Shown: positions 1-64,000 of the stretch, in pieces
Layout: every line of letters begins with the position of its first letter
Numbering within the stretch: position 1 is the stretch's first letter
NCBI GenBank assembly: GCA_000708835.1
Contig: DF236963.1
Coordinates: 310,001-374,000, forward strand
DNA length: 64,000 nucleotides
DNA from: Klebsormidium nitens
Lineage: Eukaryota; Plantae; Klebsormidiophyceae
Direction: 5' to 3'
Position numbers and translations under genes: made by a program
Notes under the pieces: generated by a model
Seen by the model: only the letters and a program-made list of their open reading frames with translations
Told to the model about the DNA's origin: nothing
The model's database searches: none

Positions 1-3000
1 AGCTTCAACATAGCAGTGAAATCATGGAAAGACAAAGCGCTAACAGCGGGAGGGGGAAGCAAAAACCTGGTGGAATCGAGGAGGGATCTCCCCTGCCTCG
101 TTTGCAGAAAGTTTTCCAACACCGTGCAAGTCTACCAGGACTTCCGGGCCTTACTGCAACACGCTGAGACGCACAGAAAGTTGGAGCCATTCCAACACGC
201 TGCTTACAGTGCGGCGCTGAGGCAGATCGAATCAGAAGCGGAAGGGAATGGGAACGAGTTGGTCCCGGCGAAGAAGAAACTGAAGGTGCTGGAACCCCCT
301 GAAAAGGTCTGGCCGCCAGTTGTTGTGGTAGAGAATCTGAGGACGGGGACTAAAGGGGGAAAGTGGGACGGGGTATCCGAACGGGAGATTAAGAAGGCGT
401 TTGGAGACCAGGGGCCAATTCGAAAAGTGACGGAAAAGTGGAGGGGCGATGGGCACACAGGTGCGTTTAAGTTACTTTCTCAGGTTTGATTGTTTGTTTG
501 TTCTTTGCTGTGCGTTTTTTCTTGCAGTTGATCCGATTATTCGTTTGTTCTTTGCTGTCCGTTCTTTTCTACGATCGATCCATCTCCTTGGCAGTCTGAA
601 AAGTCCCTTGTAAACTTCCGTGCAGCTGAAAAGACGTGTTTGGTCACGGCCTGATTTGTAGCTAAAGCAGACGTCCGTTCTTGGATTGACAGACGCTATA
701 CTATACCAAAGTTTCACCAGGACCAGATTCTAAATATCGCTCCTGCAGGAGTGGTTCTTCTCCACTTCGAGTAAACGCGTGATGTTTATGACCAAGCTCA
801 CGATTGAGAACCATTTTTTCACAAACTGACGAACATTTTCGACTTTCAACTTCACCAAGACCGAGTCCTAACTCTCAATCTCGAGTCCTCCCCAGGCGTA
901 CTTCTTCCCACTTCGAGGATGATTGTTACAGGCACCACAGAGCTACAACCGTTCGTCCTCAGATTCACAGGCGCTACCAGTTTCTTAAGTCACCAGACTG
1001 ACATGACCCTTAGTTCGTATCTTCTTGCAGGCGTGGGTCTCCTCCACCTCGACAGGATCTATTACGCTTACGACCGAGCTTTGTCAAACTGGATATAGTT
1101 CTTCGAGTTCTATGTCTGCCGAAACCGCATGTTGACTCGCATCTCCTCTTCAGGCGTGATTTTTCTTCGATTCGATCTGACCTGTTACATTTACACCGTT
1201 CATGGCTAAGTAGCCTCTTTCCATTTCCAACTAATGGATGGTCTACCCTTTTAGACCTGGATATCGAGCGCCTAGACACCTATCAATCGATACAGGTTCA
1301 CCAAGATTCGTCTCTCACCCTCGGTCTCAATCCCTTCCCCAGGCATGGTTCTTCTTCACTTCGAGGAGACCTGTTACGGTTACAACCGAGCTCATAACTG
1401 TGTAGCCATGTTTTTGAACTTCGACAAACGCCACACCATTCTGAAAATCCGCCAAGACTAAACCCGGAGTCTGAAGTTATAACGCTACTACAGGCGTGGT
1501 TCTTCTTCACTTCGAGGAGACCTGTTACGGTTACGATCGAGCGCAGGAGATGGGCGAATGCTGGCGCGCGAAAGGGCAGGGGCGCGACGACTGGGAGAAG
1601 CTTCGACCTCCTCGGAAAAGATACGGCGAGTCGGTCGAATCGGAGCATGCCACGTGGCAACGATACATGCGAAGACTGGTGGAGGAGGACGGGAGCCGGC
1701 GGCTGTTCTGTTACCTTGCGACGGTGGCAGATATGGAGCGCTTTGAAGGGTGAGCAGTTGGACCTTCTTTTCATGTTTGATTTTGGAGCTTTTTCTTTCG
1801 AGAGATAGTGACTTTCCGATGTGCCAAGAACGGAGACTTCAAAAGCTCAGGTTTTGAGGGGTTTGTTATCGAGGGTCGTGTTCTGTGTTTTAATGATGTA
1901 GATAAGGGAAGCCAGAACGTGCCACATGCACTTCCGGCGAAAGAAGGTGATAGTGCCGACTGGATTTCGCTGACCCAAACGTGCTCTACTCGGCATGCCC
2001 AACTGGCTGAGAACGAAAGATCAGACTCTAAGTCGCTGAGGGAGATTATACGAAGTTCAAACAGCAAGTGTCTTTGACCACGGCCGACTAGTCGAACGTA
2101 AGAGAAACGTAAAAGCAGCACCAGCAATGAGCAGGTTCCGACGTTCTGAGACTTGAATCTGAGGTCTCGAGCAAACTCAAACGATTTCCCACTTCTCTTT
2201 GGATCCCTAGGAACCTTTTTGACATTTTGGGCACCTCTAATTCCCCGATGTCTTGATAGTTTCACTATCTTCTGAACGCGAGACGCCGTGCGTTTGTGGA
2301 AGGCCTTGGCTTTCACGTGTGCCCACTTTTTAGGATTTTAGGGTTTTAGGGAAACCCTAAAACCTTAAGAACCCTGAACCAAAACAGTCTTCTGTCCGGA
2401 ATGCGCAGGAAGGAGAAGGGGAAAAGGTGGCAGCCCATCTCCGGCGAGGAACTAGAGGCGCGGCGAAAACGGGAGAAGAGCGCCGTACTGGAGGGCAATT
2501 TGGAGCACGCCAAGACGCGGCTGGCGAATCAAGAGCTGAAGCAGCGGAACGCGGAACTGACCAGCGCGATGCAGGAGAAGGAGGTGGAGCTGCAGGCGGT
2601 GCGCATGGAGCGCGCACACCTCAACGAGCAGCACGAGCAATGGGTGAGTCCATGCATCATCGAGTTTCAGCATATTAGCGTCCACGTTTGTGTAGTCAGG
2701 GGAGTTGGCAACGTTTGTACGTACGCTGCATTCCTTGCCAGTCCGAGAATCCAGTTTCGGATCTGCGTGAACTACCCTCACCGAAAGCAGGAGCGCGCCT
2801 CGTCCAAGCAACGGAGACAACCCCTCTTCCCAATCCTCGCGCTGCAATGTTTGACATCCGCTTTTCCAAGATCCAGGATTCTACTACGTCTGGTTGTGCA
2901 GGTGCGCGAGCGGCTGGCGCGCAGCGAGCAAGTGCACTTGGAGGAAAAGCGCGCGGCGCAAAAGCGGGCCGACGAAGAGAAAGCGGCGCTTGAGGCACGA

Positions 3001-5354
3001 CTCGAGGAGATGCACCGGGCCAGAAGGGAGGACCACAAAGCGATGGCGGAGCTGAAAAGTGGAGCTGAATCGTGAGACCCTTCACTGTTTGGTTGTTTAT
3101 CCTTTTTTCAATCATGTTGGGGTCTCGATCTTCGTTGACTTGGAAGTTCTGGGGCAATCTTGAGGCGCACCGATTCAGAAGGGAGATCCGCAAAGCAACA
3201 GTGGCATGATTTGAAACACAAAGAGTAAAACAGTGTCAATTCTCAGTTTGTCTGACGAGTCGCATGCATCCTCGATCGAGCATATAAAGAGGGCACGGAG
3301 GGGAGAGCAAAGCGACGGAGGTCCGGGTGGGCTTGCAATGTCTACATGCTTGACAAAGTTTGCAGATTAGCAACGTGTTGAGCTTTCTCCTCTTGTCCCT
3401 TTAAGTCAAGGGTCTGGTGACGATTCCTCTTTCAAATTTTGTTTTCATTCTGCTAATTGGGAAGCTCAGTATCACTTTTAAGGCGCCAGATGTGCACGTC
3501 CCCGGGCCTCGAACCACTTGACGCAGAAAGGAGCAGGTTCCTCGTGACCAAGCAAAGCTACAGGAACCAACCCACGAATCCCGAATCTCAAAACTTCAAA
3601 AGTCCCTTTGAGCAGGCGCGAGCGACAGCTGCCATACGAACGTGAGACGGGTCTTACAGCGATGGAACGAAGATGAAAAGGTTTCTCTAAATAGGCACCG
3701 TGAAAGAACAAACTTGAAAATTGTAGTTATCGGGCCCTGTTACCTCATCATACTTTCGTGTAGCCTTGAGCACAGCTGTTAGGCGGATTTGAGACGGGAC
3801 TCAAAGCGATGGAATGGAAAAGAGAAGGTGCCTCTAAGAACTTCCTCTAAGAAGCATGGTTACGATTGAACCTTTTTTTTTTTGAGGTCCTGGAAACGGA
3901 TTTGGTCTTCCAAAATGAGGACTTCCTCAGCGTATGCTTGCGTACCCGCAAGCGCCAGCTGCGACACGTGTTTGACAAAGCTATAAAAATGGGACAGAGA
4001 AAGTTCCTGTGAATAAGCATGGCTAATAACAAAACGCAGTTTTGAAAATTTGCACGCCTAATTTTCAATGTATCCTTACGCAGCCGGGAACGTCAGCTGC
4101 GGCACGTGTTTGAGACGGGGCTCAAAGCGATCGACGCGGAGTACAACGACAAGGAGAAGGTGCTCGTGACGCGCACCGAGGAGCATCTGCGGCAGGAGCG
4201 CGAGCGGCTGCAGGCGTGAGTGGTGCTGACGTCATCGTTGAAAGCTGTCTGACGTCACTTCGAAAAGCGTGGTAAAACTTCCGAGTGGATGTGCAGTTGC
4301 AAGTGGAAACGAGCCAGAAGTCGAAAGGGGAAGTCAGCTGGACCCGCCACGCTGACGTCAGCAAGCCTTCAGGAGTGGGCCTCTTTTGATCTCGGTTCTC
4401 GATTCGATCTTGTTTGTTGAGTAGCACGGCGGAAGGAGAAGGTGCAGGTGTGAATGACGTTGACGTGCGACGTCTTTCAGGTTCGTTGCTGATGTCAGCA
4501 AGCCTTCTGGGGCCTACTGGGGCCCAACCCCTGCAAGGTCTGCTTCTCGTTCTGCGTCCAGAACAGCGGGAGTTAATGAAGGAGGTTGAGCCCCCTGCTT
4601 CTTTCCCTGCATTTCCTCCTTTATTTTCCAATTATTCTCAGCACTTTCTCCTGATGATTCTAGTCACAGCTAATCCCCACTTTTGCTGTCTTCGCAGGGA
4701 GAAGGAGGCTGCGACCCGTAACCTGCTCGCAGAACAGCGGGAGAAGATGGAGGAGATTGAGCGCGAGCGCGCGCGCGCACAAGAGATGATGGAGGAGGCC
4801 AAGAAGCTGTACGACGCGCAGAAGATGCGGGAGAAGGACGGGCAGGAAGAGGTGATTCCCCACTTTGAGGACTCAAGTTGTTTGCATTTTTGACAAAAGA
4901 AGAGAGAAGCGCGGGAAAGTGAGGCGCATTTCATTCGGGAAGGTCGAGAGTGGGAGGGCAGATGGAGCCGAGAATTGCAAGGAGTCGCCGTCGAGGCTTT
5001 TAGAGCCCCTGAAGGTTCGCATGCATATCAGCCTTCCGCTTTTATACGCTACTGAAAGGAAGAAGATAGGATAATGAGGGAAGGCAGGAGGAGGGGAATG
5101 ACAAATTGTTAGGATCTGATTCCGGTACGACCTGTCCTGATCCGGGCTCGCTTTTGCAGGTCGACGAGCGGAATGAGTGCGGCATATGCCTAGAAGACTT
5201 CGGTGACGAGCTAAAGCGGGCGGTCATGGCGTGCGGCCACGCAAAGTATTGCAAGGCCTGCTCGGAGGCTTACTTGAAGCTTCAGAAGCCGCCGTACAAG
5301 TGCCCAGTGGGGCATAAGCTGCGCAACAAGATGGCGCTGGAACTCTGTCTGTGA
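1..5354 (+). CDS. SGS3-like protein: zf-XS + XS + coiled coil + C-terminal RING finger (5'-partial, 7 exons in window)
   Basis: Exons <1-460, 1494-1749, 2409-2643, 2902-3071, 4084-4215, 4698-4851, 5160-5354; all introns GT-AG and phase-compatible (G|GC, GG|G, phase 0, TC|C, GC|G, phase 0). Motifs: CLVC...LLQHAETH (zf-XS), VWPPVVVVENL...GHTG|VVLLHFEETCYGYDRA...RRLFCYLAT..D...F (XS, as in plant SGS3), long E/K/R/Q heptad region, CGIC..CGH..CKAC..CPVGH (RING). Frame 1 is open from base 1, so the start lies upstream. Confidence 0.8.
715..1545 (+). repeat. Tandem degenerate copies of acceptor + first ~50 nt of XS exon 2 (junction-echo array)
   Basis: AG|G[CA]...CTTC..CACTTCGAG...TGTTAC...GAGCT units start at 749, 896, 1031, 1154 and 1343, with the real exon at 1494; the 1343 copy matches the real exon at 40/41 nt. 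Confidence 0.9.
2327..2380. repeat. Short inverted interstitial telomere-like repeat (TTTTAGGG / CCCTAAAA)
   Basis: tttttagga-ttttaggg-ttttaggg-aaa-ccctaaaa-ccttaaga-accctgaa, inside intron 2 of the SGS3-like gene. Confidence 0.6.
3613..4135 (+). repeat. Junction-echo array of the acceptor/start of exon 4084
   Basis: Core CAGCTG...GAGACGGG..T.A.AGCGAT.GA (CAGCT at 3626, 3773, 3956 and 4094 in the real exon). Confidence 0.85.
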
Positions 5355-6221
5355 TAGAGTCGTTTGAAGGTCACGGCGAGGTTCAGCCGCCAGCTCCATC
5401 GGTCGCGCGAGGAGTTTTATACTCGTAGATCGAGATGGTGCGTTGTACTGTTGCTGAAGCAGATCGTCCTGCAGCACATTCGGAACAGATCGCAAAGAGT
5501 GCGCCCTACTGCCCCAAATCGCCAACGAGTCGATCTCACAATTGTGTTCGTCAAAAAGGTTTTCTGTAGTAAGGGCCCATGCTGTACCGTACAGAGCATG
5601 TTGTAAACAAAGTCATGCACTGAGTAGTTTCAAGTCGTAGATGTCAATTGCCTACCGGCACTACATATCGCTCCTGCATCCCAGTTCTCCCCGTTGGTGT
5701 TTTGCCTGGGTATATCTTGTCAATTTTATTGAACATGTGTATACCATGTTCGCATATATCATTGCAGTTCAATTTGATGACTGGTCACTGCGCCGATCAC
5801 TTACTAACGTCTCAGTACGTCTACATATTCTTAATGCAGATGATGTCGGAATGATCGACTCGATCTTGGATCGGCTTGAATGCATGCACTTGAGCTATGT
5901 TGCGCATGCACGCGATCCGCAGTACCATCATTGCATGCATGACAAGGATCATTATCTCCGGATCTGTGGGCGGCTGCACTTTTGCAAGAACGGACTCATG
6001 TCATTTGGAGATTCAAAGATCGTGTACGTTTCATCCGCTGCAGTGCATCAAAGGTAGACCGGATATATCACAATCGACTGATGAAAATACTTCATGCACC
6101 TCAGTGACCGATCATGGCTTCATTTCCAATGAGCCTGGTCTGACTGCCACGAATGAATGAGTGATCAGACGCGACAGTGCTAAGCATGGCGGCAAAGTCA
6201 CACGTCTTCAATACCGGATAG

Positions 6222-9200
6222 CTATTCCCTGAAGTCCAAGATAGCCCGCAGCTTTTCCACGTGCGCCGCGCGCGTGCCGAACGCCGGGCTGCCAGCTGGC
6301 AGCCAGTCCCTGTCATCCAGCACCGGTCCGCTTCCCGGCCGGAACACCAGCATCTCCCCCGCGAACTCCTCCGTGATGACGTGTAACGACACCCGGATGA
6401 CATCACCCAGAGCGAGCGCCGCGCTGGGGGCGTACGCCACCCGGCTGAAGCTGGCTCCCGGATTGACCAGGGGGCGCAGAAACCCGGAAATGAACCCCCC
6501 ATTTCGGGTGAAGAAGAGCCCGGCCTTTTGGACGGTCTCGATCGCGAGGAGGGCGGAGAGGAGCGTGGAGACGACACGTGGATTGGATGACGTCAGTTGG
6601 GCGACGCCGAAGGAGTCTTCCTTGCGGGAAGCGGCGGTGAGGGAGGAGGCGGCACGCGCGCCCCAGGCGCAGATCTGTGCATAGCGGAGAGATCCGTTCG
6701 GATTAGATTCGTTGACGTTTCACTTGACTGCCCGGCCCCTTTGCGAAACGGGACCCAACAAGCTGGTGCCAAATTCTTTGAGCGACCCGGTAGGAGCCGC
6801 TGTTTCCAGGACGGTGCAACTTCCGGTTTCGCCGAACAGTAACTTGCGGGCCAAAACAAAGCCGCCCGGAACAGTTTTCAAGGAAGGAGGAGTACATCAT
6901 TTTCGCAGCGAAGCTTTTGCAATCATACTTGCACGTCACCTGAGAGGGTTGTCTACAACAGCCTCTTCGCCCGCAGCACTTGTCACGTACGCCGTCGCAG
7001 AGCATTCGTGGTCTAATAAAGCCTAGGTGTGTTGGCCTTGGCTCTTACGCTCGACGCTTCAAGGCTTGTCGCCCTCAGCAAAGAACTGGCCGAAAAGCAG
7101 AAGCGTGAAAGTCACTGACCTGGAGGTCTCGGAGGATTTCTTCCGGGTCTCCCCCCCTTCTTTTCGTTTCCCTGGCTGCTGCCCCCATCTGCAGCTGAAA
7201 CTCCCCCGGCCTAGTTCCCGACCCCCCTCGCCCGTTGCCCCCACCCACCGCCAATTTCGCTCCTTCTATTACCCCCTCCACAGGCTCCAGACACAAGTCA
7301 ATCACTTTCTTATAGCTCGTCCCCGTCTCATCTCGGAAGAACGCAGCGCGGCGCCACTTGTCGACGCTCCGTTCGGCCACGTAGCACAGGTCGAGGAACG
7401 CCAGGTGGCGCGCGAGGGGTTTGGGGTTTCGGAGAGCGGTCAGGAGGGCGTCGGCGGGGGCGGTCTCAGTAGAAATGGTGCCCGGTGGGGGAGTAAAGTA
7501 GTGACGCTCAGTGAGGATAATCTGACAGAGGGGGAAACAGAAATGAATGCAGGTAGGGGGGGGCTTAGGCATTGAAGGGGGGCCCAATCACCACTTGGTG
7601 AGTCTGATCTGAGGGGGGGAGAACGGACAAAAAGAGAAGCGAACGCAGCTGAGGCGGCCTTCGGATCAAACCGGGGCCCGTCTGCTGGGGCCGAAGTGGA
7701 GCATTTTCGCTCCCGTGCAAAGTTGCGGACGGAGCAGAGCTAGGTCCCGTTCCATGACCGGATTTGGGAAACATATTAATGGACTCTGCAGAACTTGCTT
7801 CGAGATTATGAAGACAGCCTCCGTACAGCTCGCACGACCTCGAAGCTCCGTTCTTGTGCGGCATTCTAGTCCCAAGCGAGGTACTCTGCTGCTGCCCAGT
7901 TTCAATCTCGGCTTGGGGCCTATGTGCCTGTGAGGGGTTGTACAAATTGGTGTCAACGTGCCTGCTGCTATGTGCCACTCAGACTCTGTCCACCATCTGC
8001 CGTTCCTCGGAAGAGCAACGCTTGTCTGCGATCTTGACGCTTACCTCCGAAAATCGTCTCATCAGGACCAGCCTTGCAGGGACGCGAAACCTCCAGTTTG
8101 AGTTGATGCACCCCACCGAAACTCAACTTCTTGCCCGAGCTTAGTCAAATCCGAATTCGAGCAGAGAAGTAGCTAAGGGTTAGTATAACCGAAGAAGCTC
8201 CCTCACCCTTGCGACGCTGCGCCCCAGTTCCCAGCAGAACGCCGTCAGCGTCCCGACCATAGCCGAGAGAAGCGCCCGTTCCAGGAAAGAACCAATCCTA
8301 GCTGCTGATGACGGGTGGACGCGGTTCAGCAGCTCCCAAAAAATGAGCGCAGCTGTAGTGACGGAGAGGGAGAGGGACGCGGCGGGCCGGAGAGCGAGCT
8401 TCAGACGCTGGTACCAGGGACGCTGAGAGAACGAGGGGAGTCAGAGTTTTATACCACACAAGAAAGAGACACGTTTTCCAGTGGGTTCTGCGGTAGTATA
8501 ATATGCGCGTGTTGTATGTTCTTCTCAACCTGCTGATGTGCTTGCCTGGAGAAAGAATGTGATCACTGAGAAGGATTGTGGCTGCCCGCATGAGAAAGAC
8601 TATGTTGGGTTCGTGTAAATAATTCCAACCGAGCTGGCCTTTGGGGTCATGGCCGGGGCTAAGACGGAGAACTTTCAGCCAAATATTCGGAAATCGCTGC
8701 ACAAGTGACAGCAGATTATGGTTCGACTGCCTGTTGGCCTACATCTCTGTAAGGGTCCACATTCGACTTCTTCGTGAATAGTACAGCATAAAGCACCGAA
8801 CTTCCTTCCATACCATCCCAGTCAAAACAGGACGTTAGCCCATAGAGAAAGTAATGCAGTGATGCAACCCGACTACAATGGGAAACATCCTGCACCAGAC
8901 CTGACTAACGTATTAGTTGTAGCGTCACAATTCTCCTCAAAGAACAATTGAAACACCAAACCTCCATCTGCTCAAAGCAAGTTTTTCCTCACCTGAATTG
9001 GAGGGAAGCGAAGCACATAGTGCTGTGAGAGGAGGACCTGTGCCGCATACAGCAGGCCTAGACCGGCGCCAAACTGTATTGCCCATCGGACATCAGTTTG
9101 CGACGCCCCCAGTCTGAGAAGACCGACCCCCAGCACACTTAGTGCGCCGCTCGCCGCCACCAGAAGAAGGAACACAGTCCGCCTAGCTGAGATGGCGAGC

Positions 9201-9565
9201 TTTCTCCATCCCCCGTCTAGTTGCTTCACCTTTTCTTTTGGCGCCCCCAGGATTACGCTCAGCGAAGATGAGGTCAGCAGCTGTAAAAGCTCCTGGGCTT
9301 CAATCCCTGGCGAGTGCTCCGGCTCGGCGACTGTGCGGAACGATGCTAGAAACAGCAGCTGAGCAACTAGAAAGAGGGAGAATCCTGCCCAGAAGGAAGC
9401 GGAGAGTGGCGCGAGGAGGGCGGACCAAAGGCCGGACTTCAAGCAGGCGGGCAGGCACCATGTAACTAGCGCGAGAGAGGAGAAAAGGGCATGGAGCGCT
9501 CCAATGCGAAGCCAGCGGCGAATCTCCACGTCAGAAAGAGCGCCACTGGGCACCAGCGCTGACAT
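6222..9565 (-). CDS. NDC1: Nucleoporin NDC1 (transmembrane nuclear pore protein), 4 exons
   Basis: Exons 9565-8993, 8422-8207, 7521-7120, 6674-6222, all phase 0. Hydrophobic N-terminal helices, LRFPPIQ|RPW, FCWEL...ILTERHYF, LAFLDL..VAE....WRRAAFF.DETG, ICAWGAR..SSLTAASRKEDSFGVAQL, and C-terminal DWLP...FGT...KLR..LDFR match recalled plant NDC1 motifs. Confidence 0.9.
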
Positions 9566-10183
9566 GGCGGCACTCTGTTGCCAAAGACCACTGCCGCTCA
9601 ATTGCCTATAATTGCAACATTGTGGACAATGGGTGCTGAATTCAGCACAATGGCCACTTAATTACATATCTCCGTATCACCACATGCGCAGGCCTCTTTG
9701 TCCTAACTCCTACTCGAACAGTCGGATTCATCCGAAACCCATGCCCAAGAGGGACGCCATTGTGCAATGTAGGCGCTCCCCCCCCTTGCGAAGTGTCTTG
9801 GCTGAAACCCCGCTGTGTTGTTGCTGCATGTGGGTTTTGTCGTTGGCAGCTTGCCAAATTCTATGTGGATCCAGCATTACCAACCTGACACTTATACGAC
9901 ATATTCAATATTCATTTAGCCCACTTGAGGCAATTGGCAGTGTCAAAACGGTAAAGATTCCTGCAAAATTTCGATGCCACTGCCACATAATGATAGAGCG
10001 GGTGATCATCCGACAATCTGGAACACTGATGCTCTTGATGGGCCTGTCACACTGTCTCTAGCTCATCAAAAGCAGGAGTCAGGACGCCTTGCGATTTCTG
10101 GGCGTCTGAGCACTTTCACAATTTGGTAAACTGCCAAGACATTTGTTGATCAATTTGTGCCCTTCGACACAAGAGCGCTCACA

Positions 10184-13100
10184 ATGGACTCGCCCATGGA
10201 GGGGGTTGAGGAGTTGGCGTCAGACGATTTCTTCGCAGGGACGCTGCAGCACTTCAAGAATTCGGAGCGCATTGACAACCAGCACTTGTGTGCGGTTATC
10301 CTGGCATTGTCTGAGGTCATCAGAGAACAGGGGCTCAAGCCGACGGCGACCGCTTACTTTGCAGCAATCATGGCGTCGTTGGAAAGGAGACAGGTGGGGT
10401 TCCAGTTTGTCAAAAAGAAAACTTTCAACCGTTGTTGAACTTGATGGTCGTTCGAATTGGAACGTGGGTTGAGACGTAGGAGTTGGAGGCCCCCTTCAAA
10501 ATCATCGTTGGATGGGGCGAAGGCATGAAAGGGTGGTGTAGTCGAGCAACAAGCTTAGACTTGGTGGTGCTTTTCCAAGTTGGCCAGGTATCAAGATTAG
10601 GGTTTGTGCACACCATTACCAATCTGATGAAGATGCAATGAGGGGTGGTGCAATCAGCGCGCTACATTTTAGTGTGACCAACAATCTTTGTCCGTCCCGG
10701 CTTCCCGTCTCGAATGGCGGGGCCCTCTCTAGGCCCTATGTCTTGGAAGCTCGAGAGAAGCCTATTCTGCTCGTTCTCAATCCTAAAAGTTTCTGCCTGT
10801 GGCCGAGTGCTGTTGCAGCGGCCCAACCGTACGCATCACTTTCTATTGCCACTTTTGGGCTGACTTGAAGCAAGACCCCAAATAAAAACCTATTAAGTCC
10901 GCCTTTTAAAACCCTTCCTACAGGCCCAGGGCAGCCTTGACGTCCTCTTCGCCACCGTGTCCCTTCTCGCTCTAGTTCTGCCCAAGCTCCCCCAGGGCGT
11001 CCTGCGGTCCAAGCTGGACGCTTCGCTGGCGGTCGTGTCCGAGATTGTGTCCGAAACCAAGGGCGGAGAGTCGGGGGCGGCGCAGGGCGTCGTAAAGGCG
11101 GGGCTTGGTTGCTTGCAAACGCTGCTGCAAGAAGCGGACCATTCCAAGTGGCTGAAGCTGGCGCGTCCGTTTGGGCTGTCGCTGCATTACTGCACCGATG
11201 CACGCCCCAAGGTGCGGGAGCTCGGCCTTTGGAATGCTTGACCTGGGTTGTCCTGCAGTAGCATTGCGCATTGCAAGCTGGGTGAATGGTTCCTCCAAAA
11301 TGGGAGGCCGTTGCTACGAGTTAATGGTTTCTGGTGGACGGATGTTTGTAAAGGGATGGCTGCTTCCTCGAATTGGAGTTGCTTGTGCGGACGTTCCGTA
11401 GAGAGGCTTCCTTTGGGAAACTCTTGCTAGGCCCTCATTTGCAGCACCTCCGCTGAGTACCTCGAAAGTGCACAGAGGCAGACGCGAATCACCACTCATT
11501 TCAAGCTCTTCCACTATGTGCAACAACCTGGATTATTAAAACCCAACAGCTTTAATTTTGAAAGTACTCTGAACTGAGCGTCCGGCACTCCAGGTCCGAA
11601 AGCGCGCCCACCTCGCCGTGTCCGAAGTCCTCTCCAGCCTCGCCGGCACTCCTTCCCTCGCCGCCGCAAGCGATTCCGTCGACGCCTTCTGCGATAGCGT
11701 TCTCACCGCGGCCACGAGCGGCGCTCCTTCGGAAAGCGCCACGTCAGCCGCCTCGTCAGCGATGCACCTCCTGGGCGGCGTCCGGAGCTTCCTCCCGAGA
11801 CTGTCCGGAAAAGCGTCCGGAAAGCTCATGCAGGTGATTCACAGTGCTTTTATTCCCCGTCTAGTTCTCTCGCCCTCTGTACCAGAAGTTAGTGACTAGT
11901 ATACCTGTTCTACTTCAAGGATACTCCTGGATTGTTGGTCACGGCTTCACGGTGCCACCTCATCGGTCGACTCTTTGCACTGTTCAAGTCTGTTGGAGAA
12001 AGGTTTCATTAATTTGTGAGTTTCTGGTAATCACGATTATTGCGAAGACTGATAATACCAAGTTTTGGGTTTGAGAAGCTCAGTGTCTGACCCTGAACAT
12101 TCGCAACTCACCTTGGTGCAGCGGCTAGTGTCCCTGCTCGCGCTCCAGCAGCCAATCATCTCGCGCCACGTCATCGACGCCCTGGACGCCTACGCCAGCG
12201 AGGACGCTGACGCCAGCGCCGACGCCGGCGTTTTGGCGGACGTCCTCGGACGGGTGCTCGAGCTCTCGGACGCCGAGAAGCTCTCGGGAGACGAGTCGGC
12301 CGCCGTCGCGAAGTTGATCGAGAAGGGCTACGCAAAACTCTTCCGCGCCGACCCGGCGCTCGGTGCGAAAAGGCTCCCGGGGGCCTTCCACGCGCTTGCG
12401 GCGGGGCTGGCGTCGGAGCGTGAGGAGCTTATTTTCACCACCGCAGAGTCGCTCCGTGCGCTGATCAACGGGTGCATCGACGATGCGATGATTCGGCAGG
12501 GGTTGGCGGAGGGCAGAACGGGCCCGAGCGAAATTGAGCGGGTGTGCGTGTGTTTGGAGGGAACGCTGGGGTATCAGTATAGGGGGGCGTGGGATATGGC
12601 GCTCCTAGTGGTGGCGGAAATGTACCAGAAGCTGGGGCCGGCGAGCTACCAGCTTATGTATAAGACGACGCAGACGCTTGGTAAGTCGGCTTTTGATGAG
12701 ACTGTTGGTCTGCATATGTGAACGATGTTTGGGATAATGAGAGAAATGAATTTGAGTGCCTAAGGCTACCTTGGCGTTTTGAGGACGGGAAGAAGATGGT
12801 GAAGAAAAATTTCTGACGAAATTGGGGTTTTGAGTCTCATTTCAACGGCTTTGGATTTTATAGATGATCTGGCATACAGTTTTTCAAAGACACTTTCCGG
12901 ACCGTTACGACTTTCTCTGAATCAGCCTCCGTCCAAACAGCTCACCTCAATTGCCGAACTTTCGTGCCGTCAAAAACCCGGAAAAACAAGGTGAACGTGA
13001 CCTCCTTTAATCGTCTTTTCCGCATTGACAGGCGAGCTCCAGGCTCTCGAAGACGAAAACATGCCATGCCGCCCTCAACTACACGCCGCAATCGGCGCAG

Positions 13101-16100
13101 CTATTGAGGCGATGGGCCCCGAACAGCTGCTGTCGATCCTGCCCCTCAATTTGGACGGCCCAGATTTGTCCAAGGCGAATCTGTGGCTGCTGCCAATCCT
13201 GGAGAAGCACATAGTGGGAGCGCGTTTACACTGGTTCGCCGACCAGGTGTTGCCCCTGGTGGGAACGCTCTCACAGCGGGCGGCGAAAGCGACGGCGGAG
13301 GGGCGGCCGATTGCGGCGCGAAACGCGGAGGCATGCGCGACGCAGGTGGGTGGAGAAACGATCTGCAAGGCAACCGTAACGATATGTTCTTAGGACATCA
13401 CGAATTACGAATTTCTTTCTTACGAAGAAAGAAATTATGCGCATTGGTTTGTTCTGGATTACTGGACTGCTGAATGGAAATGTGAGCAGTAGCAACAACA
13501 ATTGTCAGAAGTCAAAAGCGAAGTCAACCTCGGGCCTGTCCAACAATCGAAGCATTGCTCTTCCGTGGCTCCGAACTCATTGAGCTCTGATGAGCCAAAC
13601 AATTCTAACGACCCTGGTTCCCGGTAACTTCATAGGAAAACCCACTTCACATCCTGGGGAACTTGTGTTGAAAGAAGGCGGTCGATCGAGATGTACGACC
13701 TCCCTGTGGCCGCAGGCAAATCAGAGCTTGCGAAGGTCGGTGCCGACTTGTGGCAAAACTGACGGCCACCGGTCGTTTCGAGCAGACGCTTTGGAGACAA
13801 TCTCTCCGGAAAAACCAGTTTAGAACAAAACCCTCCCCTTCTCTCGCTGCAGCTGTGGGGCCTCCTTCCCGCCGTCTGCAACTACCCGGTTGACGCCCCC
13901 GACTCCTTCAAGTTCCTCGCAAAGCACCTCGGGACCGCTTTCAACGACCGTCCGGAGCTTCGGGGGGTAATCTCCTCCTCCCTCCAACACCTCATCAAAC
14001 AGAGCAAACAAGCGCGCGATGCCCCCGCCGGGGGGGCGGATGCGAGCGACTCCGAAACCCCCCTCAGCGCGTCGGTTCGACGGGCGCGCGCGTTTTACAC
14101 CCCAACAGTTGGCGCCGCGAACCTAGCGGCGATAACGGCGTTCACGAGAAACTTTCTCCCCCTCTTCTTCAATGCCTTCGTCGCGTCCCCCCCAGAAAAG
14201 CGCGCGGGAATTTTTGCGGCCGTCGAGGCGTTCGCCTCCGTAGCAGACCCGGCGCAAGTGCGCACTTTCGCGGAAACGATGATGGTCAAGCTCCTCGAAG
14301 CCACGCGCGACGCCGAGGCCCAAAAGGGGGGGGCGAAAACGCCCGGCGAAGCGGCCCCCATGAACGTGGACGGCTCCCCCGCCGCAACCCCCACCGCGCG
14401 GCGCTGCACGTTCATGGAGCTCGCCGTGGCGCTGACACCTGGCATGGATGACGTCAGCGTCGGGGCGCTCTACCGGGCGGCCCGCCCGGCGGTTATGGAC
14501 CCGGAGGCGCCCGTCCAGAAGAAGGCGTATAAGCTATTGGCGCGGCTCTGCGAGCTGCGGCCGGCGTTCCTACGCGCGCAGGGGGCGGACCTGTTCGAGC
14601 TCCTGATGACGTCACAGGCGGGGTGCGCGAGCGCGGCTCGGCGCGCGAGGCTGGCGTGCCTGCGCCACGTGGTCGTGCTGATGACGACGGAGGGGGCGGC
14701 GGAAAAGGACGAAGCCATCTCGGCGCTGGTGAGCGTTGCTCGTTTGGTTGCTTGCTGTCCTTCTCTCCCACTTTGTCTTCCCTTTTCTTTTGTTTCGCCT
14801 GGAGTTTGCGGTGAGCGCCGTTGTCAGGCGTGCGTTTGCTTGAGCGAGTGTGGCATCAATGAAAGACGTGCGTGCTTTTTGTTCCCGCGCATAGATTGCT
14901 CTGAGCATGGTGGTTGCTTCGCCTTAATAGAGCATGTGAGATACCAAGCATAGGACAAGAATTCACTGCGAATATCAGATGCCAGGCATCCCCTCTATGT
15001 TGGCTTCCTTATTGATCCCGCAGCTGAACCTCTTGGTAGATTCCGGGTTCCCAGGTCGTTCTTAGATTTTGTGCCGCTTGTTCCTTTCTCGAAGATACGA
15101 ATCACTTACAGAACCGTTACCTTTTCCTCTTGCAACAGGTGAGCGAGATCATCATCGCGACCAAGGAGGTAAACGCTAAGACGCGCAACGCCGCGTACGA
15201 GCTTCTGGTGACCATCGCGCGTGCCGCCGAGAATCCGGAGCTGGGTGGCTCGCAGGAGGCGCTCGTGCGCTTCTTCGGTGTGATTGTGGGCGGTCTGGCG
15301 GGAAGGACGCCGCACATGGTGAGCTCGTGGCACCAAAGTTCCTGTTCTCTTCAAACATAGCCTAGCATTATTTTCAAACATGAGCAGCAGTCATTGAGTC
15401 CTCGGAGCTTAAGCTTGACCTTGAGGTTACATCTCTTGATCTCACTTTATAGCTGCTTGGACATGGAGTCTGACAAGGATTTCTTATTGTGAGCTCTGAA
15501 GCTCGTAAACCGATTGTTTCAAACCCTAAATGCAACCCCTCGTCTACCTCCGTAATGCAGCGCATCCGTAATCACGCTTGCTCGCCTGTTGTGCGGGGTC
15601 TTTACCCCTGCTCAGCGACATCTTCTTTTGCCAAACCTACAAGTAGCATGAACTGGTCAGCCTACGTTCTGCGACCTTCCACTTGAACTCCACCTCTCCG
15701 TCCGCTGATTAGCGCATCTTGGGGGCTCTGCTCTACCTTGTCTAAACCACCGAAAAGCATCACTCACCCGCCTGAGTCTTATAATTTCCTACCCTTGTCT
15801 CTTACCCCTGAGACCTCCGTCCGCAGGTCAGCCCGTCGGTGGTTGCCCTGGCTGGCCTGCTCTACGACTCCACCTGTTAAGATCCTCGAAGTTAAAGGTC
15901 TGTTAGCCTCATTCCTTGACCTCTTAACCTGCCTCTTGACGCTACTTCTCAACCTTGCCCCTATTCATTGCAGATCAGCGCATCGGTGGTGGCCCTGGCC
16001 CGCCTGCTGTACGAGTTCTCCACCACTCTGTCGCACACCATCCCCGACCTGCTGCCGTCCGTGCTGCTCCTGCTGCGCACCAAGTCGCGCGAGGTCATCA

Positions 16101-18099
16101 AGAGCGTGCTCGGCTTTGTCAAGGTGCGTATATCCTCTGTTTCCTGTTCTTTCTGGTCTAACTTTGTCTCTTGTCTCTTCTTCGTGACTTTCTCTTGCTT
16201 TTCTAATCTCTTACAAGTGTTGCTTTCCGTTCTGCCTTCTTCCTCTTTCGGGTCTGTGTCTGTAGGTATATCCCTAAACTTCTGCTGTTCCCAAATCTGG
16301 TCGTCGTTTCCCGTTATCGCCGGTCCCTCCATTCACAATCCACGCCTTCTAGGGCGGACTCACTGGTTCATGTGCAGTTTAGCATAACTTGTGTGTTGCC
16401 CCTTTTCTAGTCCCTGCCATAGACTTTGAAACGAAAACAAGAGCGACTTTATTCTTTAGGGGAGCAAGGCAACGATGAGTAGCAAACGAATGCGCTTGTG
16501 ACTTTTGCAGGTCGTGATTGCTCGTCTTCCAGCAGACGATCTGGTACCCCATCTGCCTGATTTAGTGGAGGGTCTGCTCATCTGGGCCGAGGACTCCAAG
16601 AACCACTTCAAGATGAAGGTGAGCCGCCGTTCCGCCGGAATTTTTCCCCTCACTGTTTGAAGCATGCGGGACACAAACTGGATCGCTGTAGGTGCATCCC
16701 ACACTCCGTCATTCGCATGGTAGGTGCCAGGTATGGGACGCACCTACAAATACATTCTCGGATTGTCTGCTCTATTCGTACTCGGCCGCTATGCCAGCCG
16801 GCCAGCAGATTGGTCCAAAAAGAAGCCGAATCGACCGTCGTTGCTCCCACTACAGTGAAGCTTTCGTAAACTTCTCTCTTGACCTTACTGTAAGTCATGA
16901 AGAACATACCTGCTTCGTTGAAGCCAGGCTTTCCGGTTCCTACCGGGTTCTTTGTTTTTGGCTTTCCTCTATGGAAGAAGGATCTGTATGGACGACCTTT
17001 CCATACCTTTCGCTTACACCTGGTATCAACCGGGCTGCGGCATTGTGCATGGGCGTCACCATTATACTTGCTGACGTCACCCCTTCGCTCGCTGCAGATC
17101 AAGGTCATCTTTGAGCGGCTCGTGCGGCGGTGCGGATACGAGGCAGTTGCGGCGGTAACCCCTCCAGCACATCAAAAATTGATCACCAACATCCGGAAAA
17201 CGCGGGACCGCCTGGAGCGGAAGAAGCGCGAGAGTGAGGTCGGTTCCGTCAAGAGCGGGGCGGAGTCTGCCAGGGGCGGAGCGGAATCCGTCCGGTCCAA
17301 GGCGCTAACCAGAGCGGCGACCGCGAGAAGGTCGGAGTGGAGCCACGGGGATGTGTTCTCGGACGATGACGAGGAAGGGTTTGGAGGTTTAAGCGACGAC
17401 GGTGCGACGACGGTCGGGGGCGCGCCGGGGGACGGAGTGTCTAGGGGTGGCACGCTGGCAACACGAGCGGCGAGGAAGGCTAGAAAGGTGCGGAGTCGCC
17501 TGCCGGAGGAGGACGAATCTGGGCCGTTGGATCTGCTGGACGTGCAGCGGACGCGGAGATTAATGTCGGCGCCCGGAGGGGGGAGGAGAGGCGAAGAAGA
17601 GGAGGGGGGGTTCGAGGAAGATCCGGAGGGGAGGCTGATCATTGAAGAGGAGAAGAAGGGACGGAAACGGAGGCGGGACGGGGACGAAATGGAACTGGAT
17701 GACGACGATTATATCGGCAGTCAGAGCGGGAAGAGTAATGCGCGGAGCAGGAAAGGGGGGGACGCCCGAGGGGGAAAAGCGAAGGGGGAGTCGAAGGTAA
17801 ACCTGTCGAACAAGGCGCGGAAACTGCAGGACGGGAAGAGGGGCTTTGCGATGGGCGGGGAAGAGTACCGGGCGGGCAAAGGAAAGGGCGGGGGCGACGC
17901 GCGGGGGAAGAAGAAGCTGGAGCCGTTTGCGTATTGGCCGTTGGATCCGAAGATGCTGAATCGGAGGGAGGGGAAGCGGGCCGACGCGCGGAAGGGAATG
18001 GCGGACGTGCTGAAGACGGGGAGAAAGAAGAGGGGGGTCGGGGTAGATAAGAAGCGGTCGGGGATAAAGAAGGGGCACAAGGCCCACAAAAGAAAGTAG
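10184..18099 (+). CDS. RRP12: RRP12-like HEAT-repeat ribosome biogenesis protein (NUC173 domain), 10 exons
   Basis: Exons 10184-10393, 10924-11211, 11594-11833, 12122-12680, 13032-13345, 13853-14728, 15139-15318, 15974-16123, 16511-16618, 17098-18099; phases consistent. Motifs NQHLCAV...PTATAYFAA, DARPKVRKRA, IGAAIEAMGPE..L..LPLNL, LWGLLPAVCNYPVD, QKKAYK.L, EIIIATKEVNAKTR..AY, KSREVIK..LGFVK, KLITNIRK, GGDARGKKKLEPFAYWPL. Confidence 0.93.
10597..10605 (-). promoter_or_regulatory. Possible telo-box (AAACCCTAA) in RRP12 intron 1
   Basis: Exact TTAGGGTTT on the + strand. Telo-boxes are known near the 5' ends of plant ribosome-biogenesis genes, but a single 9-mer could be chance. Confidence 0.25.
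15555..16025 (+). repeat. Junction-echo array of the acceptor/start of RRP12 exon 15974
   Basis: Copies start at about 15555, 15708 and 15827 (GTCAGCCCGTCGGTGGTTGCCCTGGCTGGCCTGCTCTACGA vs real ATCAGCGCATCGGTGGTGGCCCTGGCCCGCCTGCTGTACGA). Confidence 0.85.
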
Positions 18100-19261
18100 G
18101 TGTCTTGGTGTCAGAGTTCAGGGTTCAGGAACGAACACGCGGCACTGAGGTCAAGTTTCAAGGAAGGGGAGTCAGTTGGAGTACAGGCTTGGCATCCGTT
18201 AACGCACAATACGTGCAGCTGTGTTCTGGGTACGTGTCGCAAGAATAAACTGGTTGTCTATTGGTGATTAGTACCGATCATCGCCTTGTCGGACTCGCTC
18301 TTTCATGCGTCATGTCCGCTCTCATCTGCGGGTCGGGCAGCTAGGCCCGGCCGCCATACGTGACATGATTTATCCTCCAAAGAATGATCATAAACGGTTA
18401 CGTGAGTTGCATTGCAAGAAGCATTTTGCGTACAACCCTACATAAGATCATGACAGGGTCCTACTAACTAATAGACAATGTAATCCGCTTTCAAGTTTTT
18501 TGAGCGCTAATGTGTGCCCATCGAAACAGTTGTATTGTCGTGGGAAGTAGGCCCCATTGCACCGAACATGTCAGCGTTGAAATCGTGTTTCCGCTTGCAT
18601 GCTTTATTGTGACTCGGATATAGTGACGGTATCATTATGAATTGCAAACTTGCCCGACGCACCTTCTCATGCAGACTTTGCACGACCCAAATCTCCAAAT
18701 TACTGACTTTTCTGGAACGTCTCATGTGACCGTACGTCCTCGTACGAGCTCACCGGCCCGCTGCCATTGTACATTGATTGTCATCTTTGAGTCAACGAGA
18801 TGATGCATGGAGAATATGCGATAATGCACACTGAGCACACGGAGGCTATGACCCCGATACTCACATAACATGCGTGGAAATCACGATCGGAGTCTTTTGT
18901 CCTTTACCATGTTTTGGATTGAAGTGGTACGTTCAGGGAAGGGCAGCATGAACACACATAAAGCTAGAATTAATGTCGGCAACGAAACAATGATTTTGGA
19001 TAGTTTGTTCACTGGAGGTCTGAAGATGATGCTCGACTCATTTGCTCGTGAGTTTTCTGATTCCATTAAGATTATGTGTGACTCGTTGTCAGGATTGGGA
19101 GCTTAATCTTGCGTACGTAGTGTATCGTAGAGTAATACCCGTAATGGAGAGCTTACCTTCACAAAGCCATATCTGTACCGTTCTTACCCAGACAAGACTT
19201 CTCGGCCTCAGGCCCATCCCATAAAGAGCACCGCTGACTAATCGGCTTTTGACTTTGGTAA

Positions 19262-19912
19262 TCAGCTTACAGCTTCCTCTTGACCGACTTCTGGCCGGGT
19301 TCTGATTATTTCCTGTTTGATTGAAGTGACAAACGGTCCTCGCGTGTAGATTCTGCTGTTCGTTAGGAAAGAACATGAGAGCTCAAACCCCGCGAGAGCA
19401 ACAAAAGCCAGCTCCTCGCAAGCTACAGCCATGATCATCTCCACGAGAATCTTTTTGTTCGGACGCTCCGAGGTTGCTTCGTTCGCACTGTCGTCAGACG
19501 GCGTGACGTCACGCACTTCAGCATCCCGGTAGACCACAAAGTTTGCTTTGCCAATCGCTCCCTTTCGGGATTCCAGCCATGCTCGATTCAACGCGTTGCT
19601 CGCTCTGACTTGACATTCAAGGTTAGGGAACTTGGCACTCTTGGTGAGTAGATCCTGGGTCGCATCTAACCAGCCATGACCCAAGGCAACCGCCTGATTG
19701 CTCACTTCCGTTGCGTTTCCAACGGCCATGAGCCTCCCCAACAGCGTATCCACCCTTTCCGCCATTTTAACGACAAGATCGAGCTTATCATCTCTAACGA
19801 TCCTCGATGTCTGAACCACGCTGTAGAGCTCATCGGGCAGAAACTCCAGCAGAGTATCTAACTCCGCCAGACAGTCTCCTGACTCGTCGCAAGCTGATGC
19901 CGGAGACGCCAT
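19262..19912 (-). CDS. Hypothetical protein (orphan ORF, about 216 aa from ATG 19912)
   Basis: Uninterrupted frame with a helical-looking sequence (LAELDTLLEFLPDELYSVV...KMAERVDTLLGRL); no family recognised; 3' end may be spliced. Confidence 0.35.
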   Translation of the reverse strand: MASPASACDESGDCLAELDTLLEFLPDELYSVVQTSRIVRDDKLDLVVKMAERVDTLLGRLMAVGNATEVSNQAVALGHGWLDATQDLLTKSAKFPNLECQVRASNALNRAWLESRKGAIGKANFVVYRDAEVRDVTPSDDSANEATSERPNKKILVEMIMAVACEELAFVALAGFELSCSFLTNSRIYTRGPFVTSIKQEIIRTRPEVGQEEAVS

Positions 19913-20749
19913 GTCTGGGTGGACTAAGAGTGGCGTGCCACTCCAATTCAATTTGGAGTAGCGCTCCCTTCTGCCCGTAGCGGCTGACTATTTCAAGCCT
20001 CGTTCAAGGAAGCATCGCGAGGCGACTTTCGAAGATTACGTTCGTGAACAAAACAATCTAGGAAGTGACACAGACGACGATTATCCTGCCAAGAAGGTTC
20101 TGGAGAAGCTTTCGACAGGGCGCGCAGCCTTTATAATTTGTGCCTTTCCAGTGTTCACCCCGTCTACTGGACATCCGATTGTCTTTTGAGCATTATTCGA
20201 TTGCCTGCAAGAAGTAACGGCTCAAGACAGGTCAATCGTGAGTGGTCAGCCTACAGTTGACGGCCGAAGTGGCTGCGCGGCCGCGCGCTTCTCCGAAAAC
20301 TGCCGCGGTGAACCGCGCGCGCGCAGGCGCAGCTGCCAGAAAGGAGAGGCCCTGCTAAAGGTGCCCTTTTGTTCAAGAAACACTCAGAAGCACTAAAGTT
20401 GTTCAAATTGCGGCGGCGCTGAGGCGCCTGTTGCGTGCTGCTGTTTCACAATACTGTTCAAAGGCTCCGCACTCACCTCCACACACTTCCGGGGACACCT
20501 CTAGGGCAATGCCCCGGAACAAGCAAACGCCGGGCTGCTGAGCAATCCTTTTGCTCTTCGTTAAACTTAATTTTACCTTTAAGATCTTTGCTTCGTCGTT
20601 GTTCGATCGGGGCTGTTCTCAGCAAGTTCGCCGTGCTTCCAGGGTTTGACTCAGGCGCGCTCTTCAAGCACGAGGGTTTTAACCTTCCTGCACGCGTGGC
20701 CGCGGTTGCGCAACCCGCCGGCCCTAGAGGCCGCTACCCGGCAGTCTGC

Positions 20750-21320
20750 CCGCCCGGCCCGCCGGAAGCCGAAGCCCGATCTTGGCTGTCTGGGAAAAGG
20801 ACTCGAGGTGCCCGGGTTACGAGGAGAATCCTGAGGGGAGGGTTGTGCCGGAACGACAGGAAGAAGACGAAAGTGCTGAAAAGACCAAAAGATGTTCTGA
20901 CAAAGACCGTTGCATTGACGTCAGAGCACATCTGGCAAGCGGAGAATTCACACTCGGAGCAAAGCTTGCCCGAGGGGGAAAAGCGAAGGGGGCGGGGATT
21001 AAATGTCTGTCGAAATCCAACCGTTAACCAGTTGAATGAACAGGCAGCAAGGAAGTAGGGGGCGCTTTGCGATGGCCGGGGAAGAGTACCGGGCGGGCAG
21101 GGGAAAGGCGGGGGCGACGAAGGAAGAGGCCGTTCGTTTATTGGCCGTTGGATCTGATATGCTGGATTGGAGGGAGGGAAAACGGGCGAATGCGCGGAGG
21201 GGAATGACGGACGTGCTTAAGACGGGGGGAAACGAAGAAGGGGGTACTTGTGGTTGATAGGAAGTGGTCGGGGGTTGGGGAAGGGTACTGCAGGGGCGCA
21301 AACGCCCACAAAGGAAAGAA
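20750..21320 (+). pseudogene. Decayed partial duplicate of the RRP12 last exon
   Basis: 21066-21100 TTTGCGATGGCCGGGGAAGAGTACCGGGCGGGCAG vs 17845-17879 (33/35 identical); GAGGAGAATCCTGAGGGGAGG vs GAGGAAGATCCGGAGGGGAGG; frameshifts, stops and deletions; no upstream exons. Confidence 0.88.
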
Positions 21321-22789
21321 GCAGTGCTTGAATGCTTGATGAATTCACTGTCGAAATTCACATGACCTTATAAGATGTAAAGTCAGCTCTACTAGTAAAA
21401 GTAATTCTACCTGCAAGCAATGCTTGGCTCCCGACTCGCTAGCTTCTTGCACGGTCGCTGGTCAAGCAAGAATGAAAGACTTCGCTTCAACCCACCCCAG
21501 CAACCGAGCCCCGTGTTGGTGGATATCGCAGGTCAAAACGTTGCATCGTGATGCCAGCGCTGAGATCTCGCTCGTTTCACCGTGTGCGTGGAAGTGTAAC
21601 ATGGAACTGCTTGAACAACCCGTTACTTAGGTGGTATATCGAGTTGTGCTTACACTCGTTTTCGCATTGCGGAAAGGCATAAGGGGCATTTGGCAAATAC
21701 CAGCTGGGGAAAGGGTCAAGTACTTGCAGCCGGTCTCCATGATGGCCGGGTTACTCTAATTAACTTTCAAATGCCAGCGCGCAGCAAGTTTCATGAATTC
21801 AAACTTATTGACAGGAACGGCTCAAATCATGGAGGAGCTCAGTTCATGTTTAGTACGTGTAGTATACTTAGCTGGACACAGTCATACGGAAATATATGAC
21901 AATTGTCTGGCATGTCTGTCGGAAATTCTGGATACTTGCTGGCCCCTTCCCGATCCTGCGTATCTCGTGCAGAGGCAACGAGATGCTTTTCCATTCCTTC
22001 AGTGACCAATGCCATTTCATGGGCAGAAGCAATTGCGGTCGCTAGCTAAGTGTTTGCAGGTATGCCGGCCGCGGCTTTTGCACGTACTCTGATTTTCAAG
22101 TTAATGCTCTTCACTGCTCATACGTGCTGATGGGCCGATATGCGGACACTGCGACAATTCATGGGCTACAGGCCGCCATGCCCGGCCGCATACTGAAAGT
22201 TTCGAATACATAGTACACCATGAGGCCGGCCACATGACGTCGACAAAGCTCGGCCATCCGAAAGCATCACAGGCGTCTGCGCCATTACCAGGCTTTGAAA
22301 AGCCAATTTCACATTTGGACCCACCTTTAACACAGTTTCGTATATGTGGCCGCCATTCTTTACAACACATACGTTCATGCTTTTGTTTACGTGCCAGCTA
22401 GACAACAGCTGTACTCGGCATCCCCAAACTTGCGCGCAGGTTCGATTTCACAGGCGCATGATGCTTTTTGGACCAACATCAGGACATAATTATAGCGGCC
22501 CACATATGCACATGCTCAGAACAACTATCATGCAATTTCGCGCGGTCAGCGTAATTGATTGATGAATCAGAACGGTGTTGGTCGAACAGTGACGGGTCTC
22601 CGTTCAAATTTTAGTTGGTTGATGAACTGCAATGTGGGCGTCTGAGATAATTCGCTAAAGTCACGGTATATACACTATTGCATGCAAGCGCAACTTTTCT
22701 AGCTTGCCATCGGACAAATCCCGGCCCACCGAAAAGATCGGCCAAAGACCGGACCTATATGTACCTCAATCATCCTGGAGAGGCGCGGG

Positions 22790-25675
22790 TCATAAGCCCT
22801 CTTTGCAGTTGCTCAAGACGATTGTTAGTGCTAACCCCGAGTCGTCGACTTTTGTTGACCGACAGCACTGCCACCGATCATGGAGACCAAGTCCTTTAGA
22901 CAAACTACTCGCCGGGGAAGCTTCTCTGATCACTTTCACACGCAAAATGCGAGTTACGTTTGACGCACAGGTTTCATTCTGGTCCCCTAATTCGTTTCTA
23001 GAGTAGAGACTTTCCACCGGCTCGTTCTTTCCAGAGCGGACATCATCGATCCAAAGATCGAAGGGGAGGGCACACGACTTGTTGGCAGCCGGAATCTCAT
23101 CTCGAACGTTGAAAGCAAATTGAGTTCCCCACCCAAAAGGTCTAAAGGTCCGCTCGACCTTCTCCAGATCCCAACCGTTCCAGGCGCCATCCAGTATCCT
23201 CACGGAGTAGCCCCAAGACACTACGATCGTGAAAAGTCTACTTGCATCTATGCAGACTGCCGTCGTCAAAAAATATAGTGGGTCCGCAAGCATGCCACGT
23301 GTCAGCCGCTGAAGGGCCCCAATGTGGGTCAAGTTCGGGAAGACCGGATCCACGCCGAACACGTGGTGCAGAGAGAGGAGGGGCCCAACCGAATAAGCCT
23401 GGAGCAAACCCCTTACGTTGCCTAACACATCAAACTGATGCAAGCCTTTCAGGCGGGTCATCTGCAAGAAGGAGTCACAAAATACTCAGAAGAATGCATC
23501 TTTTGCTGGAGAAAGGTCTCAAATCCACCAGAAGGACGCCTGCCTCGCCAACCTGAGTTCCGGCATAAGAAAGACGAGCGCTACCTGCATATGGAATGCT
23601 ATCTGGGCCGCCAGATTGGGGTTAGCGTTGCGAGTATAAGGATAACTCATTTGCTATGTAGACATGCAACCTGACACTCCGGAAAGCACATATAGAACCA
23701 CGCCAAGAAGTGCAACATTCCCTGAAGTGAACCCCTTATATGACCTGTTCAGTGGGCGTCAATATTTGAGCCTCGACCTATTCGGGTCGATCCTTCCGCA
23801 AACCAGCCGCTTGCTTTTAGAAGCAATACGAGCTTTGAGCAGAGGCCGGGCAAATGCTTAGCAGCTTGGCGATCGATATCAACATCTAAGTTGGCCGTCA
23901 CTTAATTGAACTCGTGTAAAAGCCCCACCTGGACTCCAAGGTCTGCCGCACATCCACCAATACGGGCGTCGCTTCCATAAAGAAAAGCGTAACGTCTGAT
24001 ACAGTCGTCGATTGTTAACGAAAGAGCCCGCGCGAGTGGCCTGCTGACAATGAAGCCAGCCCCCCCAAATGGCATCTCGAATGAATTGTCGTTCATTTGC
24101 CTGACCATCTCAGAGCCCGCCCCAAATAGTAGCATCTGAGTATGGTCGTACCTGCAAAAACGGGGGGGGTCGAAACAAGCGTCAGAAAACTTTAAGGGCT
24201 GCTTTTTTCCAGAAACGCCTTACTGAAGGGTTTCGAGCCAGATTAGAGTGTCGAATTTCGAAAGATGAGAACCTGTGAAAGCTGTGATTCACTTTCGAGA
24301 GGACCCCTTCAAGTCACTTGCTCTATATGATTCCAAACAGTCCATTTTAGAGCCAAGCATGGCTGGTAATACGCGACGGCGTACGTTCAGATCGTCAAGC
24401 TTCAAACCGTAGAAAGAAGTACAGATCCGAAAATTACAACGCCTCAGACTGGTCAAATGAGCATGGCCGTACTAAGATAGCTGTGGGGTTATTACAAAGG
24501 TTCAGCAAGCTGTAATGTTAAGCAAAGCAGATGCTCTCAACAAGGAATCAAGAAGCTCACTTAGACAGTAGCTCCGCAAGCGCCTCCACGTTGAAGACCG
24601 TGTCGTCGTCCCCCATCACGAACCACCAGACCTCAGGCCGATCCAGTCTGTAGGCTTCCGCCACAATCCTTGTGAGCCTGAGAACAGCACGGGGCCCCAC
24701 ATGATAGTACGGAAGAGCGGAAGTATCCTCTGCTATCTTTGCCTCAGGAAGGCCCTCAGACCGCCAGTTGTACCCTTCGATGATGGGGCTATCCAGCCAG
24801 ACATATCCACGTGTCACATTTGGGATCCACCACGTTCGGACAAGTTCCTTGCGTATCAGGTAACCTTTGGAAGAAGAGCCAAGGTTGAAAAGCATGTGCT
24901 GAAGATCTGCAAGCAGACAATATGGGCGACGCTCAGTGACTGCTTCAGAACGGCGAACACAAGTAAATAGGGCAGGAACTCATTGACCTGTGACTAAAAT
25001 CTGCTGGATCAGAATTGCTGCATGGGCCAGCATGAGGGAGGTTGTACATGATGCTCAAGTTACCCGCCAAAGTCACTTACAGCGGTAAAGTCCAGGGGTT
25101 GCTTAAGCTGAACAATAACTTTGAGCTTGAGGAACCCAGACTCTCCACTACAGAGCTACCTGCCAGGACTCACCGGGCCCCTTACTTGTGTTGGAAATCT
25201 GCAGTGCTTGATCAAGACTTAATTCTTAGTTTCTTTCAGAACACAAATGTGTTGGCTTTCAAGTCAGGTCCTTACACCGTCTGACTCACCAATTGTCATG
25301 CCACTTGCTCCAGCAGGCCAATACCTTCACGCTTTTCTCCCCAATGATACTTTCCGAGCACATTGCAGCAAAAAGCAAGTCTGACAGAAACAAGGAATGT
25401 GACGTACATGCTCTTCTCTTCAAGCGCGGTCCTTCAGCTCCTACCAACTTATCATCCCCAGTGGCTGAAAATACCTTTCCCAGACTTGCCCCTAAGGATG
25501 TGTTCCAGCGCTCTGGCTCCAAGCCTACAGCCCGTAGGCTGCTGCTTGCAGCGGTGCTTATTAAAAGTCGCGTGCTTTCGTCGTTTTTCCAAACTAAAAT
25601 TGCACATGCAGCAGCTGCGAGCAAAAGGAGACAACACCCGACGCACCGTGCTGTTTGACCTTTTGAACAGTCCAT
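22790..25675 (-). CDS. DUF604 / fringe-related glycosyltransferase (type II membrane protein)
   Basis: N-terminal TM segment (CVGCCLLLLAAAACAILVW), LQHMLFNLGSS...RKELVRTWW, WWFVMGDDDTVFNVEAL..LLSK, GGAGF.VSRPLA..L...D.CIRRY..LYGSDARI..C.ADLGV, GLHQFDVLGN..GLL.A...PL.SLHH, FTIVVSWGYSV, QCCR. Core exons about 24906-24560, 24155-23920, 23480-22790; 5' exon boundaries not fully resolved. Confidence 0.88.
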
Positions 25676-26168
25676 GCCGCGTGATTGTGTCACATCATAA
25701 AAGCTCCTGGCTTGCTTAGCTTGCTGATTGTTGACGCCGCTTACCTCAAGCTACCATTACTAGCTACATATCGCCTGCGCCACTTTTCCACCTCTACTTC
25801 CATTGGCTTTAATTACAGGCACAGGATCAATAACTGAGAAAGTGGGGATTGTGGGTGTTCAATTTGCAAGAAAATAAATCAACGTCACAGGAGGCTCCTT
25901 GGAACAGGCGCCCCAACGTCGATCTGTTACTAATAAGCACTTCCAAGTTCCAACCTAGGACCTAGGACTAGATACACAGGGCGCCGCTTTTGCATGCAAT
26001 TCAACATTCCACACTGATCCAAATAGCTGATGAAAGAAAGCTGCTCAGAAATATGAATCCAACATTAGATGCGTCGGAAAATTTAGGGAGTACTGTCATC
26101 CAGCCCACGTGGAAATGACGTCACTCGTAGGTGATCGGACGGCCGTCGGCCGGCCTTGTAAAACCCCA

Positions 26169-26308
26169 GGTACCGTACCGCAGTGGCACTACCCTTTCAT
26201 ACCCGCTACAAAAAGTCGACTACCGGTACCTAGATCCTTTTTGCACCAAGCCAGAAATACCGGTAATGCATTGCGGGTGTCAAAGGGTCGTGCCAGTAGG
26301 TACCTACC
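26169..26308. repeat. Imperfect inverted repeat / hairpin (arms about 36-38 bp)
   Basis: Left arm GGTACCGTACCGCAGTGGCACTACCCTTTCATACCCGC (26169-26206) vs reverse complement of 26273-26308, GGTAGGTACCTACTGGCACGACCCTTTGACACCCGC. Confidence 0.7.
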
Positions 26309-28200
26309 GGTACCCGATTTTAACTGCGTAAGGTTGTACCCAGGCAAAGCAGAATGACTTCATGAGTAACTAGTTGTGGGAAAGCTACTGCCGGGCGAAG
26401 CGACACCGGGCGAAAAGTGCCCAGCATGAAAGTCTAAAATGATGCCTTGTCATGCCCGGCCGACGAGGCTCCGGTTAGGTTCCGCAAGATGCGGTTGGCG
26501 AAGACTCAGCGAGCGGGCCTGGTGTCCACCCGCGGCCGCGCTCGCGCGGGCCACCGATCGCCGTCGAGTGACCGTCCACTGATGTTCGGTACGGACGCTC
26601 ATGAGGGTACGCTCATGCCATTTATATCCTGGCCCGGATTTGCCAAACCCACTATTCAGCTAACCCAAGGTGTGCAATTTTTGCGGCTTCAAGTTTTTCT
26701 AAAGGCTTTTGCAAGGCACCAAAAAAATCCACTTCCCCTCTGGATAGAGCATACCTAAGACAGTCCAGAGATCCAGACGAGGCCTTGCATGTGTCAAACG
26801 TGTGTCACACAATGCAGGAAGAAGAAGGAGATAGAACTCCGCTCATGAGGGTACGTCCCGTCACTAGTGACCACTTCGAACTTGAACGCGTGCACACCCG
26901 CGGGAATCGCGCATAAAACGTGGGAATGTTCAGCGATTGTAAGTACCGTGGCGTCCTATTGTGAATTCCATGCATGCACAACCGATTCAATAACAAGTTC
27001 ACCCTCAACGGACCACCGTCCAATAAGGGACCCGCCAATTCATGATCCACGCAACTATTGCCGAGTCTGCAGCAAGGAATCATCAAATACGTACAATAAC
27101 TCATTGATCTCAAACGTTCGAGTGCCAAAGCTCTGGCCCACGCAGGATGGCCGTCTTATATACATTCGATTAGATTTTTAAGTCACATAGATGTCGAATG
27201 CACGGATGACCAACTTATCACACCCGTACCCCATGGCGCCATCCAGATGCTCAATGACACATATCGGGGTCACTAGCTCTTTGACAAGAAAGGACGTCCG
27301 TTTCTCCAACCGATTGCACGGGATCTATAGCTGTATGACCAGAACTAGTGCCTCCACGACTACACCGAGTTTATGTCGACCACGGAGTCACCTACAGTGC
27401 CTGATCGGTACCATGTGCAAATGAGGACAAAGGCCCATGCATGTCCTGGTCGTGTTGAATTCAACGTCGCAATCTTGCACCATGACCTTTCTTCTAAACA
27501 ATTTATGTTATTGGAAATGAGGAATACAGACAAGTGCTTCAATCCGTGTAATCAAGCATCAATCGCTTGAATCCATTGTTGGAAGGGCCCAAATGTATCT
27601 GTCTCAACGTGTATTGACAGCTCCCACTACGAGTAGCGACCCTTGCTAAGTTGCCCAACCCACTTCAGGCTGTTATAGGCAAGCTGCATTGACCACACCC
27701 GACCAAAATGTACAACCTCAACCTTCGACAATTGTCTAGTCAAACCATTGAAAACAGCTCTCTAAGCAGTGTCAATTTAGTCTTTGTACAGACCCCTCTA
27801 AGAAGAAAAGGCTCTCGTCTGTTTGCAATGGGCGTGACTTATCGAGCGGAAAAGGGGCGTGCGTTTCAATCCTGAAGTCCTGCCAGCCAAACGCCCCTTA
27901 CACTACCTAAAGCGTTGCAAGCGGATGCGTGCATTCTGTCCATGTCCCGACCAGAAGGCTTGCTTGCCCAGGGTCCGGCTATCAATTGTGCGAGCTCAAC
28001 ACCACAAACTACGAGAAGCACCAGCCCAAAAGCCGGGATGTTTCTGCGCACTTAGTCATCCATTTGACTATCCATCTTGTTCCTTGCACCTTTTAAAAGA
28101 GCCTGGACCAGTCACACCTCTAGATTGCATCCGCTTGTTCTCCAATTAGCCTCCAAACATATTCATGCCGCTGTAGCAGCACAACAACAAAGCTTCCTGC

Positions 28201-31200
28201 CTAACCCGACGACGGAAAAGCACTGAACAGCGTCGCCCACGCCATCTCGTCCCCCGGCAGCAACTCATCATCCCCCTCGTCTTCGCCCGGTAACAGCCAC
28301 AAGGGCTCCAGCGGGTCCGCCGGCCTCGGCGCTGTGCCCGGTAACCCAGGACCGACCGCGGAAGCGCTCCACGGCATCTCGGATTTGCTGCCCAGAAACG
28401 GCGACCGCGCTCCGCCTCCTGCGGCCGCACTTGTGACGAGGCCAGTCCAGCTGCGGCTGACCCTGGTCTTCTTTACCGGCTTGGCGTGTGCGTCGGGGTA
28501 CATCCAGGCGGCGATGTCGTCGGGGGTAAGGCCGGGGAAATCGTGAGGCGACAAGTCAAGGCCGACGTCCGAGCCGTCGTCGCCCAGTTCGGAGCCCAGG
28601 TGCTCCCAACCTGAAAACATTTACGAGTTCAGGACTCGGCAGTCAAACCCGATGTATCGCTCTGAAAACCGGGGGTTTGCATAAGCCGGAATCTGTACCT
28701 TGTGAAGTTAAGAAGCAGACCAAAAGAAGACGTCTGAAACACCGATCAAGCACCTTGCGATCCCCCTCGCTCATCACGGTCACCTGAGAAGGGCCTGCGG
28801 TGGGCGCTCCGCTTTTTCCCTCACTGCTGGCTTACAGAACTTGCCCGGCTGGGTTTGGTCCGAAACCTATCCCACAGCTTGTTCCGAGATGCGGTCAAGC
28901 CATCAGAACAAGGTTTAACTCTCCGATATTTTTAACGCTGACTCGCTCAAACAAAACGCTGGGTGCAACCAGACAATCACTCAGGTTGGTAGTAACGAAG
29001 TCACGCTCGTCCCCTCAGGGACACCGGCTTGGTTTCGCAAAACAATGCGTCGAAGTCGACGACGATCGAAGATGAGAGCTGCCTTGCCGAGGCGTCTCCA
29101 GGAGGAAAGACAACGCGCTGGCCTGAGTTTCAAAAGCAGGAGATGCAACAATAATGGTACCTGAGATGGACACGTCATCGTCCAAGGGGGATCCCCCGAA
29201 CCTGTCCGCCTTGCGCCAGCTGTTGCTTGAAGCGGTGGTGGAGGCCGGCGACTCCCCGGGGGAGCGGTTCCGCATGGGCACGTTGGGCTCGTACTGCTGC
29301 ATCCTGCGAGAAGCACGAGAATGGAAGTCAGCACCGTGCCGTCGACTACTTGGAAAGCTACTCGAGGTCTCTTGGGAGCAAGATAGTAGGAACTTGAATG
29401 TTAATGATTGTCAGCGCAAGATTTTCTGACCAATTAAGACAAGGTTGAAACGCCGTGTGCGAAGTCATTTTCTGCGAGAATGCGGCCACCCGTTTCACCC
29501 GTCTTCGAGATCAATTGAGCAGTTTGCTCGATCACAAACGGAGCGGTGATCCATCCTTTGAATGGATCTGCGGTAAGATGCATTGTCGGCGATCGATGCT
29601 TTAAAACGAAATGCAAAACAAATTTTTCTCTGAGCCTACTTTCATTGCACAGCGACTAGGCTCTTGTTCGAAATACGTCGCACATGCCGACCAGACAGAG
29701 TCATCAAGACCAGGCTGCAAGAGTCGCTCACTTGTACTTCTCGCACCGAACTGCTCCAGGCAGCTCCTGCAGCAGCCGTGCCACCGTCGGGTTTGCAAAC
29801 CCGAAATACTCGGGGCCTGCGGCAATGGGTGGCGCACTTTTAGTAACGCGTGACTCGATTTCGCATGTTAAGGTTTCCAGTCAACAGGCTTCTGTTGCTT
29901 GCAACGCAGACTGTGAGCGAATTATATCAGAGGATCCGTTTCAAAGCCATGCAAAGAAGTCGAAGCGCCGAGGTAGATGTCAGAAGAAAAGTGTTCCGTG
30001 CGAGGGTGCTGCGTCAGTTAGAACAACCGGAGACCGACGCTATTCGAGCAATTTTCTGATTGATGATCCAAGTACGGGCTCTGCAACGTCGATTTATCCA
30101 GTCTGCCTGCAACGAAAGGCTCTGCTCTGCGGTTGGCACAACCTGGAGCAGTCCAGCCATTGGCGAACCTACCAGAAACGTTTGCGAACGTCTTCTTGCC
30201 CCCCTCGTCCATGCGGGTCATAGTGACCTGCTTCACCACGGACGTCCAGACAGCGGTAGCGGACACGCCCACGATCGGCTCGTCCGGGTCGTCCTCTGCA
30301 GTATAGACCGAATTTCATCAGCAGACTCTCCGCAGCCAAAGCAACACGCGCTTTTGAAGACGCACCTCGAGATCGATGGGGGACGGAGCAGACTGCGGAA
30401 GCGATTCACAACAACCTTTGCCGTTCTGACAAACAGCGAAAACAAACTCACAGAACGCAGAAACGCCGAGCTCACTTTATGGCACGGCGTCTGTGGTCGT
30501 GGGGAGTGGCCGAGTTTGAGACGTCTTTCAAGGCGCAATATCCTGATCTTGCAAAGACACAAGGCTCTGCCTCCTGGCTGTAGATGCATCTTCTCGGCCT
30601 CAGCTTTCCTTGAATGAAATGGTTGAGTTGATGGTAACAGCATACCAGCCGTTAGGCGGAACTCAGGAGCGGCGCCTCCGTCTAGGATCTCGCAACAGTA
30701 CTGGATGCGCTTGTCCGGCTGCTTCATGCTGGCGTATGAGCGCATGCTCTTGAAACCTACGGGCCTGCGGGAGGGACAAAGACTTGATTCATTTTCGAAC
30801 TCCTTGTGAGCAGATTGGAATATGAGGGGTCAGTGCGTGCTGTATGTACCACCAAGCAGACGGCTTGTACGCACAAGCTGTCTCTCGAAGGGGGGGAGGA
30901 TCTGGGACAAATGCAAGAAGGAAATGGACGAAAGCCTTCAAGGTGACGTAAGGATACCGACAGGAATTCCGAAAGTGAGCCTCGATCAGTACTAAAGAGA
31001 ACCAAGAATCGTCAAGCATTACAATCAAGCGGCTTCATTGCTCTGTCCCGAATGGCGCAGCGACGATGGTACCACAAACGTTCACAATACGTACGAACTC
31101 AACACCCTTTCGCATACACGTGGTAAGGAACAAGAGTTGAAGCAATCGAGTCGAGAGGGCCTGCAGAAATCTCCGCTTCGACATTATTGGAACCAAACAG

Positions 31201-34200
31201 GAGGACCTTTGCTCGAATGTTTCAGCGCCACAACGACCGCAAAAGAAAGTGAACGCAGACTCGAGCATCTCACCACAAATACTTGTCGCTGTGGAAGGTC
31301 TGTCTGTCCGCCACGATCCTCCCCAGGCTAAACACCGTGAGACTGGGTCCCACTTTGACGGGCAAGATGGGGCGACCTCCCTGATCCCTAGGCACCTCCT
31401 CGCACCGCCTCCGCTTGTTGATGTGAGAGTGGCTCTTGCGTCGGTCGAGTGATCTGGCAGGCGAGGGGGGCGGACAGCAGTGCCGGACTGCATCAGTAAA
31501 AAGGAGCTTGTCTTAGCAAGCATTTAAGCGCATGCACGTGCCAGCAGTGACCCTAAGCGGGGGAAGCAGGAACTGGATACTTGGAATACCATAACAGGCG
31601 TAAGCAGGGCGGAAAACGAGTACACCAAGCCGTTTGGCCTGCCTTCCCTTGCTGGCGCAGCGCTCTACAGCAACAGCCGCTGCTCGCGTGGACTCCCCAC
31701 TTCCACTAGGACCACTGATCGCGCAACATACACTCGTCATCTCACTAGATGCTTCGTTAACCCTTATGACTTCAACGTCCCTGTCCGTTGACCAGTAGAC
31801 TGGTGCTTTCAACCTTCGGATGAAATCTTTGAACAAGTTTGGATGAGATCCTGAATAAGTTTGGTTGACTTAGTCGTGGATGGGTACAGTCGAAAACCAG
31901 TCCTGGCAACCGCGACTCACACTGCTCCGGCATCTGGCGGAAGTCGATGGCCTGCGCCAGCTGGCGGTGCGCATCGGAGCTGTTCTTGAAGAGGCGCGAC
32001 ATCTCCCAGAGCTCCTTCCAGAGCGAGCGGTACACCTCCTGTCGTGCCTTCGGCGACTCTGCCAGCCTGCACAGAGAAACCTCCGACACTGTCAGGACAG
32101 GCCTATGATATCCCCTTCAGTGAACAAGTTGCCTACGATTGGAGTGAAGGCCTGGTCAGATGCAACCACACTTTGACGCTAGATCCTGGACGCTAGACTT
32201 TGACGTGCATACGCCCCACTTCGAGCCTCCACGAAGCACTGGGTTACCAGTAGAGTCTTCGTACAAGCTTCGCTTCTGCGACTTTGAAACCAGGGAGTCT
32301 CTGCGTGAGTCCGATCATAACCATTTGCAATCTATAGAAGACACACGCTGCGGGAAAGAAGAAACGTCAAAGTGACCGACTTTCAGCTAGCTCCTCAGCC
32401 ATCAAGGACGAGATGAGCCAAAAGGCACTCAGAAGGGTACCAATAACTCTCACAACGTACACAATAGAAAAGGAACGGATGATCAGAGCTCCAAACAACA
32501 CATGCTTCCACCTAGCCTCAAGAAAGTATCCTGCAAAGCTTATGGAGCAAAGGGCCTGACCTTGGCAGCAGCTTGTGGTCGTTTGCCTGCGTGCACTCCC
32601 ACAGCTTGCGAATGCACTTCTCCGCCCGGCACGCCTTGTCCCTGTCCAGGTCGTCCCCAAGGAACGCCCGGGTAATCGGCCTAAGAAGCGCTGCCAGCTC
32701 AGCGCTCTGCTGCAGGGGGGACCCCAGGATTGATTGCGCCTCGGTAGCCATGGACGATGGGTTAGGGATAACCAGGGGTTTGGGGAGGAAAGCCCGAGTA
32801 AACTCGGTGGGCTTGGGGGTTTTGAAGCTGTCCATTCGAGGGAGAGCTGGGGAACTTCGGTCAGGGACTGACACACTCAGGTGGTGGTACAGCTGGGAGG
32901 GGCTGGGTGAAGGGGAGGGAACGTCACGCACTCGCTTCCGGCTCGTTTCGCTGTCCTGACGGGCCAAGGAACCGGGCACGGGGGTCGGTGCAACGACATT
33001 GGCACTGCAGGATGAAACGAAGGGGTTTGGAGGAGTGATTCGACCTGTGGCTGCAAGTGTCAAAGTGCTGCATAGTATATCCTCGAAGTCGGAATGTTGC
33101 ATCTGATCCTTTTGTAACAAGTCAACACATGTTCCCCTTGCAGAGACTGGCCTTGCACGAATCAAACAAACACTGTTGCATTGTCGTCAGTATCCTTTTG
33201 AAGAGAGAATCTGTACAAGCAGAAGATGACACGGAAAATGCCGAAGTCTGCTTGAAAAGAAAAGAAGTTCGTAACCATGTATGGCACTCGACTTACCGAG
33301 CTCTTTTCTCCCGGGGCGTGCATTCCGCCACCTCCTCCCCCCAGCCAAGCCAGGCGGCCCCCTGCAGTTGGTGCAACCAAAGCCGCCCCTCCTGCCAGGT
33401 GAGCATGTGAGTAGCACAGGGGAGGGGCTTCTTCAGACCCCCAGCTACGCGCCTGACCGGCAGCTTCAGCAGGGGGTTGGATAGCACAGCCAAGCCGCCC
33501 CCCACGAGATGGCTGACCAGGTTTCTGGTTGGCATTGCCAAGGGGCGCTCTGGCACGGCAGCGTGAGACACAGCGCAGGGAAGGATGGGGACAAGGCTGC
33601 TGGCGTTGCCCCCGGACTTGGATGCAAGGGTGAGCTGGATTAGGCGCGTCTTCTTTTCTTCAACATCACTGTCTGCAGAGGGAAAGGAAACATGATCAGT
33701 TAGGCAACAAGGGTTGTCCTCTTTTCGACAATGTCACCGTTTAGATTAGGAGCTTGCTGTTGATTGAGTAGCAGAATTGGCAAGGAGATGTATGTCCACC
33801 AATCCAGTAGGAGGAAGCTCAGTTTACTTGGGAAAGGGGCTGGGGCGTTCTGTTCTTGAAGCCCTTTATTTTTGAGAAACTTGACGAGCAGAAAGTTGGA
33901 GACTGGCAAAAAGCGAGCAGGAACTGTGACCAAGACTGAAGATACAAGAGCAATGAGCACGATGTGCAGACTGAAAAGGTTTCTCAGACGCTTTTGCCCT
34001 GATCTCAGAGTTTCATGTCAAATCTGCATTCATGTGAAACAAGGAAAAGACACTGCACAGAAGTGTTGGTCTATGGCAGCTTACCAGTAGAAGAGCCCGA
34101 ACCGCTGGGGGTGCGATGCCTTTCCCCCAGCGTAGGTGACAAATCATTGTCACGTCTGACAATAATGCTGATACTGGCACTCGCCTCCCTTTCCTGCATT

Positions 34201-36344
34201 CAAAAGTCTTACTACTCTTTCGCCCTGGACACCAGGATATATTGTAGTAGAGATACTCCTAGCAACAGCTCTTGTGCCATGGGGAGAAAGCTGAACGAAA
34301 TGAAGCACAGAATGACAGGAGGACCGCACGATGTGACAGAGGATAGGCAATCTCAGCAGAACATGTCAATAGTACGTCCCTGGAAGCGCAAGCTCGCAAC
34401 TACTTGATGAGCAGCTCGTCATACCCAGCAGTCAATCCTAGATACTTCAGAATGGGGCACCTCACCTGGTTGAGCGGGCTAATCACAATGGTGCACAGGT
34501 CGAGGTGCAGGTGCGCCATACTCCTGAGGCAGGGCGCAACAAGTGCCGCCGTCAAGGTAATCTTCTTAATGCCAATTGGCCCCGCAGCTGAAGCAGCCAT
34601 CTCCACCTTGCCAAATGCGCTCCCGTCTTGCAACGCTGCCTCATCCTCTGCGCTATTCTCGGGGTCCCCCATCAAGCGTGGGGCCTGCTTGCTTCCCTCG
34701 CCAGGGAGAATACTGAGCACATTAACTTCGCAGCTGGCTAAGCTTGAGTGCGGGTCTACCGTTCTGCCCGCTTCAAGCAGCAGCTTGCTGATCAAGTCAG
34801 GAGAAAGCGAGCCCTGGTCTGCCTGTATGAGGATAATCTGGCCGCTAACAGGCTCTGCTTCCCCCACAGACGAAGCGCCAGAGCTTGTATAGGCCACGTT
34901 GCAAAGGCTCGCCCCCAACTGCGCAGGAGCTGACGCCGTGCGTTGCTCAACCAACTTGCTGCTTGACTCAACCGGCCTCCCATACCGTGACTCCAAGCAG
35001 TCTTCTTGCAAACCACACCCTTCTAAGGCCCTGTTCAGCTGGGAACTACCTTGGCTACCCTGAGATGCTCGGCTGTTCCTAGATGTGCTCCTCTCAAGCC
35101 CCTTTTTCTCGGTGCCTGCGCTCATCTCTCGCTCGCTGCCCTGCTCAGAGCCACTGGAATGCTGCGGCTCCAGCAGCGCGAGCAATGCTTCTTCTAAGGA
35201 GCCTTTGATGTCTGCTGAGGCTGGAACAGTCTGCTGAGGGGAGCTAGCAAGGCCGTCCACAACCTGCAAGAAATAAGTGCCAGTGTTGGACCGTTTGCCT
35301 TTCCCAAATTTGCTAAGTTCTGTTGAATGCTTTCCCAGATTCTCAGTCTTCTCAAGCCGAGAGAAAAGGTAACTTATAGCATACAATACGCATCCTGAAA
35401 TGCAAGCATATACGACCAGGCTGTCATACAAGGGACAGATACTGATGGAGGTTGCAAATTGACATTCTTCTGGTCAGAAAGACCCGCAGCCATTGAGACC
35501 TTTGGCTGCTTTGCTGGCCCTTTTGACCGGATGCTGGATGAACATTGATTATCCTGCTGAGTGCTTGCATCAGGTTCTTGTCTTGGGGACTCAGGCTGGC
35601 ATAAATCCTAGGGAGGAATCTTGACAGTCACGATGAATTGATATACTTACTGCTTGCAATGACTGGTCCCCAGACCTCCAGCTTGTAATCCTCTCTGGCA
35701 ACTCTCCAGCTCTGAAAACGCAAAGCTGCAGCATGGAAGCATCAGAGGTAAGAATCAGAATAGCTGCCAGTATGTTGCATCAACTTTAACTCTATTACTC
35801 ATGAAACAAGGAACAGGACAGAGCTCTAAGCCTCTCAATAGCCTTATAGAATTTGCCTAACGCTGAGTGAGAGATCCAGCTTGTTGATCCAGGCAGGACT
35901 TAGCCCAAACAAAGAAGATGACTGCCCCTTCCAACTCGAAATTTTGATAGTAAGAAGCTTTCCCTTACATTATGCTTCTCAGATTTCAATGAGAAGAAGA
36001 TCCGGACATAGTCCAGCATGGCGGCATTGCATTCGGTGAGGATGGTCTTCTGGAGCGCAAATCCAAGGGTACCTGGAAGAATGGAGTTTTAGTCCCATGC
36101 CCCTTGAACCCCATTGAGCAATCTTCCAACACCAGCATCATTCAAGAATGTACTTGATCAGCAGAATTACAGCACTGTGAGGCGTACCTGGGTCACTTCT
36201 GCAATCAAAGATCTATCAAGGCAAGGCTCAACGAGCCAGGTTCTCTCATTGATACTCACTTGTGGAGCATGATGTTCCCGCTTCCTCACGCATCTTCAGC
36301 CCATTATCAAGAATGACCACAGTCCGCTTGGTAAAACTATCCAT
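28201..36344 (-). CDS. INTS13: INTS13/Asunder (Mat89Bb-family) protein fused to a C-terminal FYRN-FYRC (TBRG1-like) module
   Basis: Start MDSFTKRTVVILDNG (36344), then QKTILTECNAAMLDYVRIF, GQIILIQ...CEVNVLSILP, AHLHLDLCTIVI..LNQ|EREASASISIIV, NLVSHLVGG...THMLTWQEGRLWLHQL, SDFEDIL, and RQEVYRSLWKELW...SSDAHRQL are collinear with recalled INTS13 motifs. Exons 32066-31921, 31487-31274, 30764-30646, 30295-30173, 29816-29732, 29303-29161 and 28610-28201 join in frame and give LPVKVGPSLTVFSLGRIVADRQTFHSDKYLWPVGFKSMRSYAS...YCCEILDGG.APEF...EDDP...SATAVW...SGPEYFGFANP.V.RLLQELPGA (FYRN/FYRC). A few junctions between 33100 and 35900 are unresolved. Confidence 0.78.
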
Positions 36345-37800
36345 TGTGAACCAGCAAGCAGCAGCTTGATCCTTTAATATTGCTCTCAAGCACAATGCAC
36401 GCACTTCAGCTGCAGAAACATGTCAGTGCCTGAGGTCAGATCTTCAGGACTTTGATCCAACCGTCGCGGTCTTTACAAAGCATTCTATACAATCAACTGA
36501 TCATCATGGAGCAAAACAAAGGATATGTACGAAGGGCCTTTGAAGCAAGCTCACTGTTGCAGGTCAACACGATCAATGGCCACAAATGCTCCTGGGCAGA
36601 ATCATTGGAAGGTCAACACTAACACTGTCCACATTCGACCTTGAAGTGTGACAATTGAAACTCACTTGCTAAACAGACGTGTGATGAACTTCGTGAGCAG
36701 GCTCTGCCCCATTTCCTTCAGTGATAGGGACCTTCTGCACGAACCGACTTTGGTGACCTTTTGCAAAGTTACCCTGCGTCTCAGCTAGATATCAATGAAC
36801 AAAGAACGAAGACCAGTATGCCAGTCACTACCACGCCCGAAGGAGGCATCTGTGATTGAGAGCTGCTGCCTGTTCGTACTGTAGGCAGGCCCTAGACAAA
36901 TACAGCATGATTGCTCCCAAATTGAATCATCATATAGGAAATCGTTGGCCCTTCTCTTCAGAATTGATGATACAGAATATGAGGGAGGCACCCCATAGAA
37001 CTAAAAGATTCACTCAAACAGCCCTGTCCTTTCGAGCAAGCTGAACGCATTGCAAAATTTTGAAACACCAAGCGAGGAAGTGGGAGGGAATTCCGAATCG
37101 CTGTGTACATACCTACTCACTAGCTAGCCGGGCCTTCTGCAGAAAGATTCCACATGACCCCATCTCACTTTCCCTGGATTTTGCGTCACTTCTCACCTTT
37201 TCCAACTTTTCATCCACACAGAGGGCTCGACCTGAGCGAAGCATCGAGCAGCATCATGATTCAGGTGTGAAAACCCGTGCATCGAATCGTCGACCGCCTT
37301 CTCTCGACTTCTCGAACCAAAGTGTTTGGCCCTGAGGTGGCCGACAAGCATATCATACCGTAGTCGAAATGGTCGCCGGGTGACCGCGCCGCTGCCGGAA
37401 TGAAGGGCGACAAGTCGTGTTTCCGGAGTGTTATGACCAGAGCGAATTTACACAGCAGAAGAATCTGGAATCAGCTAGTCTTCCGCACGGTTCAGAACAT
37501 CGGATTACGTAGACGGCGGGATGCCAACCTTCGACCTAGTTGGTGACTCAACTATCGAGCGTATGACGAGTAGCTGTAGGAAGAAAGAACCGGCGCTGAA
37601 GTACGTAACTACCGTATGTTTGAACACAGCCAGAGCTAAATCCTGAGTGCCGTACTTGTGCGCTGCATAAGCCGTCTTTCATTCCACGGCACTCACGGGG
37701 CATTTTACCCGGTTGAAAGCATCGGTTATTGGTTGCGTCACCAATCATGATGGCAGCTACATTCGCGGAGCCAATCGCTCGAAAGCAATGCGTACCGGTA

Positions 37801-38018
37801 GTAGTACCGTACCGTTGTCCGGTTGGGCAACAATTAAATATTCTTTGACTTGCCCTAAAATTTGAATGTAAAATAAATTCGAAATTCACATTTGCAACTC
37901 ATTTTGCCCCGTACAAAAACGAAATAAATTAATAAAATGAAGCTGCCCAAATTTCATAGCATACGAAATTAATTATTGGGCAAAAAATTGCCCAACCGGA
38001 CAATCGGTACGGTATTAC
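37801..38018. mobile_element. MITE-like element with about 30-bp terminal inverted repeats and AT-rich interior
   Basis: Left GTAGTACCGTACCG-TTGTCCGGTTGGGCAA (37801-37830) vs reverse complement of 37988-38018, GTAATACCGTACCGATTGTCCGGTTGGGCAA; the interior is strongly AT-rich against a GC-richer background; no clean TSD identified. Confidence 0.72.
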
Positions 38019-38944
38019 GTCCCGCAAGAAACTGGTAACCATGTCACGTGCCAAGGAGTCCCGGGCACCAGAAGGGATGGTTTGAAAGCCGAGTCATGGG
38101 GTAACACTGCATGCGCACAGGCACGAGATACCTATACCGGCCGAGGTACTGGTTTTGAGGTACGGTACTTAGTCAAGTCTCCCCGGGTGACAATGTAAGG
38201 CAACACGAGCATGATCTCGACCGGTACATCAAAGAACCGACCGCCGCCATCCACTGATCAACTAATAGCTCCGGCACTGGGCAGGCCTGAACTCAGGCCC
38301 AGCCTGGCCCTGAGGGTTCCCCTTCTGTTCTATGATCTAGGTACCTGGGTATCCTGGAGATCCGACGTGCAGTTGGGCGGCCTGCATGGTGAAGAAGTCG
38401 GGCCGCATCGTACAACTATGCTGAGGCTACACTGGCGGGCTGAAGCCGGAGGGCGCGTCCCAGCTACCTTCAAAGCTTCTCTCGCCCTATTATGTCAGGA
38501 TGTGAAAACTTGCTTTGACTACATTTTATGTAGCAGCCTGTTCATCCCGCTCTAGAGCCTTGTGCTCCTGCCGCCTGCAAGGTTGTCGACCGCCCTCCCG
38601 AGGAAACGATAGTGGCAGGCCGCCAGCTGTTGACAAAGTGCACGAGGCTATCCTGAGGCTTCCACTCCAACTTTCGGCCTCATTATATTGTACCGAAGCC
38701 AAGTATGCAAGCACTGGTGAACAAGCTCCCAATGCTTGCTAAGGTGAACATGCGGCGATGAAGACAAGTATAGATTTCGTTGCTCACTCATCGCCCTTGT
38801 CCTGCTTGGAGGCGTCTCAAGACACTGTAACCGCTTGCCAGAACGTGGACCCCTTGCCTGCACCCAGAGCATAAGGGGCCAGTGATGTAAAATGCGCCAT
38901 AAGTAAGGGCCGACACTTGCAGCTTTAACCTCTAGTCAGACTCT

Positions 38945-39112
38945 ATGGCGGCTGGCAGTAGTGTAGATAAGGCAACCAAACCAGCGCAGGAAGCAGGCGT
39001 AGCTTGTGGGCCAGAAGCCGTCAAAGTCCTCAACTGTGCCGCTAAAACTCCTTTTGATGAAGAGGCCTGCCAACAGCTGCTCCTCAAACTGCGAAAGTGC
39101 ATTGAAAGCAAG
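38945..39112 (+). CDS. Small twin-CX9C (CHCH-like) protein, first exon; downstream exon unresolved
   Basis: MAAGSSVDK...CGPEAVKVLNC...CQQLLLKLRKCIESK|gtgagt has two exact CX9C motifs and a consensus donor at 39113. Confidence 0.65.
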
Positions 39113-41303
39113 GTGAGTTGTCTGCACCTGATCCATCTCTGATTCATGTTCACTTAGAAAGTATTGTCGCTAGTCACCATTGACGTCTATGAATGATGAC
39201 ATTGAAAGTATAGACCAAAGTCTTTGAAAGTTTGCGGTGGTGTGATTCGATTGTTGGTGGTGGTACTTTGGCAAGTCCTCAAAGTCTCAGAAGGGAGTTC
39301 TAAATGCATTCCTGTTCCTATCTGGAAAGCCATCTGTTGGTGGTGGTGGATTGTGTTGTGTGCCTTCTTGTACTTGAATCTGCTTAAATTACGGCCATCA
39401 TAAAATTCCGCCAGCTCAGTCAAAAATAGAAAACTTGCAAAATGCATCAGACAGTTTCTTATCTTTTTGATGGTCAGAGTCTGTGAGTTGATAGGATGAG
39501 TCTCCGTTAGAAAGAACAGGGAATAGGCTGGAAATATGATGACCTAGGGCATCAATCAATTGATCAGCTAAACACTGAGGTGCCTGCTGCGCTGATGGTT
39601 TCCTTGTAGAACGTAGCTATGTGGCTTGGATGTCACAGGGGCCACTCTTACTTGAGGTGGGCCTCCGCGGCCTGATCAGGAGAAACTTTTTCCTTACTTC
39701 ATTGACAAAGGTTACTTTTGCTACATCCTTTGCCTGAGGGTATGAAGGGTGGGTTACGTACAATGTTATCTGAAGATAGGCTATATGGAATCGGTTCGGC
39801 CTTCAATGTTGGTAGGGAGGGTGTGGTGTAGGATCTGATCAACCAGATGCAACGTGCAAGATTCAGGGCGAATCAACCACCATCTTTCCCAATACGGAAA
39901 TTGCAGTTTTGCCCGTTACTCTTTGAAGAATCGGAGAGGAACGGTCAATTGCATTGCGGTTTTTTTGGGTCAACAGAAGAAACTTACGTGCTCTGTGCTT
40001 TGCCTCATGTTGCAGAAAGTTGCTTCATTTACGATATTGGGGGAGGAAGCCCACCCGCAGCCTCCTGAAGGAGCCTGAGCTCTCCCAAGGTATTTGCCAT
40101 TGACAGATGCAGCTTTCAAAAACATCTCGAGTGTCGAAGAACGCAAAGGGGGTTCCTGGCAAAGACTCCTCAACCAGGATATGACATAATCTCCGTTTAT
40201 CGATTCAAGAAACTTCGCACGCAATCCTGGCAGGTCGACGAGATCATGTAATTTTGATTGATCAAGGCTCGCAGATCGATGGTCCTCTATATATATCCAA
40301 TTCATTGAACACACCGTCCTATTACGGCCACAAGTCTGCAACGATTGCCACATGCCAGCTCGCGCGGGCTTTATCGAACAATATAAAGCCAGATCAGAGT
40401 TTTGGTATTTTTCGATCTAGTGAACAGCAAGCCCAGTGAACAGTAAGCATTTTGGGATTACTAAAAACCCTAACCTAAGGAAACACCCGCTCCGCACCCG
40501 TACCCACCCTAACGTCCCCCTAACTAGCCCTACCCGTCTCCGTTACTGTTCACTGGCTATTACTGTTCCCTACATCGATCGGAATAGAGCTTTGGGGATC
40601 TGCGACACGTACTGTTTGATGAGGCCGCCGGCTCGTGCTGATCTGAATATCGTTTAAGGTGCACTCTATCTCTGCATGGGAGGTGTCTGTAGGATCGAAG
40701 TTGCATGTACACGTACAGTCATAGTTTTGATCGATTTCATGAGGAGGTCCAATCACAAATTGCATACATGTATGCTTGAACGTGCAAATAGCCCCAGGCT
40801 TGAACTTGCTTTGATCAACTATGTACGGGTCCGACATGGATACAAGTGACATGCGTATACTTGGGCAACTAAGGCGAATGATGATGCATGGTCAATTAGG
40901 ATAACTCAAGGCCCGGGCCTTGTGCATGCATGCCGCAAAACGATGACGGCGCGCTGCAAGCCTGCTTTCCATGATAAAATGTTTTGCAAACATCGATCTG
41001 GCATCAATGTTCTCGAGACCTGGCACCGAATTGGCAGCAATCATATTGCGAGTCTTGTTGGATGCGTAAGTTCTTTGGCAGGCGCTGTTGCTGACCGGGC
41101 CACTGAGGAATTGCAGATCCAAGCAGCCATTGCTGTCGGCACAATCTATAGAATGTTCTGCGAGACAATTGCACAGGCCATACAAAGTAACCGATCATGA
41201 CTGCGGATTGCATTGGAACTTTCCCGAAAAGATTGGATCATCATGGTAAAGAACAAAGGCGAGCATTTTCAAGGTTCACCCAAACAAAGGGCTGCAAAAA
41301 GTA

Positions 41304-42650
41304 TTAATACAGCCTAGCAATATCGGGACTGCACCAGGCCTCAACTTCCACTAGAGTAGCGCTAGACTCGTCACCAAAGAGAGAAACCTTTCCATCTTCT
41401 CTACGAGCATACGAGTTGCCAAGCCTTGATCTTGCTGTGCGTAGATCCCCCAAACCGCCGACCGAGTCCGGCCCAGCAAACCCTCCCATTACAGGCGTCA
41501 ATGGAGGGCCAACAAGAAGCCCGTCAGAACCAAATTGGGGACCCCCCCGAGCATAGTCGAAGATGGCGGCTCCACTTCCACCTATTTTTGACAACTTGAC
41601 CGGCATGTGAAAGGCTCGGCTCGTGCTGCTTGTGCCCTCTGGCCAATAGAAGAGGAAGGCCTCGTAAGAGTCGCGGTAGTCATCGGTGCTCCCCCAACCC
41701 TCAGAGTTGAAGGCCCCGATGAAGGTTCCTGTGTCTGTCTCAGCTAACACAATGCATGGCCCCTTGAAATCGCAGCATTCGTGGAACACCCCAGCCCCTG
41801 CACTAGGGTGTATCCAGTTCGATTACTCTGGGCAAGACAAACTGTATGATACGGAGGCTTCCAGTAGGTCTGCACCATGTCGCCTCATCTATTTTGTTTC
41901 TCAACATATCCAGGTAGCCAACGGAAGAATGGCCAAAACAAAGATTTCATGGAGAAAGGAGACTGGGCCACGGCCACATTGGAAGGGCCGTACTCTCGGT
42001 TGATAGAACATCTCAGGCGGCACAACTATGTCTCTTTTATGGTCCGTATCACAAAATCTCCGGATGTCCAAAGAAAGTTGGCCCAGAGCTCATGCTCAAA
42101 CCTCCACAATTGCTTCAGAAGGGGCACTTCACTCATCGCCCCCATCACTGAAAGGACGGGATTCCAGACGGACAGCTGCAAACACTTTCAGAGCTCATAT
42201 GAAAGACGTTCAAAGCTTACCAAAGCCATCAACGCTCGCTCTGTAACAACACCTCAGATCTCGTCCCGCAAGATGCGTTCCGTCCAACAACCGGTTGGGA
42301 AAGGGAGGCTCTCCATTGTGATAGAAGCTGCGTTTTGTTGCCACGGTGTCTAATTCTTGCTCCTTCCTGCCCCCAAACAGCCCACCAAAAAGACAGACTG
42401 GCCCGCCCTTTCTCCGCTTCAGATGCTGCTTTAAAGAACACCCATTTCTGCTTGGCCTTAGTGACGCTGGGTCAGAAGGGACCTTCCGCTGGAAAATCGG
42501 TGACTGACCCGCTATTGATTGTAAGCTTCTTGAAGCTCTTGGAAAGTGCCTCCAATTCAAGGGCCCACTTAGACTTAGCTTGCTCACTGTCAGCTGCTGG
42601 CTCAGGTGGTTTCTGTGACCCGAGTGTTTGAGATCTCTGGTGGCAGCCAT
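41304..42650 (-). CDS. TLDc-domain protein with predicted plastid transit peptide, 2 exons
   Basis: Exons 42650-42221 and 41797-41304 (G|GG, phase 1); [13 protein letters not shown]|[16 protein letters not shown]...[23 protein letters not shown]...[15 protein letters not shown]; S/R-rich N-terminus. Confidence 0.88.
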
Positions 42651-43184
42651 CCTTCCTTTTTCTTGTGGGGGCAAGCCTAACCCGTAGACAATTGTTGCTC
42701 TCCCGACTCATTGCAGGAATCACAAGAGCTCACTTTCTTGCTCTTGGCATGGCAGCTGTTTAAAACACTCTGCGGCATTGAAAGACGAGTATTCAACGAT
42801 TGCGACATGGCGCATGAAAGGGGGGTGACTACCTGCAATGCTGTGGTGCCACAAGCCGACAATCAGCTCAAATCAGAAGCCACATTGGAGGTGGTTCGAC
42901 TTTTCACGGGCGTCATACAATCACCTACAGCTGGTCCTGTGAAGAGAGACTCTCCCTTGAGCTCTGGTTCAGAAGCGAATTGCTTAGTGCCGCAACCAAC
43001 GTGGACAATGCAGCAACTATGCAGGCTGCTCCCTTTAGATGTTATGACAAGCCTTATGCCCGAAAAGTTGTAACTTCTCAGGTGACTTGCTATTCTAGAG
43101 AATTGCTGAAAACTTAAAGCACTGAGCACTGATGATTCAGATGAACTCTGTTCAGGGTGAAGACGGACAGCTCTAGGGTGGGCT

Positions 43185-43228
43185 CCATTCCGTCCCGTTC
43201 CGTTCATTTCCATTTCATTCCGTTCCCT
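43185..43228 (+). repeat. Short degenerate pentamer repeat (CCATT/CCGTT)
   Basis: ccattccgtcccgttccgttcatttccatttcattccgttccc. Confidence 0.55.
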
Positions 43229-44181
43229 TCGATGTCGTCTCCCTCCCTCTACAGGGGCCTAAGGCGAGTCCGCCCACGGATTCCGCCAGCTTAGCGTACC
43301 ACGGAATGCGCTCCAGATGCAGGTCCAGGTGCAAGATGGGCCCATGCAAGTCCAATGGTCAGTACTAAAGGCGGGCCAAAGCGAGCTGCAAACTTCAAAG
43401 TAGCATTGTAGGCTTTGGCAGGACCGATCTTCCAGGAAAGCGGTCGCGGACTGAATGATGCTATCTAGGTGATAAACGCAAAGCAATTGGCATGACGTAT
43501 ATGTGAACCGTTTTTAAAAGGCACTGATTTTGTCTGGGCACGTCGAGTCCAAGAGTATGTATACTTTCAATGGCCAAGTCTGAGTTTCGCCCCTACAGAC
43601 TACCTATACGCATCACATGTTTGCGACTATGTAGAAGCACCTAGGCATCAGCAAGCTATCCGGCGCGTTCATGTGATTCCTATATATACATGTTCATCGA
43701 GTGCTCTTGAGATGCAAAGATTTTAAAAAAGTGATGTATGTGAGTATGACGGTTGGTTCGTATGTGTCTCCCAGAGCCAAGTTGATGACGGTCTGCCTGA
43801 CACTGATGACATCGGCATTGAGAACAGTTGACTAACTTGACGTATCCATCCGGGCCAAGTCAACTCAACATGTCGACCTCATGCACGGCGGCCAAAAATC
43901 GAATATTAATCGGTGCTTCTATCCATGCTACCAACAATGACGGAATCCCTGCAGATGTCCCTTTCTTTTGTACAAGCGCAGGTTGCACATTCGCCAATTT
44001 TTTACCTCGACTCCTTCTATCTCACGCGCTGCATAGCTGAATGAACCAGATAAACTCCTCAATCCCGTCAAACCTGTCAATAACATCAGATATGAATTAC
44101 CGCCCGAGTACCTTTGCCGCACTCCTTGGTCTATGTCAGCCTTAATGTAACCTAATAAACAAAATTGAACTCCAAAACTTT

Positions 44182-47100
44182 CTATGCTCGCCTCTGCATT
44201 CCTTGAACCGTAGCCATCACGACCGCTGCTAAGACCTCCCCATGCTCGCGGGCGTCCCTTTTTGCGGCGTCTAAAACTGATTTTACAATCTTGTCCCGGA
44301 AGGCCGTTTCCTTGTGAAACGTCACGCCCACAAAGGACTGCAGCGTGCTCGACTGGGAGTCCTTTTGCGTCATCACCTTGCGCCCTTGCACCTGCGAGCA
44401 AAGAAGAGATTGAGGTCTTCTGTGGAGGCCTTTGTGGGTGGCAAAAATAAGTACTGGCTGATTTTGCAGCTAATAATTAACCTTTCAATCAGAGTCGGGA
44501 GGTCGATACGTCTCCCGAAGCGGTGGCATTTGCGACGAGCCATCTTTGCACACGTTCACTGAAGGTAGGTTGATCCGTCCGGATCTGAGGGTTTGTCCTC
44601 GTAAGGCCTGCATCGGCGAATGCTTGGTACAAGTGTTCACGGAACACAAGCTAAAAGATGGACCAGGCAGATAGACCTTTTCGCAAAGCCCTGCCTGGGA
44701 ATTCACAAATTTCAGTGAGACTAAAGCTTGCTTTAAAAGTCCACCTTATGATCCCAAAGAAAAGGACGCCGCGCGGCATCATACGACGGAACAAAAGGTC
44801 TGTGGGATGCAACGCCCACGTCCTTCCGATCATGGCCGTAAAACGTCTGTGAGTGTCTCAACTCCTCAACGTGACGATCTAAAACCGCCCGTTTACAGCG
44901 CAGGCAATTTCGCAGAACTTTCGTGACGCGTCATGCTCTGACCGGAACGAAAGGACCGAGCTTCCCTGGAAAGTGTCCATCTTATGACCTCAAAGAAGAG
45001 GACGCCGCACGGCATCAAAGAGCGCAGTCAGATGCAACGCCCACATTCTGTCCGATCATGCCCGTAAACGATTGTGCGTGTCCCTATTCCTCGAGATTTA
45101 CGTTCTCAGAAAGCGCCCGTCCTGAGAGCAGGCAATCCGAAAGACCGTCTCAACGTGCCCTGCTCTGACGTCGCAGAGACACAAATGACAGGATCACGGT
45201 GGGGGTGCTTGAAAGTTTTTTCTGGCTCTTTTTCGTAAAACAAGACGGTTTGGCGTCGCGCTAAGCCGCTTGTGGGCAGCCAGTGCCCAGAGGAGATGCG
45301 TCATTATCGCCAGCGAAAATTTCTAGAACAGAACGACTCAGGAGCTGAAAGTTCTGGTAGGTCACCGAATTATCAGAACAAATCTTTGAATCCTTGCAAA
45401 GCGCAGAGCGTTCCGGAAAACACAGGGCGACAGAAGCGCATTATTCGAGCGGAAAAAGGATTCGGCTTCTCATTCTGCAGTCCACGCCTGGTCACAAATG
45501 CTCACAAAGGAAAGAAAGACCAGAAACGAGCAACTTTGAATATGCCAATACTTCAATTCCCACGTTTTCTGAGGGAACTTCGTAACTCTTGAGTTGCCAA
45601 GCTCTGGACCCCCATCAACATTGGAACTCAACAAGCCGCGGGTTCCCGTGGGCGTAGAGGCAGGGAGTAGACAGGCAGGAATGATACAGGTTGCGCATCC
45701 CAACCTTCGGGGGCGTCAAGTACTGAGAACACATTGATTTGAGCTGGTTATCGGGTCATTGCGATCATCATTGCCGAGATACAAGGCCCAAGCATCTTTG
45801 AAACAGAAGGACGAAAGCAGCGGCAAGACACTTTCGAAGTGGCAGCAAAAAACCAGCTGATCCTTACGGGAGCAAAGACTTACGTCGGGGGAGAAGTTTC
45901 AGCCCAACTCGGACGCATCAGAGAAAAATCTCAGCAAGAAACCATAATGTCCTCGTCAATGCAGATCGAAAGCACCCGACGAACACGAGGACAAACACAA
46001 GCGGCAGATCAAGTACAATACATCAGCCCAAAATACGGAGAAAGAAACGAAACCAAAACAGGGTATCTTGCTCCCTTGCAATGCAGTAATTTCTCGGTAG
46101 AGGTTTGCAAGCGGCCCCCAAAGCAGGTCACAATACACACCGACTCGAAGCTGAGATTCAAGCATATGAAAGCCAATAACAAAAGCATTGGTACTTGCGT
46201 GTCAGGGGCTGGCTCCGGTCTGCCGTCAACCGCTGAGCTTGCACGCTCATTTGGGCCATCATTGCCGTTCGACAGACTTAACGAACGTGCAAGCCGTTCG
46301 AACATCTCAAATCCCAACAAGAGCAGGTCTCCAGCGGCCAAGACAGTACCTTGAAAAGGCGCCACGTGTCACGTCCCCAAACGCGCACTATCAACCGTCC
46401 AAGTGGAAACTGAAGAGTATACTCACCGTTCACGCTGCGAGGGCAATGACCACGTGGTAAACGGTTAAGCACGTCTCCGTTGGCAAAGATTGTCTGGGTG
46501 TATTGATCTCGTTCTAGTTTTCGACGGATTTGACTACACCACACAGACGTGGCTTCAACCAGGTCGTCTCAAGGCTTTCGTGGCACATTCAATGCCCATA
46601 GCCGCCACGGCATCATCGCCACAAATAGACTACAGCGGAGGGTTTGGAAGCTGTGGCGCTCGCAGACGGCTAATGCAACATAGAGGGAAGAGTTACGCCA
46701 ATTCGGGCACAGAAGAAGCGACAGAAGACGCTAATCATTCTCTCGAAGAGGGACCCAATCTACTTTAGAATCCAACAGAAAGAAGAACAGCAGATCCGCC
46801 TTTGCAAATCCGGACGTGCAAGGAATGATGCGCAAACTAGAAGACGTCTAGGCCACGGCTCTGATGGCACATTGCAGCGTAGAACATACATTGACAACGT
46901 TAAGAGAAGAGTCAGTCGGAAAAGCAAGGAAGTACTTTTGGACCGCTTGTACGCGGACGAAAGGTCGTTTGACGGATGAGGCCGGAGAGAAACCGATGCA
47001 AGTACGTCCTACGGCAATCGCAACTCGGAGAGCCAACCTTGTAACAGAAACTCGTTTTCTGTCCAGAGGATTACTCAGCTCCGTCCAACGCAAAGCACGT

Positions 47101-50100
47101 TTGAGGAAAAAGCAATATTGCCCATCATTTGCACCGTCATTGCCAAGGTCTTTGAGTACAATCTGACGTTTTGACAACCGGCCAAGTCCAAGTTATTTAC
47201 AGGCTTCTTTGCCTTCGGGTCCTATGACTGCGCACCTTCTTTGCTCAATCGCACCGTCATCATTGCCTTTCACACGCCGGAAAGACACGGGAAACAAGCA
47301 TGATATGTTGCCCACGTGGGAGCCAACAATAAGAACAATCACCATGTCGTAGCAGAAGCCCAGTCGCAACTTTGATAATGGGAAGAAAAGAAGTTCCTGA
47401 CAAAGGCGAGGGTTTAAACGCTCTAATTGAATGTCTCCAGGAACTTGTGTAGGATCTGATACACCACGTCAAAAAGGCAAGTAAAGCACGCTGTAATGTA
47501 CCCTTTTGTTGCACTGTAGTTAGACGACAGGGGTGGATCACTCCTGTCAATGTGGGAATTTCAACGAGTCTGTTGCACGAACTTTTTTGGTGAAGGTTGC
47601 AAGCTTGAACTCGTGATTCCGGTTACCGGATGCGATTCAACGATTCGTGCCCAAGACCAATTGCAGAATGGCACCGAAAAGTAAGATACACGCGGCCGAT
47701 ATGGCAGCATAGCCCCCGTCAATTTGTATCTGGGCAGATTCAATGCCTATGCTAGCCGCTTTTCATCCAGAACACTTGTTTTGGAAGCTAGTGCACCGAA
47801 ACAGGGAAACACACGACAAGGCTCAAATTGTAGAAAACTCACCCGCACATCAATTGACATTGAAACGCACCTGTAAGCCATTGGTGCCTTTGACCAGAGT
47901 ACAAGATGGCCGTGCTTTTTCCTCATTCAGATGCCATTCACAGCCCCAGCAAAGAATCTGGAATCATCCGAGAGTTGTCGACTAATCTGGGCTCTGTCGA
48001 TCCGACACCGACTCTCCTGAAGATTAATCTGACCTACGGTGAGAGAAGGTTGGCACTTTGCATTGGGCGGAAATTCCCATAAGCACCAACATTGCCACCA
48101 AAAAACGAGTATGGAAGAGGGGCAAGCAATCGGCTTGATCGACAATAACGCGGGTTCATTCCGTCGCAGTAAGACTGCCAAGAGATCCCAACATGAAAGC
48201 AAGCCAGCCCGTCCAAGAAAAGCTGCCAATTCGATTAGTAATGTACATCGTGCTCAAGCTCTATGCGAAGAAATTGGTGAGACATCATGTACCAAGTTGC
48301 TCGAAACACATTCATTCCAAGGGTGCACGCACGGGACTATTGTCTTGACTTGCTTTACCAACTCAACGTAATTTGTCTATTGCTGGGACATAACAGATGC
48401 AAAAAACCATCCAATTCTTCACGCCCCTCTCCAACAATGTGCCAGAATTGGACGGCGTCTGAAAATACCTGTAGGCTTGGTGGGCAGCTCTAAGCTTAGT
48501 GCATATACCATAATTGCCGCCTTTGGACCAAGGCACTTATTCATTGATGCACAGAAACCGCTGTTTGACGGTCAACTCAAACCCAAACTTGAATAAGGGA
48601 CCAAGCACGCTGCAAGTAGGCACAGATTAGCCGAGCAATTTCTGCAGGAGATTCCACAAAGGCCAGGATTGTTCGGGCTCCTCAGAAAGAAGGCATAAAC
48701 GTTACCGAATCAACAGTTCAGTTCACAACAATACTTCGGCAGTGGTTAACGGGTATGAAACACACAAACTGAAAAGGAAATGCTCTCTTGCTCGACATAC
48801 CGCAAGCTCAGTCCTGAGGTCGCTGACATTAGAAATGCAAAGCTCACAATGGCATTACACGGGACAAACGCAAATCGTTCACGGAAGATGGGCAACAATG
48901 CGAGATGACCCGGCAGAAGCGTGTGCACAAACGTGTGACCCACGGAGAGAATCAGCAATCCCGCAAAAGTCGCTGAGTGCTTCGAAAATACAGCACTTCT
49001 TTCAAAGCACGAATTAGAATATCAGCTCACTTGAGTGTTCAACTTCGTATGGCACCTTCCTGAAAGAAAAGTAAGCGATCGAAGCAGAACAATGATAGCA
49101 AAAGCAGGGGCGACCAAGGCCGGGAGTTTCACCTGAAAATGGTCGCCAAAAGCCGCCCCGTGCAAGGTCGTGATCTCGTTGAGGCCGATCTGGTGCAGGT
49201 CTGGTTCCGCCCACCGCTGCTGTAGCACCACCGCGCGGAGCTCTGCGTTGTTGCGTTGCCGGTGGGGGTATCTATACGAGACCTGGAAATAAGGGGGGGA
49301 GAAAGGTCAAGTGACGTCAGCAGATCATGATGCAACGTCACTGCTGCAGCACTACCGCGTGCAGCTCCGCGTTGTTGCAATGCCGTTGGGGGTATCTGTA
49401 CGAGACCTGTAAATATTGGGGGAGCGTTGTTATGAGTGACGTCAGCAGGCCATAATGCAACGTCAGCCACTGCTGCTGCAGGGCCGCCGCGCGGAGCTCC
49501 GCGTTGCCGTGCTGTCGGATGGGATACTTTACGACACCTAGAATTCAGGGGGATGACAACAGGTTACGAGCAGATACTGATGTGACGTCAGCCACACTTG
49601 CTCTCTTGTTCTGTGAATCGACCGAACCGGTATTATTGGGAGTACTATTACAACACAAAAGACGAAGGGGATTTTCTAGGGTACAACCACATTGCGAATA
49701 TGACGACGTCAGCGTAAAGCAAGAAACGTCAGCCTAGCAAGTTCACCTAGAAAGAAGGTTTCAATTAGTTTGTAATAGCAGCGTGTGGCACTGGAACGAC
49801 GTCTGTAATGTGCAAGTGCGAAGGGGAGAAGACGTTGTCGTAAATCTGACGTCAAGGGTGTCGGGGAACGTGACGTCAGGGCTCGACTGTTATCGACTCC
49901 ACGGTAGACGCTCCGCACCAAGCGTCCAACGCAACAGCCGAACAGTTTGTCCGGCAAAAGAATGCTTTGTTATCCAACCGAGATGGCCAGCCTTATAGTA
50001 CCTTGAGATAATATACGCAGAGACCAAACACCCAGACGTCGTGAGCTATCTCTTTTTAGAAAAGCTCCACAGGTTTGGCTTCCAACTGGTGCGAACACAC

Positions 50101-53100
50101 AGGACTGTAGACTCCGACGTCGTCACAAGACTCAACTTGCGGATCAAAAGTCGTATACGCAGTTCGGAAATTGAAAACACGCACCTGCCGCCGCATGGCC
50201 CCCCGTTCCTCCGCGTCTTCGACGGGCGTCCATTCCGTGGCGGAATAGTCCTGCCACCCGAGAGCGGAAGCCACCTGCTGGTCGAGCTGGTTGTCATACA
50301 TAATCTGCAGAAGCGAGAGCACAAAACATCTTGTATCATTTTGAAGTGAACGTCCGCTGACGTCAGAAGACACTTGCGGTCCGCAGGGTTCTCAAAGCGA
50401 AGTCGACCGGTCCCATTGCGCACGATATCTGTGCCTTTCCATGCCACAAATCTCGATGAACCTCTGAAAAAATACTCGACCTAACCGTTTCAGAAAGCTA
50501 CACAAGTCGAGACTCATCCGCCAGATTCGCTTTCTGAACCGCCACAGGAGCTCTTAGTGCACGATCTCTTCTGCAGTCGTTGTCTCCGCATCTTCGACGC
50601 CCGGTGTAACCTAAGATGCTTACCTCAAGGAACGCCTCGGGCGTAATGGGCACATCCATTTCTAAAGCTAGCGTCATCTCCGGCTCTTCCATCGCGAGAA
50701 ACTCCTCTTCGTCCAGCACCGTGCTCGACACCTCGCGCATCTCTTCCCGGTCGCGCTCCACTTTGCCGTGCTGCTTATGCAACAGTCTCATCGTCCGGAA
50801 CGCGTTCCCCGGATGGACGAAGTTCTCGAAGCGGAACACGTGGCGGCCCGCCTTGTCCAGTGACGTTGCGTGCTTGATCGCCTCGGGGGTTGCGCTGGCT
50901 TTCAAATAACTGCAGGGTTAGACATAGGGTTAGGTGCTCTCGTTTGCAATCACACCGAGGATAAATGAAAGAACAAACTCCGGAAGGCTTTCTTTTGGAG
51001 ACCGGGTTTTTGATCGGCGGCCCGTCTTGTCGAGTGAGAACGCGGGCTCGATCGCCTCGGGGGTCGCGCTGGCCTTCAATAACTGCAGAATCTAGCGTTC
51101 ATGATCAAGACGCCTTCTTCTGCAACCCACTCAAAGAAAACGGACAAAATACTTCTGGCATTGTGAAGGCGAATTAAATTTGAGGACGTCTGGGACGGCT
51201 GGACACGTGCTTGATCGCCTCGGGACTCCCGCTCGCTCTCAGGTGGCGAGCATAGATGCAAGTCTGCTCGCCTTATTTTCAAAAATGGTTGAAGGTGGGC
51301 GTAGGCGCAGAGTCAACTTTCAAGGGTGTTCTGCTGCGCAGTGGGTCAAGTTTGACGGCTGCTCTGGTGGTAACTTGAGGAATTGCTGTCAGAAGTGGAA
51401 CGCAAAAGTTGCTCCGCCGCAGGTAGTACTCGCCTTCCAGAAGCTGCAAAGAAACGGCTCGAAGTGGTGTTTTTTACTCAAGAAAAGGCGGACATGCAGC
51501 TGCAGTTGCGTCGCAGATGCTGAGAGATCTTTCATACAAGTAAACGGGGCACGCGAGTTTGTTCGAGGAGGTATCATCCGTCAGATTCATTTGCAGGGCT
51601 CGTTGAGAGGAAGAGATTATATGTGTGGACTTTCAAGGGCTAATTTCAAGACATCTGTACGAACGACCGCAGAGCAATGTCACGTGTGACGGGAAGCTGC
51701 ACACGCGACTCAGTACGGAGAAGACAGCGGATGTGTCGGAGCGGTTACAATGAGGGAATCTGTTATCTGATCTGGAGCTACTTGTGTACCTCTCAGACCA
51801 GGGGGACGGTCACATCTCGTCAACCGTGGAAGTGATTTGAGCTCTCCCAATATTGGAAGCTTTCGACGAGCCAGAGATGCTGGTCTGCCAAACTCTGACT
51901 GCTCAAGGCCGTATGCCCTCTTTCCGAACTCTTTGCCTCCACAGACAACTCCCACAGGAAAGTCGTTGCAGGATTCCGAAAAGATAGAAAGATAGAGGAA
52001 AGATGTACAAAGATCTACGAGAGATCCACAAAGTTCCACGCCGCTCACATCTTGACGTGCGGGAAGAGGATGGTCTGCAGCGCCATGAGCGCTTTTGGCG
52101 TCGTCCGCTCCTTGATCTCCTCGATGTCCTCCCACGCCAGCGTGAACGAAATCTTGGTGCCGAAATGGTTCGAGTAGAAGGCGAGCAGATTGGGCGACAA
52201 ATAGATACGACCCTGGAAGGTAAGAAAGGATAGTTGAAGAGGGTCTAGCTTTGTCCTTGTCCAAAGCGTCATGGCGAAGCGCGGGTTTCGAGGAAGTGTG
52301 AGAACAAGGCCAGCGGGTTGGGGCGACAGGAAGTTGCGGCCCTGCGAACCCGCCCTGAGAAAAGGGCGGGTTGGTTTTCACACACGGCAGGAGCAAGCAC
52401 TTTGAGATTACTAGGTGATGTGATGCTAAAAATACTTGGGTTGCTCTTGTCAACAAGCGTGTTCGAGGAACGAATAGCAGGTTGGGCGACCATTTGTTGC
52501 GGCCGCGATAAAATATGAAACAGTACAGAACTTGAGCATCAACGGACCGGCATTAATCAGATGCGAGACTATCTGCTCCGAAACATGCTCGATCGAAGAG
52601 GAATCATCAGCAACTTTACCGACAACGAAGGATGCTGCCTTGTTGGCCCTCAGACAGGGTGAGAGAGGTGTTCGGGCATTTTTGCGCAGACGAGCTTTAC
52701 AAGCCTCCACGATTAGCCAGCCCCAGATGCTTATACTTGCATTTGGAGCCGAGCCTAGAGTGCATTGGCGCGATGTCAGTTCCTAGAAACGAAAGTCCAA
52801 ACGGCGTGCAATAGCAGCCGAAAGACAATTACAATTTGATACTTTGCAAGGAAGAAAAGAGAGGTTCTGCCCTCACCCCGGCGTTGGGCCCCCGCTTTCG
52901 TTTGAGTTGGCACGCGAAGTTGTCAATGAGGATCTCGTGTTCGGGCAGGGAGAAGAGGCGGTGGAAGGGGCCGCTGTATTGTGACTTCTCGGCTTTGATC
53001 TGCAGAGAGTGGAGAAAAGGACTCTGACGGCCTTCATATCAACGTCGAACTCTCTGCACAGAATGGGGATGGGGAGGACTAACCGGCCTGATCTGCGCAA

Positions 53101-56100
53101 TGACTTGTCCGCTTCCTCTGCACAATGTTCGAAAGGGAATATCAAACCGCCTTGAAATGCATGGCCGGAATGTCGGGAAACGTGACCGTTCTTATAAAAA
53201 GCTTTTGACTCACAAAGCTCCAGGTTTTCGAGCCTCTACACTGACACTGGTTCCAATGGCTGCGAGTGGCGCGCAGTAGAAAGGTACCTTAGATGCGGAG
53301 ACAAGTGCGCTTCGAAAATCGCGCAAAGGCGGGGCAGACATCGGTGTCAGGAATAGACGAAGGCTCTTGTCCTTGTACATTGTTTTCAGCTCCCAACGCG
53401 GCAAACTGGCGCAACCCATTATCCTGGAGCCCAATCCCGCTACTAGACTTGTAGAGAGCCGTAACGTAATCTACTAATCTAGAACGCTATCAGGCTAAAA
53501 CCAGTAATGTTCTCATGCTTCTCTCCCCTCTCCTGCTCGACGATCCCGCCATTGGCCCCGTCTTTTATGCCGCAGCGTTCTCTGACCACTGAACTCTCAA
53601 AACCAAAATCAACGATCGGAATCTTCGTGACGACCTGTAAACACTATAACCACTAAAACCACCCCACCTTCTTTCCCGTCTCCTGCTCTACTCCCCAAGA
53701 AGGTGAACGGAGAAACTGCCAGTCGCAGTCGTTCAAAGATTCTAAAAAGACTGGTTGTTCTCACCTTCTTCCCTGTCTCCTGCTCCACGATCTCCGTCAG
53801 CTCCCGCGTGCGCGTCCCCGCCTCGCTCGCGTTCTCGTTGTTGAGCACGATCTTCAGGTGCAACCGCGCGCCGGTCCCGCGCACTTTCTCGCCCTCCAAG
53901 TAGACCCACAGATCGTTCAGGCCTTCCGTGGTGTACTTCAGGAAGTCGACTTCTGCGATGCCGAGTGTTTGCGCGTCGGAGAATGGGCCCTCGTAGTCTT
54001 CGACGGCGATGGCCAGGTAGCGGGGGCACGAGTCCATCGGGTCGAACTGGTGCACCTCTGTGATGAGAAAGCACGCTGGTGTGACTATCAGCCGCGCAAC
54101 GATTCTGTGCCGTAATTTTGTAGTAGCAGACACTTTTCATCTACTACCATTCCTCCGATTGAAACAAACCTTGCTAAAGGACCTAGGAAGAGATAAGGAC
54201 GTGTGAAAGGGCCGGGTAGGAGTTTGAGAAAGCTTTCAAATGTTCGCGATCGAGACACCTTGGTTTTGGCCTCTTCGAAGATGCAAATTTTCGTTTGTGG
54301 CTGTCCAAATACTCGCACAGGGGTGCTTTTATTTCAAGGATCGCAGAAAGTACGTTCGTCACCGGCTACCCTATCAAACGGAATGAGAAATGCAACTTAC
54401 ATCATGTTCAAAGAGCAACGGGAAGAGAAGGTCGAATTGGAACGGGATCAAGGGGTTGGATCCTGTTTTCGAGGCTTTAAGCATGGGAAGATTACGATGC
54501 AAAACCACACTGGAAAGAGATTAAATAAGCGCAGAGATTGTAGCAAGCATCGTCGAACACGCAACGAATCGTTAGTCCCTTTCTCAGGGTGTCTCCTTTG
54601 CCAAACTTCTAAGGCACATGCATTGCGGGTATTGACCCTAAAGGTTTGACGCTTCCGTGTCGGCAGCCCAGCAGCACAAAGTGATTCCTACTAAGCGCGT
54701 TTTCGACGCCACAGCAAATTCTGGCGTCGATTCCGGTACCAACCCCAGCGGAAACTTGGAACATTGGGCGAAAGCTCACCGTTCCATCGAGTGTCTTGTC
54801 CCTGCACTTTGACGCTGCTTGTTCGTGACTGCCCGCCGCAGCCGAGCAGCACAAAGGGATCCCTCTTGAGCCCGTTCTCGTCGACCATGGGCAGGTTTTG
54901 TGCCTCCAGGATCGCAACACTCAGCTGCCAACCGTTAACATTTACGTTGGGCGCTTGGTTGTCGCCTATAACTGCGGAATGGGAAAAGCGATTTGGATGA
55001 GAGTCGAGACTGTGAGAATGCGATCTGGATCGGTCCCATTCAGTTGAGACGAGCGCGACCGATATGCGTAAAAACGCATCAAAAAATGAAGGTTCAAGGG
55101 TTTCTTGAATTGAGAAGAAGAAGAAGTCGAGGGCCTTGCCTTCGTCTTCGTTTGCAAGGACGATGACGTATCTGAAACTTCGAATTCGGGCCGCTGAGCT
55201 TCCATTCCTTGGAAATTTCTGTAAGCGGACGTAGGCAATATTCCTTTTCGGCAGAATCGATTGACCATCTGAAGTCAGCTTGCGTTAGCTTGCGTCGAGC
55301 ATCATGGCCTGGCAAATCCGCATCCAAGTCTTCGACGACACTGCTTAGGCACAAAAGCTGAGGTATACAACAAACACCACAAAGCACCAGAGATCACAGT
55401 GGAATGAAAGTTGCTCCAAAGGCAGGGTGCAGATGCTTGTGATTGTAATACGTCTGAAGGTAAAGCCGTACAAACGATTGAACCGAGCGCCGACTGAGAG
55501 CCCGACCAGAACCCTCTTGTCACCCGTTATGGGGTCTTAGACCGCCAGACCTGAGGAGGGCTTCAGGAAGTTCGAAAGGAGCAGAAGACAGTATGGAAGC
55601 AGCGGACAAATGATGTGGCTGCACATGACAGAGGGACCAAGCGGAAGACGTCAAGCGATGCAGGGGAGGAATCGCCATGTTGTCGCGTTTCTTGCAACGG
55701 TGGCATATAGTCGGGCTGGTCGTGGCCCAAAGAACAGTTACCTCATCATGCCTTCCGAAATGGTTAAGAATACCCAACGTGCATCGGTTCTATGGAGGAA
55801 CCCCAATTGCGAACGACCGGGTTTTGTTGACCAGGTTCTGTTGACCGGATTATTAGACCGGGTATTGGTCAGGGGCGCGAGCAGCGGGGCGAGCATACAG
55901 GACTCGATTCTGAAAGCTGCTCATATTGTGTCAACAACAGGAGTGGATGGCCCAAGTCAGAAGTAAATGAACGTTGATCAAATGGCATCAGGATTTCCAG
56001 CTCATCAACGCTGGATTCTAAACCCAGACATCTGCCTCATCGTTGCCTGCCATGACGTACACAAAATCTTTCTTACCAACGGTTGTGTGACCATCATTTG

Positions 56101-59100
56101 AGGACTGTGCGGAGTCTGATATTAGAATTTTCATTGTAGACCTCAATTTCAAACTGTTCCAGAAAGACAATTAAACGACATGGATTCATTGTAGACCTCA
56201 ATTTCACACTGCTCCAAAAAGACATTTCAACAACATGGAAAAGGCAACGACGGCCCCCCCGGCAAGGTAAGCAGAAAGGCTAGGCAACAATGGTTTGACA
56301 AATACTATCTTGTCTGGCGCGCCAAGGAGGACACGTGTCACCATCAGGTCGGACTCCTGGCGCCGTACGAGCAGGTGATGTCACAAACGCGGAGCGTTTT
56401 GACAGCTCAACGGGGCAGTTAAACGAGCATTTTCCAAGGCTGCTTCGGCAAACTGGGGTTCGAAATCTCGGAATCGCACAAAGAGATAGAGCTTGATAGG
56501 GCAGCGGTATCAGGATGAGAATGGCATTGCTGGATTGCTTTTCCCATTCTTGCCTCGTCATTACCACAGCTTCCGCCAAGCGTGGAACTGGGAAGCGCAA
56601 AAGGCAGGACTACTGCGCCACCTTTTGAGCTACTGGAAAAGGTTTATGCACCGGACATTGCGAAGCAAAAGAGAAGCTCTCGGTATTGCAGAGTTTCAAA
56701 GGCGTGTCAACAAGGTCCAACCAAGAGGGTCACACCCTCTTTTGCGAGGACTGCCTGAGCAATCACTTCTCGTCTTATCGTCAAGCCTTTGAACCAACTC
56801 GGCCTGGCAATCTACGTTGAGATAATGAGGGCCTCTGCGAAGTCAGAGAGGGAGATTGGGCTTCTGCTCCCATCCGCGATTTGTCATTGGCCCGCGACAA
56901 GAATCAGATAAGATTTTGACCATCCAGCAACCATTTAGAAACATGTCACCAAGCCGCTCGGATCGAGAGGCCTCCTCCCTACGTTGTTGACACTCGATAT
57001 TGCCTTACGGAGAGGCACAAAGCACCCAGATCCAGTAAACCTCGTAATGCTACTAAGTGGCTTTTCTGGCCGCAAAAGGACATTGGCTGACACGGGTGGA
57101 TGTCGCCATAGTTGTTTGCCGCACGTAGCAAAAGAACCCAAGGCGATTCCGCTAAATCAAATGATAAACGCGACAAGTGTGACCTAAAGGTTTATGCTAC
57201 CTCGGCGTCAGCCAGCAACAGAAAGTGTCGTAAATTGACAATGCGCCCTTCATCATTGCCGTTCGAGAACCTTCAAGAAGACGTCCTACGTTCACTCCAT
57301 TCGCGGGTACTTATGCCAACCACGAGAAAGTTAATCAGGTCGAAATCTTGCCTGGTTTAAATCGTTTGCGTCCTTACAAACCAGCCAAGATCTAGGCATG
57401 AGCAGCGCAACGGATTTTCTTAAAAAGTTAAAGCCTGGTTGCCAAGGCACAAGGAAACAGCGTCGACACAAAGTTGCATAGCCTCGGCCGCAGTAAGCAG
57501 GAAAAGCACACACTCAAAGCAGAAGTCTCGTCTGAGGGTGCTCGGACAGATAGTGGAGCATTCTCTAGATGTAAGGGAAATCGACACTGACGGAGTGTGC
57601 CTCCTTTATAACCGCAACTAGCTTCAATCACATTGGGCCATGTCGATCAACATTCAGCATCCGTGGTTCTTGTGGAGGTGCCTCTGTCCCCCTTTCGTAG
57701 TAAGAAAACAAATGCCAGTGCAGAGGCTCAACGGACAATGCAACGAATCTTGGCAGCGTACCCAAATCCGGTCCATCATCGCTCCAGCACCTTGCCACGA
57801 CCACTGGACAAGTGTATCTCTTCGACTCTCGAGGACGCTTCAGTACTAACAGCGCGCGGCACCCTTTGGCCACAAGCGAAGCCTTCCTGACCAGTGCAAA
57901 GGACAATGGGTCCGATCAATGATGAAAGCTCCTTGCAAGCGCAGGCTAGCCAAGTCGGGGCATCAGAGGCAAGGCTTGAGGCTGAGCGTTCGCATCCAAA
58001 TCACGTCTACAGTGCCGCATCGGCTTACTTCAGAAGAATGGGAAAGCGCTACTCAAGCTGGAGGGGCCGCCTAGCGCACCGTCAATTGGCGAGGACATCA
58101 TCGTCCCTCAATAAGACGCAAAAAGAGGGACAGCGAGTGCTTCAAAGATATTTTGAAGTCGATCGTCACTGAAAACACGTCTGCAATTGCTGCTTTTTTG
58201 CTGCTGAAATGCCTCTACGCTCTTCGACCGCCGTTCGAAGTGCTGAAGGAAGGTATGGGATTGTTTGATTGGTTTCCGCGTTCTGAAACAGAGGGCACTG
58301 CCAGAAGAATGGGAGGCTGAAGGGCAGCGGCATCAACAGCGGAAGCATAGATGGCGTGAGCGTGATGCCCAGTGGCCAGCTTATCATCGCCTTTGCACCC
58401 GACCAAACGGACACTCACAGGGATTACTTCGACTGATTTTAAAAATCAAGGATACGTTGCAGGCCGCACAATACTGGGATGCATTCGTTGGAAGAAACGT
58501 TCTCTCATTGACAGCGCCAGAAGAAAAAGGCGAAAGACTCTGCGGTGATGATGGACAAAACTTTCGTACCACTTCAGGGATCTTGTGTGGGAGAACACTG
58601 TGAGGATGATTGTCGTCATCTCGTCATCCTCTATTGCAACCATCAACTTGGGCAAACAGAGCTGTTGACCTACAAAGACCGCGGTGACGCATAATGGTGG
58701 GTCACTACGAATTCGGGCTCCTAGGTAACACGCTCCTTTCAGATGGATTATGTCACATGGAGAGACGACCACCCTACAGATTTAGCAGAAAACTTCCAGC
58801 TCAAGTCGTGGAGGGGATTACTGGGCGTCCTCGAACCCAGAAAACTTGCACGGTTCGTCCTTGCCGTTCAAGTCGAAGTTGACCAAAATTGCAATCTACT
58901 CATGTCATCAACTATACAAGGCAAGCTTGTCGGAGATTAGCTCGGCTCAAGACCAGCAACACAGAAGTGAGGCAGTCAGACAAGTAAACGAGTAACAGAG
59001 TCTGCCCCTGAATGTGGCCTCGAATGCGGGTCTGTCCACTCAGGCCCGCAGTCATGTGCTGAGGTGGAAGGAGCTTTACGAGAAGCCTCGACACAAAAGG

Positions 59101-62100
59101 CTTGATCGTTCTGGATGGGGCTTTTCATGGTTGCGCAGAGCTCTCCCTAAGCACGGAGCGAATGTTCACCTCACCGCACATATAGCCGGTGTCGAATCAG
59201 AGGTTCAACAAAAACTTGGATTGCGCATCACACTGTTTTTGACATATCAAGTCTTTCAAAACAGTGAATTGCGATAATTTCCAAGACTTGAAACGCCTCG
59301 AAATGTCAACCAGGTCCGTCGCATGGTCTCGTTTCATTAGATGAAGCAACGCGGAGGAGAACCAACGGGAAGATAAGTACAAGCTGCTGAAAAAGCGAAC
59401 CTCCGAGCACAGCAACATGATTACAATCTACCAATCCCGCGCGAGGCGTCAGACTGGCAACACCATGGCGTCTCTGAGCTAGTGTGAGCCCACGACATCC
59501 GATGCCCGATCACTGCCTTCAAGATATGTCCAACTGCTGCAATCACGTAGGTTTGACGTACAAGAAAGTGCAGCTGTGCTGTCAATCTGAAAATCAGCCA
59601 GTCGGCAATCCTCGCAAGTCGCATCTTGTGGTTTAGATACGTCAACCAGAATCCAGAGAGGAATAAGAAAAAGAAGATGTTGCACGGTTGAATAGGGAAA
59701 AGGGGTTACGGAACGCGGCTCACCCATGGAGATGCCGTGCCGCAATAGGTCCAGCCCCCTCGAGACCATCATCAGGACCAGGGTCGCGATAACCCCCGCC
59801 CACACTACTTCCCAAACCCTAACCGCGGGGTGTAACCCTAGCCAGAAGACCATGCCCCGGCGCTCGTCTCCCCCGTATAAGTGCAGCCCGAAAATGTGGT
59901 CTGCGAAGCGGTGGGCCGCCAAGCAAAGAACTAGGATGGAGGCGCCGGACGCGACCTGCGGAGAAGCGGCGGGGGTGAGTCAAAACGGAAAACAGGTGAC
60001 CGGATAAAGGTATACTTTATCGACTGGGAAGGCAAATTGTGTGAGTTCCATACTTGTACCTGTAAAGAGTTCTGGGCTGTTCACACGGCAATGTAAGAAT
60101 GAAGAAGACGAGACGCCCGACACCTGCGTAACAGCAATATCAATCTTGCCGCTATTTACGACCACTTCGCTTCCGGCAGTGTGTAAATGTTGACGCTGAC
60201 CCTCGACTCTCCATTACCTGTGCCAACATCAGTCCAACGTCCCAATGAAAGTCGAAAAGGAAATGCAATCGAGCCGGTTGACCGTCTGGACCTCGTCGAA
60301 GTTGCTTTCATCAAGCACTCCGAGGACAGGCGAAGAGCAAGGGAACCATTCGCACCTCAAACACGAGTTTGTTACAGACACTTCGTTGTTTGAGAGCAGA
60401 TATGAGGAAGGTCTGAAAGAAACTCTGGTAAAAAATGCACACATCTCCTCGACGAAAACCACTTTGACCGTCCGCACCTCGTCGAAGACGCTCTCCAGGA
60501 ACGCGTCAATGTCTTGTCCGTCGTCCGACAAGTCCGACGGCAGCAGCTCCAGCGCGCCGCCCTTTCGCCGTCCGCCCTTTCCGTCAAGCCGCTTGCTCGT
60601 GGAACCCGCCGCCAGCGCGTCCTTGTCGAGATGGGCCGCGTACCCCCCCAGAATCTCGACGAACGTCGCGTACGTCTCCTTGAGCCCCTGGGCCATGCCT
60701 TTCTCGATCATGCCCTGGACAGAAGAAAGAAAGAGAGCACAAATGAAGAATGGAAGAAAAGTGGTCCAAGAACACTCCATCGTAGAGTTCCGGCGCGCGT
60801 CTACTCAAGTGTCCTCGAGCTCTGTCATTCTCAACCATGCCTGTACGCTGACCGATCAGAGGAAATATTCAACAGCTGACGTGAGCTTTCTGCCGGATAG
60901 AAGGGGCTGCGTTTTGAGTGGGTTGCAAGCGAAATGGTCTGTCATGCAAGAACGGATGGGGCATCGAGTCGGCAGATTGCCCATACTTTCCTCCGAGACG
61001 ACTCTCCTGGGATTTCGATGTAAAAGGAGCTCTACCTATCCGCGTCAGTCCTTTGCCTGGACAAAATAGATTCTCCGATTAAGATAGGGTCTACTACCTC
61101 ACACGAGCACCTGGGCTCACAGCGTTTGCCGTTTCAGATGGCAATCTCCAGAACAACTCTCTAGTCCTACCCCCGCCCTTCAACCAACATTTGCAAAGGG
61201 GGGATGCTTCGTGTAGTACACTTACCTTCATAATCGTACTCTTGAGAAACTTGGGCTCGTACGAGATCTGCAACCGCGTCACGGCATTCCTACCATTCGA
61301 CGCCAGTGATTTAGTCGACTCCGAGCCCCCCGCAGCCGAAATCTCCGTCGAGACCTCGCCCCCCGCCTCGCTGCCGGCGACTTTTGCTCCCCTCACGCTG
61401 TCGTCACCCGCGCCTAAGGACCTGGCCGACATCCCATTTTCGTCTCCGTTCACTGATTCGGGTGACGTCATCCCGAACCGCGAAAGGGACGACGAGCTTT
61501 TGGCCCCGTTTGCGTCCGAGGATTTAGGTGTTCGGGGGGAGGTCTGGGCGTGACGTGGCGTTCGGGGAGACTCAGATCCTCGGCTAAAACGTCCGGACGG
61601 GGTTGGCGGTGCGTCGATGCTTGCGCCGGAACCCTCCCGGGTTAGGGTTGACCCGGATGGGGGCTCCTGGGTTATGCAGAACTTGACCTCGGTGCAGAAC
61701 GTGTCGCCCATCGGGACGTCTTTGGCGACCGTGGTCACGTGGATGACGTAACAGGATGACGTGGCAGCCAGATACCTGAACAGTACGTGAAGCAAGCTTG
61801 TCAACGTACTCCACACCTATTAAGAATGTTCGGAAAGATCATTTCAAGAGAAGTGTATTTGGCAGGAGCGGCGGCCTACCTGGGCGCTCGAAATCAACCC
61901 GAGAATTCCCTTTGGAAACAGTGCTGAATATCAAACGAAGCCGGTGAATGTTTCGATTTCGACTTTGAATCCGTACATATGATGAAGTGTCCAATTCAAG
62001 TGTCGGAATATACAAAGATTCGAATTGTATCACAGTGGGTATGTTGGGCGCCAGCTCAGAAGATGGAATAATTATTGGGAAGGCGAAGGGAAATCCTGAG

Positions 62101-63931
62101 GACCTTTACATAGACTAGTCGTTTGGGAATGCGAAGGGAAAGCCTGAGGACCTTTACAAAGCCCCAGGAAACTTTTCTCCACAGCCCGTTTGCTATTCAC
62201 GGCTTTTACAGTCCAAACTGTCCCACTGCCAGCAATACTGATGACTGCCACTCGTAAGACGGACTCGACGTCAAAGAAAAAGCTCGGTACTTTGGAAAGA
62301 CAAGCCGACCAGGGTTGCTTCAAAGACTGCCCTCGATCAGACTTTGATTTGCAGGCAACCCAAGGAGAAATCCCCCGACTCCAAAACGAACTTCCGTGTC
62401 TGCACCCGACTCTTCCCAGAAGAGAGACCCAAGGACATTGTAAGCTCGTCCTGGACTCACAAGCATCCTGAAAGCCTCACTTCTGCGTCTACGCACCCTG
62501 ACAAAACTCGACCATCTTGCTAGACGCCGTCCTGAGATCGAGCAACCCACTTCCTGATCCCAAGAACCGAATTCTAACAACTTTTCTTGGTGACCGCAGA
62601 TTGGGCGCGGTCATGAAGTTGAGCACTCTCTCAGCTCATCGTTGGAAATTGTGAATTACATCCTGAGGATCTAACGCCAGGATTCGTTTGGAACTACAAA
62701 ACCCTCAGCTCCTTACTTCTGCGTCTCCACCGCTCGGCAGGACTTGACCAGCTTGCTGGGTGCCGTCATGTAGTCGAGCATCCTCTCGGCGACGACCCCC
62801 TCCTCGTCGCTAGGCGCCCAGGGCGGGGTGTGGGGATCCGTGACGCCCTTGCGCGTTCGCATCTCCTCAGACATCTTGGAGCCTGCACTCGACAAAACCT
62901 CTTAGTTTCGCTAATTTTGTTACTCGGAGTTTCCAAAACTGCAGCAATCTCTTTTTTTGATGTATATAGTACGGCTTGTCCCAAAGTATATAAAACATCG
63001 ATCTTCGGATCTGAGGCCTGAACTGTGCTTCCATAGTCGTAACCCCAAGGTTTTCAGAGCCTGCAACGACAGCCTTGAAACGAAATGAGGCGGAATTCTC
63101 GCTTTGACAACTTGACTCAAGGCCACAACGGTAAGCTGCTTGAAGACCTTGAAAGTCCTGAGAATCTGTTCTCGAAATTGACCTCAGACAGAAAGGACTG
63201 ATTGGTGAGCGTTACAAGCATACTTTAGTTAGGGGCACATGTTGCTGGGCCCTTCACAAAGTGTTACCCAACCAGAGCCACAGTATCAGACATGGCCACA
63301 GTCTTCATTCATCGCAAAATGGTTATGCCTCCTCTCTGTGCAGGTTAAGTCACCGAAGGCGCCTCTCAAGTTGAACCTTCAAGTCGCCTTTCAAATATCA
63401 AATCTACACAGACTCAAAACTGTTGGCTGGCTTGCTCGACTTGATGAACTGAGGCAATAAAGGACCACACACAGGCCTTTAAAGCACTTCCTCGACATTG
63501 ATTTTCGAAGAGGGACTCAAAAGACCCCGCTCACCAGGCCCAAAGATAATCCGATTCAGCTCCTTCGCCGTAACGCCATAGAGCTCATCCACCAGCATGC
63601 CCCCATTCAGCGGAGCCAACACATCTTTACTCAGCACCCCCCCAGATACCCCCTCCATTTCTCCCCCCTCCTCAAAGAGTACCCCGTCCAAATCCTCCGC
63701 GATGCTCGCACCCCCCTGCGAAATCTCGGACCGCATGGAGGGCGTCCGAGGGTTTAAGTCATCCGCGCCTAGTTCGGGCAGCCGCCCAGAGATGGAGAGG
63801 TTGTCGTCCTCTGGCGCCGTCCCGTTGCTGACGGTGTCGCTGACGTCATCGTGGTCGCGATGGGCCCGCAGCGGCTTGATCAGCTTCTTGGGGTTAAGCA
63901 CATTGAGGAGCTTCTTTGCATTCGGGGACAT
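44182..63931 (-). CDS. C2- and GRAM-domain membrane contact/sterol transfer protein (VASt-TM-C2-GRAM-VASt), 13 exons
   Basis: Exons 63931-63535, 62882-62717, 61775-61226, 60714-60463, 59955-59724, 54965-54780, 54057-53765, 52999-52877, 52212-52049, 50909-50624, 50304-50185, 49282-49133, 44391-44182; every junction GT-AG and phase-consistent. Motifs PLNGGMLVDELY (VASt1), DVPMGDTF, KFLKSTIMKGMIEKG, GWQLSVAILEAQNL...DPFV..RTSSVK...WN (C2), FHRLFSLPEHE.LIDNFACQLKRK...GRIYLS...FYSN.FG.K...WEDIEEI (GRAM), TLHGAAFGDHFQ...VGVTFHKET (VASt2); resembles the Arabidopsis At1g03370-type family as recalled. Confidence 0.9.
44735..45165 (+). repeat. Degenerate direct tandem repeat, period about 236 bp, in the last intron of the VASt gene
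   Basis: ttatga.c.caaagaa.aggacgccgc.cggcatca...gatgcaacgcccac.t.c.tccgatcatg.ccgtaaa at about 44746 and 44982. Confidence 0.8.
49200..49670 (-). repeat. Junction-echo array of the acceptor/start of exon 49282
   Basis: Acceptors at 49283 (real), 49407 and 49538, plus a remnant near 49655; the units share the exon start and a TGACGTCAG branch-point segment. Confidence 0.9.
50830..51245 (-). repeat. Junction-echo array of the acceptor/start of exon 50909
   Basis: cgtgcttgatcgcctcggg... at about 50866 (real), 51043 and 51206; the 51083 copy retains the CTGCAG acceptor. Confidence 0.88.
62075..62158 (+). repeat. Recent 48-bp-period tandem duplication in an intron
   Basis: TTGGGAAGGCGAAGGGAAATCCTGAGGACCTTTACA (62075) and TTGGGAATGCGAAGGGAAAGCCTGAGGACCTTTACA (62123), 34/36 identical. 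Confidence 0.85.
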
Positions 63932-64000
63932 GATGCCTCTGTCTTCGCCCTTCTTCCTATTTTGCCCCTATTTCGTACTTCGGTGTTCCGCCTCCTTCCA

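Follow-up and report, generated by a model that had tools for sequence, protein, structure and literature searches.

A gene of Klebsormidium nitens, conserved in related loci, joins a TBRG1-type FYRN-FYRC module to a long N-terminal region of uncertain identity

Positions 28201-36344 of the window, by which we mean the whole 64,000-nucleotide stretch of Klebsormidium nitens contig DF236963.1 that was analysed, had been read from the sequence alone as a gene in which a homologue of the Integrator subunit INTS13/Asunder is fused to a FYRN/FYRC chromatin module resembling that of TBRG1. Two questions follow: whether the two parts belong to one message, and what the N-terminal part is. The splice model for this interval consists of 14 exons on the minus strand, which together encode one open reading frame of 1076 residues. 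Exons 1-4 were placed by splice consensus, reading frame, a loose transcript contig end at 34196 marking the exon 4 donor, and collinear conservation in the orthologous metagenome loci L002 and L003. The initiating ATG is the earliest in-frame ATG downstream of a stop. The features are as follows.

Exon 1, 36260..36344, minus strand: 85 nt, ATG at 36344-36342, donor GTGAGT; kept in L002/L003
Exon 2, 35969..36072, minus strand: 104 nt, entry phase 1; junction identical in L002/L003
Exon 3, 35651..35725, minus strand: 75 nt, from the splice model and L002/L003
Exon 4, 34466..35263, minus strand: 798 nt, residues 89-354; contig loose end 34196 matches the donor
Exon 5, 34085..34193, minus strand: 109 nt, from joint 33672/34085 and loose end 34196
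Exon 6, 33297..33672, minus strand: 376 nt, residues 391-515; joints in RNA contigs
Exon 7, 32561..33004, minus strand: 444 nt; joints in RNA contigs
Exon 8, 31921..32066, minus strand: 146 nt, final exon of the N-terminal part, stop-free; joints in RNA contigs
Intron 8, 31488..31920, minus strand: 433 nt, GTGAGT...TGATGCAG, joining the N- and C-terminal parts
Exon 9, 31274..31487, minus strand: 214 nt, basic linker followed by the first half of FYRN; joints in RNA contigs
Exon 10, 30646..30764, minus strand: 119 nt, second half of FYRN
Exon 11, 30173..30295, minus strand: 123 nt, first half of FYRC; joints in RNA contigs
Exon 12, 29732..29816, minus strand: 85 nt, second half of FYRC; joints in RNA contigs
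Exon 13, 29161..29303, minus strand: 143 nt, start of the C-terminal tail; joints in RNA contigs
Exon 14, 28201..28610, minus strand: acidic tail, TAG stop at 28203-28201

A micro-exon at 36198-36188 was considered and rejected, exon 1 leading directly and in phase to 36072, with L002 and L003 in agreement. Exon 4 carries a low-complexity insert of about 105 residues between conserved blocks.

The joint between exons 8 and 9 is critical to the first question. Exon 8 ends in ATG CCG GAG CAG T at 31921 and is followed by GTGAGT; the acceptor TTACTGATGCAG lies immediately before 31487, and the phase 1 junction T|TC restores the frame as F-RHCCPPP. Transcript contigs from four public RNA-like runs were aligned to positions 28201-34200; three of the runs (X1, X5 and X6, from three studies) are labelled organism A and the fourth (X15) organism B, making four studies overall. 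In these RNA contigs nine GT..AG introns are spliced out of the aligned interval. One is 31921|31487, present in all four runs, where it reads CT..AC on the plus strand and hence GT..AG on the strand of the gene; the other eight lie exactly at the predicted positions. A single contig of 4403 nt (record 7 of X15) runs from the 3'UTR, which extends at least 640 nt past 28201 (contig positions 1-640), through exons 14 to 5 and further, and so spans both halves; being built from short reads, such contigs do not prove that all 14 exons lie on single molecules. No joint to the alternative acceptor at about 31851, which would create T|GA, occurs among the contigs of the four runs, which may miss rare forms, and this acceptor was rejected. 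The sequence-only reading had predicted a phase 1 splice at this point, 433 bp between the two parts and five further phase-consistent exons; splice and distance are confirmed, and exon 9 is indeed followed by five more, six in total, ending at the TAG. We conclude that the N-terminal region of 712 residues and the FYR module are encoded in a single spliced message with one open reading frame.

Could the joint be an artefact, produced by a chimeric genome assembly or by chimeric transcript contigs? The Logan contigs used here are assembled from 31-letter words and may merge isoforms, which leaves some room for the idea. Against it, the identical joint recurs in all four runs, which derive from as many studies and carry two organism labels, and the exon order is repeated in three metagenome contigs that were assembled independently (L002, L003 and L004). 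We regard the chance of an artefact as negligible.

A second possibility is that a FYR gene lies next to an INTS13-like gene, each giving mainly its own protein, with read-through or conjoined transcription supplying the joined message as a minor product. In three runs the 3' exons have a somewhat higher word depth than exons 6-8 (71.8-84 against 55.4, 78-131 against 52.7 and 650-964 against 637), a difference in the direction this arrangement would give, but contig depth is unfit for ranking parts of a gene. Some contigs also retain intron 8; they are of low depth (15.8 against 870, 3.7 against 55.4 and 7.7 against 52.7), the unspliced form amounting to 2-15% of the joint, whose own depth equals that of the flanking exons.

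The related loci bear on the same point. L002 and L003/L004 are orthologous to the gene described here, with all 13 intron positions kept and the frame open across the joint; L002 and L003 show about 68% amino acid identity to it at a dS of about 1.4. The counterparts of intron 8 are 754 nt long in L002 and 1375 nt in L003, and its position, phase and donor hexamer are identical. In all three species exon 8 is free of stops, exon 9 has neither an in-frame ATG nor an upstream open frame, and the first downstream methionine falls within FYRN; the FYR part cannot be made alone. Values of dN/dS lie between 0.05 and 0.31 in every segment with an estimable dS, and between 0.08 and 0.10 in the linker, which is itself under purifying selection. 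Within the N-terminal part exon 6 is the best conserved, at 81-83% identity to L002/L003. The arrangement as two genes is largely refuted by these observations, and we consider it very improbable. The data support instead a fusion that purifying selection has maintained in at least two related species, in line with the earlier suggestion that it had been retained. The conserved fusion gene is real, and the uncertainty concerns the identity of its N-terminal part.

In the C-terminal module FYRN (PF05964) and FYRC (PF05965) are each divided between two exons, and every half exceeds its own Pfam threshold. For FYRN, with a cut-off of 24 bits, exon 9 scores 28.7 bits (model positions 2-31 of 60) and exon 10 scores 39.2 bits (32-60); for FYRC, with a cut-off of 21 bits, exon 11 scores 28 bits (6-54 of 84) and exon 12 scores 34.9 bits (44-80). 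FYRN spans residues 754-813 and FYRC residues 824-892 approximately, so that the two are contiguous with about 10 residues between them, much as in the human TBRG1/NIAM FYR domain (2WZO), where FYRN directly adjoins FYRC. Among PDB sequences exon 10 matches this TBRG1 domain over 37 residues (TBRG1 35-71) with E=3.3e-8; KMT2D, at E=0.61, is the next FYR protein. These comparisons support the view, already taken in the sequence-only reading, that the module is a complete TBRG1-type FYRN+FYRC pair, and show its two domains to be contiguous. Human TBRG1 is a protein of about 411 residues with a short N-terminal region, whereas the FYR pair here is preceded by 712 conserved residues and followed by an acidic tail of 184 residues (893-1076; net charge -13). 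The linker at the start of exon 9 (residues 713-753) is basic and includes a KRRR cluster resembling a nuclear localisation signal.

FYRN and FYRC mediate protein-protein interactions in chromatin proteins, and in MLL they lie far apart. Plant JMJ14-type demethylases and the MLL/KMT2 methyltransferases share both Pfam domains with this gene; their FYR sequences are much more distant from it than that of TBRG1, and Pfam searches of the exons of this gene found no JmjC, SET or PHD domain. The FYR domain of JMJ14 binds NAC050/052, according to PMC4659397.

The N-terminal 712 residues were searched exon by exon, against 24,736 Pfam families among other collections. The sole family matched by any of these exons is Mat89Bb (PF10221), the INTS13 family, in exon 8 only and below threshold (13.7 bits against a gathering score of 25; E=0.026; model positions 520-554 of 689), and the orthologous exon 8 of L002 has no Mat89Bb match in Pfam, nor did the other N-terminal exons of L002 match any Pfam family. 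As a single sequence, exon 8 finds residues 523-557 of human INTS13 among its best natural PDB matches (8RBX_m, 6SN1_A and 8PK5_A; E=0.36-0.58), with designed helical bundles scoring equally. With a profile of three species, importin-alpha (E=0.006) rises above INTS13 (E=1.3-1.5); since no other part of the protein resembles ARM repeats, we take the importin-alpha match as chance similarity at the level of helices and reject it. Judged by these comparisons, the INTS13 match of exon 8 is not robust.

No INTS13 or VWA match was obtained for exons 2, 3, 4, 6 and 7 in Pfam, or in the PDB by phmmer and hmmsearch, including profiles A1 and A2; exons 4 and 6 match nothing in either collection, and exon 7 gave no informative match. 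The only PDB match of exon 3, a plant LRR receptor, was judged to be chance. Atlas feature searches returned no usable match overall and none for exon 6, and AlphaFold2 models of single exons were unusable (pLDDT 35.2 for exon 4 and 33.4 for exon 6). A phmmer search of 1.84 billion representative proteins with exon 4 recovered just two relatives, P0001 (86% identity) and P0002 (55%); word searches gave only fragments of the same two, and metagenome scans for further relatives found none. Exon-by-exon searches are expected to be underpowered for a remote homologue, so these blank results weigh little. Exons 1-6 may also carry short matches collinear with the human INTS13 sequence, which serve as a lead and not as a test.

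Besides its heterodimer with INTS14 and its association with INTS10, INTS13 is characterised by its architecture, which offers a further comparison for the region. Metazoan INTS13 is built from a VWA-like domain, a beta-barrel, a long linker and a helical domain, and its residues 565-706 form a disordered C-terminal tail with a motif that binds the cleavage module (PMC7347597). The first half of exon 7 is Pro/Ser-rich and basic in composition, and its second half, highly conserved among the three species, may be helical. The Pro/Ser-rich stretch (residues 516-600) precedes the conserved C-terminal block of the region, and the order of segments, namely a conserved region, a long Pro/Ser-rich stretch and a conserved stretch that would correspond to the INTS13 helical domain and end where the reference structure does, at 565, appears to fit the INTS13 layout of PMC7347597, if only loosely. 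The size is also close, 712 residues here and 706 in metazoan INTS13 (Mat89Bb; 6SN1, 8RBX), and the weak alignment of exon 8 falls in the C-terminal helical domain. Two differences stand beside these likenesses: the exon-level searches gave no significant profile or structure match to INTS13, and the disordered tail, with its motif at 649-694, is replaced here by the linker, FYR domain and acidic tail.

The protein may be a chromatin protein of the TBRG1/NIAM family with no tie to Integrator. Its long N-terminal region would in that case be confined to the lineage or come from another family not yet recognised, and the exon 8 match would be a chance similarity of amphipathic helices. The FYR/TBRG1 homology is the only significant one, the N-terminal exons are blank in Pfam, PDB and Atlas bar one sub-threshold match, that match is missing from L002 and overtaken by importin-alpha, and exon 4 has no relatives beyond two close species. 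It is harder to explain in this way why the one family matched out of 24,736 is the one that the sequence-only reading had proposed beforehand, why the match is collinear with the helical domain of human INTS13, and why the segments seem to follow the order found in INTS13; the blanks themselves count for little, as noted above. We hold such a TBRG1/NIAM-family protein to be quite possible, though not probable. More likely, with somewhat better odds than even, the N-terminal 712 residues represent a very divergent scaffold of the INTS13/Asunder type. Of the proposed INTS13-FYR fusion, the single transcript and reading frame and the TBRG1-type FYR pair stand, FYRN and FYRC both scoring above their cut-offs, and the INTS13 identity, which the exon-by-exon searches neither establish nor refute, lacks support at the Mat89Bb cut-off.

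We favour, with moderate confidence, an explanation in which the one gene would give a probably nuclear protein of three sections: the INTS13/Asunder-type scaffold, the basic linker with its candidate nuclear localisation signal, and the contiguous FYRN+FYRC pair with the acidic tail. The FYR module and tail would occupy the place of the disordered C-terminal tail of metazoan INTS13 and form a putative docking end. The target could be a partner among chromatin proteins or transcription factors, as for the FYR domain of JMJ14 (PMC4659397), or other Integrator-like parts. A stronger version, in which the N-terminal part is a true INTS13 orthologue and the fusion a Rosetta stone, TBRG1-type FYR proteins work physically with the nucleic-acid-binding module INTS10/13/14, and docking in this algal lineage has passed from the cleavage-module-binding tail of metazoans to the FYR module, seems to us unlikely. 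The literature searched contains no report of a link between TBRG1 and Integrator or of INTS13 in algae.

The molecular role of TBRG1-type FYR proteins is poorly understood, and to our knowledge land plants are recognised to have only some Integrator-like (DSP) subunits. Were the N-terminal part not INTS13, the gene would amount to a TBRG1-like protein in an ordinary domain combination specific to its lineage, mainly of value for annotation. Were it INTS13, a subunit of the INTS10/13/14 module would be placed in a green lineage, the fusion would give a first hint of the binding partners of TBRG1-type FYR domains, and the algal protein would be predicted to co-purify with Integrator-like subunits and TBRG1 with INTS13/14 in animal cells; the stronger version too would predict an association of TBRG1 with INTS13/14 in animals.

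The minus strand across 28001-36600, read together with a listing of stop-free pieces, gave the following 14-exon model.

Exons of the fusion gene, with Pfam matches to FYRN and FYRC
36344-36260, minus, exon 1
36072-35969, minus, exon 2
35725-35651, minus, exon 3
35263-34466, minus, exon 4
34193-34085, minus, exon 5
33672-33297, minus, exon 6
33004-32561, minus, exon 7
32066-31921, minus, exon 8
31487-31274, minus, exon 9; FYRN first half (model positions 2-31, 28.7 bits)
30764-30646, minus, exon 10; FYRN second half (positions 32-60, 39.2 bits)
30295-30173, minus, exon 11; FYRC first half (positions 6-54, 28 bits)
29816-29732, minus, exon 12; FYRC second half (positions 44-80, 34.9 bits)
29303-29161, minus, exon 13
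28610-28201, minus, exon 14

The introns are GT..AG throughout, with pyrimidine-rich acceptors, and the coding sequence of 3231 nt, closed by a TAG stop at 28203-28201, specifies 1076 amino acids. At the 31921|31487 joint between the N-terminal and FYR parts, exon 8 closes with ...CAG T ahead of a GTGAGT donor, and exon 9 opens with TC CGG CAC TGC, giving ...MPEQ-F-RHCCPPP, as the sequence-only reading had proposed. An 11-nt micro-exon candidate in intron 1 (36188-36198), which lies between AG and GT and keeps the frame, was rejected, since it is required neither by the phase of exons 1 and 2 nor by the orthologues.

In chromatin proteins, FYR domains act as protein-binding modules; those of MLL keep its two cleaved halves together. 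FYRN and FYRC are each divided here between two exons, and all four halves score above the Pfam cut-off. FYRN spans residues 754-813 and FYRC approximately residues 824-892, and the two are therefore contiguous. Since exon 10 matches the FYR domain of human TBRG1 (2WZO) with E=3.3e-8 over 37 residues, compared with only E=0.61 for KMT2D, the description of the module as TBRG1-like is correct. It is preceded by a conserved, basic linker with a net charge of +7 and a KRRR cluster, and followed by an acidic tail with a net charge of -13.

The stretch is contained in 20 sequencing runs from seven studies; four of these runs were examined over 28201-34200, a range covering exons 5-14, and the evidence they provide is of contigs, not molecules. 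Nine joints, that at 31487/31921 among them, are present in all four runs over this range, reading CT..AC on the plus strand and falling exactly on the modelled intron borders, and the contigs contain no joint to the alternative acceptor near 31851. Depth is 0-25 in intron bins compared with tens to hundreds in exon bins; the runs are labelled only "RNA?" but behave as RNA. A single 4403-nt contig in X15, a run of organism B, extends from 640 nt past the stop codon across exons 14 to 5 and further, a length consistent with the 3231-nt coding sequence plus a 5′UTR of about 530 nt. Contigs of about 2.6 kb in X5 and X6, runs of organism A, span the 5′UTR to exon 8 and 30 nt of exon 9.

Unspliced contigs across intron 8 (31458-31950) were seen in three runs at depths of 15.8, 3.7 and 7.7, and contigs retaining intron 8 reach 2-15% of the spliced depth. 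They are probably pre-mRNA; if translated, they would add 49 codons past ...MPEQ before a stop, and the product would lack the FYR module. In X1 alone, a further run of organism A, a contig matching exon 10 to 30730 continues with 255 letters unlike the window; contig chimerism, a paralogue or an unusual splice form could explain it.

Exon 4, used as the query in an exhaustive phmmer search of 1.84 billion representative proteins, identified only two relatives, with 86% and 55% identity. Contigs of both, and one contig reached via exon 6, provided the loci L001-L004, in which L003 equals L004 and the DNA of L002 and L003 is about 82-89% identical. Word searches and metagenome scans revealed no relatives beyond these loci, and the fusion is thus known from three closely related genomes. 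All 14 exons occur in order in both L002 and L003, and splice-aware reconstruction places every intron, intron 8 included, at the codon position and phase found in the window. In L002 intron 8 is 754 nt long, and in L003 it is 1375 nt; all three species share the donor GTGAGT.

The reconstructed proteins share 68% identity with that of the window, at a dS of approximately 1.4. Against the window, dN/dS amounts to 0.05 in the FYR domain and 0.08-0.10 in the linker; exons 1-3 and 5-8 have values of 0.06-0.23, and the C-terminal tail stands at about 0.3. Exon 4, whose synonymous sites are saturated in this comparison, gives 0.23 between L002 and L003. In all three species, exon 8 is free of in-frame stops, the exon 9 frame is shut 9-18 codons upstream of the acceptor with no ATG between, and the first downstream methionine lies inside FYRN, so that the FYR module lacks its own start codon. 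With spliced contigs in four runs, and frame and introns kept in L002 and L003, the proposed single-gene fusion proves real and conserved; it is obligate, and old relative to the three species.

The identity of the N-terminal part (exons 1-8, residues 1-712) is less clear-cut. In an exon-by-exon Pfam scan, exon 8 matched positions 520-554 of the 689 in Mat89Bb, the INTS13/Asunder family, at 13.7 bits (E=0.026; cut-off 25); the other N-terminal exons scanned gave no relevant Pfam match, and the L002 orthologue of exon 8 gave none to Mat89Bb. Among PDB sequences, exon 8 aligned with human INTS13 residues 523-557 (E=0.36-0.58), with designed helical bundles and importin-alpha scoring similarly; the three-species profile raised importin-alpha to E=0.006 and lowered INTS13 to E=1.3. 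No INTS13, VWA or Ku chain was retrieved from the PDB by exons 2, 3, 4, 6 and 7 singly or by profiles of exons 4 and 6, and Atlas feature searches with N-terminal exons gave no match. AlphaFold2 models of exons 4 and 6 singly had pLDDT values of 35 and 33.

The sole family matched by the N-terminal exons is nevertheless the one named beforehand, a coincidence that would be improbable by chance and so favours INTS13. Moreover, the match falls in the helical domain with which the ordered region of human INTS13 ends, at residue 565, and the junction of exon 8 with the FYR part corresponds to that end, a point also in favour of INTS13. Exons 1-6 also seem to contain short resemblances collinear with the human sequence, which are a lead rather than a test; the human sequence used agrees with the computed alignment at the one checkable place. 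Overall, the INTS13 interpretation outruns the evidence from exon-by-exon searches; homology of residues 1-712 to INTS13 is unproven but plausible, and we lean somewhat towards it. The gene product is best described as a FYR protein of the TBRG1 type whose large, conserved N-terminal region may be INTS13.

In metazoans, INTS13 forms a pair with INTS14 and binds nucleic acids, and its C-terminal tail, which is disordered, carries a motif that holds the INTS4-9-11 cleavage module (PMC7347597). In the algal protein the same place is taken by the FYR module, which is structured, and by the acidic tail. The simplest reading would be a scaffold with its docking end exchanged, which might connect a chromatin or transcription-factor partner with a nucleic-acid-binding module of Integrator type; the FYR domains of JMJ14 bind NAC transcription factors (PMC4659397). 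The fusion may also be a Rosetta-stone link between Pol II termination or snRNA processing and chromatin regulation, as the sequence-only reading suggested. A literature search found neither a TBRG1-Integrator connection nor INTS13 in algae.

The surroundings of the gene differ among the relatives. In L002 (1-4600), an RRP12_HEAT-domain gene adjoins the fusion gene just upstream on the same strand; its window counterpart (14126-17214, plus) lies on the opposite strand, about 11 kb past the fusion gene's 3′ end, implying that the region was locally inverted or rearranged between the species. Upstream of the L003/L004 orthologue are Harbinger-type transposon ORFs (DDE_Tnp_4, Myb_DNA-bind_4; L003:2852-4479); these are missing from the upstream side of L002, where the RRP12-like gene is found instead. 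In L001, a 1444-nt Logan contig with the 86% relative P0001, an exon 3 homologue (10-90) lies on the strand opposite exon 4, probably a fold-back assembly artefact.
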